Source of the DNA: a virus
DNA: 64,000 nt
Reading direction: 5' to 3' (one strand)
Virus record (IMG/VR): IMGVR_UViG_3300036770_003400
The translations under genes and the position numbers were made by a program. Positions 1 to 64,000 of this stretch are shown one piece after another (the first letter of the stretch is position 1; each line of letters opens with the position of its first letter). The notes beneath the pieces were generated by a model, which saw nothing but the letters and a program-made list of their open reading frames with translations, made no database searches and was not told the origin of the DNA.

Positions 1-611
1 ACAAGTACGGCATCGTGCAACTGTGGAACGCCACGTCGCCGGGCAACACCATCCGCAACAACATCATCAAGGACAGCACTTCACACGCATTCGCCGCGAC
101 ACCTGCGGGGAGTTTTTCCACGACGGGGAATATCACGTTGTCCGGCACGACTGGCATAGTAACTTGCACAAGTACGGCAAACGACTTCCCGAATTCGTCC
201 TACTTCAATTACGCGATCATTGCGGGCGGCGGTGTCGGTTGGATTGTCAGTAAACAGTCCAACATGCAAGTGACGATTGCGATCATCAGCGCGTTCTCAG
301 GAACGACGTTCACCAACGGCAACTGGTCCCTGTCATTCGGTCAGGACCAAGGTGTGTGGCCGGGGTACAGCGCACTGTTTGGCAACGCCGCAGGAGCGTA
401 CGCCGGCTCGGGTCAGTCGCTGACTGTGGGCAGCAACAACGTCATTACTGACCCCCAGCTGCGCCCAGACGGCCGAATTGCAAGCAACTCCCCTTGTGCG
501 ACGGCTGGGCTGTTTGCAGGTGGCATCCCGCTCGCCAACGGCCGCCTGCGCCCTGGTTTCACGCCCATTGGCGCTTACATGGCCGTGTTAGATCGCACCG
601 CCCGCGCATGA
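1..611 (+). CDS. C-terminal part (5'-truncated) of beta-helix tailspike/depolymerase-like virion protein
   Basis: Colinear without indels with 45304-45914; about 165/198 aa identical by manual alignment. Confidence 0.75.
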   Translation, partial: KYGIVQLWNATSPGNTIRNNIIKDSTSHAFAATPAGSFSTTGNITLSGTTGIVTCTSTANDFPNSSYFNYAIIAGGGVGWIVSKQSNMQVTIAIISAFSGTTFTNGNWSLSFGQDQGVWPGYSALFGNAAGAYAGSGQSLTVGSNNVITDPQLRPDGRIASNSPCATAGLFAGGIPLANGRLRPGFTPIGAYMAVLDRTARA

Positions 612-895
612 TCCCCGCCGCCGACCTCGCCGCCATCTACGCCCAGTCCGACGCGTTTGCCGAGACCGCGACCTTCGGCGCGCACACGGCGCGGGTGTTC
701 CTGCGCTCGGGCGATGAAGACGCCATGGGCGGCGAGCGCCTGGTGCGCGGGTGGCGCATCCGCTACATCGCCGCGCAGCTGCCGGGCCTGCAGCGCGGCT
801 CCACGCTTACCGTGGACGGGCAGAGCTACCGGGTGCTCGAGGTGCGGGCACTGGACCACGGCGCCGAGTCCTCGGCGCGGCTGGAGCGGCTCTGA
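608..895 (+). CDS. head-tail joining / head closure protein
   Basis: ATGA overlap; about 95 aa beta-rich protein (LQRGSTLTVDGQSYRVLEV) upstream of tail terminator. Confidence 0.7.
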   Translation: MIPAADLAAIYAQSDAFAETATFGAHTARVFLRSGDEDAMGGERLVRGWRIRYIAAQLPGLQRGSTLTVDGQSYRVLEVRALDHGAESSARLERL

Positions 896-1329
896 TGCCC
901 AGCCTCGCCGAGCAGGTGGTCGCCGCCGTGACCACTGCCCTCACCGGCGCCGTGCCGGCCGTGGGCAGCCGGGTTTTCCGCTCGCGCGAGGATGCCCTCG
1001 TGCGCGGCGAGATGCCCGCCCTGGTGGTGCGCACGGTGAGCGACAACGCCGAGACCGTCTCGCTCGACCTCGCCATCAGCCGCGTGCAGCTCGAGCTCGC
1101 GGTGGAGGTGCACGTGCAGGCCGGCGAGCCGTGGGAGACCGCGGCCGATGCCGTGGCCACGGCGGCGCATACCGTTGTGCTCGGCCTCGCGCTGCCGGGC
1201 CAGGCGCGGGTGGTGTCGATGTTCCAGCTGGACGAGGCCGTGAGCGGCGATGCCTCGCCGGGCATGCGGTCGCTCAACTACGCAATCGAATTTTTCCGAT
1301 CCACCGCCGCGCTCGATGCGGCGCCCTGA
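895..1329 (+). CDS. tail terminator (gpU-like)
   Basis: Size, position before tail tube, SRVFRSRE...LPALVV-type motif. Confidence 0.65.
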   Translation: MPSLAEQVVAAVTTALTGAVPAVGSRVFRSREDALVRGEMPALVVRTVSDNAETVSLDLAISRVQLELAVEVHVQAGEPWETAADAVATAAHTVVLGLALPGQARVVSMFQLDEAVSGDASPGMRSLNYAIEFFRSTAALDAAP

Positions 1330-1341
1330 CAGGAGACACAC

Positions 1342-1989
1342 ATGGCAGTCATCGCAGCACAAGGGCTCCAGCTGAGCATCGCCTCGGCGTTCGGCTCGCC
1401 TTTCACCATCTCCGCCATCACCAACGCATCCGAGGGCGTGGCCACGCTGTCCGCCTCGCACGGCGTCACGGTGGGCGACCTCATCGAGATCACCAGCGGC
1501 TGGAAGCGGTTGAACCAGCGCGTGGTGCGGGCCAAGACCGTGGCGACCAACGACGTCACGCTCGAGCGCGTCAACACCACCAGCACCACCGACTACCCCG
1601 CCGGCGAGGGCGTGGGCACCGGCCGCGAGATCACCACCTGGACGAACATCAGTCAGCTGACCCCGGACATCTCGGTGAGCGGCGGCGGGTTCCGCGTGGC
1701 GGAAATCACGCAGTTGGACGACGTCCGCGTGAAGGAGAAACCCATTTTGGCCGAGGCCGTGACGCTGACGTTTAACTACTTTTGGGACCCGGCTCTGCCG
1801 TGGCTCAGCGCGGTGGAAACCGCCGCGCGGTCGGGCCAGACGTACCCGTTCCGCATCGTCGCGGGCGCCGCCAAAATCTACGGCAATGCCTATTGGGGTT
1901 ACTCGTCTGAGCCGTCGGTCCAGAATTTCTTGATGGTCTCAAGCATCCAGCTTTCGGCCCAGGCGGACTCGATCACCTACACGACCTGA
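1342..1989 (+). CDS. major tail tube protein
   Basis: RBS AGGAG; 215 aa; resembles Phage_tail_3-type tube proteins; followed by chaperone pair and tape measure. Confidence 0.8.
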   Translation: MAVIAAQGLQLSIASAFGSPFTISAITNASEGVATLSASHGVTVGDLIEITSGWKRLNQRVVRAKTVATNDVTLERVNTTSTTDYPAGEGVGTGREITTWTNISQLTPDISVSGGGFRVAEITQLDDVRVKEKPILAEAVTLTFNYFWDPALPWLSAVETAARSGQTYPFRIVAGAAKIYGNAYWGYSSEPSVQNFLMVSSIQLSAQADSITYTT

Positions 1990-1993
1990 GCGC

Positions 1994-2446
1994 ATGAGCG
2001 ACATCGACCTGCAGGACCTGCGCCTTCGGGCGCAGCGCGTGAGGGAGTTCGACTTCCGGCTCGACCGGGAGGTGCTGTTCCACCTGCGCCACCCGTCGCG
2101 CTACGAGGCCGAAAGAATTTTCGTGCGCCACCGCGGCGACATGGCCGCGCTGCTGCGCGACCTGGTCGAGAGCAGCATCATCGGCTGGGCGGGCGTGTGC
2201 GTGCGCCACGCCGTGCCCGAGGCGAAGCACGGCGAGCACCGGCTGGAGTTCTCGCCGGAGGCGGCCGAGCTGATCCTCGACGAGCGCACCGAGTGGATCG
2301 ACGCCATCGGCACGGCCATCGTCAACCGGATGACCGAGCGGCACGCACGCATGGACGACACGCGAAAAAACTCGCCGAGCGGGCCGCCTGGGAGCGCGCC
2401 CGCCGCGACGGAAAGCAGCTCGCCGCCGTCGGACTCGGAGCTCTGA
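1994..2446 (+). CDS. tail assembly chaperone (gpG-like)
   Basis: Between tail tube and tape measure; contains slippery site. Confidence 0.75.
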   Translation: MSDIDLQDLRLRAQRVREFDFRLDREVLFHLRHPSRYEAERIFVRHRGDMAALLRDLVESSIIGWAGVCVRHAVPEAKHGEHRLEFSPEAAELILDERTEWIDAIGTAIVNRMTERHARMDDTRKNSPSGPPGSAPAATESSSPPSDSEL

Positions 2447-2628
2447 TGGGCGAGGCCCCGGCACTGACGGACGGCGCGGCCGAGGTGATGCGCGCGTGGA
2501 ACCTGCTGGGCGGCTACGAGCTGCAGCGTCTGGCCACGGTGGACGCCATCGACCCCGTGCGCGACCCGGAGGCCGTGCTCGACGGCCTGGTGGTGTTGCG
2601 CGACGCCCTGCGCGAGGTGGCGGAATGA
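1994..2628 (+). CDS. tail assembly chaperone GT, -1 frameshift product
   Basis: A-AAA-AAC at 2365-2371; -1 frame (KKLAERAAW...) open to 2628. Confidence 0.7.
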
Positions 2629-3182
2629 TCCGCGCCCAGCTCGATGCCCGCGGCGCCCGCGTGCAGCTGGACGACCTGGCGCGCAACGCACTGCCCCAGG
2701 CCGTGGCCCGCGCGCTGAACCGCACGGCCACGTCGGCCCGGGCCGAGGTGATCCGCCGCATCCGCCGCGAGCTGCCCATCAGCGCGCGCAGCCTGCGGGG
2801 CCGGCTGCGGCTGTTTCGCGCGCAGCGTCTGCGCCTGCAGGCCAGTGTGCGCGCCACGCGCGACTACGACCCGCCGCTGGGCCTGTTCTCGCCCAGGTGG
2901 AGGCAGCGCCAGCCGGTGGGGGCCACCATCAAGCTGCCCGGGCGCGCGCGCCAGGCGGTGCCGGGCGCTTTCGTCGCGCGGACGAGCTACGGGCGCGAGG
3001 CGGTGTTCCGTCGCGTGGGGCGCGAGCGGCGGCCCATCAAGTTCCTGAGGGCCTCCGACGTCGGGGCGCCGACGGTGTCGGCGTCGTTCCTCCAGGCGCT
3101 GGCCGACGGCGCCGTGGTGGGTCGGGCGCAGGCGCGGTTCGCCCGCGAGATCGAGGCCGAGATGAGGTTCCGCCGTGGCTGA
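2625..3182 (+). CDS. minor tail protein Z-like
   Basis: Basic protein with ARALNRTA...VF.RVG.ER.PI pattern typical of gpZ family. Confidence 0.6.
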   Translation: MIRAQLDARGARVQLDDLARNALPQAVARALNRTATSARAEVIRRIRRELPISARSLRGRLRLFRAQRLRLQASVRATRDYDPPLGLFSPRWRQRQPVGATIKLPGRARQAVPGAFVARTSYGREAVFRRVGRERRPIKFLRASDVGAPTVSASFLQALADGAVVGRAQARFAREIEAEMRFRRG

Positions 3183-5127
3183 GGCCCGTCTCACACTCAC
3201 CGCCGTCGACCAGACCCGGGCGGCGTTCGACTCGGTCAAGCGCAACCTCAGCGACGTCGAGCGCACCGCCTCGGCCCTGGGCTCGGTGCTGGCCGGCATC
3301 GGGGCCGGGCTGTCGGCCGGTGCGCTGGTGGGCTTCGCCCGCCAGGCCATCGACGCGGCGGACAACCTCGGCAAGCTCAGCCAACGCGTCGGCGTGGCGG
3401 TGGAAAGCCTCGCCGAGCTGCAGTACGCGGGCAAGCTGGCCGATGTGACGACCGAGCAGCTTGGCGACGCCCTGCGCAAGCTGTCGGTCAACCTGCAGGC
3501 CGCGGCGGGCGGAGCAAAGGAGTTTCAGGGCGCGTTCGCGGCCGTGGGCATCTCGGCGGCCGAGCTGCGCAACATCGGCGCCGATGCGGCCGTTGCGCGC
3601 ATCGCCGATGCCTTTGCCCGCACCGAGGACGGCGCGGCGAAGACGGCGCTGGCCGTGCGCCTGTTCGGCCGCACGGGGTCGGACCTCATCCCGCTGCTCA
3701 ACCAGGGCTCGGCCGGGCTGCGGGCCGCCGGTGACGAGGCGCGGCGCTTCGGCCTGGTCATCACCGCCGATGCGGCCCGGGCCGCCGAGCAGTTCAACGA
3801 CGACATCACGCGCCTGCAGGCCAGTGCCTCGGGCCTGGGCATCGCGCTGGCCAACCGCGTCTTGCCCAGCCTAACGGCGTTTACCGCGCAGCTGCTGGAG
3901 GGGCAGAGGATCTTCGGCTCGTTCTCCTCGGCACTGCTCAACATCGGCGTCGGGGTCGACCCGTTCAAGAGCTTGGCGGAGAACATCAAGGGCGCGCGCC
4001 AGGAGCTCGAGCTGCTGGAGCGCAAGCGGGCCAACTCGGCCAGCGAGGGCAACCGCAACCTCGGCGGCTTCGACCGCGAGATCGAGCGGCAGCGCAAGGT
4101 GCTGGAGTTCCTGCAGTTCCAGCAGCGCCAGCGCATCGACACCAGCGGCACGAGCGGACTCGACGCCCGCGACCTGCAACTGCGCCAGGCGCAGCAGCAG
4201 CCCCGCCAGCAGCTGAACTTTGCCGAGCAGGCCACCCGCGCCGCCCGTGCCCAGTCCGACGCCCTGACCGACGCCGAGCAGGCCGCGCTCACCCTGCAGC
4301 GCGCGCGTGACCGCGAGTTCGAGGCCAGCCTCGACGCCATCGCCCGATCGCGCGAGCAGGCGCAGGCGGACTTCCTCCGCCGCTTCGAGGAGGGCAACCA
4401 GCTCGACCTTGAGGCCGCGCAGCGCCAGGCGCAGACCATCGAGCGCCTGCTCAGCGGCACCCGCACCGGGCAGGAGCAGGAGGCCCTGGGCGACATCGAG
4501 GCGCTCAACCAGGCGCTGGTGGTGGGGCGCATCAATGCGGAGCAGTACGAGGAGGCGTACGCGACGATTCAGACGCGGCTGAATGACATTCGCGGCGTGG
4601 CGCGTGATACCTTCCAGGCGCTTGCGGACGATGGCACCGCCGCGCTGCGCGACATCCGGTTCGCGGTCGAGGGCTGGGGGCGGGATTTCACCGAGACCCT
4701 GGCCAGCGCCATCGAGACGGGCAAGCTGCGCTTCTCCGACCTGGTGGAGTCGGTCTTGTCGGACCTGCTGCGGCTGCAGATCCAGGCCTCGATCACGCGG
4801 CCGTTGTTCGATGCGCTGCAGGGGTTCGGTGCAAGCGTGTTCGGCTCCGGCGGCCGCGCGCCGGCGGGTGGCGCATCGTTTGGCGGGGCGCGGGCCGCCG
4901 GCGGGCCGGTGACGGCTGGCACCGCGTACCTGGTGGGCGAGCGCGGGCCTGAGCTGTTTGTCCCGCGCCAGTCGGGCGCGATCACGCCCAACAACGCCCT
5001 GGCGCCCAGCATCACGCAAAACGTCTACGTGGATGCGCGCTCCGACGTGGCCACGGTGCGCGACGCCGTGCGCCAGGCGGTGCGCATGGCGCAGTCCGAA
5101 ATGGGCCGCGCTGCGGTGAGGGGCTGA
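3175..5127 (+). CDS. tail tape measure protein
   Basis: 650 aa Ala/Gln-rich helical protein; C-terminal RAAGGPV...YLVGERGPELFVP motif. Confidence 0.9.
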   Translation: MAEARLTLTAVDQTRAAFDSVKRNLSDVERTASALGSVLAGIGAGLSAGALVGFARQAIDAADNLGKLSQRVGVAVESLAELQYAGKLADVTTEQLGDALRKLSVNLQAAAGGAKEFQGAFAAVGISAAELRNIGADAAVARIADAFARTEDGAAKTALAVRLFGRTGSDLIPLLNQGSAGLRAAGDEARRFGLVITADAARAAEQFNDDITRLQASASGLGIALANRVLPSLTAFTAQLLEGQRIFGSFSSALLNIGVGVDPFKSLAENIKGARQELELLERKRANSASEGNRNLGGFDREIERQRKVLEFLQFQQRQRIDTSGTSGLDARDLQLRQAQQQPRQQLNFAEQATRAARAQSDALTDAEQAALTLQRARDREFEASLDAIARSREQAQADFLRRFEEGNQLDLEAAQRQAQTIERLLSGTRTGQEQEALGDIEALNQALVVGRINAEQYEEAYATIQTRLNDIRGVARDTFQALADDGTAALRDIRFAVEGWGRDFTETLASAIETGKLRFSDLVESVLSDLLRLQIQASITRPLFDALQGFGASVFGSGGRAPAGGASFGGARAAGGPVTAGTAYLVGERGPELFVPRQSGAITPNNALAPSITQNVYVDARSDVATVRDAVRQAVRMAQSEMGRAAVRG

Positions 5128-5128
5128 C

Positions 5129-5731
5129 ATGACAACGCTGGCCTGGCCTACCCTGTCGCGGCTGCCAAGCGCGCAGACGTGGACGCTGATCGCCAACACG
5201 CAGGTGCACGTCTCGCCGATCTCCGGCGTGGCGCAGACGCAACGCCTGGGCGGCGCGCTCTGGGCGACGACGATCACCTACGCCAACGTGCTCGAGGCCG
5301 ATGCCGCCCTGCTGCAGGCGCTGCTGGTCTCGCTCGAGGGCAAGGCCGGCCGGGTGAATGTGCCGTGCTTCGGCCAGCGTCGGCCGCGCGGCACGATCAG
5401 CGGCTCGCCGCTGGTCAAGGGCGCGGTGCTGGCCGGCGCGACGCAGATCAGCATCGACAACGTGACGCCCGGGCAGACCCTGCTGGCAAACGACCTCATC
5501 GGCATCGGCGGGCGCATCTACATGTGCAAGTCCGCCGTGACGGCCGACGGCAGCGGCACCATGGCCGTGACGGTGGGGCCGGCCACGCGGGCCGCCATTG
5601 CGGACAACGCCGCCGTGACGCTGATCGGCCCCACCACGAAGATGATGCTGGTGGACGACCGCCAGAGCTGGGAGTTTGCGCCGGGCCGGGTGCGCACGCT
5701 CACGCTCGATCTCATCGAGGCGCTGCCGTGA
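5129..5731 (+). CDS. distal tail / minor tail protein
   Basis: Directly after tape measure; 200 aa. Confidence 0.65.
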   Translation: MTTLAWPTLSRLPSAQTWTLIANTQVHVSPISGVAQTQRLGGALWATTITYANVLEADAALLQALLVSLEGKAGRVNVPCFGQRRPRGTISGSPLVKGAVLAGATQISIDNVTPGQTLLANDLIGIGGRIYMCKSAVTADGSGTMAVTVGPATRAAIADNAAVTLIGPTTKMMLVDDRQSWEFAPGRVRTLTLDLIEALP

Positions 5732-5736
5732 GAGCC

Positions 5737-6399
5737 ATGACCGCGGCCGCGGCCACGCGGCTGCAGGCCGCCTCGGTGGATCTGCTGGTGTTCATCCAGC
5801 TGGACCTGCCCTCGGGCGTGGTGCGGGTGTGTTCCGACGCGATCACGCGGCAGTGGGCCGGCAACCAGTGGCTGGGCGGCGCGGCGTTCACCGCGCTGCA
5901 GCCGATCGACGAGACCAGCAGCCCGAGCGCAGCGGCGCTGTCGTTGTCGTTCTCCGGCATCGACACGGGGTTCGTCGCCGCGATCCTCGGAGACGACTAC
6001 CAGGGCCGGATCGCTTCGATCTGGATCGCCCCACTGGACGACGCCGGGGTGCCGGTGGAAGACCCGGTACTGGTGTTCTCTGGGCTCATCGATTCGCCGG
6101 TCATCGAGATCGGCGCCACCGCTACGGTGGTGCTCAACCTCGAGAACCGCTGGTCCACCTGGAACACAGCGCGCACCCGGCGCTACAACTCCGCCGACCA
6201 GGTGGCCGAGTTTGCCGGAGACAAGGGTTTTGACTACATCGAGTCCATCGAGCAGGCCGAGCTGGTGTGGGGCACGTTCAAGGGCCCGCCCGCGCCGACG
6301 CCGAGCTTCATCCAGAAGGGCATGACGGGCTTCTTCAACGCCGTCAACCAGGTCGGCAACCAGATCGGCGATGCCATCGCCGACGTGTTTGGGTGGTGA
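5737..6399 (+). CDS. tail tip protein (gpL-like)
   Basis: Position; LENRW..W...RRYN..DQ...F.GDKGF.Y motif. Confidence 0.65.
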   Translation: MTAAAATRLQAASVDLLVFIQLDLPSGVVRVCSDAITRQWAGNQWLGGAAFTALQPIDETSSPSAAALSLSFSGIDTGFVAAILGDDYQGRIASIWIAPLDDAGVPVEDPVLVFSGLIDSPVIEIGATATVVLNLENRWSTWNTARTRRYNSADQVAEFAGDKGFDYIESIEQAELVWGTFKGPPAPTPSFIQKGMTGFFNAVNQVGNQIGDAIADVFGW

Positions 6400-6402
6400 C
6401 GG

Positions 6403-9138
6403 ATGGCACAAGGGCAGGAGCGACAAAAACTTCAGGCCAGCGGACTCGCGGCGATTCTCGCGGCGGGCGCCACCATCTTTACCGGCGGCGCGGCGGCGCC
6501 GGCGTTTTTCACCACCTTCGCGCTCACGTACGCCTACGCGAGCTACGCCCAGGCGCGGGCCCTGCGCTCGCCGCGCGAGGAGATCGCCGCGCGGCAGCAG
6601 CTCATCCGCAGCGGCGTGGCGCCGCATCGCATCATCTACGGCACGGTGCCGGTCTCGGGCGTGCTCGCGTTCTTCCACGTGCAGGGCGACTATCTGCACC
6701 TGGTGGTGGCGATGTCTGGCCACGAGGTGGCGGGCATCGATGACGTCTACTTCGACGACACGCGCCTGGGCGCGCTGGACGGCTCCGGCAACGTCACCAC
6801 CGGCCAATACGCCGGCCTGGTGCGCGTGAAGAAGTACCTGGGCACCGACACGCAGACCGCCGACGCCGACCTCATCGCCGCCTCGGGCGGCCGCTGGACC
6901 AGCGACCACCGGCTGCGCGGCCGGGCCTACCTGTACCTGCGGCTGCTGTTCGACCAGGACCGTCTGCTGGCCGTGCCCAACATTCGGGCCATCGTGCGCG
7001 GCCGGCGCTGCTACGACCCGCGCACCGGGCTGACCACGCACACCGAAAACCCCGCGCTCATCGTGCGCGACTGGTTGACCGCGCCCTTCGGCCTGGGCTG
7101 CGATGCAGGCGAGGTTGACGACACGATGATCGCCACCGCAGCCAACGTGTGCGACCAGTGGGTGACGCTCGACACCGCGATCACGCTGCAGGCCGTGCCG
7201 GACCACACGACCGACACCTGGTCGCTGTCCGCCGGCGTGGACTCGCGCATCACCACCGGCGACCGCCTGGTGCTCACTGGCTCACCGGTGCCGGGGGGGC
7301 TGACGTCGGGCACCACGTACTACCTGATTCGCCTCGATGCCAACCTCTACCAGCTCGCATCGACCTACGAGAATGCGCTGGCCCGCGTGCCTGTGCCGTT
7401 CACCGACAACGGCAGCGGCACGCAGACCTGGGGCAGTCTGGCGCAGCGGCGCTACACCGCGAATGGATCGTTCACGCTCGACCTGGTGCCCGCCGAGATC
7501 GAGCGCAGCCTGCGCTCATCCATGGCCGGCCACATGGCCTACGCGCAGGGCAAGTGGCGCGTGTTTGCCGGCGCGTACAGCGCGCCTGACCTGCCCACCA
7601 TCACCGTCGACGACCTGCGCGGACCGTACAACTACGTTCCCAAGCGTGCCAGGCGCGACTTGGTCAACGAGATGCGCGGCACCTATGCCGACCCGGCCCG
7701 CGGCTACGCCGCCACGGACTTTCCCGTGGTCACGGACGCGGCCGGCGTGGTGGCCGACGGTGGCGACACCTTGCCGCGCAACATCGACCTGAGCTGGACC
7801 AACAACCCCTACCGGGCGCAGCGCCTGGCGCGCATCTACATGCGCCGAGCGCGGGCCGCCACGCTGGTGTTGCGGCTCAAGGTGTCGGCCCTGCGCGTGG
7901 CCTGCGCGCAGACGGTGACGGTGAACATCCCGCAGATCGGCGTGGTCGATCAAACCTTCCGCGTCACCGGCGTGCAGATCACGGGCGACGACGGCGGCAT
8001 CGGCGTCGACCTTGCCCTCGAGGCCGAGTCCGCCACCACCTACGACTGGGCCTCGACCGACGGCGCCGCCCAGGCCGTCGCGCAGCAGCTGGCCCTGCTG
8101 TCCCTGACCGTCGCCGCGCCGACGAACCTGGTGCTGTCCTCCGGCAACGCCGAGCTGCTGCAGGGCGCGGACGGCAGCATCATCTCGCGCATCCGCGCCG
8201 CGTGGACGCTCGCCGGCGAGCCCAACGCCGAGCGGTACGAGCTGCAGTTCAAGAAGGCCACCGACTCGGAGTGGGCCCAGACGAGCTACGTGCCCGCCTC
8301 CGACGCCTCGGCCCTGCTCGGCCCGGTGGAAGACGGCGTGCTGTACGAGGTGCGCGTGCGCACGGTGCGCATCAACGGCGCGCGGTCCGCCTGGCTGTAT
8401 GGCCAGACGACGGTAGTCGGCAAAACCCAGGCCCCGGCTGCGCCCACCACGCTCACCGTCACGCCCGCGCTCGGGGGCTTCGACATCGTGTGGAGCGCAT
8501 CTGGCGAGGTGGACTACCGGCACTCGCTGCTCTACGAGGCGACCAGCAACAACTTCGCCGCCGCCACGGTGGTGGCCACGGTGTCCGGCAACCGCGCCGC
8601 CCGCTCTGGGCTCGGCGCACCGGTCACGCGGTGGTACTGGGTGCGACACGTGGATACGTCGGGCAACCAGTCGGCCCTGTTCCCTGCGTTGTCTGGCATC
8701 AGCGCCACCACGCAGGCCCCGGAGGGCGGCGGGGTGCCCACGGTGGCCAATGCGGCCACGATCACGGCCAGCCCGGGCAGCAGCCCGCCAGGCGGTGCCA
8801 ACTACTGGGCGGTGTACGACAACACCACGGGCAAGATCTGGCGCTGGATCACCGCGAACGGTGCCTACAGCAAGGCGGCCGACGGCGGCGACCTGGTGGC
8901 CGGGTCCGTCGCGGCCGATCGGATGGCGGTGACGCAGCTGTCGAGCATCAGCGCCAACCTGGGCACGGTGACGGCCGGCAGCATCAACATCGGCAGCGGC
9001 AAGTTCGACGTGGATTCGAGCGGCAACGTGACCATCCGCAGCGCAGCCACCGGCGCGCGCCTGGAGGTGACGAACTCGGTCATCCGCGTGTACGACGCCG
9101 CCGGGGTGCTGCGCGTGAAGCTGGGGAACCTCGCGTGA
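6403..9138 (+). CDS. central tail / host-specificity protein (gpJ-like) with Fn3-like domains
   Basis: 911 aa; RIIYG..PVSG, NPAL..RDWL, YEVRVR motifs; C-terminal RVYDAAGVLRVKLG. Confidence 0.85.
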   Translation: MAQGQERQKLQASGLAAILAAGATIFTGGAAAPAFFTTFALTYAYASYAQARALRSPREEIAARQQLIRSGVAPHRIIYGTVPVSGVLAFFHVQGDYLHLVVAMSGHEVAGIDDVYFDDTRLGALDGSGNVTTGQYAGLVRVKKYLGTDTQTADADLIAASGGRWTSDHRLRGRAYLYLRLLFDQDRLLAVPNIRAIVRGRRCYDPRTGLTTHTENPALIVRDWLTAPFGLGCDAGEVDDTMIATAANVCDQWVTLDTAITLQAVPDHTTDTWSLSAGVDSRITTGDRLVLTGSPVPGGLTSGTTYYLIRLDANLYQLASTYENALARVPVPFTDNGSGTQTWGSLAQRRYTANGSFTLDLVPAEIERSLRSSMAGHMAYAQGKWRVFAGAYSAPDLPTITVDDLRGPYNYVPKRARRDLVNEMRGTYADPARGYAATDFPVVTDAAGVVADGGDTLPRNIDLSWTNNPYRAQRLARIYMRRARAATLVLRLKVSALRVACAQTVTVNIPQIGVVDQTFRVTGVQITGDDGGIGVDLALEAESATTYDWASTDGAAQAVAQQLALLSLTVAAPTNLVLSSGNAELLQGADGSIISRIRAAWTLAGEPNAERYELQFKKATDSEWAQTSYVPASDASALLGPVEDGVLYEVRVRTVRINGARSAWLYGQTTVVGKTQAPAAPTTLTVTPALGGFDIVWSASGEVDYRHSLLYEATSNNFAAATVVATVSGNRAARSGLGAPVTRWYWVRHVDTSGNQSALFPALSGISATTQAPEGGGVPTVANAATITASPGSSPPGGANYWAVYDNTTGKIWRWITANGAYSKAADGGDLVAGSVAADRMAVTQLSSISANLGTVTAGSINIGSGKFDVDSSGNVTIRSAATGARLEVTNSVIRVYDAAGVLRVKLGNLA

Positions 9139-9290
9139 AGGCCCTGCTGCTCGCCCTGCTGCTGGCCGGATGCGCGCTGCCGGGCACGCCCGGGCGCATC
9201 AACACCAGCGAGTGCCGCGTCGATGCCTGGGGCCACCGCTGCCAGGAGGCGCCGCAGGCCGTCGTGCCAGTGCTTGTGGAGATGCCCTGA
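9135..9290 (+). CDS. small lipoprotein, Cor-like
   Basis: GTG start overlapping J stop; signal peptide with lipobox LAGC; two further Cys. Confidence 0.6.
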   Translation: MKALLLALLLAGCALPGTPGRINTSECRVDAWGHRCQEAPQAVVPVLVEMP

Positions 9291-9598
9291 TGGCGCACGG
9301 CCTCGAGGTGTACAACGCGGCGGGCGCGTTGCGGCTGGCGGTGACGGACAAGATCACGCGCCTGGTGTATTCCGCCGAGGTGGCCGCCACCAGCAGTGGC
9401 GCGTTCAACGTGTCCGGCATCACGACCAGCAACGCCGTGGTGATCTCGCAGGCCATCAACGCGCCAGCGGCCTACAGCATGCCGCACGAGGCTTGGATCA
9501 CGAGCGGACAGGTGCACTGGGCCGCGCTGCCCGGCCCTGCGCCGGGATCGAACGACGTGCGCTCCGCGTCGCTCATTCAGGTGTTCCGTCACGCATGA
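9290..9598 (+). CDS. tail tip accessory protein
   Basis: Translationally coupled; MAHGLEVYNAAG start typical of post-J genes. Confidence 0.55.
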   Translation: MAHGLEVYNAAGALRLAVTDKITRLVYSAEVAATSSGAFNVSGITTSNAVVISQAINAPAAYSMPHEAWITSGQVHWAALPGPAPGSNDVRSASLIQVFRHA

Positions 9599-10272
9599 GC
9601 TTTGGACTGCAAGTGCAAAACAGCGGCGGCGATGTGCTCATCGACGCGGACTTTCGCAACTACGAGATCGTCGCGGAAGGCACGGCAACGCACTTCGGCA
9701 CGGGGCTGTCGGCGTTTGTGGACGTGAGCTTCTCCGCGACGAACCGGCCGCCGCTGGTGTTTGTGCGCAGCACCTCGTTCGGCCTTGGCCAGGCCACCAT
9801 GCTCAAGTCGGTCGGCGGGCTCTACAACACAGCGCGGCTCTACTCAGAGGCGCCATTCAACACGTTCGGCTTCGACTGGTTCGTGGCGGCGCCGGTGGAT
9901 TCGCAGTCCGCAGATGCCTGGGGCATGCAGGTGTTCGACGCGGCCGGCCTGAAGGTCTTCGACAGCGGGCGCCGGTACCTGCAGTTTCGTGACGTAATGC
10001 CCGTGTCGTTGCAGACTCTGGCAGCAGACCTGGACGCAACCATCGATGTGTCGCATGCCTCGGTCAGTGACGCCTACTACTGCCTGGCCGGCCTCAGAGC
10101 ATTTGTGAGCGCGCAAATCTACGAATACCCCGCGACGTTTTTCCCGACGGTGCGCGCGCTGTCCGCGACTTCAGCCCGTATCTCATACATCGACCGCGCC
10201 TGGTCAGGCCAGCTGTCCGGCAGCTACACGCCTGCTCAGGCCTATCTCATTTTGGCCACGAGGAGCGCGTGA
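9595..10272 (+). CDS. putative tail tip / receptor-binding protein
   Basis: Internal duplicated motif (FGLQVQNSGGDVLID / WGMQVFDAAGLKVFD). Confidence 0.55.
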   Translation: MSFGLQVQNSGGDVLIDADFRNYEIVAEGTATHFGTGLSAFVDVSFSATNRPPLVFVRSTSFGLGQATMLKSVGGLYNTARLYSEAPFNTFGFDWFVAAPVDSQSADAWGMQVFDAAGLKVFDSGRRYLQFRDVMPVSLQTLAADLDATIDVSHASVSDAYYCLAGLRAFVSAQIYEYPATFFPTVRALSATSARISYIDRAWSGQLSGSYTPAQAYLILATRSA

Positions 10273-10481
10273 TGGAGGATCGCCGCAAATTCCACAACCT
10301 CACCGACGAGCAGCTCGAGCAGATCGCCGCGCGCGCCGCCGAGATCGCCATCGAGCGGATGACCTCCGAGGTGTATCAGGCCGTCGGAAAGACGATCCTG
10401 CACAAGGTGGCGTACGTGCTCGGCGCGGCCGCCATCGGCCTAAGCGTCTGGGCCGCCAGCAAGGGATGGATCAAGCCATGA
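10269..10481 (+). CDS. small membrane protein (holin/antiholin-like)
   Basis: C-terminal hydrophobic helix; first gene of lysis cluster. Confidence 0.45.
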   Translation: MMEDRRKFHNLTDEQLEQIAARAAEIAIERMTSEVYQAVGKTILHKVAYVLGAAAIGLSVWAASKGWIKP

Positions 10482-10924
10482 TCGACCGGCCGGTGACCCG
10501 CAATTTCAGCTGGGATGAGCTGGTGGGCTCGCAGATCGCCGCCCGCCGCGGGCTCAACAACGAGCCGCAGGACAGCGAGACCGTCATGAACCTGTTCCGC
10601 CTCGCCGACACCCTGCAGTACCTGCGCGACCAGCTGGGCACGCCGATCGTCGTCACCAGCGGCTACCGCTCGCCCGAGGTCAACGCCCTGGTCGGCGGCG
10701 CGGACATCTCGCATCACACCCGCGGTCTGGCCGCCGACATCATCGCGCCAGGCGTGGGCTCGCCGCTCGATCTCGCCCGCCGCATCGTTGCCATAACCGG
10801 CTGGGACTGGGACCAAGTCATCCTCGAATTCGGCCGGTGGGTGCACATCAGCATCGCGCCGCAGTTCCGCCGCCAGGTGCTGACCATCGACCGCACCGGT
10901 GTGCAGCAGGGGCTGGTGCCATGA
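10478..10924 (+). CDS. endolysin, peptidase M15 family
   Basis: SGYRS..VN..VGG...SHH..G.AADI and WVHIS zinc-peptidase motifs. Confidence 0.85.
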   Translation: MIDRPVTRNFSWDELVGSQIAARRGLNNEPQDSETVMNLFRLADTLQYLRDQLGTPIVVTSGYRSPEVNALVGGADISHHTRGLAADIIAPGVGSPLDLARRIVAITGWDWDQVILEFGRWVHISIAPQFRRQVLTIDRTGVQQGLVP

Positions 10925-11139
10925 ACCATCGCTTGGTCGCGCAGTATCTGCTGGCCAGCGTCGTGCTCCTCGGATTCTTCGTCGTGCTGGCCGTCATGCT
11001 GCTGTGGCAGCGACCCGGCAGCGACATTCTCGTCGGCTCGCTCGCCGCGGCGTTTGGCAGCGTTGTGGGCTACTTCTACGGCTCCAGCGCCTCGTCAGCC
11101 CGCAAGGACGAGCTCATGCGCCAGGAGCCGCGCCCATGA
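10921..11139 (+). CDS. holin
   Basis: Two TM helices; GYFYGSS.SS..KD tail. Confidence 0.65.
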   Translation: MNHRLVAQYLLASVVLLGFFVVLAVMLLWQRPGSDILVGSLAAAFGSVVGYFYGSSASSARKDELMRQEPRP

Positions 11140-11582
11140 TGCCGCTGGCCTGGACTCTCGTCGCCGGCGCCGCCCTCCAGACCGCCATCCTTGCCGGTGC
11201 CTGGTGGCACGGCCACACCACCGGCCGCGCCGCCATGCAGGCCCAGCTCGACGCCATCCACGCCGTGGCCGCCGAGCAGCAGACCCGATACCGCAAACTT
11301 GAGCAGGAGGTCTCCGATGTCCAAGCCGCCCATCTCACGACGTGGCGCGCTGCTCGCAGCGATGCTGACGCTGCATGGCTGCGGCTCCGTCAGGAGCGTG
11401 CCGGTCGAGTGCCCCACGTTCCGACCGAGTGCGGAAGCGCTCCAGCCGATTCCGCAAGTCAACTGGAGAGGTCTGGCGACCTCCTTGCCGCGCTAGTTGC
11501 CGCGCTAGAGGCCGGCGAGCGCCTGCAGGCTACCCTGACGCTGTGCCAGACAGAGCTGCGGCAGTGCGCGGCGATGCGATGA
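11136..11582 (+). CDS. Rz: i-spanin (Rz-like)
   Basis: N-terminal TM anchor plus coiled coil, after holin. Confidence 0.7.
   Translation: MMPLAWTLVAGAALQTAILAGAWWHGHTTGRAAMQAQLDAIHAVAAEQQTRYRKLEQEVSDVQAAHLTTWRAARSDADAAWLRLRQERAGRVPHVPTECGSAPADSASQLERSGDLLAALVAALEAGERLQATLTLCQTELRQCAAMR
11317..11496 (+). CDS. Rz1: o-spanin lipoprotein embedded in Rz
   Basis: AGGAGG RBS, lipobox LHGC, Pro-rich, alternate frame inside Rz. Confidence 0.7.
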   Translation: MSKPPISRRGALLAAMLTLHGCGSVRSVPVECPTFRPSAEALQPIPQVNWRGLATSLPR

Positions 11583-11742
11583 CCTGCCCGCAGCAGGGGC
11601 AACGCGGCCGCTGCTCGGCCCGCCACGCCCGTGAGACCGACGACGGCGCCAACCCCGTGGCCTCAGCGGCCTGACGAATCCCTGCGCCGCCCGCCACCAG
11701 GCGCAGAGCCTCGGTGAGGGCGGCGGATCGTGGGGCAGGCAT
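11530..11742 (-). CDS. small HTH protein with Cys motif (moron gene 2)
   Basis: GIRQAAEATGLAPSSVSRA helix-turn-helix; CPCCG. Confidence 0.6.
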   Translation of the reverse strand: MPAPRSAALTEALRLVAGGAGIRQAAEATGLAPSSVSRAWRAEQRPRCPCCGQVIASPRTAAALSGTASG

Positions 11743-12107
11743 CAGGCTGGCTCCCAGTCTTCCGGCATGTCGGCGCACGAATCATGATCGGCCAACCACG
11801 CCAGGTAAACGCGCGCTTCCTCGGCCAGCGCCCGGCATTCCTCGCTGTCGTGGCGGAGCGCGGCTGAGCGAATTTGCTGCAGTTCAGCGATCGCCTGATC
11901 GCGCGGACCTTCGCAGGCGTAATACGCCGACTCGCCGGTCATCCCAGATGGGAACGGGGTGTCCGGCACCTCAACAATCCGCATCCCGGTCCAGCCCAGC
12001 TTTTGCTCCAGCTCGCTCTGTGCGGCTTCGGCCTCTGCCAGCGATGCAAACTCGCCGTTCTCAACGGGCTCCCACTGGTATTGTGTTTGTTGCTCGATGA
12101 CAAACAT
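11742..12107 (-). CDS. hypothetical acidic protein (moron gene 1)
   Basis: AGGAG RBS, 121 aa, coupled to HTH gene. Confidence 0.6.
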   Translation of the reverse strand: MFVIEQQTQYQWEPVENGEFASLAEAEAAQSELEQKLGWTGMRIVEVPDTPFPSGMTGESAYYACEGPRDQAIAELQQIRSAALRHDSEECRALAEEARVYLAWLADHDSCADMPEDWEPA

Positions 12108-12152
12108 GGCTGTCTCTCCTGTCAGGCGCCGCGATGTGCAGCGCATGAGTGA

Positions 12153-12181
12153 ACAATATAACGTTGCGCAACGAAACGCAA
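12153..12181 (-). promoter_or_regulatory. sigma70-like moron promoter with palindromic operator
   Basis: TTGCGT-N17-TATTGT on minus strand; perfect palindrome CGTTGCGCAACG at 12162-12173 in spacer. Confidence 0.55.
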
Positions 12182-12302
12182 CAACCACGACGAAATGTGG
12201 TTCTAAACTCCCGCAACCTCCCAGGGAAAACGCGTCAAAAATTGGGGGTGTATTTAGAACGAAACTGCAAAGATTGCGTTGTTTTTGCAGAGTTTTTGCA
12301 CG

Positions 12303-12349
12303 GATTCGTAATCAGTAGGTCGGACGTTCGATTCGTCTCGCCAGCACCA
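12303..12349 (+). other. attP core = 3' half of tRNA-Thr(CGT)
   Basis: Anticodon loop TTCGTAA, T-arm GGACG-TTCGATT-CGTCT, acceptor 3' strand plus CCA; no 5' half; adjacent to integrase. Confidence 0.85.
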
Positions 12350-12356
12350 ATAAAAT

Positions 12357-12389
12357 CAAAGGCCTGAGTGTGTTTTGCTCAGGCCTTTG
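12357..12389 (+). terminator. hairpin terminator after attP tRNA fragment
   Basis: CAAAGGCCTGAG / CTCAGGCCTTTG 12-bp perfect stem. Confidence 0.75.
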
Positions 12390-12413
12390 TGCTTTCCGGT
12401 TCTAAATCTGGTT

Positions 12414-13391
12414 CTAAATTCCGCGGCCGGGCGTCACTTTTCTGCCCTTGACCAGGCGATAGACCCGAGCGGTGATGGCCTCGTCGGCGTGGCCGGCACG
12501 CTGGCTGGCGACGCTGATGTCAGCCTCGTCGGTGATGGTCTTCTTGCGGATGTCGCGCAGCTGCCACGTCTCGCCGGCCGCGTCGCGGGCGGCCTTGAAC
12601 GCGTGGTCGGCGCGCCAGATGCCGATGCGCTGGCCGGCCGAGTCGGCGACCAGGTACATGCTCGCCGGCGTGCGAGCCCGGGCGCGGTCTACGTAGGCCC
12701 GGAGCTCGCCGGTGACCTCGAGGCGCACAACCGCGCCTGTTTTGCTCTGGCGGATCCACAGCTCGCCGTCGCGGATGTCGGACAGGCGGGCGCGCAGGAC
12801 GTCGGACACGCGCTGGCCGGTGATGAGCAGCAGGTCCATGAGGTCTGCCAGCCACGCGGGAGCTTGGGCGCGCACGGCGCGGAACGCTTCGTCGGTGACG
12901 TAGTTTCGGCGCACCGTCTCACGGTTGCGTCCGATGCCCTGGCAGGGGTTGGCGCCGGTGACGTAATCCATGCCTCTTGCCCAGTTCCAGATGTGGGAGA
13001 GCAGGGCCACCTCGCGATTGGCGGCGATCGGGGCGGAGCGGCGCTGCAGGTACTGGCGCACCAGGGCGGGGCGGATGCTGGCCATCGGCAGGTGGCCCAT
13101 GGCACCGAGCAGCACCTTCAGCTGGCTCAGCTGGTCCTTCTGGGTCTTGGCGGCCTTGGTGGGCATGACGACCCGGGCGTAGTGCGCGGCGACCAGGGCA
13201 AGCGTGGCGCCTGCGCCGGACTGGCCCTCGAGCTCGGCCCATTGGCGCAGGGCTGCGGCGCGGTCGGAGCCTAGGGGGACCTTCTTGCCCCCCGCTTGAT
13301 AGTAGTAGAGCACCCGGTCGCCGGAGCGGCGCGCGGTCATGTGCCTGGGCAGGTCTGCCCAGGTGGCTTTCGGTCGTCCCATGCTGGTCAT
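12414..13391 (-). CDS. int: tyrosine integrase
   Basis: R (ITGQRVSD), K (QSKTG), RDIRK, AGH and Y motifs; start overlaps upstream stop (ATGA). Confidence 0.92.
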   Translation of the reverse strand: MTSMGRPKATWADLPRHMTARRSGDRVLYYYQAGGKKVPLGSDRAAALRQWAELEGQSGAGATLALVAAHYARVVMPTKAAKTQKDQLSQLKVLLGAMGHLPMASIRPALVRQYLQRRSAPIAANREVALLSHIWNWARGMDYVTGANPCQGIGRNRETVRRNYVTDEAFRAVRAQAPAWLADLMDLLLITGQRVSDVLRARLSDIRDGELWIRQSKTGAVVRLEVTGELRAYVDRARARTPASMYLVADSAGQRIGIWRADHAFKAARDAAGETWQLRDIRKKTITDEADISVASQRAGHADEAITARVYRLVKGRKVTPGRGI

Positions 13392-13582
13392 GGTACTACG
13401 CCCAGCCCAGCGGGCTCGGCAGGGATCGAGCCGGGCCTCGCGCATACGGCGTCGCGCGGTACCACGGGCTGGCCGCGGCCGTTCACCCAGTGCAGGATGC
13501 CGGCGGCGCGCAGCCAGCGGATCTGCTCGGCGGAGCGGACGTAGCCGGTGAGGTGCTCGACCTCCTTGGGGCTCAGGAACAT
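13388..13582 (-). CDS. excisionase-like (DUF4224-type) protein
   Basis: MFLS..EV..LTGY.R...QIRWL...GI motif immediately upstream of int. Confidence 0.7.
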   Translation of the reverse strand: MFLSPKEVEHLTGYVRSAEQIRWLRAAGILHWVNGRGQPVVPRDAVCARPGSIPAEPAGLGVVP

Positions 13583-13626
13583 GGGCGTAGTCTCATTCAA
13601 GCGCCAAGTCTTTACGGTCACCCAGG

Positions 13627-14142
13627 TCAAAGCTCGGATTTTTGAATTTGGTTAATTGCCTGCGCCGTTTGCTTCTCTGCCGCCGCCCAAGCTGCTCTGC
13701 GCGCCTCAGCCGCTGCCTGCTCCGCATGCTTCACCGCCCTCGCCGCCGCCCCGCTGGACCAGGTCGCCGCGATCATTGCCCTAGCCGCCGCCCTGTTGCG
13801 CCATTTTGGATCGGAGGCCGCCGCTTCATCGTACACCCGGAGCAACGCGTCCTCCGCCGCTTCCGCCGCCGCTTGCGTGCGTTGCTCGCACATGATTTTC
13901 CAAGCATCACCGTAGCCGCGTTTGTCCGCAAACGGCTGGTGAGCGGCCAGCCGCTCCCACATGCGCGCAAGCGGGTTTGCCTCCGGATCAGCCTGACCAG
14001 GCGCCAGCGCAGCGCGGTAGCCTGCAGCAAAAGCGTCTTGGAGCGCACTCCATTCGGGGTGGCCGCGGGAAGCGCCGTATCGCTCGCGCATGTAGTGCTC
14101 GGCTGCGCGGGCCGCCGCTGAGTCGATGTCGTCGTTGCTCAT
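13627..14142 (-). CDS. hypothetical phage protein
   Basis: Ala-rich ORF in leftward early operon. Confidence 0.5.
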   Translation of the reverse strand: MSNDDIDSAAARAAEHYMRERYGASRGHPEWSALQDAFAAGYRAALAPGQADPEANPLARMWERLAAHQPFADKRGYGDAWKIMCEQRTQAAAEAAEDALLRVYDEAAASDPKWRNRAAARAMIAATWSSGAAARAVKHAEQAAAEARRAAWAAAEKQTAQAINQIQKSEL

Positions 14143-14183
14143 GGTTCGTCCCCCAAATTGGTGATGATCGCACTCATCACTTG

Positions 14184-14429
14184 TCACTTAAAAATCTCAC
14201 GCTGGCCACCTAGCTGCACGGACCGCAGTCCAGCCGAGTGCAGGTCGGGGCCAGTGATGCACCAGGGAACGGTGACCCACATCTGGCGTTCACCGCAGCG
14301 CAGGAGCAGTCCGACGCTGGTGTTGCGCCGTTCGGTGTCGATGACAGTCCACACGCGCTTGCGGCTGGCAAGCGTCGAGCCCACGGCGATCTTGTCGAAG
14401 TTTCCACTGGCAATAGCGCGCAGGTTCAT
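14184..14429 (-). CDS. hypothetical phage protein
   Basis: ATGA-coupled, GGAGG RBS. Confidence 0.5.
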   Translation of the reverse strand: MNLRAIASGNFDKIAVGSTLASRKRVWTVIDTERRNTSVGLLLRCGERQMWVTVPWCITGPDLHSAGLRSVQLGGQREIFK

Positions 14430-14767
14430 TGCCCGCCTCCTGTGGCCTTCGCAATGGCGACGCGGGCCATTTTGATCGCCGCATTCAGTTCCTGACTGAC
14501 CAACGGGCAATTGTCCATAGCAAACTCTGCGAATTGCAGCGCCGTCAGTAGTTGCTCATTCACGGCTTGCAACCGGAGCAGTTCGGCAGCGGCTTGTTCG
14601 CCCAACTCCATGACTAGAACGCAGTCACGCAACGTCTTCAGCTGCTCCTGGTTCGCCTCATGCAACCGGCGCAGTTCGGCGGCGGCCAACGACAGGTTGT
14701 TTGTCCTGCCTTCGTGCCACGGCCATAGCACATCAGCCAGCCGCAGGGCTTCGGGTTTCTCATCCAT
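14426..14767 (-). CDS. hypothetical early protein (MDEKPEALRLAD family)
   Basis: First 41 nt identical to 50484-50524; internal AELRRL repeat. Confidence 0.65.
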   Translation of the reverse strand: MDEKPEALRLADVLWPWHEGRTNNLSLAAAELRRLHEANQEQLKTLRDCVLVMELGEQAAAELLRLQAVNEQLLTALQFAEFAMDNCPLVSQELNAAIKMARVAIAKATGGGQ

Positions 14768-15155
14768 GATTGCGCTCCTTCAGCGCGGCCTCGACGGTGC
14801 GGGCTATGTTTAGCGCAGTCGATGGCCAGCGCATATCGACGCACTCGGCGCGGGTCATCTGCATGACTTCCTCATCCGTCAGCGACTGCCACTCGCGGCG
14901 GGGTGGAGTGGTGTAGAGGAGGCTGCCTACCGTTGGAAAGGGCGCGCCAACAATGTGCTTGATGACGATGCTTTCTAAGTGTGGGACGACGATTTCCACT
15001 GTCGCCACCGGCTCCTGCTGCTGATGCCCCAGCGCGGCGCGCAGCAGGTCGCGCTGCTGGCGCAGCTCCCGGTTTCTGTCGCGTTGGCGCTGATATGCGA
15101 CCTTCAACTGGTCGTACATGTAGCGTGGCACGGTGTCGTTGTCGTCGCTCATCAC
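14760..15155 (-). CDS. hypothetical early protein (EWQSLTDEE family)
   Basis: 3' 124 nt match 50699-50822 at 121/124. Confidence 0.65.
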   Translation of the reverse strand: MMSDDNDTVPRYMYDQLKVAYQRQRDRNRELRQQRDLLRAALGHQQQEPVATVEIVVPHLESIVIKHIVGAPFPTVGSLLYTTPPRREWQSLTDEEVMQMTRAECVDMRWPSTALNIARTVEAALKERNHG

Positions 15156-15162
15156 TCGCCCC

Positions 15163-15660
15163 TCAAAAATCCCACACGCCCGCAGTCGCCTCGAGGAACC
15201 GTGCTAGCTGCACGGCCTGCTCACGGGTAAGCACGATCGGTCCGACGGTCAATTCGCCGTCGTTGGTGATGGCGAGGTGCACGTGCTCCTCGTCGGCGTG
15301 CAGCTGTGACTCAGGCGCCGGCTCGGGTGCGGGTGCGGGCGGCGGCACCGGCTCGGAGTGCGTGACCTGGGCGACGTCGGCCTTCTTGCGCCGCGGTTTC
15401 GGTGGCTCCTCAGCGGGCGGCGCCTCGGCAACGCCCTCGGCCGGCGGGGTGCCGTAGAGGTTGCGGCCCTGGCTGTCTTCGCCGACCAGCAGGACGCGGC
15501 CCTGTTTGCGCAAGCTGTTCAAAATCGCGCAGGCCTGGGTGTAGTCCAACAGCTCGTCGACGCCCTGCCAGACGTCGCGCGCGGAGATGGGACCGCGCCG
15601 GCGCACGCAGTCTTCGACGAGGTCGGTCTTGGCCATGATGTTGTCGTCGTCCTCGTTCAT
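15163..15660 (-). CDS. winged-helix-like protein with Pro-rich linker
   Basis: N-terminal GPISARDV...ILNSLRKQGRV pattern. Confidence 0.5.
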   Translation of the reverse strand: MNEDDDNIMAKTDLVEDCVRRRGPISARDVWQGVDELLDYTQACAILNSLRKQGRVLLVGEDSQGRNLYGTPPAEGVAEAPPAEEPPKPRRKKADVAQVTHSEPVPPPAPAPEPAPESQLHADEEHVHLAITNDGELTVGPIVLTREQAVQLARFLEATAGVWDF

Positions 15661-15887
15661 GGTTGGCGGTCAACGTACTGGCAGCGGTGCTGGCCGGCGG
15701 TCTGGCTCCAGACGAGGACCTGGTGCTCACCGGGCGCAGCGCAGCCGGTGTCGGCGGCACGGGCAAACGAGAGCACGGCAAGGACCAAAAAAGCTGCGAT
15801 GACGAACAGAAGGCCGGCGAGCTCGACGATGTGAGCATCGAGCCGCACGACCAGGCGCCGCAAGCCGCGCAGGAAGATGGGTCTCAT
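15657..15887 (-). CDS. small membrane/exported protein
   Basis: Hydrophobic helix followed by two Cys. Confidence 0.5.
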   Translation of the reverse strand: MRPIFLRGLRRLVVRLDAHIVELAGLLFVIAAFLVLAVLSFARAADTGCAAPGEHQVLVWSQTAGQHRCQYVDRQP

Positions 15888-16123
15888 GCGGCCTCCTCGA
15901 TCAAATCCCACAGGAAGTCGGCGTACTCGGCGTTGCTCATGCCCTGGCTGGCGAGCCACAGCTGGCGCTCAACCGAGGTGCGGTGCAGCACCCGCTCGTC
16001 TTCCGCCCGTGCCATGACCCGCAGGTCGGGGCCGGTGCCGGTGAAGGGCCGGTCAGGCAGGCCAGCGTCCCAGTCGTCGCCCAGGCGGGCAACGGCGTCT
16101 CGGATGGATCCCCTTGGAAACAT
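15884..16123 (-). CDS. hypothetical first gene of PL operon
   Basis: GGAGG RBS inside hairpin. Confidence 0.5.
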   Translation of the reverse strand: MFPRGSIRDAVARLGDDWDAGLPDRPFTGTGPDLRVMARAEDERVLHRTSVERQLWLASQGMSNAEYADFLWDLIEEAA

Positions 16124-16218
16124 GCGACACCTCCGTGGTGGTGTCGCGCGGCGAGCCTGGCGCCCGGATGGCGTTGCTGAAGGGATAGAACTGAGCCCCA
16201 CGCCGCGCGACGTGGGGA

Positions 16219-16260
16219 ACATTAGCACTGCTGTTTCAGGAGATCAACAGCAATGCTAAT
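16219..16260 (-). promoter_or_regulatory. PL-like promoter with two operators
   Basis: TTGATC-N17-TAATGT (minus); AGCAnTGCT sites at 16223-16233 and 16248-16258. Confidence 0.7.
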
Positions 16261-16489
16261 CAGGTGCGGCCTGTGGGATGAGTTTGCAGCCGCAGTGCTT
16301 GCACACCCGCGCCTCGAGCAGGACGAGCTCGCGGCAGTCGGGACAGCGGCAATGGGTGCGCGGGGAGGGCCGGTCGGCGGCGCGGCGGCGGAGGTAGTGC
16401 AGGGCCACGTGGGCCGGGATGGTGAGGAACAGGGCGACGGGCGCCCACGCTGCAGCCGCGAAGTGCAGCAGAACCATGACAACGGTCAT
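16256..16489 (-). CDS. membrane protein with zinc ribbon, co-transcribed with cI
   Basis: Hydrophobic N-terminus; CPDC...CKHC; ATGA overlap with cI stop. Confidence 0.6.
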   Translation of the reverse strand: MTVVMVLLHFAAAAWAPVALFLTIPAHVALHYLRRRAADRPSPRTHCRCPDCRELVLLEARVCKHCGCKLIPQAAPD

Positions 16490-16920
16490 TTTTTGCCGGC
16501 GGCGGCTGTGGTTTGCTCGAGCTGAGCGAGCCAGCGGCGATAGGTGTCGTCGGACTCGCGGGTCGCCAGGGCGTTGTCGAGCTTCCATTTGAGGAAGTCG
16601 ATGACTTGCGCCTGGTCAGGGCTGGGCAGGGCAGCGAGGAATTGGTTAAAGACCTCGCGGGGCTTGGGCAGCTCGGCGGCCAGGGTGGGCGAGATGTCCG
16701 CGACGTCGATTCCGAGGGCTTCGGCGAATTTCACCACGACCCGCAGGTTTAGTGGGATTCTCCCGTTTACGTACTGCCAGACGAGACTTTGTCCGCCGAT
16801 CCCGGCGGCCTGCCCGAAGTCGTCTTGCGTGGTCTTGGCGAGCTGGGCGAACAGCGCCTTGAGACGGGCGGCGTCTTCAAGCTGCCACTCTTGCAGGGGC
16901 GGGCGGGGTTTGGTGGCCAT
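16486..16920 (-). CDS. cI: CI-like repressor (HTH, no S24 protease domain)
   Basis: LEDAARLKALF...TQDDFG..AGIGGQSLVWQYVNGRIPLN, lambda-CI-type HTH; divergent from cro. Confidence 0.85.
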   Translation of the reverse strand: MATKPRPPLQEWQLEDAARLKALFAQLAKTTQDDFGQAAGIGGQSLVWQYVNGRIPLNLRVVVKFAEALGIDVADISPTLAAELPKPREVFNQFLAALPSPDQAQVIDFLKWKLDNALATRESDDTYRRWLAQLEQTTAAAGKK

Positions 16921-17000
16921 GTCATCCACAGTGTGCCTCCGTCAAAAGGTGTGCGCCACGCGCGCTGCTAATGCGCGGCGGGTTGCGATGAGGGGGGATA

Positions 17001-17029
17001 TTGCGTCGAAGGACAAGCATTGCTAGTCT
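17001..17029 (+). promoter_or_regulatory. PR-like promoter with operator
   Basis: TTGCGT-N17-TAGTCT; AAGCATTGCTA at 17015-17025; cro ATG 8 nt downstream (near-leaderless). Confidence 0.65.
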
Positions 17030-17036
17030 TCGGCCC

Positions 17037-17327
17037 ATGAAACTTCGTTCCTACCTCATGCAGAAGGGTCTCGGGCAGCGGCAGTTCGCCCGGATGTTGG
17101 GCGTAACGCAGGGGGCCGTGGCCCACTGGCTGGCGGGCCGCATCCCGGTGTCTGCCGAGCGCGCGATGCAGATCGAGCGGCTGACGGGCGGCGCAGTGAC
17201 GGCCGCGGAGCTGCGCCCGGACCTCGATTGGCCCCAGTGTTCTCCTCCCTCTGCGGTTCTCCGCAGTTCCGTGGCCCACCCGGCACCCCCTCCGGGTGGG
17301 CCATCTTTTTCGGGAGCGCAGGAGTGA
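17037..17327 (+). CDS. cro: Cro/YdaS-like regulator
   Basis: QRQFARMLGVTQGAVAHWL.G...VSAERA..IE..TGG.V...ELRPD motif. Confidence 0.85.
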   Translation: MKLRSYLMQKGLGQRQFARMLGVTQGAVAHWLAGRIPVSAERAMQIERLTGGAVTAAELRPDLDWPQCSPPSAVLRSSVAHPAPPPGGPSFSGAQE

Positions 17328-17554
17328 GGCCGCCGAAGGTGGACGGGCAGCGGCAGTTCCGCCAGGGTGACCGGGTGCGGACGCCTACGGGGTTGCTGGG
17401 CACGGTGCTGGGCTACAGCGCGGACCGGGTGTCGGTCCGCTATGACGCACGGCCGGAGTGGCAGCTGCTGGGGCGTGACGGCGGGCGGGTGACGGCGGAG
17501 GCCGTGGAGGTGTGCCTGCAGGAAGGGTTGTTGCGACGTGTCTGGCGCAAATGA
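17324..17554 (+). CDS. hypothetical small beta-barrel protein
   Basis: GTG start overlapping cro stop; FRQGDRVRTP..LLGTV pattern. Confidence 0.55.
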   Translation: MRPPKVDGQRQFRQGDRVRTPTGLLGTVLGYSADRVSVRYDARPEWQLLGRDGGRVTAEAVEVCLQEGLLRRVWRK

Positions 17555-18053
17555 CCGAGAGCCGAGCGGAGCGCGCTGGCTGCTGCGGCAGCGATGGGCC
17601 GGGCGTCACATCGACCAGGTGGTGGTGTTGTTTAGCCGCACATGGTCGCAGCCGGCGCCAGGCGAACACCGGCTCTTCGTGCGCTCGAGCTCCTGGCAGG
17701 CGGGCGCGTTGGATTGGCGATGCGTCACGGACCTGCGGGTGCGGGTGGTGGATGACGACCCGACGTTCGCCCCGGACGGCTGGCCCTGGTCGCTGCACCT
17801 GGCGGCGGAGATTTGCGATTGCGCGGCGGTGGTGCATCTGGTCACGCCGATCGAGCTCTACGACGACGGCCGGCGGTTCGTTGACCCACAGCAGCTGGCC
17901 TGGGAGTGCATCGAGGCTGGCGAGACGCCCAGCTGGTGGCCGGCGCGCCGGAGCGTGACGCACGATGTCCGCCGAGATCGATTCCGCGCCCGAGAAGCCG
18001 TCCGACGAGGATGGGATCGTCGCCCCGACGTTCGAGCAGGCCTACCCCGATGA
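17538..18053 (+). CDS. hypothetical protein
   Basis: Trp-rich protein-like frame preceding VapE. Confidence 0.45.
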   Translation: MSGANDREPSGARWLLRQRWAGRHIDQVVVLFSRTWSQPAPGEHRLFVRSSSWQAGALDWRCVTDLRVRVVDDDPTFAPDGWPWSLHLAAEICDCAAVVHLVTPIELYDDGRRFVDPQQLAWECIEAGETPSWWPARRSVTHDVRRDRFRAREAVRRGWDRRPDVRAGLPR

Positions 18054-19278
18054 TCTGGACGCACGGCTGCGTCGCAACGACAAAGGCTCGGTTCAGGCCT
18101 CGCTGCTTAACTGCGTGGCGATCCTCGAAGGCCACGAGGAGTGGCAGGGGGTGATCGCCTATGACCAGTTCGCCGGGCGCGTAGTGAAGCGCCGGCCGGG
18201 GCCGCATGGCCTCGGCAGGGGCGAGTGGACGGACATTGACGACATCCGGGCGACGATCTGGCTGTCGACGCACTACGGAATCGAGCCGAAGCTGCAGGTG
18301 CTGATGGCGGCTGTTCAGGCCGTGGCGGAGGCACATGCGTTCCACGAGCTGCGTGATTACCTGCGCGGCCTGGAATGGGACGGCATCCCCCGCGTGAAGC
18401 AGCACGGGTGGCTCCACGTCTACTGCGGCGCCGAGTCGTCTGAATACCACCGACTTGCCGGGCTTAAGTGGCTGGTCTCAGCCGTCGCCAGGGGGCTGCG
18501 TGACGATCAGACTAAGGCCGATGGCGTGCTGGTCCTCGAGGGGCCGCAGGGCATCGGGAAGTCGACGCTGCTGCGCATTCTGTTCTCACCCTGGTTCACA
18601 GACAGTCCGATCCGCCTGGGCGATCGCGAGGCGGCCATGGTGATCCGCGGACGTTGGGGCGTGGAGCTCGGCGAGCTCGATGCGTTCAATCGGGCGGAGT
18701 CGACGACCGCGAAAAACTTCTTTTCACAGTCCGAGGATCGATACCGCTCTCCCTGGGGCAAACGCCCTGCCGACGTGCGCCGCAGCTGCGTCTTCGCGGG
18801 CACCACAAATGAATCGTTGTGGATGAAGGATCAGACCGGCAACAGGCGCTATTGGCCTGTCGCCATCTCGCGCGTCGACAGGGACGAGCTGCGCGCAGAT
18901 CGGGACCAGCTTTGGGCCGAGGCCGTGTGGCTATTCAACCAAGGCACGCCGTGGCACGTATCGGACGAGGAACAGCCGCTGTTCGATGAGGCTCAGGGCA
19001 GCCGATTGATTCGGGATGCGTACGAGGAGCGCATCGAGGACTGGCTCGATGAGCAGCGGCGGGCCGGCGAGCGCCAGGTGCGCATGAGCCAGATCCTCGG
19101 CCAGGCGTTGGGTCTGGACACCGGGAAGTGGACACGTGTGGAGCAGACCCGTGTCGGCCAGGTGATGTCTCGGGTGCGCGGCTGGGAGCGCAAGCGGATT
19201 CGGAGTGGGGAGCGATTGGAGTACGTGTACGTGTTCGTGGGCGCGCGCGAAGTGACGTCTGACGAGGTGCCGCTGTGA
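17965..19278 (+). CDS. VapE/virulence-associated E family helicase (replication)
   Basis: Walker A EGPQGIGKST, ELGEL Walker B, YRSPWG...R.CVFAGTTN, GNRRYWP. Confidence 0.9.
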   Translation: MSAEIDSAPEKPSDEDGIVAPTFEQAYPDDLDARLRRNDKGSVQASLLNCVAILEGHEEWQGVIAYDQFAGRVVKRRPGPHGLGRGEWTDIDDIRATIWLSTHYGIEPKLQVLMAAVQAVAEAHAFHELRDYLRGLEWDGIPRVKQHGWLHVYCGAESSEYHRLAGLKWLVSAVARGLRDDQTKADGVLVLEGPQGIGKSTLLRILFSPWFTDSPIRLGDREAAMVIRGRWGVELGELDAFNRAESTTAKNFFSQSEDRYRSPWGKRPADVRRSCVFAGTTNESLWMKDQTGNRRYWPVAISRVDRDELRADRDQLWAEAVWLFNQGTPWHVSDEEQPLFDEAQGSRLIRDAYEERIEDWLDEQRRAGERQVRMSQILGQALGLDTGKWTRVEQTRVGQVMSRVRGWERKRIRSGERLEYVYVFVGAREVTSDEVPL

Positions 19279-19455
19279 GGTGGGAACAAGGTGGGAACGG
19301 AATTCCTCTGAGAAATCCACGCGTGTTCCTACGTTCCTACCGTTCCTACCTGTTTGCGCTCACGTACGCGTGCGCGAGCGGATGAGTGGTCAATCGCGCG
19401 CGCTCGCGTGCGCATATATATAGAAGTAGGTAGGAACAGTAGGAACGTAGGAACA
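19279..19455. other. putative replication origin with mirror-image iterons
   Basis: 3x GTTCCTAC (19325-19349) facing 3x GTAGGAAC (19430-19454), 27/28 inverted repeat; 2x GTGGGAAC; CATATATATAG. Confidence 0.7.
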
Positions 19456-19456
19456 A

Positions 19457-19789
19457 ATGGCCAACAACCTCCGATCTGAAATGCCGACGGTCGCTGCGTG
19501 GATTGATGAACTCCGCGAGGTGTTTGGTGCGGCCTCGATCAACCAGTCGATACGAGACGGACTGCAACCCGGTGTGCGGACTCCCCTCGGCTTCTTCGCA
19601 GAGGAGGGCGGCCACGTGCTGGGCCAGCCCAACGACATGAGCACCGCGCGCGTGGCTGTCGTGATTGATCACGGGTCCTCCCCAGACATGAACGACTGCG
19701 AGCGAAAAGCCCGCGAAAAAAAGCTAGTGGCAGAACTTGGTCGGAGTGACCGACGGACCCGGTCACGGTCCGGTCGGCGGTCGGCATGA
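19457..19789 (+). CDS. hypothetical phage protein
   Basis: MPTVAAWIDELREVFG...FFAEEGGH.LG conserved-looking motif. Confidence 0.6.
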   Translation: MANNLRSEMPTVAAWIDELREVFGAASINQSIRDGLQPGVRTPLGFFAEEGGHVLGQPNDMSTARVAVVIDHGSSPDMNDCERKAREKKLVAELGRSDRRTRSRSGRRSA

Positions 19790-20349
19790 ACCTGCCACCC
19801 GGCTACGCGCCGATCCGGGCCACGGCTCGCCTGCTCGGCTGCTCGCATCCGACGCTGATCGACGCCCTCAACACGGGGCGGATCCCAGAGGCAGCGTGCG
19901 TGCGGGGCCCCAAAGGGCAGCGCATCGGCCTGCACATCGAGCAGGCGCGCCTGGCCATGGTCGAGAACACGGACCCAGCTCAGAGCGCGCGCAAGGGGCT
20001 GAACTGGGACGCCGTGCCTCCTCAGGGCGTGGCGCCGGCCGCGGTGCCGGCCGAGGCCGAGGGCGCGTCCTACAGCGAGGCGCGGGCCGAGCGGGAGCGG
20101 GCGCAGGCGGCGCTGGCCCAGCTCGACCTGGCGAAGCAGCTCGGCCAGGTGGTGCTGGCCGAAACCGTGGCCAAAGGAGCTGCGGCTGCAGCTCGGGCGA
20201 CGCGCGATGCCCTGCTGTCGATCCCCGACCGGGTGGCGGCGCTGGTGGCGGCGGAGACGGACCCCGCGCGCGTGCACGCCATCCTGAGCAACGAACTCCG
20301 ACAGGCCTTGCATGGGCTCGCCGACAGACTTGCCGCTGAGCCTGGTTGA
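19786..20349 (+). CDS. terS: terminase small subunit (Nu1-like)
   Basis: N-terminal HTH; SYSEARAERE...A.LD..KQ.GQ.V coil; precedes gpA. Confidence 0.8.
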   Translation: MNLPPGYAPIRATARLLGCSHPTLIDALNTGRIPEAACVRGPKGQRIGLHIEQARLAMVENTDPAQSARKGLNWDAVPPQGVAPAAVPAEAEGASYSEARAERERAQAALAQLDLAKQLGQVVLAETVAKGAAAAARATRDALLSIPDRVAALVAAETDPARVHAILSNELRQALHGLADRLAAEPG

Positions 20350-22504
20350 GCGCATCGCCGCCGGCGAGCGCGTTTACCTCGAGGCGTGGGCCGAGGGGAT
20401 CCGGCCGGACCGCGAGTTCACGGTGAGCGAGTGGGCGGACGAGCATCGCATGCTGTCGCCGGTCTCGTCTGCCGAGCCCGGGCGGTGGCGCACGGAGCGG
20501 ACGCCCTACCTGCGCGAGATCATGGACGTGCTGTCGGCCACGCATCCGTGCACGGAGGTGACCTTCGTCAAGGGTACGCAGATCGGCGGCAGCGAGGCTG
20601 GCTACAACTGGCTCGGGGCCGTCATGCATCTGTGGCCGGGCCCGACGATGCTAGTGATGCCGACGACCGACACCGCCAAGCGGATCAGCAAGCAGCGCCT
20701 GGCGCCGATGATCGACATCTGCCCCGTGCTGCGCGACCGGGTGCAGGACAACCGCTCGCGGGACTCGGGCAACACCCTGCAGATGAAGGAATTCCCTGGC
20801 GGCGTGCTCATCTTGACCGGGGCAAACAGCGGCCCGGGCCTGCGCTCGATGCCTGTGCGCTACCTCATGCTGGACGAGGTCGACGCCTATCCCGTTGACG
20901 TGGGCGGCGAGGGGGACCCGTGCATCGTTGCGGAAAAGCGGACCGAGACCTTCGCCCGGAGGAAGATCTTTCGCGTGAGCTCGCCCAAGCTCAAGGCGAC
21001 AAGCCGCATCGAGCGGTTCTGGGAGCAGTCGGACCAGCGCCGTTATCACGTGCCGTGCCCGCATTGTGGCCACGAACAGTGGCTCAAATGGGGCCAGATG
21101 CGCTGGGAAACGCGCAAGACCTGGGAGGTCACGGCCGAAGACACGGGCGAAGTGCTCGAATGCAGCCCCGATGCGCCTGGTGCGGTCGAGCGCGACACCG
21201 GCGAGCTGGTGGACGTCCACTACGAGTGCGAGGCCTGCGAGGGCCGCATCGAGGAGTGGCACAAGCCCGACATCCTCGCGCGCGGCCGGTGGATCGCTGC
21301 ACGACCTGGTGGTGGCAGGCATCCGGGCTTTCACCTGTCCGCGCTGTACAGCCCCCTCGGCTGGTTCTCCTGGCGCTCGGCGGTCAAACAATTCCTCGAG
21401 GCCGAGGGGGACATCACCGGCGAGCTGCTGCAGGTGTTCACGAACACCGTACTCGGCGAGGCCTACGACGACGCCGGCGAGCAGGTCGACGACCAGGTGC
21501 TGAGACAGCACGTGGGCGACTACCGCGTCGGCGGGCCGGTGCCGGCCGGGGCGCTGGTGCTCACCTGCGGCGTCGACGTCCAGCACGACCGCCTCGAGGC
21601 GCGGGTCTGGGGCTGGGGGCGGGGTGAGGAATCGTGGCTGATCGCGCGCGAGGTGCTGTTTGGCGACCCCGCTGTCGACAGCACCTGGACCGCTCTGGAC
21701 GAGCTGCTGTTCCGCGGGTGGCCGCACGCCTGCGGCGGCACCTTGCGCATCAGCGCCACGGCCATCGATGCCTCCGACGGCAACACCACCCACTACGTGC
21801 GCAGCTACACACGCGCGCGCCAGGCGCGGCATGTGATCGCCATCAAGGGGCAGGCCGCACCGGGCAAGCCCATCCTCGGCCGGCCCACCGAGCAGGACAT
21901 CACGCACAAGGGCCGCGTGATGAAGGGCGCGGTCAAACTCTGGCCCGTGGGCTCCGACACGGCGAAGGGCGTGATCTACAAGCGGTACGAACTGAGCGAG
22001 CCCGGCCCCGGCTACGTGCACTTGCCCCAGGGCCTACCCGACGACGAGTTCTCGCAGATGACGGCCGAGCGCGTGGTGACGAGCTATGTGAAAGGCTTCC
22101 CGCGCCGGGCGTGGGTCAAGGCCGCAGGGGCGCGCAACGAGGCGCTGGACTGCTTCGTGATGGCCCTGGCCGCGGCGCACTATGCCGGCGTCACCCGCGC
22201 CAACTGGGACCGCATCGAGCAGGCCCTGGCCCAGCCCGACATGTGGGCCGCCCTGCCGCCGGCACCCGCTGCGCCGCCGGCCCGCGAGGCGCACCACCAC
22301 CAGGCGCACCACCACCAGGCGGAGCTTGAGCAGGCCGAGCTCCACCAGGTGGCGGCCGCCGCCGTCGAGGCGGTCGAGGCCGAGGCACCGCAGCCCGAGC
22401 TCGAGCTCGCCGCCCCAGCCGTCACGCGCGCACCCGCCGCAGCTCGCCTGCCTACACCACCGTCCGCCCCGCGACGCGGCTGGGCCACCGGCTGGCGCGC
22501 GTGA
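20312..22504 (+). CDS. terL: terminase large subunit, lambda gpA family
   Basis: TVSEWADEHR, RTPYLREIM, KGTQIGGSE, LMLDEVD, CPHCG, GVDVQ, NEALDC. Confidence 0.95.
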   Translation: MGSPTDLPLSLVERIAAGERVYLEAWAEGIRPDREFTVSEWADEHRMLSPVSSAEPGRWRTERTPYLREIMDVLSATHPCTEVTFVKGTQIGGSEAGYNWLGAVMHLWPGPTMLVMPTTDTAKRISKQRLAPMIDICPVLRDRVQDNRSRDSGNTLQMKEFPGGVLILTGANSGPGLRSMPVRYLMLDEVDAYPVDVGGEGDPCIVAEKRTETFARRKIFRVSSPKLKATSRIERFWEQSDQRRYHVPCPHCGHEQWLKWGQMRWETRKTWEVTAEDTGEVLECSPDAPGAVERDTGELVDVHYECEACEGRIEEWHKPDILARGRWIAARPGGGRHPGFHLSALYSPLGWFSWRSAVKQFLEAEGDITGELLQVFTNTVLGEAYDDAGEQVDDQVLRQHVGDYRVGGPVPAGALVLTCGVDVQHDRLEARVWGWGRGEESWLIAREVLFGDPAVDSTWTALDELLFRGWPHACGGTLRISATAIDASDGNTTHYVRSYTRARQARHVIAIKGQAAPGKPILGRPTEQDITHKGRVMKGAVKLWPVGSDTAKGVIYKRYELSEPGPGYVHLPQGLPDDEFSQMTAERVVTSYVKGFPRRAWVKAAGARNEALDCFVMALAAAHYAGVTRANWDRIEQALAQPDMWAALPPAPAAPPAREAHHHQAHHHQAELEQAELHQVAAAAVEAVEAEAPQPELELAAPAVTRAPAAARLPTPPSAPRRGWATGWRA

Positions 22505-22529
22505 ACGCCATGCAACTGCAGGGAGTTTG

Positions 22530-22566
22530 TTGACACGCGGGCCCATCGCACTAGCATTGCTAGTGC
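22530..22566 (+). promoter_or_regulatory. promoter with CI-type operator downstream of terL
   Basis: TTGACA-N16-TAGCAT; palindrome GCACTAGCATTGCTAGTGC (22548-22566) contains the AGCAnTGCT core. Confidence 0.7.
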
Positions 22567-22599
22567 CGCTCTTTTGCGGCGCACGTAGGGCAAGGCGCC

Positions 22600-23001
22600 A
22601 TGGCCATACAGCTGTCTGTCACCGTTCGCAACGCCCGGCTCGACACGATCGAGACCACCATCGGCACCTCGCCGATCCTGCGCGTGCTCACCGGCTCGAT
22701 GCCGGCCAACTGCGCCGCGGCGCAGACCGGCACCCTGGTGGCTGAGGCCACGCTGCCGAGCAACTGGCTGGCCGACGCCGCCAGCGGCAGCAAGGCCCTC
22801 GCCGGCACCTGGCAGGACCTGAGCTGCAACAACACCGGCACGGTCGGCTACTTCCGCATTCTCGACTCGACGGGCACCACCTGCCACCTGCAGGGCACCG
22901 CGGGCACCAGCGGCACCGACATGATCGTGAGCAAGGCTGCGCCGGATGCCGGCGAGTCGTTCACGGTCACGTCGTTTACGCTGACTGACGCGAATTCGTG
23001 A
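22600..23001 (+). CDS. virion structural/accessory protein
   Basis: Thr/Gly-rich beta protein of a type seen in phage head-region clusters. Confidence 0.6.
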   Translation: MAIQLSVTVRNARLDTIETTIGTSPILRVLTGSMPANCAAAQTGTLVAEATLPSNWLADAASGSKALAGTWQDLSCNNTGTVGYFRILDSTGTTCHLQGTAGTSGTDMIVSKAAPDAGESFTVTSFTLTDANS

Positions 23002-24056
23002 GCCAGCACGCCAACCGCGTCCAGATGGGCCTGTCTGCTGGTGCGGGCAATCCCGGCACGGGCACGTTGACGCTTGGCACAGCAACGTCAGGCTATCAGT
23101 CGTTCTCCAGCGCCTACGGGGCCAATGCCACGGTCGATATCCTCATCACCGAGAACACCGACTGGGAAGTCGCTCGCAACTGCCTGTACACGCACAGCGG
23201 CACTACGGTTGATCGAGGCACGTTTGAGGCGTCGAGCAGCGGCAACGCAGTGTCGTTCACCAGCGCGGCGATTGTCAGCGTCATCGCCACGGCAGCAAGC
23301 GGCAACAACTGGGGCCTCAACGAGGTGCAGTCCAACGCCAACGCAGCCGTCACGGGCGTTGTCGGCACGATGCACATCCTCGACATTGGACCCTTCACTG
23401 CGGATCGAGACTTCACACTGCCCGCCACGTGCGCCGTGGGCGACCGAGTCGGTGTGTTCATCAAGACGGGCGATCCCGACTACGAACTTCTGCTGAAGCC
23501 TGCCTCCGGCGACACCATCAACGGCGGGTCTCCCGGTGCGGAATGGTCGCGGTTGTTCATCAGCAACGAGTGTGTGATTTTCCGGTGCATTACGGCAAAT
23601 GCCGACTGGATTGTGGAGTATGACGGGCGGATACCGTGCCAAATGTCTTTTGACTTGAGCACAAACGAATCTGGCACAAAAAACGGTGGGACGTACTACG
23701 CGCCAACATCAGTAAATGGCGTTTGGACGGTGGTCAAAAATATCGGCGATTGCGGCGATTCTTCAACGTCTCGGTTCAATGTGCGTCGAGACGGATCGTA
23801 TTTGTTCACTGCTTCTTGGGGATCAACAAGCTCACCCGCAGATCAGACGGTCAATGCAATAAGGTTTTTTGACGGCACTGCATTGTACGGTGGCTGGCTA
23901 TACGGTCAGGGGGTTGCTGGCTCAATACAAATGGCAACGGCGCATGCGGATTTCCTTACGGTTGGCAAATACATCGAAATGCAGACGAGGTCTGGAGCAG
24001 CCAGCGCGTATGCATCGAACACTACGACGTGGTTTTCAGCGGTGGAGATTCTGTGA
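22998..24056 (+). CDS. fibre-like virion protein with C-terminal C1q/TNF-like domain
   Basis: GTGTLTLG N-terminus; RFNVRRDGSYLFTA...WFSAVEIL C-terminus; low-GC 3' half. Confidence 0.55.
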   Translation: MSQHANRVQMGLSAGAGNPGTGTLTLGTATSGYQSFSSAYGANATVDILITENTDWEVARNCLYTHSGTTVDRGTFEASSSGNAVSFTSAAIVSVIATAASGNNWGLNEVQSNANAAVTGVVGTMHILDIGPFTADRDFTLPATCAVGDRVGVFIKTGDPDYELLLKPASGDTINGGSPGAEWSRLFISNECVIFRCITANADWIVEYDGRIPCQMSFDLSTNESGTKNGGTYYAPTSVNGVWTVVKNIGDCGDSSTSRFNVRRDGSYLFTASWGSTSSPADQTVNAIRFFDGTALYGGWLYGQGVAGSIQMATAHADFLTVGKYIEMQTRSGAASAYASNTTTWFSAVEIL

Positions 24057-24481
24057 TGAATCTGTACTCCACTTTGAAGGCTATGGGGTTTGTGCTGGAC
24101 GTCGATTTCGTTCTGGCGGCAAACGCCGACGGCACCACCAGCATCACATGGCTCTCCAGCAAACCCCGCCCCACCGACGCCCAGATCGCCGCCGCCGCGC
24201 TGCCCGCAGCCAAAGCCGCGAAAAAGCGCGAGATCAAAGAGGCCGCGCGCGCCCACATTCTTAGCCGCTACCCCGAGTGGAAACAGACCAACCTTCTGGC
24301 CCGCGCCGTCGAGTTGGTCAGCCTCGGTGCACTGGCCGGATCGGAGTGGAGCCAGATGCAGGCGGGCTGGGCGTGGATTCAAGCAACTCGCGCCCGCTCC
24401 GACCTGCTGGAAACCGATGTGGACAACTGCACCACCGTCGAGGCGGTTGAGCAACTGACCATCGGTGGGTGGCCTGAGTGA
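24056..24481 (+). CDS. fibre chaperone-like (XkdW-like) protein
   Basis: ITWLSSKPRPTDAQI N-terminus; ARAHILSRYPEWKQ.N. Confidence 0.55.
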   Translation: MNLYSTLKAMGFVLDVDFVLAANADGTTSITWLSSKPRPTDAQIAAAALPAAKAAKKREIKEAARAHILSRYPEWKQTNLLARAVELVSLGALAGSEWSQMQAGWAWIQATRARSDLLETDVDNCTTVEAVEQLTIGGWPE

Positions 24482-25023
24482 CATGGGCGGCAGCGCCGTG
24501 GGCTGAACTGCCGTGGGCGGGCTTGCCTGCTGCTGGCGCTGCTACGCAGACGCTCACGCCTGACCGCTACGACAATGCTCAGTCGTTCTACTCGCCGACC
24601 GTCATCACGACATACGCGCTCACGCCGGGGCGCTATGACAACACCAGCACGTTCTATTCGCCGACGGTCACGGCTGGTGCCGTCACCCTGCTGCCAGGGC
24701 GTTACGACAACGCCAGCACGTTCTACAGTCCGACGGTCACCAGCGGCGCATTCGTCCTGCTGCCGGACCGTTACGACAACGCGCAGACGTTCTACAGCCC
24801 GACTGTCACCGCTGGCACCGTCACACTCACGCCAGCGCGGTATGACAACGCTCAGACCTTCTATACGCCGACCGTTTCCCTGGCATCGCAGGTACTGCTG
24901 CCGAACCGGTTCGACAACGTCAATACCTTCTACGCGCCATCCCTGGCTGTCGTCACCCTGTACAAGCTCAAGTACTGGGACGGCAGCGCGTGGCAGATCC
25001 TGAAGAAGAACCCACTGTTCTGA
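24478..25023 (+). CDS. repeat-containing virion protein
   Basis: Six ~22-aa repeats L(T/L)PxR(Y/F)DNxxxFYxP(T/S). Confidence 0.7.
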   Translation: MTWAAAPWAELPWAGLPAAGAATQTLTPDRYDNAQSFYSPTVITTYALTPGRYDNTSTFYSPTVTAGAVTLLPGRYDNASTFYSPTVTSGAFVLLPDRYDNAQTFYSPTVTAGTVTLTPARYDNAQTFYTPTVSLASQVLLPNRFDNVNTFYAPSLAVVTLYKLKYWDGSAWQILKKNPLF

Positions 25024-25030
25024 GGTCACC

Positions 25031-25603
25031 ATGCCGCTACAAAAGGCTCACGGCGCTCCCTGGCTGTACGACAACGGCACGGGAGACCTTGTCGGCGTCA
25101 AAGACCCGGACAGGTCGGAGTTTTACTGGCAACGCATGCCGCACCTGGGCTGCTTCTTCTCGACGCAGAATCAGGTCGATGGCGGCAGCGCAGTCGCGAT
25201 GACGTTCAATACCACGGCATTGTCGCGCGGCATCACCCTGGTGGACTCCTCGAAGATCTACGTCTCGCGCACTGCGATCTACGAGTTTCAGCTCTCGATT
25301 CACATCCACAACGACGATGTGCAAGCGCACCTGTTCGAACTGTGGGGCAAAAAGAACAACTCCGACATCGAGAACAGTCGCTTTATTTATTCGGTCCCGT
25401 CGAGTCACGGCGGCAATCCCGGTTCGCTGATCCCGTCGCAGAATTTCTGGCTGTCATTGGAGGCCGGAGACTACGTGCAGATCTACTGGCTGGCCGGCGA
25501 TGCCGATGTGACGATTGCCTACCACCCGGTCGAGGGTGGCAAGCCGGTAGCTCCGTCATTGCTGCTGACCGTCAAGGAGATCTCGGCCGACTGGCCGACA
25601 TAG
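25031..25603 (+). CDS. virion accessory protein, C1q-like fold
   Basis: YEFQLSIHI...LEAGDYVQIYW pattern. Confidence 0.55.
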   Translation: MPLQKAHGAPWLYDNGTGDLVGVKDPDRSEFYWQRMPHLGCFFSTQNQVDGGSAVAMTFNTTALSRGITLVDSSKIYVSRTAIYEFQLSIHIHNDDVQAHLFELWGKKNNSDIENSRFIYSVPSSHGGNPGSLIPSQNFWLSLEAGDYVQIYWLAGDADVTIAYHPVEGGKPVAPSLLLTVKEISADWPT

Positions 25604-25635
25604 GTGCCCGTGACGGGAATCGACGCGAATAGACT
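25603..25635 (+). promoter_or_regulatory. phage B late promoter motif, copy 1
   Basis: GGTGCCCGTGA-N16-TAGACT; next ATG 7 nt later without SD (leaderless). Confidence 0.65.
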
Positions 25636-25641
25636 GCCAGC

Positions 25642-25974
25642 ATGACGAAGGAGTTTGATCCGACAGATCTGCGGGCGATTGACCGGGCGAAGACTGACCG
25701 AGAGGTCAAAGACCGTCTGGCCAGGGAAACCGAGGAAGCGGATCTCAAGTGGCTCATGAGCAACAAGCGGGGGCGCAGGGTCATCTGGCGTCTCCTGGAT
25801 CACAGCGGCGTGTTCCGCCTGTCGTTCAATACCAACGCAATGCAGATGGCATTCGCGGAGGGAAACAGGAACTACGGGAATCGCACACTGGCCATGATCC
25901 ACACGCTGTGCCCTGAGCAGTATCCGACGATGGTCAAGGAGAATTCGAGCAATGAGCGAAACGATGATGACTGA
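25642..25974 (+). CDS. Bbp19-like protein
   Basis: DLKWLMSNKRGRRVIWRLL...AFAEGNRN.G motif before scaffold. Confidence 0.65.
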   Translation: MTKEFDPTDLRAIDRAKTDREVKDRLARETEEADLKWLMSNKRGRRVIWRLLDHSGVFRLSFNTNAMQMAFAEGNRNYGNRTLAMIHTLCPEQYPTMVKENSSNERNDDD

Positions 25975-26611
25975 CAGCGCTGCCAATACCAGCACCAGCG
26001 CCGATGCATCGCCCGCCTCGGACAGCCCGACAGATGTAGCGCAGGCGCTGTACGGGGAAAAGCAGCAGCAACAGGCTGACCAGCAGCAGGACCAGTCACA
26101 GACGACTGATGCAGATTCTGGAGACCAGGAAGCGCCGGAGGGCGCGCCTGACAAGTACGAGTTCGTGGCACCCGAAGGCAAGGAGTTCGACGCCGAGGTG
26201 ATCACCGTCTTCTCGGAAGTCGCAAAGGAACTGAACCTGCCACAGAAGGCCGCGCAACAGATCCTCGACAAGGTCGCTCCGGCTATCGAAGCCAGACAGG
26301 TCGAGCAGGTGCAGGCGCTCCGTCAGGAATGGGCGGACACCTCGAAGGTGGACAAGGAGTTCGGTGGCGACAAGCTCGCCGAGAATCTCTCCGTCGCCAA
26401 GAAGGCACTGGATCAATTCGGTAATCCCGAACTGCGCGAGTTGCTGGAGATGTCTGGCCTGGGCAATCACCCGGAAGTCATCCGGTTCATGTTCAAGGCT
26501 GGGCAAGCCATCAGCGAAGACCGATACGTCGGGCAATCCGGCGGTGGCAAAACGCCGCCTAAGGACTTCAACTCGATGGCATCGGCGCTGTACGCAAACC
26601 AACCCAATTGA
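25952..26611 (+). CDS. capsid scaffolding protein
   Basis: APDKYEF, DKEFGG, SGLGNHPEVIRFM; precedes capsid gene. Confidence 0.8.
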   Translation: MSETMMTDSAANTSTSADASPASDSPTDVAQALYGEKQQQQADQQQDQSQTTDADSGDQEAPEGAPDKYEFVAPEGKEFDAEVITVFSEVAKELNLPQKAAQQILDKVAPAIEARQVEQVQALRQEWADTSKVDKEFGGDKLAENLSVAKKALDQFGNPELRELLEMSGLGNHPEVIRFMFKAGQAISEDRYVGQSGGGKTPPKDFNSMASALYANQPN

Positions 26612-26622
26612 GGATCTGAAAC

Positions 26623-27651
26623 ATGGCAACTCTGAGCACCAGCAACCTGACGCTTGCCGACTGGGCAAAGCGCACCGATCCCGATGGCCGCATCCCGGTC
26701 ATCGCGGAACTCCTGTCGCAATCCAACGAAGTGCTGGATGACTGCGTCTTCAAGGAAGGCAACCTGCCGACCGGCGACCGCGTCGTGGTCCGCACCGGTC
26801 TGCCCGCCGTCTACTGGCGCGCGCTGAACCAAGGTATCCCGTCCAGCAAGAGCACGACTGCCCAGGTCGATGAAGGCTGCGGCATCCTCGAGGCGCGCTC
26901 CGAGGTGGACAAGGATCTGGCCATGCTGAACGGCAACACCGCTCAGTTCCGCTTGTCCGAGGACACGGCGTTTCTGGAAGCCATGAACCAGACCATGGCT
27001 ACGACGCTGTTCTACGGCAACCCTTCGACCGACCCGAAACAATTCCTCGGTCTGGCGCCGCGTTACAGCGACATCGGCGCTGGCTCCCCGAACAACAGCC
27101 AGAACATCCTCGATGCTGGCGGCACGGGTTCGGACAACACCAGCATCTTCCTGGTGGTCTGGGGCGACCAGACGGTTTACTGCCCGTTCCCGAAGGGCAG
27201 CAAGGCCGGTCTGATGCACGAGGATCTCGGCGAGCAGACGGTGTACAACAGCGACGGCACCCGCCTGCAGGCGTTCGCTACCCGCTATCAGTGGAAATCT
27301 GGTCTCGTGGTCAAGGACTGGCGCTACGTCGTTCGCATCGCCAACATCGATGTGTCCGACCTGATCGGCCAGACTGGTACGCAGGAAGCGACCGATGCGA
27401 CCAACATCATCAAGCTGATGGCGAGGTCTGTGTATCGCATCCCGAACATGTCCGTCGGCCGCGCGGCGTTCTACATGAATCGCACCGTGCATTCCGGTCT
27501 TGCCATTGCCGCCCTGGACAAGAGCCAGAACGTGCTCAACATCAATCAGGGCCTGTCGCAGTTCGGCACCCCGCAGAGCTACCTGAGTTTCCTGGGCGTT
27601 CCCATCCGCCGCGTCGATGCTCTGGTCAACACTGAAACCCGCGTCCAATAA
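26623..27651 (+). CDS. major capsid protein (BPP-1 Bbp17-like)
   Basis: TLADWAKRTDP, VRTGLP...WR.LNQG, KDWRYVVRIANID, FLGVPIRRVD. Confidence 0.92.
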   Translation: MATLSTSNLTLADWAKRTDPDGRIPVIAELLSQSNEVLDDCVFKEGNLPTGDRVVVRTGLPAVYWRALNQGIPSSKSTTAQVDEGCGILEARSEVDKDLAMLNGNTAQFRLSEDTAFLEAMNQTMATTLFYGNPSTDPKQFLGLAPRYSDIGAGSPNNSQNILDAGGTGSDNTSIFLVVWGDQTVYCPFPKGSKAGLMHEDLGEQTVYNSDGTRLQAFATRYQWKSGLVVKDWRYVVRIANIDVSDLIGQTGTQEATDATNIIKLMARSVYRIPNMSVGRAAFYMNRTVHSGLAIAALDKSQNVLNINQGLSQFGTPQSYLSFLGVPIRRVDALVNTETRVQ

Positions 27652-27675
27652 CGCCGGCACTGAAAGGAAACCATC

Positions 27676-28116
27676 ATGATTACTGATGCACTGCTTCGAG
27701 TTTCTGCCGATCAGGCAGTCACGGCGACCGCCGTTTCGACTGACAAGATCGACCTGTCGGTGGCCCGCGACATCGGCGAAGGACACCCGCTGTATTTCGT
27801 GTTCACGGTCACTGAGACGTTCCTGACGCTGACCTCTCTGACGTTCGAGGTTGTGACGGATGACAATGCGTCTCTGTCGTCGCCGGCCGTCATTGGTGAC
27901 ACCGGCGCAATTACTCTGGCATCCGGCAATCTAGCTGCGGGCAAGCAACACATCGTTGTCATCCCGCCTCAGATCGCCAGCCTGGGCGAGCGCTATCTCG
28001 GCGCGCGATACACCGTCGGTGGCAGCAACGCGACCGCCGGCAAGGTCACGGCCGACATCGTTCTGGATATCCAGGATGGCCGCAAGTTCTACGCTTCTGG
28101 CTTCTCGGTGACCTGA
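27676..28116 (+). CDS. capsid cement/decoration protein (Bbp16-like)
   Basis: MITDALL..S..QAVT, RYLGARYTV; follows capsid gene. Confidence 0.8.
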   Translation: MITDALLRVSADQAVTATAVSTDKIDLSVARDIGEGHPLYFVFTVTETFLTLTSLTFEVVTDDNASLSSPAVIGDTGAITLASGNLAAGKQHIVVIPPQIASLGERYLGARYTVGGSNATAGKVTADIVLDIQDGRKFYASGFSVT

Positions 28117-28131
28117 TAAGGAGGTGATCCA

Positions 28132-28359
28132 ATGAAGGTCCGCGCCCGTACAGTCGTGTTCGTCGGAAACGCGCTGAGACAGGAAGGCGATGTCTTCGAT
28201 TACGATGGTCCTGACAATCGCCATCTCGAACCACTGGAGCAGCCGGTTGAAGTCGAGCCGGAGCTGGTGGCCGAGCCGGTGGTGCAGCAGGGTCCGGTAG
28301 TGGCCGAAGAAGCGCCTGCCAAGTGGCGTCCGAAGCGATTCCGTGCTGGTGCGAACTGA
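28132..28359 (+). CDS. small virion-associated protein
   Basis: AAGGAGG RBS; GDVFDYDG motif. Confidence 0.55.
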   Translation: MKVRARTVVFVGNALRQEGDVFDYDGPDNRHLEPLEQPVEVEPELVAEPVVQQGPVVAEEAPAKWRPKRFRAGAN

Positions 28360-28378
28360 CATCTGTTGGTGATCGACG

Positions 28379-28409
28379 GGGGCTGTCGGGTGACCGATGG
28401 CCCCTTTTT
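28379..28409 (+). terminator. Rho-independent terminator
   Basis: 11-bp stem, GTGA loop, T5 tract. Confidence 0.8.
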
Positions 28410-28424
28410 GCATGAGGGGGAGGC

Positions 28425-29105
28425 ATGGCCAGCATCGTAGACATCTGCAACCTCGCACTGAGTCACCTGGGCGACGATGCGACCGTGTCGAGTATCAGCC
28501 CGCCGGAAGGGTCCGCGCAGGCCGAGCACTGCGCCCGGTTCTATCCGATAGCGCGCAACACCCTGCTCGAAATGCATCAGTGGAACTTCGCCAGCAAACG
28601 CGCCACCCTGGCGCAAGTCGCGAATCCCTGGCCCGAATGGGAATACGCCTACGCGCTGCCTGCCGATTGTCTGGTCGCGCTGTCGGTCATGCCGCCGGAT
28701 GCGCAGGATGACTACGCCACTAGGGTCGTGCCGACAGACTCGCCGCTCTGGGCGCACAACTACAGCCCGGTCGTTGCGGCCGGTCGCTATGTGCCGCAGC
28801 CGTACAGCATCGAGATGGACGCCGCCGGCAATGAGATCCTGCTGACGAACCAGGAGAACGCGCACCTGCGCTATTCCTACATCGTCACGGACACGACCAA
28901 GTTCTCGCCGCTGTTCATCATCGCGCTGTCGCACCTGCTGGCTAGCTATCTTGCCGGACCGGTCCTGAAAGGCGATGCCGGCATCCAGATCAGCCGGCAG
29001 CAGATGGCCACCGCAATGGGCTACCTTGCGCAGGCGCGCATGTCTGACGCCAATCAGCGCAAGATCAACGTCGAGCACATCGTTCCGTTCATCGCAGGAC
29101 GTTGA
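28425..29105 (+). CDS. tail tubular protein A / head-tail adaptor
   Basis: MASIVDICNLALSHLG, HQWNFA, YAYALPADC. Confidence 0.85.
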   Translation: MASIVDICNLALSHLGDDATVSSISPPEGSAQAEHCARFYPIARNTLLEMHQWNFASKRATLAQVANPWPEWEYAYALPADCLVALSVMPPDAQDDYATRVVPTDSPLWAHNYSPVVAAGRYVPQPYSIEMDAAGNEILLTNQENAHLRYSYIVTDTTKFSPLFIIALSHLLASYLAGPVLKGDAGIQISRQQMATAMGYLAQARMSDANQRKINVEHIVPFIAGR

Positions 29106-29106
29106 T

Positions 29107-31566
29107 ATGGCAAACGTCCGCACCTTCCAGCGCAGCTTTGCCGGCGGTGAAGTCAGCCCGGAGATGTTCGGGCGCATCGATGATGTGCGCTTTCAGACCG
29201 GCGCCGCGTTGCTGCGCAACTTCATCGCGACACCGCAGGGACCGGCCAGGAATCGTCCTGGCTTCTCGTTCGTGCGCGAGGTCAAGGATTCAACCAAGCG
29301 AACGCGCCTGATCCCGTTCACGTTTTCGACCACGCAGACCATGGTCCTTGAGGTCGGCGACGGTTACATAAGATTCCATACGCAAGGCGCGACATTGCTT
29401 GCCGGAACGCCTGCGGCATACAACAACGCGACCAGCTATCTGATCGGTGACCTTGTGAGCAGCGGTGGCGTCAACTACTACTGCATTGCGAACACGACCG
29501 GCAACGCGCCGCCGAACGTCACCTATTGGTACCCGCTGCCGTCCGCCGCCTACGAGATTCCGACGCCGTATCTGGAAGCCGACCTGTTTGATATCCACTA
29601 CGTGCAAAGCGCCGACATCCTCACTCTGGTGCATCCGAATCATGCACCGCGTGAGCTGCGCCGTCTCGGTGCTACGCGCTGGACACTGACGACCATTCCG
29701 TTCGTCCCGGTGCTGCCTGCGCCGACGGGTGTTTCGGTGGCGACGTATATCCCGGCATCGGCAGGGGTCAACGTCGATACCTATCAGACATGGTCGTATG
29801 TGGTCACGGCCGTCAGTGCGGATGGCTTCAGCGAAACGGTGCAGTCCGCAGCGGCGACCGGCAGCAACAACCTTTTCGTGACCGGCGCAACCAACACGAT
29901 TTCCTGGTCCGCCGTATCCGGTGCGAGCCGCTACAACGTGTACAAGCTGCAGGGTGGGCTGTACGGATACATCGGGCAGACGGCTGGCCTGTCCATCGTG
30001 GACGACAACATCGCGCCGGACCTCAGCATCACGCCGCGCAACTACGACACGATCTTCGCGAGCGCCGGCAACTATCCGGCAGCGGTGTCGTACTTTGAGC
30101 AGCGCCGATGCTTCGCCGGCAGCATCAATGAGCCGCAGACCATCTGGATGACGCGCTCCGGCACCGAGTCGGACATGTCCTATGCGCTGCCGATTGTGGA
30201 CTCTGACCGCATCAAGTTCCGCGTGGCAGCGCGCGAGGCCAACACGATCCGGCACATCGTTCCGCTGACGCAGCTTCTCCTGCTGACCAGCGCGGCCGAG
30301 TGGCGCGTGTCATCGATCAACAGCGACGCCATCACGCCGAGTTCGATCTCCGTGCGGCCGCAGTCCTACGTCGGCGCCAGCAATGTCCAGCCGTCGATCA
30401 TCAATAACACGATGGTCTACGTCGCATCGCGTGGCGGTCACGTCCGCGAACTCGGCTATTCCTGGCAAGCCAATGGCTTCATCACTGGTGACCTGAGCCT
30501 GCGAGCGGCGCATCTGTTCGACACGTTCGACATCCGGGACATGTGCTACAGCAAGGCGCCGGAGCCGCTGCTCTGGTTCGTGTCGAGCAACGGCAAGCTG
30601 CTCGGCCTGACGTACATCCCGGAGCAGCAGATCGGGGCGTGGCACCAGCACGATACGGATGGCGTGTTCGAGTCCTGCACGACGGTTGCCGAGGGCAACG
30701 AAGACATCCTGTACTGCATCATCCGCCGGGTCATCAACGGCGTGAGCAAGCGCTACGTAGAGCGCATGGCGACACGCGAGGTCACCACCCTGGCGAACAG
30801 CTTCTTCGTGGATTCGGGCCTGTCCTACAACGGCACGAATACGGCATCGACGACGGTCACGGTGACGACCGGCACGACGTACCTCCCCGGCCAGGATCTG
30901 ACGATTACCAGTTCGGCGCCGATCTTCGCGCACCCGGCAACGACCGATGTCGATGATGTGATCGTCCTGACGACCGCTGATGGCCAGCAGTACCGGCTGC
31001 GCATCATCAGCACCACCTCGACCAGTGTGGCGACTGCGCGCACGGACAAGGCTTTGCCGACCGCATTGCAGGCGACGGCGACTGCGGTCTGGGCCTGGGC
31101 GCGCAAGGACTTTGCGGGCCTTGGCCACCTGGAAGGCAAGACTTTGTCGATCCTGGCGGACGGTGCGGTGCATCCTAAGCGCGTGGTGACCTCGGGGGCC
31201 ATCACCCTAGAGCGTCCTGCTACCATCGTGCATATCGGCCTGGGGTATGAGTCCGACCTGGAGACCCTGCCGCTGACGCTGCAGATCGAGGGCTTCGGAC
31301 AAGGGCGTTACAAGAACGTCAACAATGCTTATGTGCGGGTGTTCCAGTCCAGCGGCGTGTTCGTCGGCCCGTCAGCAACGAAACTGGTCGAGGCGAAGAT
31401 GAGAACCACCGAGCCCTACGGATCGCCGCCGTCGCTGCGCACCGGAGAAATCGAGGTGCTGCTGACTCCGTCCTGGCAGGACTCCGGGCAGGTCTACATC
31501 CGGCAGAAGGATCCATTGCCGCTGACGATTGTGTCGCTGACACTCGAAGTCTCGCTCGGCGGGTAA
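29107..31566 (+). CDS. tail tubular protein B / nozzle
   Basis: SFAGGEVSP, TPQG...RPG, YVQSAD, FEQR..FAG, EQQIGAWHQH. Confidence 0.88.
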   Translation: MANVRTFQRSFAGGEVSPEMFGRIDDVRFQTGAALLRNFIATPQGPARNRPGFSFVREVKDSTKRTRLIPFTFSTTQTMVLEVGDGYIRFHTQGATLLAGTPAAYNNATSYLIGDLVSSGGVNYYCIANTTGNAPPNVTYWYPLPSAAYEIPTPYLEADLFDIHYVQSADILTLVHPNHAPRELRRLGATRWTLTTIPFVPVLPAPTGVSVATYIPASAGVNVDTYQTWSYVVTAVSADGFSETVQSAAATGSNNLFVTGATNTISWSAVSGASRYNVYKLQGGLYGYIGQTAGLSIVDDNIAPDLSITPRNYDTIFASAGNYPAAVSYFEQRRCFAGSINEPQTIWMTRSGTESDMSYALPIVDSDRIKFRVAAREANTIRHIVPLTQLLLLTSAAEWRVSSINSDAITPSSISVRPQSYVGASNVQPSIINNTMVYVASRGGHVRELGYSWQANGFITGDLSLRAAHLFDTFDIRDMCYSKAPEPLLWFVSSNGKLLGLTYIPEQQIGAWHQHDTDGVFESCTTVAEGNEDILYCIIRRVINGVSKRYVERMATREVTTLANSFFVDSGLSYNGTNTASTTVTVTTGTTYLPGQDLTITSSAPIFAHPATTDVDDVIVLTTADGQQYRLRIISTTSTSVATARTDKALPTALQATATAVWAWARKDFAGLGHLEGKTLSILADGAVHPKRVVTSGAITLERPATIVHIGLGYESDLETLPLTLQIEGFGQGRYKNVNNAYVRVFQSSGVFVGPSATKLVEAKMRTTEPYGSPPSLRTGEIEVLLTPSWQDSGQVYIRQKDPLPLTIVSLTLEVSLGG

Positions 31567-31576
31567 GGAGAAAAGC

Positions 31577-32251
31577 ATGGCGATTGGAGCACCAACAATG
31601 CTGGCCGGTGGCGGCGGCGCCGCTAGTGCGCCTGCAGGAGCCGGCGGCTTTGGTGGAATGATGGGCACCATGGCTCCCTGGCTGATGGCAGCAGGCGCCA
31701 TCCAGGGCGCTATCGGCAGCTACTACAGCGCGAAGTCTCAGCAGTATCAGCTACGGTCCCAGGCGTCGAGCCTGCGGTTCCAGAGCGCGATGTCGGACAT
31801 CAATGCCAGAGCGGCCGAGTTCGAGGCGCAGTCGCTGTCGCGCGCCGGCCAGCGGCAGATCGGGCTGTACACGCAGCGCGCCGGTCAGATTCGCGGAGCA
31901 ACTCGCGCATCCCTGGCGGCGCGTGGCGGCGTCCTCGGCGAGGGATCGAATGTCGAGCTGCAGGCCTCGCAAGATCTGGCCAAGGAGATCGATGTCCTGG
32001 CGATCAATGCCAACACGGTGCGCGCAGTGGCAGCAGCACGGACGCAGGTCGTCAACCTGCAGAATCAGGCCTTGCTGCAGCGCGTGAGTGCAGAGGGCGC
32101 GGAAGGCTCGGCCAGGACGATCAATCCCTACCTCGCTGCATTCGGAAGCCTGCTCGGCAGCGCATCGACGGTGGCGCCTGTGTTCTACCGTGACATGAGC
32201 CGTGACAGGCTGATCGCCGCGCAACTTGCACAACGGCCGGGAGGCGGCTGA
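31577..32251 (+). CDS. internal virion (ejection) protein
   Basis: Gly/Ala-rich N-terminus then helical region; position. Confidence 0.7.
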   Translation: MAIGAPTMLAGGGGAASAPAGAGGFGGMMGTMAPWLMAAGAIQGAIGSYYSAKSQQYQLRSQASSLRFQSAMSDINARAAEFEAQSLSRAGQRQIGLYTQRAGQIRGATRASLAARGGVLGEGSNVELQASQDLAKEIDVLAINANTVRAVAAARTQVVNLQNQALLQRVSAEGAEGSARTINPYLAAFGSLLGSASTVAPVFYRDMSRDRLIAAQLAQRPGGG

Positions 32252-34026
32252 TGGCAACCATCCCAGGAATCCTGCCGACCGTCGAGCCGCAAGGTGCTGG
32301 GCAACCCGGCTTCTCTGCGCCGACCATCGCGCCCGTACAGAACTTCGCCGGACAGCAGATGGAGCAGGTCGGGGAAGGCCTGCTGCGCCTCGGCGCTGTC
32401 GGGCAGCAGCTATCCATTCGCATCCAGAACGACCTGGACGATGCGCGTAGTAAGGAGATCGACACCCAGTTCGCGAGTGTCATCAGCGATTCCCTGTTCA
32501 ACCCGGAGACCGGCTACGTTAACCGAGTCGGCAAGGATGCCGTCGATGCCCGCAAGGCGGTGCAGGAGCGCATTGCCAAGGCGCGCCAGGATCTTGAGGG
32601 GTCTCTTGAGAACGATGTCCAGAAGTACATCTTCAAGCAGTACGCTGACCGGCGCATGCTCGCGGCCACGCAGGACATCGACCAGCATGCCGTGCGACAG
32701 TTGCGGCAGTACAACATCAACGAGTCCGAGAACCGCCGTGACAACCTGATGCAGGATGCCGTCACGCATGCCGACAGGTTCCTGGACCCGGCTGATCAGA
32801 ACCAGTTCATGTTCTTCAAGAAGGCCATGATCGCCGAGGTCAAGAACCTCGCATCGCTCAATGGCGTTCCTGAGAACTCCGAGCAGTACAAGGCCCTGGA
32901 GCGCACCGCTACAACCCGGCTGCATACCATGGCCATCTCGAACTTCATTGCCAACGAGAAGCCCGCCTTGGCGCAGTCGTATCTGAAAACGTACTCAGGT
33001 GAGATCGACAAGGCGCAGCTCGATAACATCACTCGCGCGGTCACGCAGGCGAAGACGACGGCCGATGTAAAAGATGAATCGCTGCGGCTGTCGTTGACGA
33101 TGAAGGGCACACTAGCCGAGCAGACGGCCGCGCTGAATCGCATGTTTACCGACGGCAAGATCACTGCCGATGTGCGCGATGCCACCTTGCAGCGAGTCGA
33201 GCATGCCGAGCAAGTGCGCCGCTCACAGCGCGCAGAGTACGAGCGCGGCCTGATCGGGCAGGCGCAGCAGTGGCTGATCAATAACCCGATGCGCCCCTGG
33301 ACCGACATGCCGACATCATTGCAGGCCGGGCTGCGCAATTCCGGACAACTCGACAACATGCTGTCGTTTGCCAGGAACGGTCGCTACGTCACGCAGCCGG
33401 CGGCGTACCAGGAAGTCATGGGCTTGCCGAACGAAAAGCTAGCGCGCATGAGCGAGTCTGAGTTCGTCGCTAAGTATCGCGGGCGCCTGGATGACCAGGA
33501 TTTGAACACCGGGCTGGCCAAGCTGCGCGCTTCCAAGGGCACTGCCGAACCGAAGCACCTGGAATTGATCAGCAATGCTGACAGGGTAGAACGTGCTGCG
33601 GTAAGCCTGAAAATCCTGCCTGCTGCCGGCAAGCCAAGCGGAACGCAGGCCGAGAACTTTGACAAGTTCCGCATGGATGTCATGAACAGGGTGCGCGCCT
33701 TTGAGACGACGGTGTTGCAAGGCAAGCGGGCTGCTAATGGTGAGGAATTGCAGAAGATCCTTGACACGGTAGCGCTCGACCGCGCTACGGTGCCGCGCGC
33801 CATTCTGTCGGACGTGACGAAGCCCATCTCGCAGATGACGACGGAGGAAATGGCGAAGGCCTACATGACCGTCGATGGCCGGCGCGTTCGGCTGTCGGAC
33901 ATCTCCACGGAACAGCGACGACTGCTACAGGACGCACTGTTGAAGGCCGGCAAGCCAGCCACTGAAGAGAACATCATCCGCTACTGGTTGAAGAGCCAGA
34001 GACGCGGCGCAACTGGAGCGTATTGA
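32251..34026 (+). CDS. internal virion (ejection) protein
   Basis: 591 aa helical protein; position. Confidence 0.7.
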   Translation: MATIPGILPTVEPQGAGQPGFSAPTIAPVQNFAGQQMEQVGEGLLRLGAVGQQLSIRIQNDLDDARSKEIDTQFASVISDSLFNPETGYVNRVGKDAVDARKAVQERIAKARQDLEGSLENDVQKYIFKQYADRRMLAATQDIDQHAVRQLRQYNINESENRRDNLMQDAVTHADRFLDPADQNQFMFFKKAMIAEVKNLASLNGVPENSEQYKALERTATTRLHTMAISNFIANEKPALAQSYLKTYSGEIDKAQLDNITRAVTQAKTTADVKDESLRLSLTMKGTLAEQTAALNRMFTDGKITADVRDATLQRVEHAEQVRRSQRAEYERGLIGQAQQWLINNPMRPWTDMPTSLQAGLRNSGQLDNMLSFARNGRYVTQPAAYQEVMGLPNEKLARMSESEFVAKYRGRLDDQDLNTGLAKLRASKGTAEPKHLELISNADRVERAAVSLKILPAAGKPSGTQAENFDKFRMDVMNRVRAFETTVLQGKRAANGEELQKILDTVALDRATVPRAILSDVTKPISQMTTEEMAKAYMTVDGRRVRLSDISTEQRRLLQDALLKAGKPATEENIIRYWLKSQRRGATGAY

Positions 34027-37000
34027 TGGAGAACAATCCCTACACGAAGATGATTGAGCAGGACGTCTCCGGGCGCCTGCCGAATCCCTATGTGGACATC
34101 ATTCGTCGGGACATGGAGGCCGAAGACGAGCGCTTGATGACAAGCCTCATGGCCGCATCCAAAAGCGATCCGAACAAGGCTGGCGAAGCGCAACGGCTGG
34201 CGCGTGAACTCGACCTCCCGCCGGATCTGGCTGAACGCAACCTTGATGAAGTGCGGGCCATCGTTCGGCAGCGGGCCATCGAGCGTCAGAACATGATGAC
34301 GCTGAGTCCTGTGCTTCGGGCGCAGATGACCGACCCGAACTTCGCGAAGATCGCCCAGGATCAGATCGACAATCTGTCGCTGACCGAAAAGGTGTTCAAA
34401 GGCCTGCGCGAGATCCCGAAGGATGCCGAGACGGGCTGGGCCAGTGGGCGACTGCAATCGGAACTCGGTCTGCTTGGTGAGCGCGCCATGCGCGGTGTGG
34501 CGACGCCAGACGAGATGAAGCGCATCGGCGCTATCCAGAGCCGTCTGCGGGAACTGCGTGGCACTGGCGGCTTTACAGAGGCATCCACGAAGATCCTTGG
34601 GCAGATGTCCTACACGCTGCCTGATGCCGTGCTCTACGGGCAGTCGATGGCCCTGGGTGCCGGTGCCACTGCGCTGATTGCTGGTCAGCTCGGCCCGCAG
34701 GTAGCAACGCCGGAGGAAATCTTCACCGTTCCCGGCGCGATGATCACCGGCTTCGGTGCCGGCATGGGTGCGCGCTTTGCTGAGCAGTCGGCCAGGATCG
34801 AGGCGGGCCTGCAGTACACGGAGATGATCAACGAGGGCATCGATCCGCAAGTGGCGAAGTACGTCTCAAGCGGCGTCGGTCTGGTCAACGGAACGCTTGA
34901 GGTCATCGGGGCCGGGGCTATTGCCGCACCGTTCAAGAGGCTGCTGAGCAAGAGGGTGACTCAGGAAGTTGCCGCTGCGATGACCAAGCCGACCGTGGCC
35001 ATGGCCGTCAAGGAGTTCGGCAAGAGTTACGCGACCGCCATTGGTGTCGAGGTCGGCACGGAGATTCTGCAGGAAATCGCCGGCATCGCTGGTGACGAGA
35101 TCGGCCGCGCGTACAGCAAGCCGGAACTGGAATCGAAGCTGACGACCGAGGAAGGGCGCGCCGAGATCGCACAGCGCATCGTCTCCGTGATGGAAGAGGT
35201 CACGAAGGGCATGGCCGTCCTGGCGCTTCCCGGTGCTGGCCTCAACTTCCGCAGCGACTACCGGCGGGCGCAGGACGCGAAGAAGCAGACTCAGTTCTTT
35301 GTGGAGCTCACCAAGGCAGCGAATGAAAGCGAGGTGCGCAAGCGCAACCCGGACGCCTATCAGGCGTTCATTGCCCAGCAGGCCGACGGCACCGGGGCCG
35401 AGAACATCTACATCGATGCCCGACAGTTCAACCAGACACTGCGGCAGGCTGGCGTCACGGATGAGCAACTGGCCCAGGTTCTGCCGGATGTAGCCCCGAC
35501 GCTCGCGCAGGCAGTGCAGTCTGGTGACGACATCGTCATCCCGACTGCCGACTACGCTGCCAGGATTGCCGGCACGGATCTCGGCAACGCGCTGATGCAG
35601 CATGCCCGCATCGACCCGGATGCGATGAGTGCCGCCGAGGCAGTGCAGTTCCAGGTGAACAAGGACCGCATCCTGGCTGACGCCGAGCGTGTGCTGCAAG
35701 AGAAGATGACGACGGACGAAGCCTTCGTGCAGTCAGCGAAGACGGTCGAGACGCGTTTCCTTGAACAACTGAAGGTGACCGGGCGCTACACCGACAAGGT
35801 CAACCGGGACAACGCCGCATTCGTCCGCGACTTCGTAGTGACGCAGGCGGCGCAACTGAACATGATGCCGGAGGCGTTCTACGACCGATACATGTACCGG
35901 GTGCAGGCGTCTGACCAGCCGAGGACGGCGCAGATGTTCGGGCAGGAAGTCGCTCGCGAGGTAGATCGCGACGGCATGCCAATCGCCACGATGGCCGAGG
36001 TCGAGGCGGTGGCCGACATCCCGACGGTCGAGAAGGTGCAGGAAGCAATCAACACGGTCGGCGAAGAGGAGTTCTCACGTCGAGTGCAGACCAAGATGCG
36101 CAGCCTTGGTGTCGAGATGACGCCGGAGCGCGAGGCCATGGCGACCGAGGCGGTGGCGATCAACATTGTTGCGCTGAATCGGGCGGCGGCTGCGCCTGAG
36201 GCCGGCATACTGCGGCAGGGGGCGCCGACTCGACCGCCATCAGAAGTGCTCGCCGATCTGGAAGCCGCCAAGTTCGTGCCGGACAAGGTTGCGCTGGCAA
36301 TGCTTGGTGACTTCCCAGAATACCTGCGCGGCGTCGTGGAATTCATGGTTGAGCAGCGGCAGAAGCTGGTGACCGGCACACTGACCGTGCGCGATCTTGC
36401 CAAGGCGTATTACATCACCATCGCATCGATGGGCGCTGACGCCATCAACGTCGATACGGTCGAGCGCAAGACCGGCATGAAGATCGACCCGATGTTCATT
36501 AACGAAGGCAAGGTCCGCCCGGAAGAGGCTGCGGCAGCATGGTTGCTGACACCGGAAGGCAAGCAGGCACTTGATGAACTAGAAGCTGGCACGTTCAACG
36601 AAGCACTCTGGGACAAGGGTGCCAATGTGCGCCGCGCATTCGGTGATGATCGATTCGCAACGTTCCGGGCGTTCGATGAAAACGTCAAGGGCATCAACTT
36701 CCGTTCGCTTGATACGTTGCTCACTCAGATCAACGAAGCCGGCAAGGCGCAGGATTTCGCGCAACTGGAAAAGCTGGTCGTGCTGTTGCAAGGCATTGGT
36801 CGAGGCAAGATTGGCTTCATCAAGCACATGCTCGGCATGGGCGATTCGCCGACCATCGATGCCGTCGAGATCAACTTCTGGATTACGGGCCAGGGCGATA
36901 TCGGCAACCTGAAGACCAAGCAGGCCAAACTGGCGCGCGAGGTCAAGGCAGCATCAAGCGACCGCCGCGTGAGTGCCGAGTTGTTCAATCGCATCGTTGA

Positions 37001-40000
37001 TCGCTTCGACCGACTGCGGCCAAAGATGCCCGGTGGCAAGGATATCGATCCTGGCGTCTATCAGCACATCATGCATCACTGGTTGTGGGATCGCGCCAAG
37101 GGCATTGAGACCACGCATGCCGGCATGTATGAAGCACTGCGTTTCGCGCAACAAGCACGCGGCGGCTTCGACCCATCTCGCCTGACGACTATCCTCAATG
37201 AGCAGGCAGACGTCTCGACCTTTTTACATGAGACCGCCCACTTCTTCCTGACCGTCTACGCGGATATGGCCACCATGCCGGAGGCCACCGAGCAGATGCG
37301 CCAGGACATGCAGACCATTCTCGACTGGTTCGGCGTCCCGGATCTCGCGACGTTCAATGCCATGTCACTGGATGAGCAGCGGCAGTACCACGAGCAGTTT
37401 GCCTACAACTTCGAGCTGTACATGTTCGAGGGCAAGGCCCCGAACGTGAAGCTGCAAGGCATGTTTGACAGGTTTGCTGCCTTCCTGCGCCGCATCTATC
37501 GTTCGATCCGTGACGATCTGAATGCGCTCTACCGCGAGGAAAACGGGCGGGACCTGCCAATCTTGACCGGCGAGGTGCGCGGTGTAATGGATCGCATGCT
37601 GGCCAGCGAGGACCAGATCAAGCAGGCCGAGGCGGTGCGCAACATGGCGGCGATGTTCCAGACGCAGGAACAGTCAGGCATGGATGACGCCGCCTGGACC
37701 GCCTATCAGCAGATGATGCAGGAAGCGCGTGATGCCTCTGTCACCGACCTGACCAAGGCCAGTCTGCGGCAGATGAAATGGCTGCAGAACGCGCGCGGCC
37801 GGGTGCTGAAGGAACTGCAGGCGCAGGCGAAGACCGAGCGCGACCGTATCCGCGCTGAAGTCGAGAAGGAGGTCGCTGACGAACCCGTGTATCGGGCGAT
37901 GCGGTGGCTGCAAAAGGGGGAGGTGACCGACCCTCAGACCGGCGACGAGATCAAGGCCACGGCCGGCTTCCGGCTGAACAAAGCCGCCATCGCCGAGATG
38001 TACCCGGAGACCGCGCTATCCAGGCCGGATCTCACGAAGTTGCGTGGCATGACTGCGGCTGATGGCCTGCATCCCGATGTCGTCGCGGAGATGTTCGGCT
38101 TCCAGAGCGGCGATCAACTGGTGCGATCGCTGATCGATGCCGGCCCGATGAAAGCTGCCGTCGATGCGCGCACCGATCAGCGCATGCTGGCCGAGAACTC
38201 TGAACTGGTGGACCCGGCTGCGATTGAACTTGCCGTCGAGCAGGCACTGCACAACGAGGCCAGGGCGCGATTCGTGGCGGTCGAACTCCGGCACCTCGCC
38301 AAAGCGACCGAGCCGGTGCGCGTCATGATTGCCGCCGCCAAGCTGGCAGCGCAGTCGATGCTGGCCGGCAAGAAGGTCGGCGAGATTCGTCCGCGAGATC
38401 ACAGCATCGCCGAGGGCCGTGCTGCCAAGCGCTCTGTCGATGCCATGAAGGCGGGTCGGTCTGCAGAGGCGCAGGAAGCCAAGCAGGCGCAACTGATCCA
38501 GAACCAGTTAGCAGCGGAAGCCACGCGCATCCGGCAGGAGATTGCCAAGCAACTCGACTACATGCGCCGGGTGACGCGGGACTCCAACCGCAAGCGCATG
38601 GGCGCCGATGCTGCCGACCAGATCGATGCATTGCTGGCCCGCTTTGAACTGCGCCCCGTGACCCTGCGAGAGGCCGCACAGCGCGCTGATTTAGCGCAGT
38701 GGATAGAGTCACAGCGGGAAGCTGGCTACGAGCCTGACATCGCGCCAGAACTGGTCTCGCAGGCCATGCGCGTGGACTACCGGCAACTGACCGTCCAGCA
38801 GTTCGGCGACTTAGTCTCGGCCGTCGAGCAAATCGAAGCGCTGGGTCGCAACGAACAGCGCATGATCACGCAGGCCAAGGAGATCGCCTACACGCAGGCG
38901 CGTGATGAGATCGTGCTGTCGATAAACGAGAATGCGCGCGGCCGCACCGTGCAGGCGCGTACTGCCAGGACGAACGCAGGGCGGGCGGCGCAAAAGATCA
39001 AGGGGTTCTTCTCCGAGCACCTGAAGGCCGCTGCCATTGCTCGCATCCTGGATGGCGGCAAGGACGGCGGGCCGATGTGGACGTACCTCATCTCGACCGC
39101 GAACGAGCGCGGCAACAATGAGGTAAAGATGCGGGCGCAGGCTACGCAGGATCTCACGCGCATCATGGCGCCGCTGCTCAAGAACCCTGGCATGTCTGGC
39201 AACGGCATGGTCTATCCCAGTGTCGGACGCAACCTCAACGGCGAGAACCGTCTGGTGATCGCGCTGAACTGGGGCAACGAGAGCAACAGGCAGCGCCTGA
39301 TGGGCGGGGAGGGATGGACTGCGGATCAGATCACGCCAATCCTGCAGACAATGACAGCCGAGGAGCTGCGCGCTGTCCAGGCTATCTGGGATTACTTTGA
39401 GACCTATCGCCCGCTTATTGCTGCCAAGGAACGCAGGGTCTACGGCAAAGAACCGCGTTGGATCGATCCGGCACCGTTCGCCATCATGTCTGCTGATGGC
39501 CAGACCGTCGAGATGCGTGGTGGCTACTACCCGGTGAAGTACGACCCGATGGCATCCGAGCGCGCCGAGGCGTTCGCGGAAGCCGAGGAAGCGCAGCGCA
39601 TGTTGCGCGGTGCGTACACCACTGCAACGACCCGGCGGTCGTTTACCAAGGCCCGTGTCGAGGAGGTCGTCGGCAGGCCCCTGCTGTACACGCTCGACGG
39701 CCTGTACAACGGTCTGAACGATGTCATCCACGATCTCAACTGGCATGAATGGCTGATCGACGCCAACAAGCTGCTGCGCTCCGCGTCGATTGATGCGGCG
39801 ATCCGCGAACAGTACGGGCCGGAGTTCAAGCGGCAACTGAAGATGTGGGTCGAGGATGTTGCCGTCGGGGAGCGAGGTGCGAATGGTGCCGGCGAGATGG
39901 CACTCGGATGGCTGCGGCAATCTGTCTCTGCCGCCGGCCTGGGCTTCAACGTCATGTCCGCGCTGCAGCAGATCACCGGCTTTTCCAGCAGCATCGTGCG

Positions 40001-40943
40001 CATTGGATATGCAGCAGTCGGGCGCGGCATCCTGAAGACCATCGGCTCACCGGCCGCTACCTTCAAGATGGTGAACGAGAAGAGCAGCTTCATGCAGGAG
40101 CGCAGCCGCACTCAGTTCCGAGAACTGAACGAACTGCGCAACGTCATCCGTGGGCAGAGCAGGGCGGCGCGCATGGTGCAGCTCGGTGCCTACGTCATGA
40201 TGATGCGCATGCAGCGCATGGTCGATGTGCCGACCTGGGTTGGCGCGTATGAGCAGGCGGTCGCGAACGGTGCCGCCGATGTCCTGGCGGACGGAACCAT
40301 CGACGACAGCAAGGCCGTCGCCCTGGCGGATCAGACGGTCATCGACTCGCAGGGCAGCGGCATGGTCAAGGATCTGTCGAAGATCGAGCGCGGCGGGCAG
40401 GCGATGAAGCTGTTCACCGTGTTCTACAGCTACATGAACACACAGTTCAACCTGCTGGTCACCTCGACCATGACGGCTCGCTCACGGGGCCGGCTGGCAT
40501 CGGACTACCTCATGCTGCTGGTTGCGCCCGTCGTTCTGTCCCTGGCGATCAAGGACGCGGCGGTGCCGAGTGGTGACGACGAGGACGATCTCGAGAAACT
40601 GGCTCGCACCCTGGCGGCAGAGGAACTGTCCTACATGATGGGCATGATGGTTGTCCTGCGGGAGTTCGCCTTCGCCGGCAAGGTTCTGACCGGTGCGGAA
40701 GGCGGCGGCCGTGGCTACTCCGGTCCGGCAGGGCTACGCGCCATCTCGGACATCGGCACCCTGGCGACCCAGGCCTCGCAGGGCGAGTTCGACACGGCGT
40801 TCCGCAAGGCGGCGATCAACGTGCTCGGGGACTTTACCGGCCTGCCGTCAGCGCAGATCAACCGCACCATCAACGGCATTGATGCCCTCATCGAGGGCGA
40901 GACGCAGAACCCTGCTGCCGTCGTCCTGGGATACCAGCCGTGA
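34023..40943 (+). CDS. large polyvalent ejection protein with HhH-GPD-like and HExxH metallopeptidase domains
   Basis: 2306 aa; GIGRGK...PTID motif 36792-36860; FLHETAH near 37227; LPD-type C-terminus (inferred). Confidence 0.8.
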   Translation: MMENNPYTKMIEQDVSGRLPNPYVDIIRRDMEAEDERLMTSLMAASKSDPNKAGEAQRLARELDLPPDLAERNLDEVRAIVRQRAIERQNMMTLSPVLRAQMTDPNFAKIAQDQIDNLSLTEKVFKGLREIPKDAETGWASGRLQSELGLLGERAMRGVATPDEMKRIGAIQSRLRELRGTGGFTEASTKILGQMSYTLPDAVLYGQSMALGAGATALIAGQLGPQVATPEEIFTVPGAMITGFGAGMGARFAEQSARIEAGLQYTEMINEGIDPQVAKYVSSGVGLVNGTLEVIGAGAIAAPFKRLLSKRVTQEVAAAMTKPTVAMAVKEFGKSYATAIGVEVGTEILQEIAGIAGDEIGRAYSKPELESKLTTEEGRAEIAQRIVSVMEEVTKGMAVLALPGAGLNFRSDYRRAQDAKKQTQFFVELTKAANESEVRKRNPDAYQAFIAQQADGTGAENIYIDARQFNQTLRQAGVTDEQLAQVLPDVAPTLAQAVQSGDDIVIPTADYAARIAGTDLGNALMQHARIDPDAMSAAEAVQFQVNKDRILADAERVLQEKMTTDEAFVQSAKTVETRFLEQLKVTGRYTDKVNRDNAAFVRDFVVTQAAQLNMMPEAFYDRYMYRVQASDQPRTAQMFGQEVAREVDRDGMPIATMAEVEAVADIPTVEKVQEAINTVGEEEFSRRVQTKMRSLGVEMTPEREAMATEAVAINIVALNRAAAAPEAGILRQGAPTRPPSEVLADLEAAKFVPDKVALAMLGDFPEYLRGVVEFMVEQRQKLVTGTLTVRDLAKAYYITIASMGADAINVDTVERKTGMKIDPMFINEGKVRPEEAAAAWLLTPEGKQALDELEAGTFNEALWDKGANVRRAFGDDRFATFRAFDENVKGINFRSLDTLLTQINEAGKAQDFAQLEKLVVLLQGIGRGKIGFIKHMLGMGDSPTIDAVEINFWITGQGDIGNLKTKQAKLAREVKAASSDRRVSAELFNRIVDRFDRLRPKMPGGKDIDPGVYQHIMHHWLWDRAKGIETTHAGMYEALRFAQQARGGFDPSRLTTILNEQADVSTFLHETAHFFLTVYADMATMPEATEQMRQDMQTILDWFGVPDLATFNAMSLDEQRQYHEQFAYNFELYMFEGKAPNVKLQGMFDRFAAFLRRIYRSIRDDLNALYREENGRDLPILTGEVRGVMDRMLASEDQIKQAEAVRNMAAMFQTQEQSGMDDAAWTAYQQMMQEARDASVTDLTKASLRQMKWLQNARGRVLKELQAQAKTERDRIRAEVEKEVADEPVYRAMRWLQKGEVTDPQTGDEIKATAGFRLNKAAIAEMYPETALSRPDLTKLRGMTAADGLHPDVVAEMFGFQSGDQLVRSLIDAGPMKAAVDARTDQRMLAENSELVDPAAIELAVEQALHNEARARFVAVELRHLAKATEPVRVMIAAAKLAAQSMLAGKKVGEIRPRDHSIAEGRAAKRSVDAMKAGRSAEAQEAKQAQLIQNQLAAEATRIRQEIAKQLDYMRRVTRDSNRKRMGADAADQIDALLARFELRPVTLREAAQRADLAQWIESQREAGYEPDIAPELVSQAMRVDYRQLTVQQFGDLVSAVEQIEALGRNEQRMITQAKEIAYTQARDEIVLSINENARGRTVQARTARTNAGRAAQKIKGFFSEHLKAAAIARILDGGKDGGPMWTYLISTANERGNNEVKMRAQATQDLTRIMAPLLKNPGMSGNGMVYPSVGRNLNGENRLVIALNWGNESNRQRLMGGEGWTADQITPILQTMTAEELRAVQAIWDYFETYRPLIAAKERRVYGKEPRWIDPAPFAIMSADGQTVEMRGGYYPVKYDPMASERAEAFAEAEEAQRMLRGAYTTATTRRSFTKARVEEVVGRPLLYTLDGLYNGLNDVIHDLNWHEWLIDANKLLRSASIDAAIREQYGPEFKRQLKMWVEDVAVGERGANGAGEMALGWLRQSVSAAGLGFNVMSALQQITGFSSSIVRIGYAAVGRGILKTIGSPAATFKMVNEKSSFMQERSRTQFRELNELRNVIRGQSRAARMVQLGAYVMMMRMQRMVDVPTWVGAYEQAVANGAADVLADGTIDDSKAVALADQTVIDSQGSGMVKDLSKIERGGQAMKLFTVFYSYMNTQFNLLVTSTMTARSRGRLASDYLMLLVAPVVLSLAIKDAAVPSGDDEDDLEKLARTLAAEELSYMMGMMVVLREFAFAGKVLTGAEGGGRGYSGPAGLRAISDIGTLATQASQGEFDTAFRKAAINVLGDFTGLPSAQINRTINGIDALIEGETQNPAAVVLGYQP

Positions 40944-40948
40944 TGGCT

Positions 40949-40981
40949 GGTGCCCGTAACTATTGCGAGATCATCTAGGAT
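40949..40981 (+). promoter_or_regulatory. phage B late promoter motif, copy 2
   Basis: GGTGCCCGTAA-N16-TAGGAT before tail fibre gene. Confidence 0.65.
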
Positions 40982-41005
40982 GCAGCAACCTCTGGAGTCG
41001 CGTCG

Positions 41006-43414
41006 ATGACGATATCCTCTGCCAATCGAAAGGCTGGCCCGTATGTCGGCAACGGCACCGCCGCGACATTCCCATTCTCGTTCAAGGTCTTTTCGGGCGC
41101 CGATCTTGAGGTCGTCCAACTCAATGAGAGCCTGGGCGCCGAGACCATCCTGACCATCACGACCAACTACACGGTCGCGCTCAACCCCGACCAGGACAGC
41201 AATCCTGGTGGCTCTGTCACGTTGCTGTCTGGCCCTCTGCCGACCGGGTTCTCGCTGACGCTGACATCCAACCTGGATCTCGTTCAGCCGACCGACATCA
41301 CTAACCAGGGCGGATTCTTCCCCGAGGTTATCGAGGACTCGCTCGACCGCTCGACCATCCAGGTGCAGCAGCTCGCCGAAGAGCTCGGCCGTACGGTGCG
41401 GATCCCGATCAGCTCCACCGCTTCGACCGCGCTGCCGTTCCCGAAGCCGAATGCCGTGCTCGGCTGGAACGTGGCCGGCACTGCGCTGCAGAACGTGGAC
41501 ATGTCCGACATCGGGACGCAGCTCACCTATGGTGACTGGGTCTATCAGACCTGGACGGGCAATGGGACGCAGGCGCAATTCGCCTTGACCGGCAACCCCG
41601 GTTCCCTAGCCAACACGGATGTATCGATCAACGGCGTCACGATGATGCCTGCGACTGACTACAGCGTGGCGAGCAGCCTGCTGACGTTCGCTGTGCCGCC
41701 GGCCAATGGCGACCAGATCCTGATTCGCTACGGTCGCTCTGCTCTCCAGCAGATGACGACGTATGTCGAGGAGACAGTTACGGCGACTGCTGGCCAGACC
41801 GTCTTCACGCTCACCAACACCTATGTCCCCGGCACCAACAGCATCCAGGTGTATGCCAATGGCCTGCGGCTGGTGGCCGGCGTCGATTTCATCGAGAACA
41901 GCCCGACGCAAGTCACGCTGACCAGCGGCGCCACACTGGGCGACGAACTGGTGTTCACCATTGGTGCTGCACTCAACCAGGGCACGAGCGGGACACTGGT
42001 CTCGTTCACGCCGATTGGCAGCGGCGCAGTCTCGCGCAACGTGCAAGACAAGCTGCGCGAGGTGGTGTCGGTCACCGACTTCGGCGCGGACCCGACCGGG
42101 GCCAATGACTCGACCGCTGCCTTTCAGGCTGCAATTGCCGTTAACCCCGTCAAGGTCATCGAGATCCCGCCGGGCACGTACAAGATCGGCTCGCCGATCA
42201 TCCTGCGCGACGGGCTGACCCTGCGCGGATCTGGCCGCACCTCGACCGTCCTGCAGAAGGGAAACTTTAACGACGCCTGTCTCAAGGGCATCGATGTCGA
42301 TCAGGTTACGCTTGAGGACTTCGCCATTGTCGGCCCAGGGCAATGGGTCGGCACTGGCAACAAAGGCATCCTGATCGCGGTGTCGGTGCAGGACATCTGC
42401 ACATCCATCTCGATGTCGCGCATCGACCTGTCCCTGCTGAACGACATCTGCGTTTACGTCGGCTCCGGCGCGTTCTGTACCTACGACAACATCCGCTGCC
42501 GCACCTACGGCTACGCCGGCATCTTCATCGACGGCGGTGATGGACACGCGCTGTATGCCTGCACCACGCGAGGCGGCGGCGCTGGTGGTCATGTTGGCTA
42601 CCTGATCAACAAGAGCAGCGGTGCCTTTGGCCCGACCACCGTCACCATGCTTGGCTGCTACGCCGAGCAGGCGGGCCGTGGTATCTGGTTCAAAGGCGCC
42701 ATCTCCTGCATCGCTATTGGCTGCGGCGTCGAAGCGGCGATCAACTTCGGCGCGATCCCGAACGGAACGAACTGGACCATCGATGGCGACAGCACCGGCA
42801 GCAATGTGACCCTGCTCAACTGCCTGTCACGCAATGACACCATCGGCACGGCAGTCGCGGCCCCGCACGTAGTCGTCAGCGGCAATGCCACGCAGACGCT
42901 GATCGATGGCTTCACCGTTCGCAATCATCCGACATTCGCCCCCCCGACCTGGGAACTGGATGTCACTGCCGGCGTCAACGTCGCCCTCGGCCGCAACGAT
43001 TTCAATCCGGCCAGGATCAACATCGGTGCCAGCCCAATCAGGTACACGCGCGGCACGATTCGGTATGAGTCGGCCGTGCAAGCGGTGCCAGCCGGGTATG
43101 GTGGCGTCTCGGTCAATCACGGTGGCCCGAGCAAACCTGACATGATGCGCGTCGTTCTGCGTCGCAATGCGGTCGCTGGTGGCGCTGGCAGTGTCGATGC
43201 AAGCTATGCAACCGGCGACGAGGTCGAACTCGCGGATTCTATTCTTGGCAGCAATCACGTTACGACGACGTGGTCGAATGCAACCGCGCTCGGATATGGG
43301 CAGGTGATCGCGCCGCCTAACATCGCATTTAAAACGCCAGCCGGCGTCAGCACTGCAAACTCCAACATCAGCACAACGTGCTGGGGTCTAGTCTTTTACG
43401 CTTACTGGTTCTGA
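41006..43414 (+). CDS. tail fibre/tailspike with pectate-lyase-like beta-helix
   Basis: Podophage anchor N-terminus (GNG...FPFSF); VSVTDFGADPTG.NDSTAAFQAAI motif. Confidence 0.85.
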   Translation: MTISSANRKAGPYVGNGTAATFPFSFKVFSGADLEVVQLNESLGAETILTITTNYTVALNPDQDSNPGGSVTLLSGPLPTGFSLTLTSNLDLVQPTDITNQGGFFPEVIEDSLDRSTIQVQQLAEELGRTVRIPISSTASTALPFPKPNAVLGWNVAGTALQNVDMSDIGTQLTYGDWVYQTWTGNGTQAQFALTGNPGSLANTDVSINGVTMMPATDYSVASSLLTFAVPPANGDQILIRYGRSALQQMTTYVEETVTATAGQTVFTLTNTYVPGTNSIQVYANGLRLVAGVDFIENSPTQVTLTSGATLGDELVFTIGAALNQGTSGTLVSFTPIGSGAVSRNVQDKLREVVSVTDFGADPTGANDSTAAFQAAIAVNPVKVIEIPPGTYKIGSPIILRDGLTLRGSGRTSTVLQKGNFNDACLKGIDVDQVTLEDFAIVGPGQWVGTGNKGILIAVSVQDICTSISMSRIDLSLLNDICVYVGSGAFCTYDNIRCRTYGYAGIFIDGGDGHALYACTTRGGGAGGHVGYLINKSSGAFGPTTVTMLGCYAEQAGRGIWFKGAISCIAIGCGVEAAINFGAIPNGTNWTIDGDSTGSNVTLLNCLSRNDTIGTAVAAPHVVVSGNATQTLIDGFTVRNHPTFAPPTWELDVTAGVNVALGRNDFNPARINIGASPIRYTRGTIRYESAVQAVPAGYGGVSVNHGGPSKPDMMRVVLRRNAVAGGAGSVDASYATGDEVELADSILGSNHVTTTWSNATALGYGQVIAPPNIAFKTPAGVSTANSNISTTCWGLVFYAYWF

Positions 43415-43423
43415 GGACCGACA

Positions 43424-43711
43424 ATGAGCAAGGCACGGGTAAACAAGGACAAGCTGAACGAGCTTGTCGCGCTCGACAACATCGCCTCCGGTGTCTGGGT
43501 TGAGGCGCCAAGTATCTTCCGCCTGCGTCTTGTCGGCACCGGGACGATCACCATCGACAGCCGTGACCGGCTCAACGTGGTGACGACCGCCGTCGAAACC
43601 TACGTCATCAGCGGCGCGACCAATCAAATCGAATACCCGTACCTGGGAGACGCAGCCGTAGACATGCGCGCCACGTTCCCCTCGACGGTCACTGTGGAGG
43701 TTCTGGCATGA
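43424..43711 (+). CDS. small tail-associated protein
   Basis: Position between tailspikes; beta-rich. Confidence 0.5.
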   Translation: MSKARVNKDKLNELVALDNIASGVWVEAPSIFRLRLVGTGTITIDSRDRLNVVTTAVETYVISGATNQIEYPYLGDAAVDMRATFPSTVTVEVLA

Positions 43712-44115
43712 GCACCGGCTATCCCGTAAACCTGACGACCCTGATCAGCGGGGAAAACCAGTCGCTCGGCGTACTGGAGACTTCGTCGCCCGGTACCTAT
43801 GTCACCGCAGTCGGAGCAACAAGCGCAGCCGATATCGCTATCGGTAGCCCTGGCGCGGCGGGAGATAAACTGTTTGCTGTAGCTGTTTTCAACGGCAGTG
43901 CTCAACCGTTTACGGCGTTCTCAATCAAGGACGGATCAACAACCTTGACGGGGCTTACGAATTCAACGTTGACGACGTTGGCGGCTGGAGCAAACGCTAT
44001 CTATACCATGCCCGGCGGGTGCCTTGAGTCCAAAAACGGCGGGTGGAAAATCAACATCACTTGCACTGGAACGATGGCAAACATTGCCATCGTCGCGGTG
44101 GGGGCGTTTACCTGA
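43708..44115 (+). CDS. small tail-associated protein
   Basis: ATGA coupling; Thr/Gly-rich. Confidence 0.5.
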   Translation: MSTGYPVNLTTLISGENQSLGVLETSSPGTYVTAVGATSAADIAIGSPGAAGDKLFAVAVFNGSAQPFTAFSIKDGSTTLTGLTNSTLTTLAAGANAIYTMPGGCLESKNGGWKINITCTGTMANIAIVAVGAFT

Positions 44116-45914
44116 TGGCGACTTTTTATATTGACCCCACTTATCCGGTGAACGGAACGGGCACTTCGTCTGATCCGTTCAATGTCTGGCCTTCGATTGC
44201 CAGTTCAAACGTCTACCTTCAAAAGCGTGGCACCACGGCCAACACGCAAAGCGCTGCCGTAACTGCGTTTGGCCGATCAAACGTGACGATTGGCGCATAC
44301 GGCACCGGGCCGAATCCGGTCATCAACGCGGGCACTGCCATTGGGCTTCAGTGCTCTAACTCAAGCAATTTGACGATTGAGGGCGTGGATTTCGTTTCGA
44401 CGGGCAGTTACGGCGTCATCTGGGTCGGCGGCAACGGAATTTCGATCACCGATTCGACAATCGTCGGTGCGCGTTGCGGTCTCAGTATTACCAGCAGCAG
44501 CACTAGCGGTGTTGCTGGCGTCACGCTGACTCGGGTAACTGCGCGGCACACCGTTGTTGCCAACGAGCAAAGCGGGCTGTTTATGGCCGCTGCGCACGCT
44601 ACTTACAACCTTACCAACATCAAAATTATCGACTGCACGTTTTCCAACAATGCGCGGCTTGGCGCGCAAATCAAGTCCGGTGATGGCAATGTGTCAGCGC
44701 AAGTCAACGGTTTGCTGATTAAAGGTTGCGACATCAGCAACAACGCTGCTGGCGGCATTCTCATCAATACGGGCGGCACGACGTTTGCAGAAGACAAGTT
44801 TGCGACCAATGTGGTGTTTGAAGGCAACACGATAGCGAACAACCGGTTCGAGGGCGCGGCGCTGTCCATGCGCGGTGGTCGCAACCGTGTCTGTTACAAC
44901 ACCATCGAAGGGAATCAGAAATTCAGCGACACGAATCTGTCCGCCAGCGGCGGCATGTCGATTTCTGGATCAACCAACGTTGACGTATACGGCAATGTGT
45001 CGAAGAACAACGGTTCCGGCGGTCGTAATTACGACGGCGTCGGCATTTATCTGGATGTTGTGGCGTTCTTGCCTGATCTTGGAACCAATAACTCAAGAAT
45101 CTTCAACAACGTCAGCATCGGCAACAACGAATACTCGCCGGATGCCGCCGATCTCGCATCATCAATGCTGAGCGCCGGCATCGGCGTCTACAAGTCGTAC
45201 AACAATCTGATCGCCGGGAACGTGTGCATCGGCAATGGCGCTGGCGTGTGCGTCGGAGCGTGGACGAACAACAACCGTATCTACAACAACGCGCTGGTCG
45301 GCAACAAGTACGGCATCGTGCAACTGTGGAACGCCACGTCGCCGGGCAACACCATCCGCAACAACATCATTAAGGACAGCACGTCGCATGCTTTTGCTGC
45401 CCCGCCGCTTTTCACTTTCACAACGACGGGTGACATTACGCTTAGTGGTACGACCGGCACCGTAACTTGCACCAGTACCGCTGCCGATTTTCCCAACGCT
45501 TCATATTTCAATTACGCCATTATTGCGGGCAGCGGCGTTGGCTGGGTCGTGAGCAAACAGTCAAACACGCAGATCACGATAGTAATCATTAGCGCGTTTT
45601 CAGGTACCACATTCAGCAATGGCAACTGGTCGTTGTCGGCGGGTCAGGATCAAGGCGTGTGGCCGGGCTATAGCGCCCTGTTCAACAATGCCGCAGGCGC
45701 CTACGCAGGTACCGGGCAATCGTTGACGGAAGGCAGCAACAACGTTACGGCAGACCCCCGGCTATATTCCGACGGCAGTATTGCCAGCAATTCGCCGTGC
45801 GCGACGACCGGGCTTTATGCGAGCGGCATTCCGCTCGCCAACGGGCGGCTGCGTCCTGGCTTCGTGCCCATCGGCGCTTACATGGCCGTGCAACCGAGAA
45901 CCCCACGCACTTGA
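44115..45914 (+). CDS. second right-handed beta-helix tailspike/depolymerase-like protein
   Basis: TFYIDP...NGTGT..DPFN start; recurrent Asn-ladder repeats (ISNN, IANN, IEGN). Confidence 0.75.
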   Translation: MATFYIDPTYPVNGTGTSSDPFNVWPSIASSNVYLQKRGTTANTQSAAVTAFGRSNVTIGAYGTGPNPVINAGTAIGLQCSNSSNLTIEGVDFVSTGSYGVIWVGGNGISITDSTIVGARCGLSITSSSTSGVAGVTLTRVTARHTVVANEQSGLFMAAAHATYNLTNIKIIDCTFSNNARLGAQIKSGDGNVSAQVNGLLIKGCDISNNAAGGILINTGGTTFAEDKFATNVVFEGNTIANNRFEGAALSMRGGRNRVCYNTIEGNQKFSDTNLSASGGMSISGSTNVDVYGNVSKNNGSGGRNYDGVGIYLDVVAFLPDLGTNNSRIFNNVSIGNNEYSPDAADLASSMLSAGIGVYKSYNNLIAGNVCIGNGAGVCVGAWTNNNRIYNNALVGNKYGIVQLWNATSPGNTIRNNIIKDSTSHAFAAPPLFTFTTTGDITLSGTTGTVTCTSTAADFPNASYFNYAIIAGSGVGWVVSKQSNTQITIVIISAFSGTTFSNGNWSLSAGQDQGVWPGYSALFNNAAGAYAGTGQSLTEGSNNVTADPRLYSDGSIASNSPCATTGLYASGIPLANGRLRPGFVPIGAYMAVQPRTPRT

Positions 45915-45920
45915 TTCCGC

Positions 45921-46163
45921 ATGGACCACAGCACCCAGATCATCTTCGATATCGTCATCGCAATAGCGGGGTTCTTCGGCGTGTTCGTGCTCAATCAAGT
46001 CATGCAAAAATTGTCGAAACACGAAGAGCGGCTGAGCGACTTGCCCAACACGTTCGTCCGGCGCGATGACTACCGTCAGGACATGACGGAGGTCAAGAGC
46101 ATGCTGCACCAGATCTACGACAAGCTCGATGGAAAAGCCGACAAGCCTGATCACGCTCGATGA
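45921..46163 (+). CDS. small membrane protein of lysis cluster
   Basis: N-terminal TM helix plus coil. Confidence 0.55.
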   Translation: MDHSTQIIFDIVIAIAGFFGVFVLNQVMQKLSKHEERLSDLPNTFVRRDDYRQDMTEVKSMLHQIYDKLDGKADKPDHAR

Positions 46164-46542
46164 TTACTGGATGGGGCGCGACACGATCGCCCCGCCGACG
46201 GATCAACTTCGGGCCAATGCTGCCGACCTCGTAGAGCGCGTCAACCATCTGCTGTCGATGTACTACGCCGAGGTGCCGGCCGCACCGGCAACCAGGGTCA
46301 CCAGTGGATACAGGCCACCGGCAATCAATGCCAGGGTCGGTGGAGCGCTCAGATCAAACCATCGGATCTGCAAAGCAATCGATCTTGCCGACCCGGACGG
46401 TGGCCTGGATGAGTGGTGCGAGGAGTCTGTCCACTATCTGGTCAGCTACGGTCTCTGGCTCGAGCACCCTGATTACACTCCTGGCTGGTGCCACCTTCAA
46501 TCAATCGGCCCGAGGTCAGGGCGGAGGATCTTTTACCCATGA
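46129..46542 (+). CDS. endolysin, peptidase M15 family
   Basis: TSGYRP..IN..VGGA.RSNH....AIDL; WCHLQ. Confidence 0.8.
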   Translation: MEKPTSLITLDDYWMGRDTIAPPTDQLRANAADLVERVNHLLSMYYAEVPAAPATRVTSGYRPPAINARVGGALRSNHRICKAIDLADPDGGLDEWCEESVHYLVSYGLWLEHPDYTPGWCHLQSIGPRSGRRIFYP

Positions 46543-46736
46543 ATATCGACACGTGGTTGCGCAGCAAGACTATGTGGTTCGCCTTGGTGCTGGAGACGGT
46601 CGGCGCCATCCAGCTCGGGCTGCCGGAACTGATCGGGCAGATCCCGGCGCATGTCTACCCCTGGCTGCTGATCGGGACCGGCGTGGCCGTGCGTGTACTG
46701 CGCCTGCTGACGACGCAGCCACTCGCTGACAAGTGA
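46539..46736 (+). CDS. holin
   Basis: RSKTMWF; two TM helices; RLLTTQPL.DK tail. Confidence 0.7.
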   Translation: MNIDTWLRSKTMWFALVLETVGAIQLGLPELIGQIPAHVYPWLLIGTGVAVRVLRLLTTQPLADK

Positions 46737-47242
46737 TAGGCCTTCCCTGGCAGCTTGGCGCCCTGGCCGCCGTAGCGGTCGCTAGCGGCGCTGCTGCGTG
46801 GTGGCTGACCCGTGAGCACTACATCGAAGAGCGGATCGCCTACATCGCGTCTCAGCGGGCCGCAGAGGTGGAGTTGATCCGGCGGCATGCTGACGAGGTG
46901 CTCGCGCTGCAGGCCAGGAACCATGACGCCGCTGCCAGACTGGATGCACAGCATGCACAACATCAATCGGAACTCGACAAGGCCCTGGCTGACAATCGCG
47001 ATCTTGCTCGCCGGCTTGGCGGGCTGCGCGACCCAGGTCGTAGACCGACCGGTGCCTGTCCCGTGCCCGTTACCACCGATGCCGCCAGCGAGCCTGCTGG
47101 AGACCCCGCCGCCGGCCGACTTTCAGACGAGGCTTCAGAGTTTCTTCTTGAGTTCGCCAGACAGGCCGATGAGGCCGCAGCCTACGCCCGCACCTGCCAC
47201 GCCTGGATCAAAACCCTAGACTCGCGCTCCCAGAAGGAATAG
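46733..47242 (+). CDS. Rz: i-spanin (Rz-like)
   Basis: TM anchor plus coiled coil. Confidence 0.75.
   Translation: MIGLPWQLGALAAVAVASGAAAWWLTREHYIEERIAYIASQRAAEVELIRRHADEVLALQARNHDAAARLDAQHAQHQSELDKALADNRDLARRLGGLRDPGRRPTGACPVPVTTDAASEPAGDPAAGRLSDEASEFLLEFARQADEAAAYARTCHAWIKTLDSRSQKE
46944..47219 (+). CDS. Rz1: o-spanin lipoprotein embedded in Rz
   Basis: Lipobox LAGC, Pro-rich, alternate frame (start 46944 or 46953). Confidence 0.7.
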   Translation: MHSMHNINRNSTRPWLTIAILLAGLAGCATQVVDRPVPVPCPLPPMPPASLLETPPPADFQTRLQSFFLSSPDRPMRPQPTPAPATPGSKP

Positions 47243-47281
47243 GATGAAACCTCTCCTCCTGGAAGCGAGCCTTCCACTTAT

Positions 47282-47308
47282 CCCGGCCCACCCCGCCGGG
47301 ATTTTTTT
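47282..47308 (+). terminator. Rho-independent terminator ending late operon
   Basis: CCCGGC/GCCGGG stem plus T7 tract. Confidence 0.75.
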
Positions 47309-47510
47309 ACTCTGCCGGCGCGTATGTGTTGCCTTCCTCGTATTGCTTCACATCGTCAATGTGATAGCGCACCTCGGCATTGCGGGCGTCCCCGAGCTTG
47401 ACATATGCTGGACCAACGGCCAGCCACCGCCATTTCCGCAGTGTGCCCGGGCTTATGCTCCAGCGTTCTGCAAGCTCATTCGTTGTCAGATAGGGTGACG
47501 GGTTCGTCAT
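47307..47510 (-). CDS. excisionase/AlpA-like HTH protein
   Basis: YLTTNELAERWSISPGTLRKWR...GPAYVKLG. Confidence 0.75.
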   Translation of the reverse strand: MTNPSPYLTTNELAERWSISPGTLRKWRWLAVGPAYVKLGDARNAEVRYHIDDVKQYEEGNTYAPAE

Positions 47511-48258
47511 TGTTTTCCTCCTCGATAGGTTCGGTAGTTGAAATGCCCATGGCCTGCTTGACCTGGGCCAGCGGTGCGACAGGCGGCGGCGGCTCGACGG
47601 CGATGCCGGCCACCTCGTTGTCGCTGAGCAGCACCTGATCCAGGTCGGCGCTCGACGGCAGCCGCTTGGCCAACCGGCGGATGACCGTCTTCCTGGCCAT
47701 CTCATCCCACCATTGGACCCAGGGGCCGGAGTTCTTCGCCCTGCTGGTTGCGCGCACCTTCTCGACATCGGCCACGCTCATGACCTCGCGATACGTCGCG
47801 CCGTCCTTGGTGCGAGCAATGGCGTACACCGCGATGGCCTTGCCGCGATCCTCGCCCAGGTGCGGCTTGTGCGAGATCCGTTCGTCGTCGCCGAGCTGGT
47901 AGTCGAAGTCGTCGTGCGAGTAGACGACATGCGCCGAGATGCTGGCCAGTTCGCCGGACTGCCGCAGCTTCTTGAGGATGCCGCCGACCATCGGCATGTA
48001 TTGAACTGACTGGCCGAACAGCACCAGGGCGGCTTCCCTGCCGTCACACAGCAGGCCATCCTGTGCAGCCCGCATGGTGCTGGCCAGCAGGGTGCGCCGG
48101 TCGGCATTGAGCAGGGCCGGGTTCATTTGGACAGCGGTGACCGTCGTCCGGATGAACCGATCAACCGGAATTTGCGACGGCAGCGCCGCCAGAAACTCCG
48201 GGGCCATCCTGGTAAGCGTAGTGCGGACAGCCTCGATGGGCGTGACTTCATTGCTCAT
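47476..48258 (-). CDS. recT: RecT family single-strand annealing protein
   Basis: AAQDGLLCDGREAALV, YMPMVGG, WDEMARKTVIRRLAK.LP. Confidence 0.9.
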   Translation of the reverse strand: MSNEVTPIEAVRTTLTRMAPEFLAALPSQIPVDRFIRTTVTAVQMNPALLNADRRTLLASTMRAAQDGLLCDGREAALVLFGQSVQYMPMVGGILKKLRQSGELASISAHVVYSHDDFDYQLGDDERISHKPHLGEDRGKAIAVYAIARTKDGATYREVMSVADVEKVRATSRAKNSGPWVQWWDEMARKTVIRRLAKRLPSSADLDQVLLSDNEVAGIAVEPPPPVAPLAQVKQAMGISTTEPIEEENNDEPVTLSDNE

Positions 48259-48260
48259 AG

Positions 48261-49205
48261 TTATGCCTCCTTCCTGGAAAAGCGGAATTGCCGATAGCCT
48301 TTGCGACCGCCGAACGTTTGCCCCACCATCTCGGGCGTGATGACCGTGGGCTGAACGTCTTTGGTCATGGCGAGGTTCAGCGTCCCGGCGCTGCAGCGCA
48401 CCCTGGATGCCGGCCCGACCCGCTCAAGGATTTGTGCCTTGATCCAGTCGCGCTGTTGCTCATGCTGCTTAATGGCCTTGCTAACCGCCTCGTATTCATC
48501 AAGCAGGCGCTCGACCTCCTCGCTTGCATCGACCTCCTCGCCGGCATTGGCCAGCGCATGCAGGCGGCGCAATGCAAATTGAACATCGGCATCGGTCTGG
48601 ATGGCGGGCGCGTTGCCGGCCTTGACACGCTTCCAGAACGCCGCCACGGTCGCGATGATCGAGTCCCAGATAGCCGGGTCCGCCTCGCGGCGGGCGATCC
48701 TGGCCTCGCTGCCACCGACCAGGGCAACTATGACGCCCCAGGGCCGGCCGGAGACCAGCATCTGGTGCTGGAGTTGCAGCTCGATGTGTGCCGGCGCGAT
48801 CAGCGCATCCTGCCCGTGGTCTTGCCAATGCTCACGGAACGACCGCTCGCTGACGTTCTTGATTTCTAGCAGGCCGAAGCCGGAGTCGTTGTCGTCGAGG
48901 ATCTCAAAATCGAACGAGCTGCCAAGCCTGTGTTCGGGCCGGCGAATGTACAGGTCCATCTTGGAAATGTGCCAGCCCTGGTCCTCTGCAACGCCATGCG
49001 CGATGGCGGACTCCAGCCTGCTGCCCCACCGCATGCGCTCTGACGGCTCTATCTCCTCGACCACCTGATCCTTCTTCCGGTGATACAGCTCGAAGGCGGT
49101 CTGGTATGGGTTAAGCCCGTACAGCGCCGACACTTCGGTCGAGGTCACATCACGCAGCCGCTCGCGCAGCCACGCTTGCCGGTCATTGATCTTTATTGTT
49201 TCCAT
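48261..49205 (-). CDS. YqaJ-like (lambda Exo family) exonuclease
   Basis: WL.ER..DVTSTE, WG..LE..IA, SFD, LEIKN, QLQHQM. Confidence 0.88.
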   Translation of the reverse strand: METIKINDRQAWLRERLRDVTSTEVSALYGLNPYQTAFELYHRKKDQVVEEIEPSERMRWGSRLESAIAHGVAEDQGWHISKMDLYIRRPEHRLGSSFDFEILDDNDSGFGLLEIKNVSERSFREHWQDHGQDALIAPAHIELQLQHQMLVSGRPWGVIVALVGGSEARIARREADPAIWDSIIATVAAFWKRVKAGNAPAIQTDADVQFALRRLHALANAGEEVDASEEVERLLDEYEAVSKAIKQHEQQRDWIKAQILERVGPASRVRCSAGTLNLAMTKDVQPTVITPEMVGQTFGGRKGYRQFRFSRKEA

Positions 49206-49261
49206 TTATCTCTACTCCTGGCTAATACGTTCTTGTATTGTGAGTGAATGCGGATGCATCG

Positions 49262-50092
49262 TCAACGCCTGAGCAGCTTTTCTTTGATGGCCGGCGGCAC
49301 CTGTGGCAGCGGGGCCCAGGCCACGCAGTCGTCGCCCCAGTGGCCGAGGCAGGCCACGCCGCCCTCGGTCAGCAACAAGAGCTTGCGAGCAACCGGCGGC
49401 GGCTCCTCATCCGGGTCGAGCCAGTAGACGACCGGGGCGGTGATGGGATCTTTCATTCCATGGCCTCGATCATGTTGGCGGCGTAGGCGTAGTAGTTGTG
49501 CATGTTCCGCGCTTCCTCGTGCATCTCGCGCAGCATCTTGATGATCCTGGCGCGCTCAGCTGCCGCCGCCTGCCGCGCTGCCACGCAGGCATCGCGCTCG
49601 CACTGAGGGCCGCAGGAGTGGAGGTCGTCGGTCATGTAGGCGGCTCCGAATGGATCGCCAGCAGTGCTTCGTGGACCTTGGCGCTGATCTCAAGCCACAG
49701 GTCGGGCGTGACGGGCGTCTTGATCTCGACCTTCGATACCAGCTCGTCCAGGCACTCGACGCGAAAGAGCACATCAAGCGTTTCGTCAACGGCCTCGAAG
49801 ATCGTCGGGTACATGTGGATCATTTCCCCTCCGCTTTCGCAATGGCGGTGGCGTAGAAAACCGGCTCGACCTCGCGATGCACCTCAAAGCGCGCGATCTC
49901 GGGGCCGTTCTCCGTTTCGTGCAAAGCGAACTCAAGCGGCCAGTTTGCTTCCCAGCCGTCGTGCGCGTGGTGGTAATCGCCAGCGGCTTCTTGGGCTGTC
50001 CAGCGGTCAAAGTCGGCTTGCGTCGTCCTGAACACGAAAAACGACTCTTCGCAGTGGGTCAAGCATCGATACCAGACTGTTCGCATGGTCAT
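49262..50092 (-). other. four small coupled early ORFs (49262-49456, 49453-49635, 49632-49823, 49820-50092)
   Basis: ATGA overlaps; protein-like frames; function unknown. Confidence 0.6.
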
Positions 50093-50523
50093 GTGTTCCG
50101 CTCCTTCAGCGCGGCCTCAATGTGCTCTACTGACCATCCGGTAGCCTGTTCTCTTTCCTCATCCGTCAGCGACTGCCACTCACGGCGAGGCTCAAGCTGC
50201 GCATTGCGGCTGCCGCGTTCGTAACCTTCTTGGTAGGCGCGCGTCCACTCGACGGCTCGCTCGCGCTCCAGCGCCTCCAGCAGCGCCTGATTGAAAGCGC
50301 GAAAGTGCTCTATCCTTTGCTTCAGCACATCCGCCCGGTGCAGGCCAAGTTCGCTTTCGTGCGCCGTCTCCTGCACCCAGTCGGTCCTGTCCAGCCACTC
50401 TTGGGCGGCAAGCTCTTGCCGATGCAACCGGCGCAGTTCGGCGGTCGCCTGGGATTGCCACGTGATGCTGCGTTCGCAAACAGGCACATCAGCCAGCCGC
50501 AGGGCTTCGGGTTTCTCATCCAT
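50089..50523 (-). CDS. hypothetical early protein, mosaic of MDEKPEALRLAD and EWQSLTDEE modules
   Basis: Shares N- and C-terminal DNA with phage A genes 14426-15155. Confidence 0.65.
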   Translation of the reverse strand: MDEKPEALRLADVPVCERSITWQSQATAELRRLHRQELAAQEWLDRTDWVQETAHESELGLHRADVLKQRIEHFRAFNQALLEALERERAVEWTRAYQEGYERGSRNAQLEPRREWQSLTDEEREQATGWSVEHIEAALKERNT

Positions 50524-50692
50524 GGTTCTTCTCCACCGGCACATCGCGCCATTCACCGTCTTTATCGGCAACATGGTCATATTCCCACCATTGCTGAAGG
50601 ATGCGAACGGTGCGTGTGGTGTAGCAGTTGAATTCGTTTCTGAATGTCGGCTCTTCGCGCAACACAAAGCGCAGCTTGTTGGTTGGGATCAT
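50516..50692 (-). CDS. small hypothetical protein
   Basis: Coupled ORF MIPTNKLRF...ILQQWW. Confidence 0.55.
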   Translation of the reverse strand: MIPTNKLRFVLREEPTFRNEFNCYTTRTVRILQQWWEYDHVADKDGEWRDVPVEKNHG

Positions 50693-51186
50693 GTGTTTCG
50701 CTCCTTCAGCGCGGCCTCGACGGTGCGGGCTATGTTCAGCGCCGTCGATGGCCAGCGCATATCGACGCACTCGGCGCGGGTCATCTGCATGACTTCCTCC
50801 TCCGTCAGCGACTGCCACTCGCCGCGGGGCGGGGCGGTGTACAAAAAATTGCCGGCCAGTTCATCTTCTGATGACGCATCGATCCATTTGATTCGACCCC
50901 ATCGCGGGTCGCGATGGCGCATCTCGTCGTCCGTGCAAATCCACGCCACCGGCTCCTGCTCCGGGCGCTCCTTCGCCTTTGCTTCCATCGCGGCCCACCA
51001 GCCAGCGCAATAGGCGAGTTTCTCTGCCTCGGTCTGCGCCTCCCAGGGTGGCTCCGGCTGCTCCAGTGCGGCACGAAGGGCGGTGATGGTCGTCTCTGTC
51101 GCAACGGCTTCTTCGTAGTCGGTGCCGATTACAAGCCGCTCCAACGCCTCCAGCGCCTGCTGGGCGGCTTCTCGCAGTGTGGTCAT
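50689..51186 (-). CDS. hypothetical early protein (EWQSLT family)
   Basis: MTTLREAAQQALEAL...QEPVAW...EWQSLT. Confidence 0.65.
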   Translation of the reverse strand: MTTLREAAQQALEALERLVIGTDYEEAVATETTITALRAALEQPEPPWEAQTEAEKLAYCAGWWAAMEAKAKERPEQEPVAWICTDDEMRHRDPRWGRIKWIDASSEDELAGNFLYTAPPRGEWQSLTEEEVMQMTRAECVDMRWPSTALNIARTVEAALKERNT

Positions 51187-51501
51187 TGCTCGCCCTCTAG
51201 TGCAGCCTTCACCGCCGCCATCGCATCCAGCACATCGGCAACGTCGTCACTGAAGATGACCGTGTGCCCGAAATCGTTCTCGACCATGGTGTCGTCCAGA
51301 ATTTTGAGCAGCGCCTTTGTGGCTTCATGCAGTGTCATTTTTCCCCCCTAGCTTTGATCATTTCATCGGCGAACACATAAGCGTCTTTGCAAGTCATGTC
51401 TGCTGGGAGCCCCTGGTAATCCTCTGCTTGCAGCAGCGCATGCAGCGCCACTACCGCGAACATGTCTCGCAGCGACTCGGTTTCAGCATCGCGTGGTGAT
51501 T

Positions 51502-51764
51502 TCACTGGTTGTCTCCTGGTAGCAATCGATATCGGTACAGCCCCCTTCTCACGCGCTCACGCTCGACAATGTGCGCGCCGTGTTTGCTCTTGCGCGGTCT
51601 CGCAGCCGCGCTGACACGCTAGCCTGCGGATCGCCGGTGGCTCTTGAGATGTCGTCCAGGGTTCGCCAGCGCTGGTCCCACATCAGAGCGCGCACCCTGG
51701 CAAGCTGCGTTTTCAGCCGGTCTTCATCAAGCGCTTCGTCGTATGTCTCGCCGTCGAACATCAT
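51502..51764 (-). pseudogene. winged-helix gene with 1-bp frameshift
   Basis: Restoring one base near 51596 gives RLRDLRKSKHGAHIVERER...LLPGDNQ-stop coupled to next gene. Confidence 0.55.
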
Positions 51765-51906
51765 GATCGTTTCCCTCCGAACCAGGACGGTGCTTGTTTA
51801 GCGGCGCAGGCCTGACAGACAAGGCGTCGTGACTTGCCCATGCGGATAAGCCTCATGGTCGAGCGCAGGCAGTACACCATGCATTTCGCGCAGATCACTT
51901 TGTCGA

Positions 51907-52299
51907 TCATGTATGTACCCCGGCAATGGCAGCTTGCAGAATCCGCAGCCGCTTCCGCAGCCGGTAGTCACGGCACTTTTCTGCCGTGCTCTTCTTCGGC
52001 GGTCGCTTGGCATCGGCCGCACTGCCGAGCTGGTAGGCGGCAATCCACAGCATGCCGGTGGGCCTTGGATACTCGACCCATTCGGCGATGCGGATAATGC
52101 GCGGCTTTTGTGCTCGCATCGCCCGGATGTGCAGGTAGACCACATGCTTGTTCACATTGAGGCCATCCACCAGATCGTGAATGGTGCGCGGTTCAGAGGT
52201 CAGCATGGAAATCATCTGGGCCGTTTTCTCTGCATTCCAACGGCGCAAGCGCGTACCTTTTGGAAGCGGCTTGAGACCGACGTGATTGGTCAGGTTCAT
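51907..52299 (-). CDS. winged-helix DNA-binding protein
   Basis: TIHDLVDGLNVNKHVVYLHIRAM; basic C-terminus. Confidence 0.6.
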   Translation of the reverse strand: MNLTNHVGLKPLPKGTRLRRWNAEKTAQMISMLTSEPRTIHDLVDGLNVNKHVVYLHIRAMRAQKPRIIRIAEWVEYPRPTGMLWIAAYQLGSAADAKRPPKKSTAEKCRDYRLRKRLRILQAAIAGVHT

Positions 52300-52528
52300 T
52301 GCAGCAATCCGAGCACGAACAAAACGACGAAGCCGATGACCGCGAACCAGAACACGGCGCGGTCACCAGGGTGGATATGATCGGGTCGGTTGTTCCAGCG
52401 GCGTTGTTTCATGCGAGCAGCTCCAGCAGGATGATGAGGTAGATGAACCCGGTTAGGGCCAGGGCGATAAACAACCATGCCGGTTCAGCGCGGTCCGTGG
52501 CTTTGTCTAGCCAGTCGAGCCAGTTCAT
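52296..52528 (-). other. two tandem ~40-aa single-TM peptides (52296-52412, 52409-52528)
   Basis: Coupled short ORFs with C-terminal hydrophobic helices. Confidence 0.5.
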
Positions 52529-52866
52529 GTGCGCACCATGCGGTCGGCGGCAGCAGACAGATAATTGACGATCTCCTCATGCAAGCAGATGGCGGCGGCG
52601 AACACGGCGAATGAGTCAGCAGGCTTGATTGCGGTGTGCGGCTGCACCGGGCCGAGCTTCTCGATTGCGGCCAGCAGGCGCGTCAACTGGAACGCGGCTT
52701 CCGGCTTATCTACGACGGCATTGGCGACTTCGTCCTGGTCTATCAGCAGGCTTTGCAGCATGGATTCGCGCTGCTGCTCGCGGTAGCGCTCGGCCAGATC
52801 CTGGTACTCCGGCTTGAGGAAAGCGGCATCAACGTCGTCGATGGTGAGGTTGTTCAGGTTAATCAT
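52525..52866 (-). CDS. hypothetical early protein
   Basis: AGGAG RBS; protein-like frame. Confidence 0.55.
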   Translation of the reverse strand: MINLNNLTIDDVDAAFLKPEYQDLAERYREQQRESMLQSLLIDQDEVANAVVDKPEAAFQLTRLLAAIEKLGPVQPHTAIKPADSFAVFAAAICLHEEIVNYLSAAADRMVRT

Positions 52867-53140
52867 TGCTGTTCTCCTGTAGGCGTTCGATTTCACGTTG
52901 GATGACGTTGGCTACAAGGTGCGCAAGCACCCGCTCGCCGTATGAAGGCGCATGACTATTGGCGAGGTATTCCGCTTCACGAAGCTGGGCCTGCAGCTCT
53001 TCGATGGCGTCCATGCGTTCCTCAGAATGGTGCCGGCTCACCGGCTGGGTATTGTGGCTTGGGCGTAGGCTTGGTGCGGACCATCACCCACTTTCCCCGG
53101 CGGAACTCCCACCGGGGAAAGGGCCAGGAAGATGGGGCTG

Positions 53141-53455
53141 TCATGCGAACGACAGGGCGTTCAGTTTCTGGAAATTGCCGGAGCGGTCGTCGCGGCCAAA
53201 GTGGACAATCTCGAAGATGTCATTGGTGCGCTGATCGCGCATCATCGACACGCGGGCTGGCCACGCTTTAGTTCCATTTTTATACCGGCCGACCATTCCA
53301 AAAGCGGTAACCAGACCGCCATACCAGATTGCCCTGACGCGCTGAGATTGGCCACGCAGGGTGACTTCGACCGTGCCAACTTTCCAGTCAACGAGGTGCA
53401 GCGAGTTTTCGGGCTGGATGTCGGCGGCGATGAAGCTGTCGGCGTTGATGATCAT
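53141..53455 (-). CDS. hypothetical first gene of leftward early operon
   Basis: CAGGAG RBS; MIINADSF... Confidence 0.55.
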   Translation of the reverse strand: MIINADSFIAADIQPENSLHLVDWKVGTVEVTLRGQSQRVRAIWYGGLVTAFGMVGRYKNGTKAWPARVSMMRDQRTNDIFEIVHFGRDDRSGNFQKLNALSFA

Positions 53456-53498
53456 GGCTGTTCTCCTGGTGAGCGCCGTGTCGTCACGGCATGGGTGG

Positions 53499-53527
53499 AT
53501 CATGAGTCAACGGCGAGCGCGTGTCAA
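53499..53527 (-). promoter_or_regulatory. leftward early promoter
   Basis: TTGACA-N17-CATGAT on minus strand. Confidence 0.6.
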
Positions 53528-53595
53528 CACGTTGCGTAAAGATTTTTTGCGTTGCGCCTGTTGCCCAGTCGTGGACTATCCGTCACCATACTGGG

Positions 53596-53814
53596 ATGGA
53601 CACTCACCTTGACCCGGCCTCCCTGGCCATCCAGCTATTCGGCGGTATCCGGCCCCTGGCCCGCGCCGTCGGTCGCGACCCTGCTGCCATCATGAGATGG
53701 CGTCGGCACGGTCGGATTCCGGCAACTAGCCACATCGACTTGCTCAAAGCGGCGCAGGCGGCTGGCATCGTGCTCACCCCGGAGGATGTCATCTATGGCA
53801 GATCCATCGATTAA
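53596..53814 (+). CDS. Cro/YdaS-like HTH regulator
   Basis: IQLFGGIRPLARAVGRDPAAIMRWRRHGRIP. Confidence 0.75.
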   Translation: MDTHLDPASLAIQLFGGIRPLARAVGRDPAAIMRWRRHGRIPATSHIDLLKAAQAAGIVLTPEDVIYGRSID

Positions 53815-54202
53815 CCTGATCCTGCCGTGGCCACCGTCAGTCAATAGTTACTGGCGGCACCCGTCGTCTGGCAAGCTCGCTGGCAGGCATCTGATCAGCT
53901 CGACTGGGCGGGCCTATCGACAGGCGGTGCGCGATGCTTGGATAGAACAGGGTGCCGGCATCATCGTCGGGCCGCATCGCCTGGAGTTGACCATCTATGC
54001 GTACCCGCCGGACAAGCGCCGTCGGGATCTCGACAACCTGTTCAAGGGCGCGCTCGACAGCCTCGTGCATGCTGGCGTGTTCGAGGACGACTCGCAGATA
54101 GACGCGCTGTGCATTCACCGGCTGTTCATCGTCAAGGACGGCTCACTCGACGTTTCAATCAAGATCCGACAGGAGGAAGGCAATGGCAACGAAGACGCAT
54201 GA
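53795..54202 (+). CDS. rusA: RusA Holliday junction resolvase
   Basis: LPWPPSVNSYWR; PPD.RRRDLDNLFK..LDSL...DDSQID. Confidence 0.9.
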   Translation: MADPSINLILPWPPSVNSYWRHPSSGKLAGRHLISSTGRAYRQAVRDAWIEQGAGIIVGPHRLELTIYAYPPDKRRRDLDNLFKGALDSLVHAGVFEDDSQIDALCIHRLFIVKDGSLDVSIKIRQEEGNGNEDA

Positions 54203-54494
54203 TCTGATGGTAAAAGTTGGCAGCTACACCAATGCGGCCGGCGAGCAGAAAAACCGCTGGGTCAATGTCGGTCTGGTTTTGACCACCGACGACGGCAGGG
54301 AAATGATCCTGCTGAACAGGACGTTCAACCCGGCTGGTGCGCCCCTGGATGAGAAAGGCGGGGATACCGTCCTGGTCAGCAAGTTCCCGGTGCGGGAGGG
54401 TGACGCCGAGACGCCGGCACCGAAGACGCAGAAGGCCCCTCGCCGTGGCAATGGCGGGGCGTTCGATGAACTGAAGGACGATCTTCCGTTCTAG
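54183..54494 (+). CDS. single-stranded DNA-binding protein-like
   Basis: VKVGSYT..AGE.KNRW.NVG; acidic tail DDLPF. Confidence 0.7.
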   Translation: MATKTHDLMVKVGSYTNAAGEQKNRWVNVGLVLTTDDGREMILLNRTFNPAGAPLDEKGGDTVLVSKFPVREGDAETPAPKTQKAPRRGNGGAFDELKDDLPF

Positions 54495-54496
54495 GG

Positions 54497-54671
54497 TTGT
54501 AGCTGCAGCAAAGAAGGAAGTAGACTGTACCAGCGCCGTGAGAAGCGCAAAAGGGGTGTCTGAGCAGTCTCCTCGGGGGATGGTCTCAGATGCCGTTCCA
54601 TGCCCATCACGGGCCAGATGCCCCCGGTAATTCTCACACTGGGGCCATCCGCCCGAGGAGATTGCGAGATG
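54497..54671 (+). ncRNA. structured leader / antisense-type riboregulator with own promoter
   Basis: TTGTAG-N18-TAGACT; three hairpins; 7-nt loop-loop complement; 16-nt anti-SD. Confidence 0.6.
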
Positions 54672-54890
54672 AATCAAAGACCGTTTATCGTTAACGCGTC
54701 CGTTATGGATGCGCTGAATACGTTCCAGCAGGCCTGTAATGCGCTCATAGATGCATGCATTGAGCATGAAGATCGTGAGATGACATGGGCCGGCATCAAT
54801 GCACAAAACGCTGTGCTGGATGTATTGCATGATCGAATCACCGCCACGTCGAAAAAGGACGGGGAGACTGAATCATGCCCTGCCGCCTGA
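54669..54890 (+). CDS. hypothetical protein under leader control
   Basis: GAGGAG RBS; 73 aa. Confidence 0.55.
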   Translation: MNQRPFIVNASVMDALNTFQQACNALIDACIEHEDREMTWAGINAQNAVLDVLHDRITATSKKDGETESCPAA

Positions 54891-55828
54891 TCCGCGATGA
54901 CATGCTGGAAAGCGAGCGCGTTCTCGGCCTGCCGGTCGAGGCGCGCTGGCTGTACGTTTCCATCCTTTTGACAGCCGACGACCTCGGCTGTTTCGAGGCC
55001 TCGGCATTCAGGCTGGCGAGGCGATCAGACATCCGCCGGGAGACCGTCGAGCAGCTCCTGGGAATGCTTGCCGACCAGGATCTGGTGAGGCTTTACGAGG
55101 CTTCCGGCAAGCGCTTTGGGTTCATCCCAAGGTTTCGGCAACGCATTCAGATTAAGTTCCTGAAGAACCCTCCTCCGCCCGTTGCATTGATGCAGGACGA
55201 CGAGGACGCACTGAATAAAATCAAGCAGTTAACATCAAAAACAACCGTTGGAAATCCGTTGGACAACCGTTGTCCATCTGCTGGCCAACCGTCTGAAGCG
55301 AAAGCGAAAGCGAAAGCGAAAGACAAAAGCAACGCACAGCAAGCAGAGTCGGCAAAGGAACCAGAGTCGCCGCCGGAGGAGGCAGATCGCGCCGCCAAAG
55401 TCGATGAAGACGAACCCCGACCCCAACCACAGAAACGGGAGCGCCGGGTCGAGATCGCGCTGTTGCTGCGTGAGCAGGGCGTGGCCGCAATGGCTCACCA
55501 CCCGACCGTGGTTGCCTGGGCGCAGACCGGCGTGACCGATGAGCAACTGACCGAGGCGGTCGGACTGGCGAGGTTGCGCAAACCAACGGGGTCGATCCCG
55601 GTCGGGTACCTGGAGCCTATCGTTGCCGACCTGCGCAAGCCGGCGCCGCCGGTCAAGCGATCCACTGCCGACTGGTGGACCAGTGACCGGGCGACGGATG
55701 CGAAAGCCAGGGAGCTTGGCATGCAGGCTCGGCCAGGGGAGGAGTACCCGGCTTTCCGGGCCAGGATGCGCGACGAGATCGAGCGGCGTGACCGTGCGAT
55801 GCGCGAGCAACTGGGGGCGGTGGCATGA
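54875..55828 (+). CDS. replication initiator (lambda O-like / replisome organizer)
   Basis: RLIRDDML.SE......EAR.LY..IL..ADD.G N-terminus; internal iteron-like repeats. Confidence 0.75.
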   Translation: MPCRLIRDDMLESERVLGLPVEARWLYVSILLTADDLGCFEASAFRLARRSDIRRETVEQLLGMLADQDLVRLYEASGKRFGFIPRFRQRIQIKFLKNPPPPVALMQDDEDALNKIKQLTSKTTVGNPLDNRCPSAGQPSEAKAKAKAKDKSNAQQAESAKEPESPPEEADRAAKVDEDEPRPQPQKRERRVEIALLLREQGVAAMAHHPTVVAWAQTGVTDEQLTEAVGLARLRKPTGSIPVGYLEPIVADLRKPAPPVKRSTADWWTSDRATDAKARELGMQARPGEEYPAFRARMRDEIERRDRAMREQLGAVA

Positions 55829-56574
55829 TCCACTACCACGGATTGCCGGTGACGCCCATTGAGGCGGCGATTGCAGCAGTGCGCGGCGGACACGCGTTCG
55901 TATCGTTCGCGCACCCGGAGCAGTTGGGCCTCGCGCTGGAGGTTTGCCAGACTCTGGCGCTGGACAACGGTGCGTTTTCGGCCTGGAAGGTAGGCGCCGC
56001 CCTAACGGACTGGTCGAAGTATTACGACTGGATCGGGCATATGCACCGGCTGCCGCAATTCGATTTCGCGGTGATCCCTGACGTGATCGACGGCGACGAG
56101 GAAGCCAACGACCGGCTGCTGGACGACTGGCCTTGGCGGACGGGGCGCTGGCGCCATGTCGGGGTGCCGGTCTGGCACCTGCACGAGTCTCTCGAGCGGC
56201 TGGAGCGGCTGGCGGCGAACTGGCCGCGCGTGGCACTCGGGTCAAGCGGAGCGTATGCGACGGTGGGTTCGACTTCGTGGTGGGCGAGGATGAGCGAAGC
56301 GATGGATGTGCTGTGCGACCGCGACGGCCGGCCGACGACGAAGCTGCACGGCCTGCGGATGCTGGACACGGATGTGTTTCCGTCGTTCCCGTTTTCGTCG
56401 GCGGACTCCACAAACATCGGGCGCAACGTCGGCATCGACTCCAGGTGGCGCGGAACCTACACCCCGGCCAGCAAAGCGGGGCGAGCCGCAGTGATTCGGG
56501 AGCGCATTGAGGTGGTGCAAGGCGCGACGTACTGGGTCGATGGCCCGCAACAGGACGACTGGTTGGCAGCATGA
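55825..56574 (+). CDS. tRNA-guanine-transglycosylase (TGT/DpdA)-like protein
   Basis: Motif order LDNGAFS...IPD...PVWH...ALGSS...KLHGL...SADST parallels the TGT barrel. Confidence 0.6.
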   Translation: MIHYHGLPVTPIEAAIAAVRGGHAFVSFAHPEQLGLALEVCQTLALDNGAFSAWKVGAALTDWSKYYDWIGHMHRLPQFDFAVIPDVIDGDEEANDRLLDDWPWRTGRWRHVGVPVWHLHESLERLERLAANWPRVALGSSGAYATVGSTSWWARMSEAMDVLCDRDGRPTTKLHGLRMLDTDVFPSFPFSSADSTNIGRNVGIDSRWRGTYTPASKAGRAAVIRERIEVVQGATYWVDGPQQDDWLAA

Positions 56575-56786
56575 GCAGCGACGAAACCTACGACCCGATC
56601 GAGACGCCGGTCCGGACGCCGCAGCCTGCCGGCATCCTGCCGCGCGATCTTGAGCGCCGCCTGATCCTGGCTAGCCAGTTGCCGGTCGAGCGCGATCGTC
56701 TGCGGGCCATCGACAACGCCGTGACGTTGGGCCGCCTGCACTACCCGCATCTCTGGCGACGGGAGGCGCGCAAGCCGTGGCTGTGA
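56571..56786 (+). CDS. hypothetical protein
   Basis: ATGA-coupled ORF. Confidence 0.55.
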   Translation: MSSDETYDPIETPVRTPQPAGILPRDLERRLILASQLPVERDRLRAIDNAVTLGRLHYPHLWRREARKPWL

Positions 56787-57040
56787 CCGAGTGCCTCGGC
56801 TGCGAGCTGATCGGCGTCGATGGCCGGCAGGTGACGCTGCATGACGGAACGGTGGTCTGCAACCAGTGCGAGCAGTGGCGAATGGAGTGCGAGGCCAGAC
56901 ACCTGCTAAACATGCCTCTAGGACCGCGTAGGAAGGCGCTAGACGCGATCAGCGAGAAAAGAGGTCCGAAGGTACTGGGGCCGCTGAAGAATCGAATGGA
57001 GGCGCTCTGGCGCGGTCGTAGGGGTATCGGCGGTGGATGA
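56777..57040 (+). CDS. hypothetical Cys-containing protein
   Basis: CLGC...CNQCE.WR.ECEAR. Confidence 0.55.
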   Translation: MAVTECLGCELIGVDGRQVTLHDGTVVCNQCEQWRMECEARHLLNMPLGPRRKALDAISEKRGPKVLGPLKNRMEALWRGRRGIGGG

Positions 57041-57306
57041 GGGGCGACATGGGTAAACGAATCGTCCTAGTGGCGGTCAATGATCAGGGTCGGCGCATTG
57101 GGATGAGCCACCACAACGCCAGGATTCCGGATACCGTGGTGGCCGCGATCCGGCTCGCGCACGAACAGGACGGGGTTGGCTACCGGCAGTTGGCCAGGAT
57201 TCACGGATTGAGCCGGCACACTGTGGCAAAATTGTGCCGCTATGAGCGCCGATGGCAGATGCCTTTTGCCTGGAAACGAGTGGTGGTGAATGATGAACAC
57301 GGCTGA
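57037..57306 (+). CDS. HTH protein, candidate late-gene regulator
   Basis: GVGYRQLARIHGLSRHTVAKLC HTH; directly upstream of terS. Confidence 0.6.
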   Translation: MRGDMGKRIVLVAVNDQGRRIGMSHHNARIPDTVVAAIRLAHEQDGVGYRQLARIHGLSRHTVAKLCRYERRWQMPFAWKRVVVNDEHG

Positions 57307-57787
57307 ACGGATGAAGACCAGGGTCGGTGACCGTCCGTCTAAGGGAACAAGGGGACGGCTACCAGAACCGGTTCCGGTTGAGCATGCTGATGCGATTATC
57401 GAGTGGATCGCGCAGGGAAAGACGCTGCGACAGTGGTGTCGGGATCATGAGATCCATTACGGGACCGTCTACCTATGGCTGGCAAAGGACAAGATTTTTG
57501 CTCAACGCTTCGCGGAGGCAAGGGCAATTGGGGCGGACTGCATTGCCGAGGAAGTGCTGGCAATTGCGGATACGACGCAGGAAGGCGTTACGACCAGAAT
57601 CACTGAGCGCGGGGTCGAAGAGACCCGGGAGGATATGCTCGGGCATCGCAAGCTGCAGGTTGAGACGCGGCTTAAGTTGCTGGCCAAGTGGTTCCCGCAG
57701 AAGTACGGGGACAAGGTCGATCTGCAGCATGGTGGTTCGATCACGCTGACGGTGGCGACCGGCATCCCCGATGCAGAAGTCGATTGA
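57290..57787 (+). CDS. terS: terminase small subunit
   Basis: IIEWIAQGKTLRQWC, FAEAR..G.D.IAEE.L.IAD, KLQVETRLKLLAKW.P.KYGD. Confidence 0.88.
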   Translation: MMNTAERMKTRVGDRPSKGTRGRLPEPVPVEHADAIIEWIAQGKTLRQWCRDHEIHYGTVYLWLAKDKIFAQRFAEARAIGADCIAEEVLAIADTTQEGVTTRITERGVEETREDMLGHRKLQVETRLKLLAKWFPQKYGDKVDLQHGGSITLTVATGIPDAEVD

Positions 57788-59102
57788 CCTAGGCTACAGG
57801 CCGCGTCCCTGGCAGCTTGAGTGTCACAAGCAGCGCAAGCGATTCACTGTCCTGGCGCTGCATCGCCGCGCCGGCAAGACGGAACTGGCGCTGATGGAGT
57901 TGATCGACAAGGCGCTCAAGTGCCGCAAGGAACTGGGCCTGTTCTTCTACGTCGCGCCGTTTCTAAAGCAGGCAAAGGCCATCGCTTGGCAGCGCCTGAA
58001 GACCAGGATAGAGCCGCTGCGGCAGGTCAATGCCGTGACGATCAGCGAGGTGGATCTGTCGGTCACGTTCCTGCACAACGGCGCAATGATCCGCGTGTTC
58101 GGGGCTGACAATCCGGATGCTGCGCGTGGTGTCCGCCTGGATGGCGTCGTGCTCGACGAGGTCGCTCAGATCAAGCCGGAGATCTGGCAAGACGTGCTTC
58201 AACCGGCGCTGTCAGACCGCCTGGGCTGGGCCATGATGATCGGCACACCCTCCGGCATCAACCTGTTCAGCGAGCTGTACTATCGGGCGCAGGATCTGCC
58301 GGACTGGCATGCCGCGAGGTACACGGTCAACGATACCTCGGCCATGGATCCGCAGGAGGTGGAGCGCCTCCAGCGAGACATGAGCGAGGCCAGCTTCGCG
58401 CGCGAGTATCTGTGCGACTTCAGCGCTGCCGGCGACGACCAGTTGATCCCGCTGGCCCTGGCCGAGGAGGCCGCGCGGCGGACGTACAGCAAGGACGCCA
58501 TTGAGCATGCGCCGACGATCCTCGGCGTGGATCCGGCCCGGTTTGGTGACGACCGCAGCGTCATCGTGCGCCGCCAGGGGCTGCAGATGTTCGCAGCGAC
58601 CGTCTACCGTGGCCTGGACAACATGGATCTGGCTGGCCGGGTGGCTGCGCAGATCATCGAGCATGAGCCGGATGCGGTGTTCATCGATTCCGGCGCCGGT
58701 GCCGGCGTCATCGACCGCCTGCGGCAGCTCGATCACGATGTCATCGAGGTTCCGTTCGGCGGGCGGGCCAATGCTGCCAACCTGTTCCTCAACCGCCGGG
58801 CCGAAATGTGGTGGTCCGTCCGCGAATGGCTGGAGCAAGGCGGGGCGATCCCGAATGACATCGGCCTGAAGCAGGAACTGGCCACGCCGATCTACTGGTA
58901 CGACCAGCAGGGGCGCCGGGTGCTTGAGCCGAAGGACCGCATCAAGGAGCGCTTGCAGGGCGGCGGGTCACCAGACATGGCCGACGCCCTGGCACTCACG
59001 TTTGCGCATCCTGTCGGCAAGCGCCTGCCACGCGACATCTACGAGCGGGTGCGGCGCGCCAAGTCCGAAGAGTACGACCCGTATCGGGGCGTGTTGCAGT
59101 AG
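57771..59102 (+). CDS. terL: terminase large subunit
   Basis: HRRAGKT, GVVLDE, GTP.G.N, GVDPARFGDD, SPDMADALALTF. Confidence 0.95.
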   Translation: MQKSIDLGYRPRPWQLECHKQRKRFTVLALHRRAGKTELALMELIDKALKCRKELGLFFYVAPFLKQAKAIAWQRLKTRIEPLRQVNAVTISEVDLSVTFLHNGAMIRVFGADNPDAARGVRLDGVVLDEVAQIKPEIWQDVLQPALSDRLGWAMMIGTPSGINLFSELYYRAQDLPDWHAARYTVNDTSAMDPQEVERLQRDMSEASFAREYLCDFSAAGDDQLIPLALAEEAARRTYSKDAIEHAPTILGVDPARFGDDRSVIVRRQGLQMFAATVYRGLDNMDLAGRVAAQIIEHEPDAVFIDSGAGAGVIDRLRQLDHDVIEVPFGGRANAANLFLNRRAEMWWSVREWLEQGGAIPNDIGLKQELATPIYWYDQQGRRVLEPKDRIKERLQGGGSPDMADALALTFAHPVGKRLPRDIYERVRRAKSEEYDPYRGVLQ

Positions 59103-59135
59103 GGTGCCCGTGATTGATGGGCGGTCGGGTATGTT
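59103..59135 (+). promoter_or_regulatory. phage B late promoter motif, copy 3
   Basis: GGTGCCCGTGA-N16-TATGTT before portal operon. Confidence 0.65.
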
Positions 59136-59161
59136 GGATGTAATGATCAGGAGATCAAACC

Positions 59162-59539
59162 ATGTTCGGATTTGACATCGGCGGTCTGCTTGGCGGTGCT
59201 ATCGGAGGCCTCATCGGCGGCATCATGGGTCCACTTGGCAGTCTGGCCGGCGGCATGAAGGGCTATGCAAAGCGGTCGGATGTCGGCCGGCAAATGAAGC
59301 ACCAGTTGCAGCAACAGGAAGCTGCGCAGCGCCAGACCCTGGCGGCATCGGAGCGGCAGCGGCAGGTCAGCGAGCAGGCCATGAACCGTGCCAACCAGCG
59401 TCAGCCCAATGTGCGCGGCATCATGGAAGGCGCGATGCAACAGGCTGCTGGTGGCCCGTCTGGCACGATGCTCACCGGGCCCTCCGGCATTGCGCCAGGA
59501 GATTTGAATTTAGGCAGAGCCACTCTTCTAGGCTCATAA
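59162..59539 (+). CDS. small virion protein (pre-portal)
   Basis: Gly-rich N-terminus; GTMLTGPSG...LGRATLLG. Confidence 0.65.
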   Translation: MFGFDIGGLLGGAIGGLIGGIMGPLGSLAGGMKGYAKRSDVGRQMKHQLQQQEAAQRQTLAASERQRQVSEQAMNRANQRQPNVRGIMEGAMQQAAGGPSGTMLTGPSGIAPGDLNLGRATLLGS

Positions 59540-59550
59540 ACAAGTGATTT

Positions 59551-59637
59551 TGCGCGCAGCTAGGTTAGCTCCCGAAAGCCGGTTTCCTGACCCGGTTGCT
59601 GCGTGCATTCATTTTGTCAGGTCGATCATTCAGGAGA
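59551..59637 (+). ncRNA. structured leader of HNH gene
   Basis: 10-bp outer stem; inner hairpin loop TTTCCTGAC complementary to SD region TCAGGAGA. Confidence 0.5.
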
Positions 59638-59642
59638 TCGAG

Positions 59643-60152
59643 ATGGCAGGAAAACTTAAAGACATTGCAGGCCAAAAATTCGGTCGTTTAACAGTTATTT
59701 ATAGAGTGCCTCATGACGGTACGGCAAGAGTGGCAAAATGGTTGTGCGTATGCGAATGCGGGCATGAACACATAGCGTTTGGCAATCATTTGCGTTCTGG
59801 TGTAACTACAGAATGTACTGAATGCTGGCGTAGCAAAAGACCGAATCGCTATGAAACAAAAACGAGGCTTTATGGGATTTGGACTGGCATGCGTAAACGA
59901 TGCCAGAATGAAGCCGTAGCTTCGTGGAAACATTACGGTGCAAAAGGCATCGCAGTGTGCGACGAATGGCAGGATTATCAAGCGTTCAAAGCGTGGGCGT
60001 TAACACATGGATATGCCAATGATTTGACGATTGAGCGAATCAATCCAAACATCGGATACATTCCATCAAATTGCGAATGGATTACCAAATCTGAAAACAG
60101 CAGACGTTGCTCAGTGTTGCGATGGGCGCGTGAAAAAGGAAAAGCAGCATGA
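59643..60152 (+). CDS. free-standing HNH homing-endonuclease-like protein
   Basis: GQKFGRLTV, WLCVCECG, LYGIW..M..RC, YG..GI.VC.EW, TIERIN...GY.PSNC.W; AT-rich. Confidence 0.8.
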   Translation: MAGKLKDIAGQKFGRLTVIYRVPHDGTARVAKWLCVCECGHEHIAFGNHLRSGVTTECTECWRSKRPNRYETKTRLYGIWTGMRKRCQNEAVASWKHYGAKGIAVCDEWQDYQAFKAWALTHGYANDLTIERINPNIGYIPSNCEWITKSENSRRCSVLRWAREKGKAA

Positions 60153-61873
60153 GCCAATTCCCACGCGACACGCAGTCATATTCAAAAACGCCCAAGCGCG
60201 ACAAGCTCTTCACCAGATGGGGCATGCTCAAGAGTGAGCGCGCTACCTTCTGGGCGCACTGGCAGGAACTGACCACCTATCTGCTGCCGCGCAACGGGCG
60301 TTACTTCCGCCAGGATCGCAACCGTGGCGAGCGCCGCCATAACTCGATCTACGACAACTCCGGTACCAGGGCGCTGCGTGTGCTCGGTGCCGGCATGATG
60401 GCCGGGGCGACCAGTCCTGCCAGACCCTGGTTCCGCCTCGGCACACCGGACCCGGAACTCAATGCCTTCCAGCCGGCGCGTCTCTGGCTAGACGATGTCG
60501 GCCGCAGGATGCAGGGCATCTTCCAGCGCTCGAACGCGTATCGCGCCTTGCATCAGATGTACGAGGAACTCGGGTGCTTCGGCACCGCGTCGTCGCTGCT
60601 GCTGCCGGACTACGACAACGTCATCCATCTGTATCCCTCGACAGTCGGCGAGTTCGCCGTGGCGACCGACTACCAGGGACATGTCACCACGATCTATCGC
60701 GAGTTCGAGAAGACCGTTGCCGAGTTGGTCTCTGAGTTCGGCCGCGAGAATTGCAGCCTGTCGGTGCGCAACCTGTACGACCGTGGCAATCTGGATTCGT
60801 GGGTGCCGATCATCCATGCTGTCGAGCCGCGCGCTGATCGCGATGTCCGCAAGCGGGACTCGCTGAACATGCCCTGGCTGTCCTGCTACTTCGAGGTCGG
60901 TGGCGAGCCGGACAAGTTCCTGCGTGAGTCTGGCTACAAGTCATTCCCCGCTCTGGTGCCGCGCTGGGCCGTGGCCGGCGGCGATGTCTACGGACACTCA
61001 CCCGGCATGGAAGCGCTCGGCGACATCAAGCAGCTCCAGCATGAGCAGCTACGCAAGGCGCAGGGCATCGACTACCAGACCAAGCCACCGCTGCAGGTGC
61101 CGGTCAGCATGAAGAACCGGGATGTCGAGACACTCCCTGGTGGCATCTCGTTCGTGGACATGAACAGCCCGTCTGGTGGCATCAAGACGGCGTTTGAGGT
61201 GCGGCTGGATCTCAACCATCTGCTGATGGACATCCAGGACGTGCGCGAGCGCATCCGTGGGGCGTTCTATGCCGACTTGTTCCTGATGCTGGCCAATGCG
61301 ACGGCTACGCGCATGACGGCGACCGAGGTTGCCGAGCGGCACGAAGAGAAGCTGCTGATGCTTGGCCCGGTGCTCGAGCGACTGCACAACGAGTTGCTCC
61401 AGCCGCTGATCGATACGACCTTCGAGCGCATGGTCGAGGCGAATCTGCTGCCGCCGCCGCCGCCAGAACTGGCCGGCATGGAGCTGCAGGTCGAGTTCGT
61501 TTCCATGCTGGCGCAGGCGCAGCGCGCGGTCGGCACAAACAGCGTGGACCGATTCGTGGGCAACCTGGGCGCCATCGCGCAGATGAAGCCAGATGTGCTT
61601 GACAAGTTCGACAGTGATGCCTGGGCAGATGCCTATGCCGACATGCTTGGAGTCGATCCGAAGATCATCGTTGCGAATGAGCAGGTCGCTGTCGTGCGGC
61701 AGGCTCGGGACCGTGCCATGGCTGCCCAGGCGGAAATGGCGGCCATGGAACAGCAGGCCAAGGTAGCGAAGGATCTAGCCGCCGCGCCGACCAATGAGCC
61801 CAATGTGCTCATGGATGTGATGAACATGTTCTCCGGCTACGGCAGCCCGTCGGCGGTCGAGGTCGGACAGTAA
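60149..61873 (+). CDS. portal (head-to-tail connector), T7/BPP-1 type
   Basis: TSPARPWF, RW....GDVYG.SPG..AL.DIK.LQ, MTATEV.ER.EEKL..LGPVLERL. Confidence 0.93.
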   Translation: MSQFPRDTQSYSKTPKRDKLFTRWGMLKSERATFWAHWQELTTYLLPRNGRYFRQDRNRGERRHNSIYDNSGTRALRVLGAGMMAGATSPARPWFRLGTPDPELNAFQPARLWLDDVGRRMQGIFQRSNAYRALHQMYEELGCFGTASSLLLPDYDNVIHLYPSTVGEFAVATDYQGHVTTIYREFEKTVAELVSEFGRENCSLSVRNLYDRGNLDSWVPIIHAVEPRADRDVRKRDSLNMPWLSCYFEVGGEPDKFLRESGYKSFPALVPRWAVAGGDVYGHSPGMEALGDIKQLQHEQLRKAQGIDYQTKPPLQVPVSMKNRDVETLPGGISFVDMNSPSGGIKTAFEVRLDLNHLLMDIQDVRERIRGAFYADLFLMLANATATRMTATEVAERHEEKLLMLGPVLERLHNELLQPLIDTTFERMVEANLLPPPPPELAGMELQVEFVSMLAQAQRAVGTNSVDRFVGNLGAIAQMKPDVLDKFDSDAWADAYADMLGVDPKIIVANEQVAVVRQARDRAMAAQAEMAAMEQQAKVAKDLAAAPTNEPNVLMDVMNMFSGYGSPSAVEVGQ

Positions 61874-61882
61874 GGGGGCGCC

Positions 61883-62011
61883 ATGCCAGCACGATCAGCA
61901 AAGCAAGCCGCGCTCATGCGCGCCGTCGCCCACAGTGCCAAGTTCGCCAAAAAGGTCGGCATCCCGCAGTCGGTCGGGCGCGAGTACAGCAAGAAGCCGA
62001 AGAAGAAATGA
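61883..62011 (+). CDS. small basic protein
   Basis: MPARSAKQAALMRAVAHSAKFAKKVGIPQSVGREY; not in ORF track, coupled to next gene. Confidence 0.65.
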   Translation: MPARSAKQAALMRAVAHSAKFAKKVGIPQSVGREYSKKPKKK

Positions 62012-62301
62012 TGCTGCTGCACCTCGGTGACCCCCCGGCTGGTTGGGAGCGGGTGCCGGGGTTTGAGGGGTTCATCCGCGAGATCGTCGTCGTCCCTTCG
62101 AAGGATGGCGAGCAGGGCCCACCTGGGCCGCAGGGTGAGCGTGGCGAACCTGGGCGCGATGCCGACCCGGAGCAGGTATTGGCGGTAGTGGCGCAGGCCG
62201 TCGATAAATATCGCGAGAAGGAGCTAACGCAAACTAAGGGAGTAATTGCGGCATTCTGGGGTAAATGGCAAAATAAAGCCTCCAACAAGGAGGCTTTATG
62301 A
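62008..62301 (+). CDS. collagen-like virion protein, N-terminal fragment
   Basis: GEQGPPGPQGERGEPGRD; last ~30 codons AT-rich. Confidence 0.6.
   Translation: MMLLHLGDPPAGWERVPGFEGFIREIVVVPSKDGEQGPPGPQGERGEPGRDADPEQVLAVVAQAVDKYREKELTQTKGVIAAFWGKWQNKASNKEAL
62273..62299 (+). promoter_or_regulatory. RBS/start-sequestering hairpin
   Basis: ATAAAGCCTCC-AACAA-GGAGGCTTTAT, perfect 11-bp stem covering GGAGG and AT of ATG. Confidence 0.8.
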
Positions 62302-62972
62302 ACTGGCAAAAGGTAAGCAAGCAACTACAGGCGGCCGACTATCCGTTTTTTGTGGTGCGGCGACTGGGCATATCGATGAGCGCAGAATTGGTCAGGATGT
62401 GCGACATCAGTGTCGGCGTGAGTCGCGCAGAGATTTATTGTGACCGCGCCAACAATGCCTATGGATTGAGGTTCGTAAACATCGTGACGCCAGATTCCTA
62501 TGTCATAACGTCGGATGGCGGCGGACGCAAAGCGGATTCCTCGAAGAAAACCAACACGGCATTTATTGCGTGCGGTCGTATCGTCAGTACGAATCCTGCC
62601 TTGTTGGCAGAGGCACAATCTGGCAAGAAAACACGATTGCCTGCATTGTTCGACAAAGACAATAGCATCGTGTACTTCAGAGTCGGGCCTACGTTCGAGC
62701 ACAAATACTCTGAGCGTCGTCCGCAAGGCAATGAGCGAGGCGTGTATCGCTACATGCTAGACGGTGAGGCGGTTTACATCGGGCAAGGCGCGCTGCAAGA
62801 ACGATTGGCTTCGAAGGAACGTGAAACCTGGAAGTATGACGACATCGAATACATGATTGTCGATGATGAGGAAAAGCGGTTTTCCGTTGAAGCTGGGTTG
62901 ATTGACGAAATTAGGCAAACCACTGGCCGGTTGCCTTTTTACAATCGTGTCGGAGGTCGTCGCATTGAATGA
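62298..62972 (+). CDS. GIY-YIG nuclease (C-terminal domain) with unknown N-terminal domain
   Basis: GVYRY...VYIGQG.LQERL...E..LI......PFYN; about 50% GC. Confidence 0.8.
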   Translation: MNWQKVSKQLQAADYPFFVVRRLGISMSAELVRMCDISVGVSRAEIYCDRANNAYGLRFVNIVTPDSYVITSDGGGRKADSSKKTNTAFIACGRIVSTNPALLAEAQSGKKTRLPALFDKDNSIVYFRVGPTFEHKYSERRPQGNERGVYRYMLDGEAVYIGQGALQERLASKERETWKYDDIEYMIVDDEEKRFSVEAGLIDEIRQTTGRLPFYNRVGGRRIE

Positions 62973-63435
62973 CCAGACACCGGGCGGCGTCCTTGCGGAA
63001 TGGTTGGTCGAGGCTGTTCCGTTACTCATCTCGGACGAAGTCTCCAAGCTGCCGAAGCCGAAGGATGGCCGCGACGGTCGTCCCGGCACGGACGGCAAGC
63101 CGGGGCGTGATGGCCAGGACGGCGCCCCTGGTGTCGGCATCGACGACATCAAGGCCTATGGCCAAGACATGCTGGTGGCGCTGTCTGACGGCACCGAAAA
63201 GCGGTTTCGTCTGCCGGGTGGCGGCAGTGCTGCATTCGGTGGTGGCGGTGGTGGTGGTGCATCGACCCTGGCGGCGCTCACCGATACCGATGTTGCCGGC
63301 GCTGTCGATGGCCAGAAGCTGATGTACGACGGCGGTCTCGCCAAGTGGGTGCCGGTGACGAGCGCGACTGTCACGGTGTCGGCGACGGCCCCGCTTAATC
63401 CCAGGGTCGGCGACCTCTGGATCGACATCTCATAG
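62973..63435 (+). CDS. collagen-like virion protein, C-terminal fragment (start unclear)
   Basis: PKPKDGRDGRPGTDGKPGRDGQDG; same frame as 62008; no clear start codon/RBS. Confidence 0.55.
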
Positions 63436-63444
63436 GAGTGACAA

Positions 63445-63846
63445 GTGGCAAACGCGATCTACCCTAAGTACAAGCAGGCGCTGCTTGATGCGTCAGCAAA
63501 CACGGACCTCAATGACGGCACGGTCAAAGTGGCGCTGGTGGATACCGGCACCTACACCTACAACAGCGCGCATGAGTTCTACAGCAGCCTGTCTGGCGTC
63601 GTCGGCACACCGCAGGAGATCCTGAATACGACCGTCACCGATGGCGTGTTCGATGGTGACAATGTCACCTTCACGGCTGTGTCTGGCAACAGCGTCGAGG
63701 CCCTAGTCATCTACATCGACACGGGCAACACTGGCACCTCGCGTCTAGTGGCGTACATTGATACCAGCGTGACGGGCCTGCCGGTCCCGCCGAATGGCGG
63801 GGACATTTCGATCACCTGGAACGCCAGCGGGATCTTCGCTCTTTGA
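63445..63846 (+). CDS. virion structural/accessory protein
   Basis: AGGAG RBS, GTG start; MANAIYPKYKQALL...PNGGDI.ITWNASGIF. Confidence 0.7.
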   Translation: MANAIYPKYKQALLDASANTDLNDGTVKVALVDTGTYTYNSAHEFYSSLSGVVGTPQEILNTTVTDGVFDGDNVTFTAVSGNSVEALVIYIDTGNTGTSRLVAYIDTSVTGLPVPPNGGDISITWNASGIFAL

Positions 63847-63849
63847 GTA

Positions 63850-64000
63850 ATGACGCGGTATTCAAACTGCCTCATCTTTGCGCTGATGCTCTGGCGACGC
63901 CAGGGAGGCTATTTGATTGTCCGCAAGAGCCGCTACACCTGGGTGCCGCACTTCATGTGGGCACGATCCATTGAGGGCCTCGACATCGTGGAATACAAAC
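63850..64000 (+). CDS. hypothetical protein, 3'-truncated
   Basis: MTRYSNCLIFALMLW... open to window end. Confidence 0.45.
   Translation, partial: MTRYSNCLIFALMLWRRQGGYLIVRKSRYTWVPHFMWARSIEGLDIVEYK

Follow-up and report, generated by a model that had tools for sequence, protein, structure and literature searches.

An RNA leader with two exclusive predicted folds and covarying loop addresses before a phage replication operon

How could a phage that carries no recognizable lambda-type repressor control its replication genes, and could RNA alone do it? The question is raised by a short leader in the 64,000-nt stretch of viral DNA analysed here (the window; IMG/VR record IMGVR_UViG_3300036770_003400). 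An earlier note had read from it a two-state RNA switch on the ribosome site before a replication operon, and the promoter, the hairpins H1, H2 and H3, the complementary loops and the Shine-Dalgarno (SD) sequence GAGGAG all lie where it had placed them (Table 1). The reading of two states holds, since both folds are conserved: covariation among homologues shows that the element encodes two predicted, mutually exclusive structures, and for this structure, as for its connection with the ribosome site, the comparative evidence is good. Our analysis adds the pairing of b1 with b', a minor hairpin and the identification of a 73-aa ORF as the gated start.

Two exclusive folds of one leader

The leader consists of four strands with swappable partners. 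In the ON fold, H1, H2 and H3 form and the loops of H1 (8 nt, CGTGAGAA) and H3 (AATTCTCAC) kiss; b1 takes the 5' strand of the stalk into H2, and the end of b' takes its 3' strand into H3. In the OFF fold the two stalk strands form a helix, the SD is covered by the anti-SD strand, and a' (as a bulge) and b' are exposed. The earlier note had seen 16 bp of the helix that buries the SD (54568-54583 with 54645-54661, G54651 bulged); it actually extends to 25 bp and is part of the minimum-energy fold, which combines it with H1, leaves TTCTCAC unpaired and reaches -71.1 kcal/mol (z -4.1, 0 of 200 shuffles as good). Because b1 ends 2-3 nt from the base of this stem and b' sits at its top, the geometry suggests that b1:b' cannot form in cis in the OFF fold.

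Table 1. Features of the leader and of the operon that follows it (positions in the window).
Feature	Position	Strand	Details
Sigma70-type promoter	54497-54526	+	-35 TTGTAG 54497-54502, 18-nt spacer, -10 TAGACT 54521-54526
H1 hairpin	54533-54548	+	loop 54538-54544 is address site a1
b1, variable second address	54553-54564	+	partner 54585-54594 (H2, ON) or b'
H2	54555-54594	+	ON-state hairpin
Anti-SD strand	54565-54577	+	within H2 (ON); partner 54652-54664 (OFF)
OFF stem	54565-54589 with 54639-54664		25 bp, G54651 bulged
CI/C4-like core	54578-54654	+	77 nt, same length as annotated P1 C4 RNA; stalk 54578-54589/54639-54650; inner stem 54591-54595/54625-54629
Minor hairpin	54602-54614	+	nested inside inner stem; 86% paired, compensatory changes
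b', antisense to b1	54615-54624	+	exposed in OFF fold
H3 hairpin (ON state)	54622-54644	+	loop 54631-54637 is a'
SD strand and start codon	54652-54671	+	GAGGAG 54655-54660; start codon 54669-54671
73-aa ORF	54669-54890	+	directly gated by the switch; overlaps initiator start
Replication initiation protein	54875-55828	+	phrog_2149, E 2.6e-8
TGT-like gene, same operon	55825-56574	+	phrog_887, E 7.6e-74; overlaps initiator stop codon

The 7-nt loop match taken alone is no commoner in the window than chance predicts (5 found against 5.2), so that the case rests on conservation and covariation in homologues. Across 66 non-redundant members 98.5% of the kissing helix is paired, with double, compensatory changes in 6 of its 7 pairs; none of 500 shuffles did as well, and slid versions were 35-52% paired. 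All 20 new loci that were found with two core bases left free on both sides proved complementary. The H1 stem is 99.6% paired, again with compensatory changes, which are seen in the anti-SD strand as well, and H3 folds with a' unpaired in 65 of the 66 members. The second antisense pair, b1 (54553-54562) with b', also covaries, and b1 is highly diverse (55 distinct sequences among the 66 members). In permutation tests that ignore relatedness, cognate b1:b' pairs score -14.6 kcal/mol vs -8.9 for permuted ones and cognate b1:arm2 pairs -10.3 vs -6.9, each with 0 of 10,000 permutations as good; for the kiss, the tree shows many separate changes. H2, H3, the stalk and the anti-SD:SD helix likewise favour their cognate partners. 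All helices of the two folds do better than permuted pairings when the whole set is taken together, and the same is true inside the subfamilies, with the exception of the near-invariant and hence uninformative H3 of subfamily B. RNAalifold on a MAFFT alignment recovered H1 and the outer stem only, because the stalk is shifted between the two subfamilies, which is why helices were tested sequence by sequence.

The SD is buried in the minimum-energy fold of 66 of 66 members, and the best SD-free fold lies about 18 kcal/mol above OFF, the kiss not being counted. Growing transcripts behave differently in the prefix folds, minimum-energy folds without pseudoknot that approximate the kinetics: an SD-free fold wins as long as transcription has not reached the SD, the stalk joining the minimum-energy fold only at that stage in 51 of 66 members, and between 54658 and 54664 in the window. 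Given an OFF equilibrium, SD-free prefix folds and a barrier of about 20 kcal/mol on the direct path from ON to OFF, the ON fold is best read as a co-transcriptional, metastable state.

The family, its carriers and their genes

The exact H1 sequence occurs in at least 119 viral contigs and, among the matches listed, 72 carry TTCTCAC 78-86 nt later. Patterns that avoid both loops recovered further members with other loop sequences, one divergent subfamily came from an independent protein-seeded set and another from the final scan, and about 100 distinct family sequences were collected; a count of 104, which demanded loop complementarity by construction, serves as a size estimate only. The suspicion that this could be a new family is supported by Rfam, where neither the gathering score nor an E of up to 10 gave a relevant match for the element, and BLAST against annotated phages and plasmids gave short chance matches only. 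The family is thus absent from Rfam, and it may be one of the unmodelled candidates among the ten thousand viral RNAs of PMC10690425. Two patterns found no family member in GTDB genomes, the five matches there being rejected. A joint at 54554-54623, considered as a sign of processing, is most simply explained by other members with a different middle.

Across the family the element (54533-54671 in the window) lies 6-7 nt 3' of a conserved promoter and immediately 5' of a start codon, usually that of a replication initiator. A strict consensus scan misses the window's promoter; a promoter-like site exceeds the 95th percentile of control positions in 59 of 64 members, and its -10 box ends 6-7 nt before H1 in 57 of the 64, which would put the transcript start near 54533. 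The genes 5' of the element vary widely and are unrelated; the promoter distance is still fixed. On the other side, the start codon (TTG in 25 of the 64 members, GTG in 21, ATG in 17) stands 9-12 nt from the SD in 59. A ~50-aa ORF with a signal-peptide-like start, and a cysteine-rich tail containing the motif TCTTCC recurs 5' of the element in L002, L003, L006, L008, L018, L060, L090 and L156.

In most members the gated gene is an initiator gene, of the DUF1376 type or another, and in some it is a different gene; in six loci (L028, L050, L060, L071, L073, L079) the gated slot holds an ORF of 170-190 aa with a CxxC motif that looks HNH-like by eye. Homologues of the window's initiator directly follow the element in L007, L010 and L048. 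The gating of the replication operon, as previously proposed, stands insofar as the switch precedes the initiator and TGT-like genes; the start that it gates directly is that of the 73-aa ORF and not that of the initiator. This ORF diverges fast and has no credible PHROG or Pfam family match. In the close relatives L352 and L353 the element has been kept 99% identical; the ORF is only 30% identical to its L353 counterpart (L353:3734-3925), where the flanking genes are 85-90% identical. It is a candidate kil/icd-like or specificity protein.

The window's element is preceded by genes for a Cro-like protein, RusA and an SSB-like protein, the last ending at 54494. The window seems to be a single contig joining two phages near 22550, the first with tape measure, integrase and gpA terminase genes, the second, which carries the element, podovirus-like and with no integrase or CI found. 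At the junction (22504-22600) a lambda-type terminase has no portal after it and GC falls from about 0.70 to 0.61, pointing either to a chimeric assembly or to a co-integrate. Repeats of 75-97% identity common to the two phages (14728-14915 vs 50089-50841; 1-412 vs 45304-45715) suggest a shared host or gene exchange.

The earlier note's assumption of a phage without CI extends to other carriers of the element, as neither CI nor integrase was found in the element-bearing phage or in 35 carrier contigs: tyrosine integrase and S24 peptidase (PF00589, PF00717) were detected in 0 of these 35, of which 20 are at least 90% complete, and resolvase and ParA (PF00239, PF13614) in 0 of 24, with the positive control PF07120 in 16 of the 24. 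Among DUF1376 phages without the element, 3 of 16 near-complete genomes have a tyrosine integrase. Since most of these phages are integrase-free as well, the absence of integrase is not specific to the element, and the idea that the element replaces integrase or CI finds no support in the integrase comparison (0 of 20 vs 3 of 16 near-complete genomes, no clear difference).

Several RNA leaders occur in the DUF1376-type phage class, of which the element is one; besides the window's contig only 2 of 80 protein-picked loci carry it. The int-alpA RNA (RF02996) occupies the same slot before DUF1376 initiators in related phages, with an unrelated structure and no a/b address. Such int-alpA-like RNAs are common, many DUF1376 phages without the element having one in this slot, and they directly precede DUF1376 initiators at L286:2404-2479, L306:1423-1499, L271:228-296, L298:1522-1599 and about 20 more loci; in L007 and L020 an int-alpA-like leader lies immediately 5' of the element. 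Our models indicate that a leader able to expose or hide the ribosome site of a replication operon occurs in many uncultured phages that lack integrase and lambda-type repressor.

Address swapping and a possible action in trans

The address, carried by the loops of H1 and H3, has been exchanged repeatedly. Each of the variants GTGAGAA, GTGGAAA, GTGACAA, CTAGAAA, GTGACTG and GTCGAAA comes with a matching a', and the loops agree in 93 of 94 elements. The single mismatched-address element, L188 (429-588), may have been caught midway through a swap, or its assembly may be chimeric. On a tree that leaves out the two loops and has few columns, the alleles GTGAG and GTGGA replace each other 17 times, and supported branches force at least 11 of these changes. 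To swap, an element must change four bases in a coordinated way at sites about 95 nt apart. In three sets the elements are identical but for the address, and L358 vs L361 is a further case of this kind. Loop-loop kissing sets initiator translation in CopA/CopT and in the IncI pseudoknot, where the loop sequence defines incompatibility groups; plasmid antisense RNAs of the CopA/CopT type come from the opposite strand. In our family, unlike in these systems, both partners of the kiss lie in one transcript, so that specificity can change only through coordinated changes at two places, and a strict scan of the minus strand near the element found no promoter-like or terminator-like site. Repeated swapping is what exclusion-group specificity would produce and seems hard to explain for a purely cis guide, while recombination without selection for specificity could produce it too. 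The pattern suggests that these phages silence their kin, or avoid being silenced by them.

We think it probable that the ~140-nt promoter-plus-leader cassette is an addressed four-strand translation switch on which pre-existing OFF RNA acts in trans. According to the computed folds, b1 in a new RNA would capture the 5' stalk strand and keep the anti-SD strand inside H2; H3 would next take the 3' stalk strand, the loops of H1 and H3 could kiss, and the ribosome site would emerge free. At equilibrium the computed fold is OFF, with the SD in the 25-bp stem and a' and b' displayed unpaired. By analogy with P4 CI and seqA, pre-existing OFF RNA, full-length or as the ~77-nt core, would pair its a' and b' with a1 and b1 of new transcripts, block H2 and the kiss and thereby make the new RNA fold OFF and add to the inhibitor. 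The outcome could be a brief burst of initiator after infection followed by shut-off, that is, autoregulation; a second phage with the same address would be silenced, and a relative with a swapped address would escape. Silencing would come from the cis anti-SD strand and not from a downstream target copy. For action in trans, exclusion, immunity and a processed small RNA we argue from the known systems. The lack of lysogeny genes in the carriers weighs against exclusion, and the appearance of b1:b' in cis in prefix folds, which implies that this pair need not act in trans, would weigh against a necessary trans role.

A stronger form of this proposal, which we offer tentatively as a possibility, is that the OFF-folded leader templates OFF folding in trans, its address defining exclusion groups among non-integrating, repressor-less aquatic phages; competition between co-infecting relatives would then keep the addresses polymorphic. 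If true, such a self-propagating switch would let phages with an apparently lytic or carrier-state lifestyle control superinfection without any protein. Where natural address alleles sit on identical backbones, matched and mismatched pairs already exist, which makes RNA-only kin exclusion testable by plasmid reporters without a cultured host. The family extends RNA control in the style of C4/CI to phages in which no lysogeny genes were detected; it is also of interest as an uncatalogued structured RNA with unusually strong covariation for two exclusive folds plus a long-range kiss, and a compact, addressable and possibly self-amplifying riboregulator would be a useful part for synthetic biology.

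Could the leader instead be a kinetic timer that works purely in cis, translatable while metastable and then OFF, with a1:a' and b1:b' as folding guides only? The ON and OFF folds and their order need no second molecule, b1:b' forms in cis in several prefix folds, and there is no downstream target copy. A timer of this kind nevertheless leaves unexplained why four-base coordinated swaps occurred at least 11 times on near-identical backbones, why b1 is so diverse, and why a' and b' are displayed in the OFF fold as in C4, and we regard it as doubtful.

Relation to C4, CI and other RNAs of known phages

According to PMC2864571 (supplement 1), a' and b' in C4 systems bind a1-b1 upstream and a2-b2 at the RBS; PMC4825925 has CI pairing with seqA and seqC and acting in trans on seqA. 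The kinship in design with P4 CI and P1 C4 that had been suspected is supported by an identical P4 seqA loop and the two-site a/b design. The P4 immunity region (seqA, CI RNA/seqB, seqC) shares with our family the promoter-proximal hairpin with its loop CGTGAGAA and a following b site, the match of GTGAGAA with TTCTCAC, a nearly identical context of a', a stalked RNA in which CCGGTA precedes a bulge formed by a' and a loop presents b', and a position upstream of replication genes. It differs in having a seqC copy, a c4-a1b1 first hairpin that is absent here, a target-stalk distance of about 130 nt (~15 nt here) and an integrase, which the carriers here lack. The anti-SD:SD stem and the alternative H2/H3 fold are additions relative to P4, and the minor hairpin is nested inside the inner (b') stem, whereas the C4 cloverleaf has the order stalk, minor hairpin, b' hairpin, a' bulge. 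With P1/P7 C4 (a1 b1, c4, a2 b2, icd, ant; PMC2864571, supplement 1) the family shares the two-site design, the 77-nt core and a small gene coupled to a downstream gene. P1/P7 have a2-b2 over the RBS and control an antirepressor; here there is no a2-b2, the operon is that of the initiator and the anti-SD would act in cis.

Gifsy-1 IsrK-orf45-anrP offers another parallel in silent vs translated leader folds that are shifted by an RNA from the same locus (PMC4825925), a shift in trans that we only infer for our element. There, IsrK (a seqA homologue) takes the inactive leader to the active state in trans, and the polarity here might be the same, a 5' fragment with H1 and b1 activating OFF transcripts. 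The leader is OFF by default and its a' and b' are exposed toeholds, but no terminator or U-run follows b1 to yield such an activating 5' RNA and the isrK and c4-a1b1 models give no match, so that this polarity is unlikely.

The family could also be an ordinary C4/CI cassette too diverged for Rfam, with an RNase P-matured small RNA blocking a downstream a2-b2, which would agree with the a1 loop identical to that of P4, the similar context of a' and the complementarity of the a1 loop and b1 to a' and b', which C4/CI requires and covariation shows here. The 77-nt core followed by purine-C-C would likewise suggest RNase P maturation: after the stalk the core ends in bulged purine 54651 and CC, with a purine in 62 of 64 members, CC in 63 of 64 and a variable next base. 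The CC also pairs within the stem, however, and in two divergent subfamilies TTCC and ACT replace purine-C-C with the pairing kept. The Rfam models C4 (RF01695), c4-2, c4-a1b1 (RF03163) and isrK (RF01394) matched neither the window nor any of 13 homologous loci, even with E relaxed to 10, whereas the C4 models match the P1 and P4 controls (69-75 bits); our own family model does not match the P1 or P4 C4 RNAs. The silencing of a downstream kil/icd-type RBS in the manner of C4/CI, which the earlier note had invoked, is not supported, as an a2-b2 (seqC) copy is missing family-wide: an a-core occurs in the next 400 nt of 4 of 64 members, against a background of 7.8%, and P1 and P4 carry theirs within 30 nt. 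One a2-b2-like site inside the window's small ORF (54774-54797) is within background and is not conserved in L352/L353. Temperate or prophage residence, another mark of C4/CI, was seen neither in the carriers nor in the GTDB genomes examined. We consider such a cassette very improbable; the family resembles C4/CI in its upstream half and is not a member of the C4/CI family. That the locus is a DNA-level element (an origin hairpin or mobile cassette end) is scarcely credible, for although it adjoins the initiator gene and travels as a cassette, the genes upstream of it being unrelated from carrier to carrier, G-U pairs are numerous in it, its strand polarity is strict and its distances to promoter and start codon are fixed.

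A third type of C4-like leader turned up at L109:2924-3058 (minus strand), at L303 around 2235-2372 and possibly in L314, with no Rfam match at gathering score. It has an a1 hairpin, b1 and a stalk with b' in its loop; a' comes next, followed by a further hairpin and, to close, a U-run, so that it may be a terminator-type variant.

Follow-up and report, generated by a model that had tools for sequence, protein, structure and literature searches.

A putative mobile GIY-YIG endonuclease cassette within a collagen-like fibre gene of a phage

Introduction

Aeromonas phage Aeh1 reportedly carries mobE inside nrdA, a case of genes in pieces attributed to Friedrich et al. in 2007. There, a free-standing endonuclease gene splits its host gene into two translated ORFs (PMC3045599). 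MobE is an HNH enzyme, its gene overlaps the downstream piece of the host gene, the AT-rich insert encodes part of each extension, and an RBS hairpin and a promoter control the endonuclease. The junction tails were shown by experiment to be essential for assembly, according to Crona et al. (2010; PMC3045599). They constitute a single case and had no database matches. GIY-YIG endonucleases of the I-TevI/Seg type are arranged as catalytic domain, linker and DNA-binding domain, and are controlled by an SD-sequestering hairpin and a T4 late promoter whose transcripts omit the 5' arm; Seg genes are located between genes (Edgell, Gibb and Belfort 2010, PMC2988022). Control by hairpin and promoter is described there for I-TevI, segB and mobE (section 12). 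In the metagenomic fractured genes with split inteins, a free-standing endonuclease gene is located between the two ORFs of a host gene (Dassa et al. 2009, PMC2677866). In T4, the mobile mobA endonuclease cassette is responsible for the gene 60/gene 39 split and brings along split-mitigating sequence, with a 50-nt bypass element (bioRxiv 10.1101/2022.08.31.505936; PMC3045599).

Here we analyze a cassette in the window, the stretch of 64,000 nucleotides of viral DNA under study. By analogy, it appears close to the Aeh1 mobE/nrdA gene in pieces. Both have a free-standing endonuclease gene that separates two ORFs of a host gene, an overlap between the endonuclease and the downstream piece, and an RBS hairpin with a promoter, which is a candidate here. 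In both, AT-rich DNA encodes part of each extension; here this is the distal half of the tail and the first leader codons, and the rest is host-like in GC. Unlike the HNH enzyme MobE, the nuclease here is of the GIY-YIG type, and the target is a collagen-like fibre instead of an enzyme. The tails in Aeh1 are a single case established by experiment, whereas the tail and leader here, predicted from sequence, are kept across 8 and 10 protein clusters, respectively, and two target genes.

The nuclease shares with I-TevI/Seg the catalytic fold, an SD-sequestering hairpin, a candidate promoter whose transcripts would omit the 5' arm and, as we infer, the intron-less homing lifestyle. It differs in that a DNA-binding-like domain comes first and the nuclease last, the candidate promoter is a host-type extended -10, and the gene is located inside another gene. 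It also lacks membership in their sequence families, with no Pfam or PHROG match. Like the fractured genes, it comes from metagenomic data and is located between two ORFs of a host gene. However, it belongs to another nuclease family, its extensions of 45 and 32 aa have no intein match, and protein splicing would not be expected. Like the T4 mobA cassette, it may carry split-mitigating sequence, but in place of a 50-nt bypass element the mitigation would be provided by protein end-pieces and a new start. A literature search by title and abstract gave no relevant report joining GIY-YIG, collagen-like proteins and phage; the literature also gave no report on a free-standing homing endonuclease splitting a tail fiber.

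Results

The fibre gene is preceded by the portal gene and a 42-aa ORF (61883-62011), and its two pieces flank the nuclease ORF.

60149-61873, plus strand: portal gene, given as context (PF12236, E = 2.5e-185).
62008-62301, plus strand: N-fragment of the collagen-like fibre gene, 97 aa, from alignment to the unsplit protein P0002.
62203-62975, no strand: low-GC core of the insert, from the composition profile and segment GC (~0.45-0.51 versus 0.61-0.69).
62298-62972, plus strand: free-standing nuclease ORF, 224 aa, from the profile, the AlphaFold model and its own SD and ATG.
62965-63435, plus strand: C-fragment ORF, 156 aa from TTG 62965 (alternative GTG 62947).
63445-63846, plus strand: conserved 3' neighbour, 133 aa, matching phrog_644 in PHROGs, function unknown.

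The N piece (ORF 62008-62301) and the C piece (open from 62902, ending at 63435) are both in frame 1. At 62206-62297 the GC content is 0.446, and the nuclease ORF has 0.511, compared with 0.69 (62008-62166) and 0.667 (63055-63435) in the flanks. A previous reading of the sequence alone had described two collagen fragments in the same frame, parted by AT-rich nuclease-coding DNA, and the ORFs and the GC profile agree with it on both points. The features within the two pieces are as follows.

Residues 1-31 of the N-fragment, plus strand: N-domain.
62101-62163 (residues 32-52), plus strand: seven G-x-y triplets of the N-fragment.
62164-62298 (residues 53-97), plus strand: helical tail of the N-fragment, from tail alignment A10.
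62965-63060, plus strand: leader of the C-fragment, containing VLAEWLVEAVP, from leader alignment A9.
63061-63132, plus strand: eight G-x-y triplets of the C-fragment.

In alignments, both pieces have counterparts in the unsplit proteins P0002 (203 aa) and P0003 (207 aa). Over residues 1-54 of both proteins, the N-fragment has 76% identity to P0002, and the C-fragment, whose C-terminal domain ends in WIDIS, is 66% identical to it. The insertion site was placed at the protein level. One-piece genes are located directly after the portal gene in loci L084, L085 and L094, and ~2.7 kb downstream of it in L082. In L085, a phrog_644 gene is likewise found 3' of the unsplit fibre gene. By these alignments, relatives encode the fibre protein in one ORF and the window in two. 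The proposal that a single gene had been split therefore stands: unsplit homologues span both pieces, and it is not the case that relatives free of the nuclease also have two genes. Of the 25 differences listed for near-identical contigs, 21 are silent in frame 1 (6/7 in the N-fragment and 15/18 in the C-fragment), and both fibre pieces are under purifying selection. The junction between the nuclease and the C-fragment is present in contigs from the soil runs X6 and X8 and the wastewater run X5; the soil contigs also contain the junction between the N-fragment and the nuclease. In the freshwater run X13, 61931-62175 and the part from 63070 on are covered and the insert is not, which is equally explained by missing cover. 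No RNA run is among those listed for the region.

The nuclease belongs to a family of 253 representative clusters, ~220 aa each. Its features are as follows.

62298-62705 (residues 1-136), plus strand: N-terminal beta-rich domain.
62706-62957 (residues 137-220), plus strand: GIY-YIG domain.
Y150 (62745), Y160 (62775), R169 (62802), E198 (62889) and N216 (62943), plus strand: conserved catalytic-type residues.

The GIY-YIG motif pair is GVYRY (148-152) and VYIGQG (159-164). In a 60-sequence alignment, Y150, Y160, G162, R169, E198 and N216 are invariant. The family profile matches the UvrC GIY-YIG domain with E = 0.006, and the motifs line up with the N-terminal domain of UvrC. On our own reading of the alignment, R169, E198 and N216 would be equivalent to named UvrC active-site residues. 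The AlphaFold model has a pLDDT of 92.4. Foldseek matched it to UvrC (1yd3/1ycz; probability 1.00, rmsd 2.4-2.5 over 82-84 columns), and VIA Z scores were 9.2 (1ycz), 9.2 (2lwf), 7.2 (2wsh, T4 EndoII), 5.8 (1ln0, the I-TevI catalytic domain) and 5.4 (3mx4). The profile, the invariant residues, Foldseek and VIA thus agree with the previous assignment of a GIY-YIG nuclease with a C-terminal nuclease domain, and support an ORF with a complete catalytic domain that is predicted to be nuclease-competent. The domain order is reversed compared to the I-TevI/Seg type, with the catalytic part at residues 137-220 and the other domain at 1-136. The N-terminal domain may weakly resemble AbrB/MraZ/B3. The VIA top rows for it were MraZ (Z 4.8-4.9), B3 (3.7-3.8) and AbrB/SpoVT (2.8-2.9), below the tool's reliable level, and the profile match to AbrB is weak (E = 0.5). 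Pfam, PHROGs, NCBIfam and PADLOC gave no match to the nuclease ORF.

Relatives of the nuclease are found in four viral loci. In L102 and L103 they split the same fibre gene, in L101 a different fibre gene, and in L104 the relative (28% identity) is located elsewhere. Four cassettes were read as DNA.

The C-fragment has its own signals for translation.

62952-62956, plus strand: C-fragment Shine-Dalgarno GGAGG, located within the nuclease ORF at its 3' end, read from the sequence.

The in-frame TTG 62965 is located 8 nt 3' of this GGAGG, so the previous view that the downstream fragment has no clear start was wrong. The public gene call P0001 starts the C-fragment at GTG 62947. The start of the C-fragment overlaps the nuclease stop in 4/4 loci.

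The start of the nuclease ORF is covered by a hairpin and preceded by promoter-like elements.

62246-62251, plus strand: weak -35-like hexamer TTGCGG, 3/6 matches, read from the sequence.
62266-62274, plus strand: extended -10-like TGgCAAAAT, from the recurrence of TGNYARRAT.
62273-62299, plus strand: RNA hairpin of 11 bp with loop AACAA, from folding, shuffles and recurrence.

The arm 62273-62283 pairs perfectly with 62289-62299, and the 3' arm contains the nuclease SD GGAGG (62289-62293) and the AT of ATG 62298. The fold of 91 nt has z = -3.17, and 2 of 200 shuffles fold equally well. Hairpins that sequester the SD are found in 4/4 fibre-borne cassettes (window, L101, L102, L103) with differing arm sequences, so the perfect 11-bp hairpin over GGAGG and ATG noticed before is real and recurs. 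A role of the hairpin as a terminator was ruled out by L102 and L103, which have no T-run after the stem.

Both promoter-like elements are located where they had been read, and together they match 7/12 consensus positions. However, the -35 is weak, a sigma-70 scan of 61700-63600 listed no promoter, and the signal is a conserved extended -10. In 5/10 distinct loci, TGNYARRAT occurs in the 70 nt preceding the nuclease start, against a per-locus background probability of 0.012. Three of the five carriers served to define the pattern, which makes this test partly post hoc, and 2 of the 7 loci not used for it carry the motif. In the window, L102 and L103, its end is 23-24 nt away from the ATG. A DNA pattern scan for the promoter/hairpin motif returned 118 loci, which were chance matches, none with a nuclease relative. 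The recurrence of both hairpin and motif in related cassettes backs the hairpin/promoter logic of I-TevI and mobE suggested earlier as a candidate mode of control. On read-through transcripts of the structural operon, the hairpin would hide the ribosome site of the nuclease. Transcripts from the extended -10 promoter would start ~7 nt downstream (near 62281), inside the 5' arm, and this would free the SD. The hairpin of the window could also be opened by ribosomes that end the N-fragment at the ATGA overlap.

A rival reading does without an internal promoter and deserves weight as a minority view: the nuclease would be made mainly by coupling to the N-fragment, with ribosomes melting the hairpin and reinitiating at ATGA, and TGNYARRAT would be kept for coding (the W-x-K-W tail end) or as a binding site. 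The hairpin of the window lies entirely within the N-fragment frame, whose stop TGA 62299-62301 shares bases with the nuclease ATG; in L103, the overlap of the N-fragment ORF with the start of the nuclease is 40 nt long. In L102, translation of the motif gives W-D-K-W-stop, a (T)WxKW-type motif (W-x-(K/T)-W) is located just 5' of the stop in 5/8 N-fragment clusters, and the negative sigma-70 scan also fits. However, coupling is not general because the N-fragment stops before the hairpin in L102 and 54 nt upstream of the ATG in L101. L103 has the motif in another reading frame, which argues for a constraint at the DNA level, and it is also found upstream of the distant relatives L105 and L111, both without a fibre fragment.

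All split alleles read have a helical tail on the N-fragment and a "FAEWL..IP" leader on the C-fragment. Both are missing from 14 unsplit proteins read and 4 unsplit loci translated. Split N-fragments form 8 clusters among 39 matches, and their tails are alignable across 8/8 clusters and L101 (A10). Leader-bearing split C-fragments form 10 clusters among the 120 matches listed; these 10 and 7 others were read. The split clusters of both kinds stand among >100 longer clusters listed, mostly collagen-flagged, nine of which were read. The leader is kept in 10/10 of the split clusters and in L101, with T, W and P nearly invariant (A9). Other split fragments are P0171-P0177 and P0290-P0294; P0291 is a window-type N-fragment with a different tail, and the unsplit proteins nearest to P0172 and P0177 are P0010 and P0264, respectively. 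The echoing junction text pointed out in the sequence-only reading is present as PEQVLAVVAQAV in the N piece and PGGVLAEWLVEAV in the C piece. The echo consists of the helical end-pieces common to split alleles and is no simple target duplication.

By analogy to the insert-derived tails of Aeh1 NrdA-a and NrdA-b, we infer that the tail and leader may aid the formation of a two-chain fibre. A prediction of the complex of three N-fragment tails and three C-fragment leaders scored 0.02 and gave no answer. Alternatively, the cassette is the same but the tail and leader are co-converted remnants of a donor fibre gene with natural helix interruptions and no role in assembly; the two pieces would then act independently, or just one would matter. 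We consider this rather doubtful. The tails may be donor-gene remnants because the unsplit collagen-like proteins P0004 and P0006 carry helical interruptions that resemble them and separate collagen runs (DEQI..A.AWL..., then PKDG). In the window, GC is host-like in the outer portions of both helices (0.667 and 0.611), and a charge match of the Aeh1 kind between tails and leaders showed no consistent pattern. However, the leader is conserved across all the split C-fragment clusters and in the different fibre gene of L101, it persists while the nucleases diverge down to 33% identity, and it is missing from the closest unsplit relatives read (P0002, P0010).

The distribution of the cassette bears on its mobility. 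The nucleases of the window and L102/L103 are 33-39% identical, and the window portal has no significant similarity to the portals of L102 and L103. By these comparisons, phages whose portal is unrelated have this gene split by the same cassette, which in one phage interrupts a different fibre gene. The window C-domain is 66% identical to unsplit P0002 and 25-28% to split L102 and L103, and L103 is 61% identical to unsplit P0010. In sequence comparison, split and unsplit alleles are thus interleaved, and the cassette is sporadically present at the same gene. Among 80 portal-related loci, the 42-aa ORF is found in 24, and relatives of the N- or C-fragment, the nuclease, the 133-aa neighbour or the HNH ORF in none. 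Searches of the cultured-phage collection by blastn and tblastn with the region, the C-fragment and the nuclease gave one 80-bp match or none, and a genome-collection scan gave a single irrelevant match of 21 residues. The wider nuclease family is not tied to a fibre target because 0/9 distant relatives examined split a fibre gene (of 10 metagenome loci, 24-45% identity in the best segment).

Such distant relatives stand alone elsewhere, some beside toxin-antitoxin-like genes, and no joint skipping the insert was reported in sequencing-run contigs. Both observations would fit a resident phage nuclease that is vertically inherited and does not home, with a role in exclusion, defence/counter-defence or DNA processing. 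This is improbable: the interleaving of split and unsplit alleles is seen among close relatives, the cassette is found on unrelated phage backbones in two different fibre genes, its core composition is foreign, and PADLOC has no match.

The two pieces share a frame, but restoration of a single fibre chain by RNA splicing, ribosomal bypassing or protein splicing is very unlikely, since no Rfam intron family is found at E <= 1 in 59000-64000 (in line with the previous remark that no group I core is evident) and a core would not fit outside the ORF, which leaves <100 nt of other insert DNA 5' of it and none 3' of it, the gap of ~660 nt is far over the 50-nt T4 bypass, the junction extensions have just 45 and 32 aa with no Hint/intein Pfam match in either flank, and the C piece has its own SD and start. 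Of the three outcomes raised before, bypassing and splicing are thus disfavored, and two-chain expression of the fibre is supported.

Discussion

Our analysis suggests that a mobile cassette of ~0.9 kb with a free-standing GIY-YIG endonuclease gene probably split a collagen-like fibre gene into two translated ORFs. The enzyme would cut cassette-free alleles, and repair from the cassette-bearing genome would copy the cassette by intron-less homing. Translation of the C-fragment would start at TTG 62965, directed by the GGAGG 8 nt upstream and overlapping the nuclease stop. The N-fragment tail and the C-fragment leader would travel with the cassette and let both pieces form a two-chain fibre.

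A further step, which we put forward tentatively and would not yet bet on, is that the cassette is a portable split-and-rescue module. The tail, usually with a W-x-K-W end, and the self-starting leader would act as transferable adaptors that re-join any cut trimeric fibre gene. If true, one endonuclease lineage could colonise different fibre genes on unrelated backbones at little cost, and the single Aeh1 case of tails as antidote would become a heritable, element-encoded mechanism.

Splitting of a gene by a free-standing homing endonuclease continues to be presented as rare, with "at least one instance" in PMC10448857, and the idea that insert-derived tails neutralise a split rests on one phage (PMC3045599). 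The locus described here points to an uncatalogued GIY-YIG lineage with a reversed domain order that repeatedly splits a structural fibre gene with the same end-pieces and a regulatory hairpin. For annotation, the two short ORFs are to be read as one split fibre gene. The family offers a comparative handle on whether such tails are part of the mobile element, on how a toxic nuclease stays silent inside a late operon, and on how selfish elements reshape phage fibre genes.

The split fibre gene

The fibre gene region has the layout that the sequence-only reading described, with two open reading frames (ORFs) flanking a third.

62008..62301: 97-aa ORF, N-fragment of the collagen-like fibre gene
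62298..62972: 224-aa ORF, the inserted nuclease
Ending at 63435: frame-1 ORF, C-fragment of the fibre gene

GC content is 0.69 and 0.667 in the flanks, versus 0.446 in 62206-62297 and 0.511 in the 224-aa ORF. The C-fragment had been thought to lack a start, but GGAGG (62952-62956) is followed by an in-frame TTG (62965). A public gene call, P0001, starts at GTG 62947. A C-fragment search found the one-piece proteins P0002 (203 aa) and P0003 (207 aa). The N-fragment is 76% and 65% identical to their first ~50 residues, and the C-fragment is 66% and 52% identical to their last ~135. Both fragments are matched by each one-piece protein, indicating that this is one gene split in two, as proposed.

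A one-piece collagen-like gene is located directly 3' of the portal gene in each of the viral contigs L084, L085 and L094. The L082 copy is also downstream of the portal gene, at a distance of ~2.7 kb and with three other ORFs between. The next gene in L085 is a phrog_644 gene, as after the split gene in the window. PHROG matches are restricted to collagen repeats of tail-fibre families, so ‘fibre’ is a reasonable name for the putative virion protein. In L233 (4004-6322), a window-type N-domain and collagen run head a 772-aa fibre, with a window-type portal gene upstream and one small ORF between. Distal parts of the gene family are therefore very variable.

Other features of the window

Between a 125-aa ORF and the portal gene is a second low-GC insert (59544-60152, GC 0.46 versus ~0.63), whose product is an HNH endonuclease (phrog_374, E = 3.8e-50). 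The portal gene thus has an endonuclease-type insert on either side. The 125-aa ORF and the portal gene are adjacent in L082, without the HNH insert, and no relative of the HNH ORF was found in 80 portal-related loci. An Rfam int-alpA RNA match (59553-59621, E = 0.00015) at the 5' edge of the insert, inside the first codons of the listed ORF, scores 34.8 bits, just under the gathering threshold of 35.8. ORF GC is mostly 0.65-0.76 in the first ~24 kb (1-24000) versus ~0.55-0.65 in 24000-64000, so two different genomic contexts may meet in the window.

The inserted nuclease

The 224-aa ORF has no match in Pfam, PHROGs, NCBIfam or PADLOC. An exhaustive search found relatives in 253 representative clusters, mostly ~220 aa. 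Y150, Y160, G162, R169, E198, P213 and N216 are invariant in a 60-sequence alignment. In a search with the family profile, the UvrC GIY-YIG domain scores E = 0.006, and AbrB is a weak match at E = 0.5. AlphaFold models the protein with confidence (pLDDT 92.4), and residues 136-218 of the model match GIY-YIG structures in Foldseek and VIA, placing the nuclease domain at the C-terminus as anticipated. The N-terminal domain was compared both within the whole-protein model and modeled alone (pLDDT 90.4). Its structure matches are weak, with DNA-binding pseudobarrels in all top rows; from the models, it likely binds DNA.

Structure matches of the nuclease
Part; match; score
Residues 136-218; UvrC; Foldseek probability 1.00
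Residues 136-218; 1ycz; VIA Z 9.2
Residues 136-218; 2lwf; VIA Z 9.2
Residues 136-218; T4 EndoII; VIA Z 7.2
Residues 136-218; I-TevI; VIA Z 5.8
Residues 136-218; Eco29kI; VIA Z 5.4
N-terminal domain; MraZ; Z 4.8-4.9
N-terminal domain; B3 domains; Z 3.7-3.8
N-terminal domain; AbrB/SpoVT; Z 2.8-2.9

Consistent with the earlier report of no group I core, Rfam found no intron in 59000-64000. Neither flank contains an intein domain.

Regulation of the nuclease and C-fragment

The predicted hairpin over the ribosome-binding site is present. Its perfect 11-bp stem (62273-62283/62289-62299, fold z = -3.17) takes in GGAGG and the first two bases (AT) of the nuclease ATG. The nuclease SD lies within the 3' arm in the window and in L101, L102 and L103, viral contigs encoding nuclease relatives. 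The arms differ in sequence between cassettes (GCCTCC/GGAGGC, GGCTCT/AGAGCT, GGTTCT/AGAACC).

The -35/-10 hexamers proposed earlier match only 7 of 12 consensus positions, and a sigma-70 scan listed no promoter. TGNYARRAT is found upstream of the nuclease in five of ten distinct loci (L109, a near-copy of L108, was left out; background 0.012 per locus, binomial 7e-8), three of which supplied the pattern; outside the pattern-source set it occurs in 2 of 7. In the window, L102 and L103, 23-24 nt separate the end of the motif from the ATG. A transcript starting ~7 nt downstream of the motif would begin inside the hairpin 5' arm, the arrangement described for promoter transcripts of I-TevI, segB and mobE (PMC2988022, section 12). 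The reading frame of TGNYARRAT in L103 differs from that in L102, which argues for constraint at the DNA level. Alternatively, in the window, the hairpin could be opened by ribosomes that terminate N-fragment translation at the overlapping ATGA. This route is not general, because in L102 the N-fragment ends ahead of the hairpin. The nuclease promoter is inferred. In 4 of 4 loci, the nuclease stop and the C-fragment start overlap. Among distant nuclease loci, anti-SD pairing is seen upstream in L106 and L108/L109, and a TGGTAnnAT motif in L105 and L111.

Recurrence of the cassette

Four viral contigs (L101-L104) encode nuclease relatives. The gene order in L102 and L103 is portal, short collagen N-fragment, nuclease and C-fragment ending ...WYDIS or ...WYDLN. 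Their nucleases are 33-39% identical to that of the window, and their portals have no significant similarity to the window portal. In L101 (1579-3903), the nuclease (39% identical) is flanked by a repeat protein of 208 aa and a protein of 338 aa, each of which matches tail-fibre PHROGs. These carry the same kind of helical N-fragment end (tail) and an AKWL..LPEII C-fragment start (leader), and a different fibre gene appears to be split here. The L104 relative (28% identity) is in another context. At ten metagenome loci, distant relatives are 24-45% identical in the best matching segment; nine of the ten (all but L114) were examined, and none has a split fibre gene. Those in L105-L113 are free-standing in other contexts; by our reading, the L112 relative adjoins a PIN-like toxin-antitoxin pair.

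Near-identical contigs span 62112-62870 and 62842-63362 in soil runs X6 and X8, and contigs from wastewater run X5 span 62519-62794 and 62769-63677. Besides the likely source, at least two studies therefore contain the split arrangement. Among differences listed in the two fibre gene pieces (a sample, with 265 further table rows beyond it), 21 of 25 are synonymous in frame 1.

Split alleles are interleaved with unsplit ones in sequence comparisons. The window C-domain is 66% identical to unsplit P0002 versus 25-28% to split L102 and L103, and split L103 is 61% identical to unsplit P0010. By eye, split P0172 and P0177 closely match unsplit P0010 and P0264, respectively. A three-C-fragment profile found 164 proteins. 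Among the 120 listed, ten (P0001, P0169-P0177; all read) are short leader-bearing C-fragments. The other 110 measure 77-192 aa (all but one at least 137 aa), most with a collagen Pfam flag; seven of eight read are one-piece, the exception being P0244 (77 aa), a bare C-terminal piece. A three-N-fragment profile found 39 proteins, including eight short split-type N-fragments (P0287-P0294).

Tail and leader

A similar leader, M..T..G.FAEWL..QIP.Y/F.., often ending in IPKPKDG, opens all ten split C-fragment clusters and the L101 downstream protein (alignment A9). In all eight N-fragment clusters, 3-7 collagen triplets are followed by a terminal helical tail (alignment A10), closed directly 5' of the stop by (T)W-x-(K/T)-W in five. 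The window tail has F-W-G-K-W and ten more residues, P0288 and P0291 end differently, and the L101 tail is related (GEVDYKEV...; alignment A10). P0291, a 95-aa window-type N-fragment encoded on a 39-kb contig, is nearly identical over its first 50 residues and retains the early tail part (DPEQ...YREKEL); its end differs, without W-x-K-W. Tail and leader are absent from fourteen unsplit proteins read (among them P0002, P0003, P0009, P0010, P0016, P0184, P0228, P0238, P0247, P0259, P0264 and P0298) and from four translated unsplit loci (L082, L084, L085 and L094). The junction ‘echo’ noted earlier thus reflects two helical units common to split alleles.

Similar helices separate collagen runs in some other unsplit collagen-like proteins (P0004 and P0006), so the end-pieces may descend from a donor gene of this kind. 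Whichever their origin, the end-pieces now travel with the nuclease, also when the target is another fibre gene. In Aeh1 nrdA, insertion of mobE created AT-rich tails essential for assembly, and similar tails were predicted elsewhere (Crona et al., 2010, PMC3045599). Tail and leader may serve as adaptors.

The window cassette shares its mode of working with Aeh1 mobE/nrdA. However, MobE belongs to the HNH family and I-TevI/Seg to the N-terminal GIY-YIG family, and the window nuclease is a member of neither. A free-standing GIY-YIG endonuclease cassette of homing type, presumably mobile by homing, splits a phage fibre gene here and so creates a gene in pieces.
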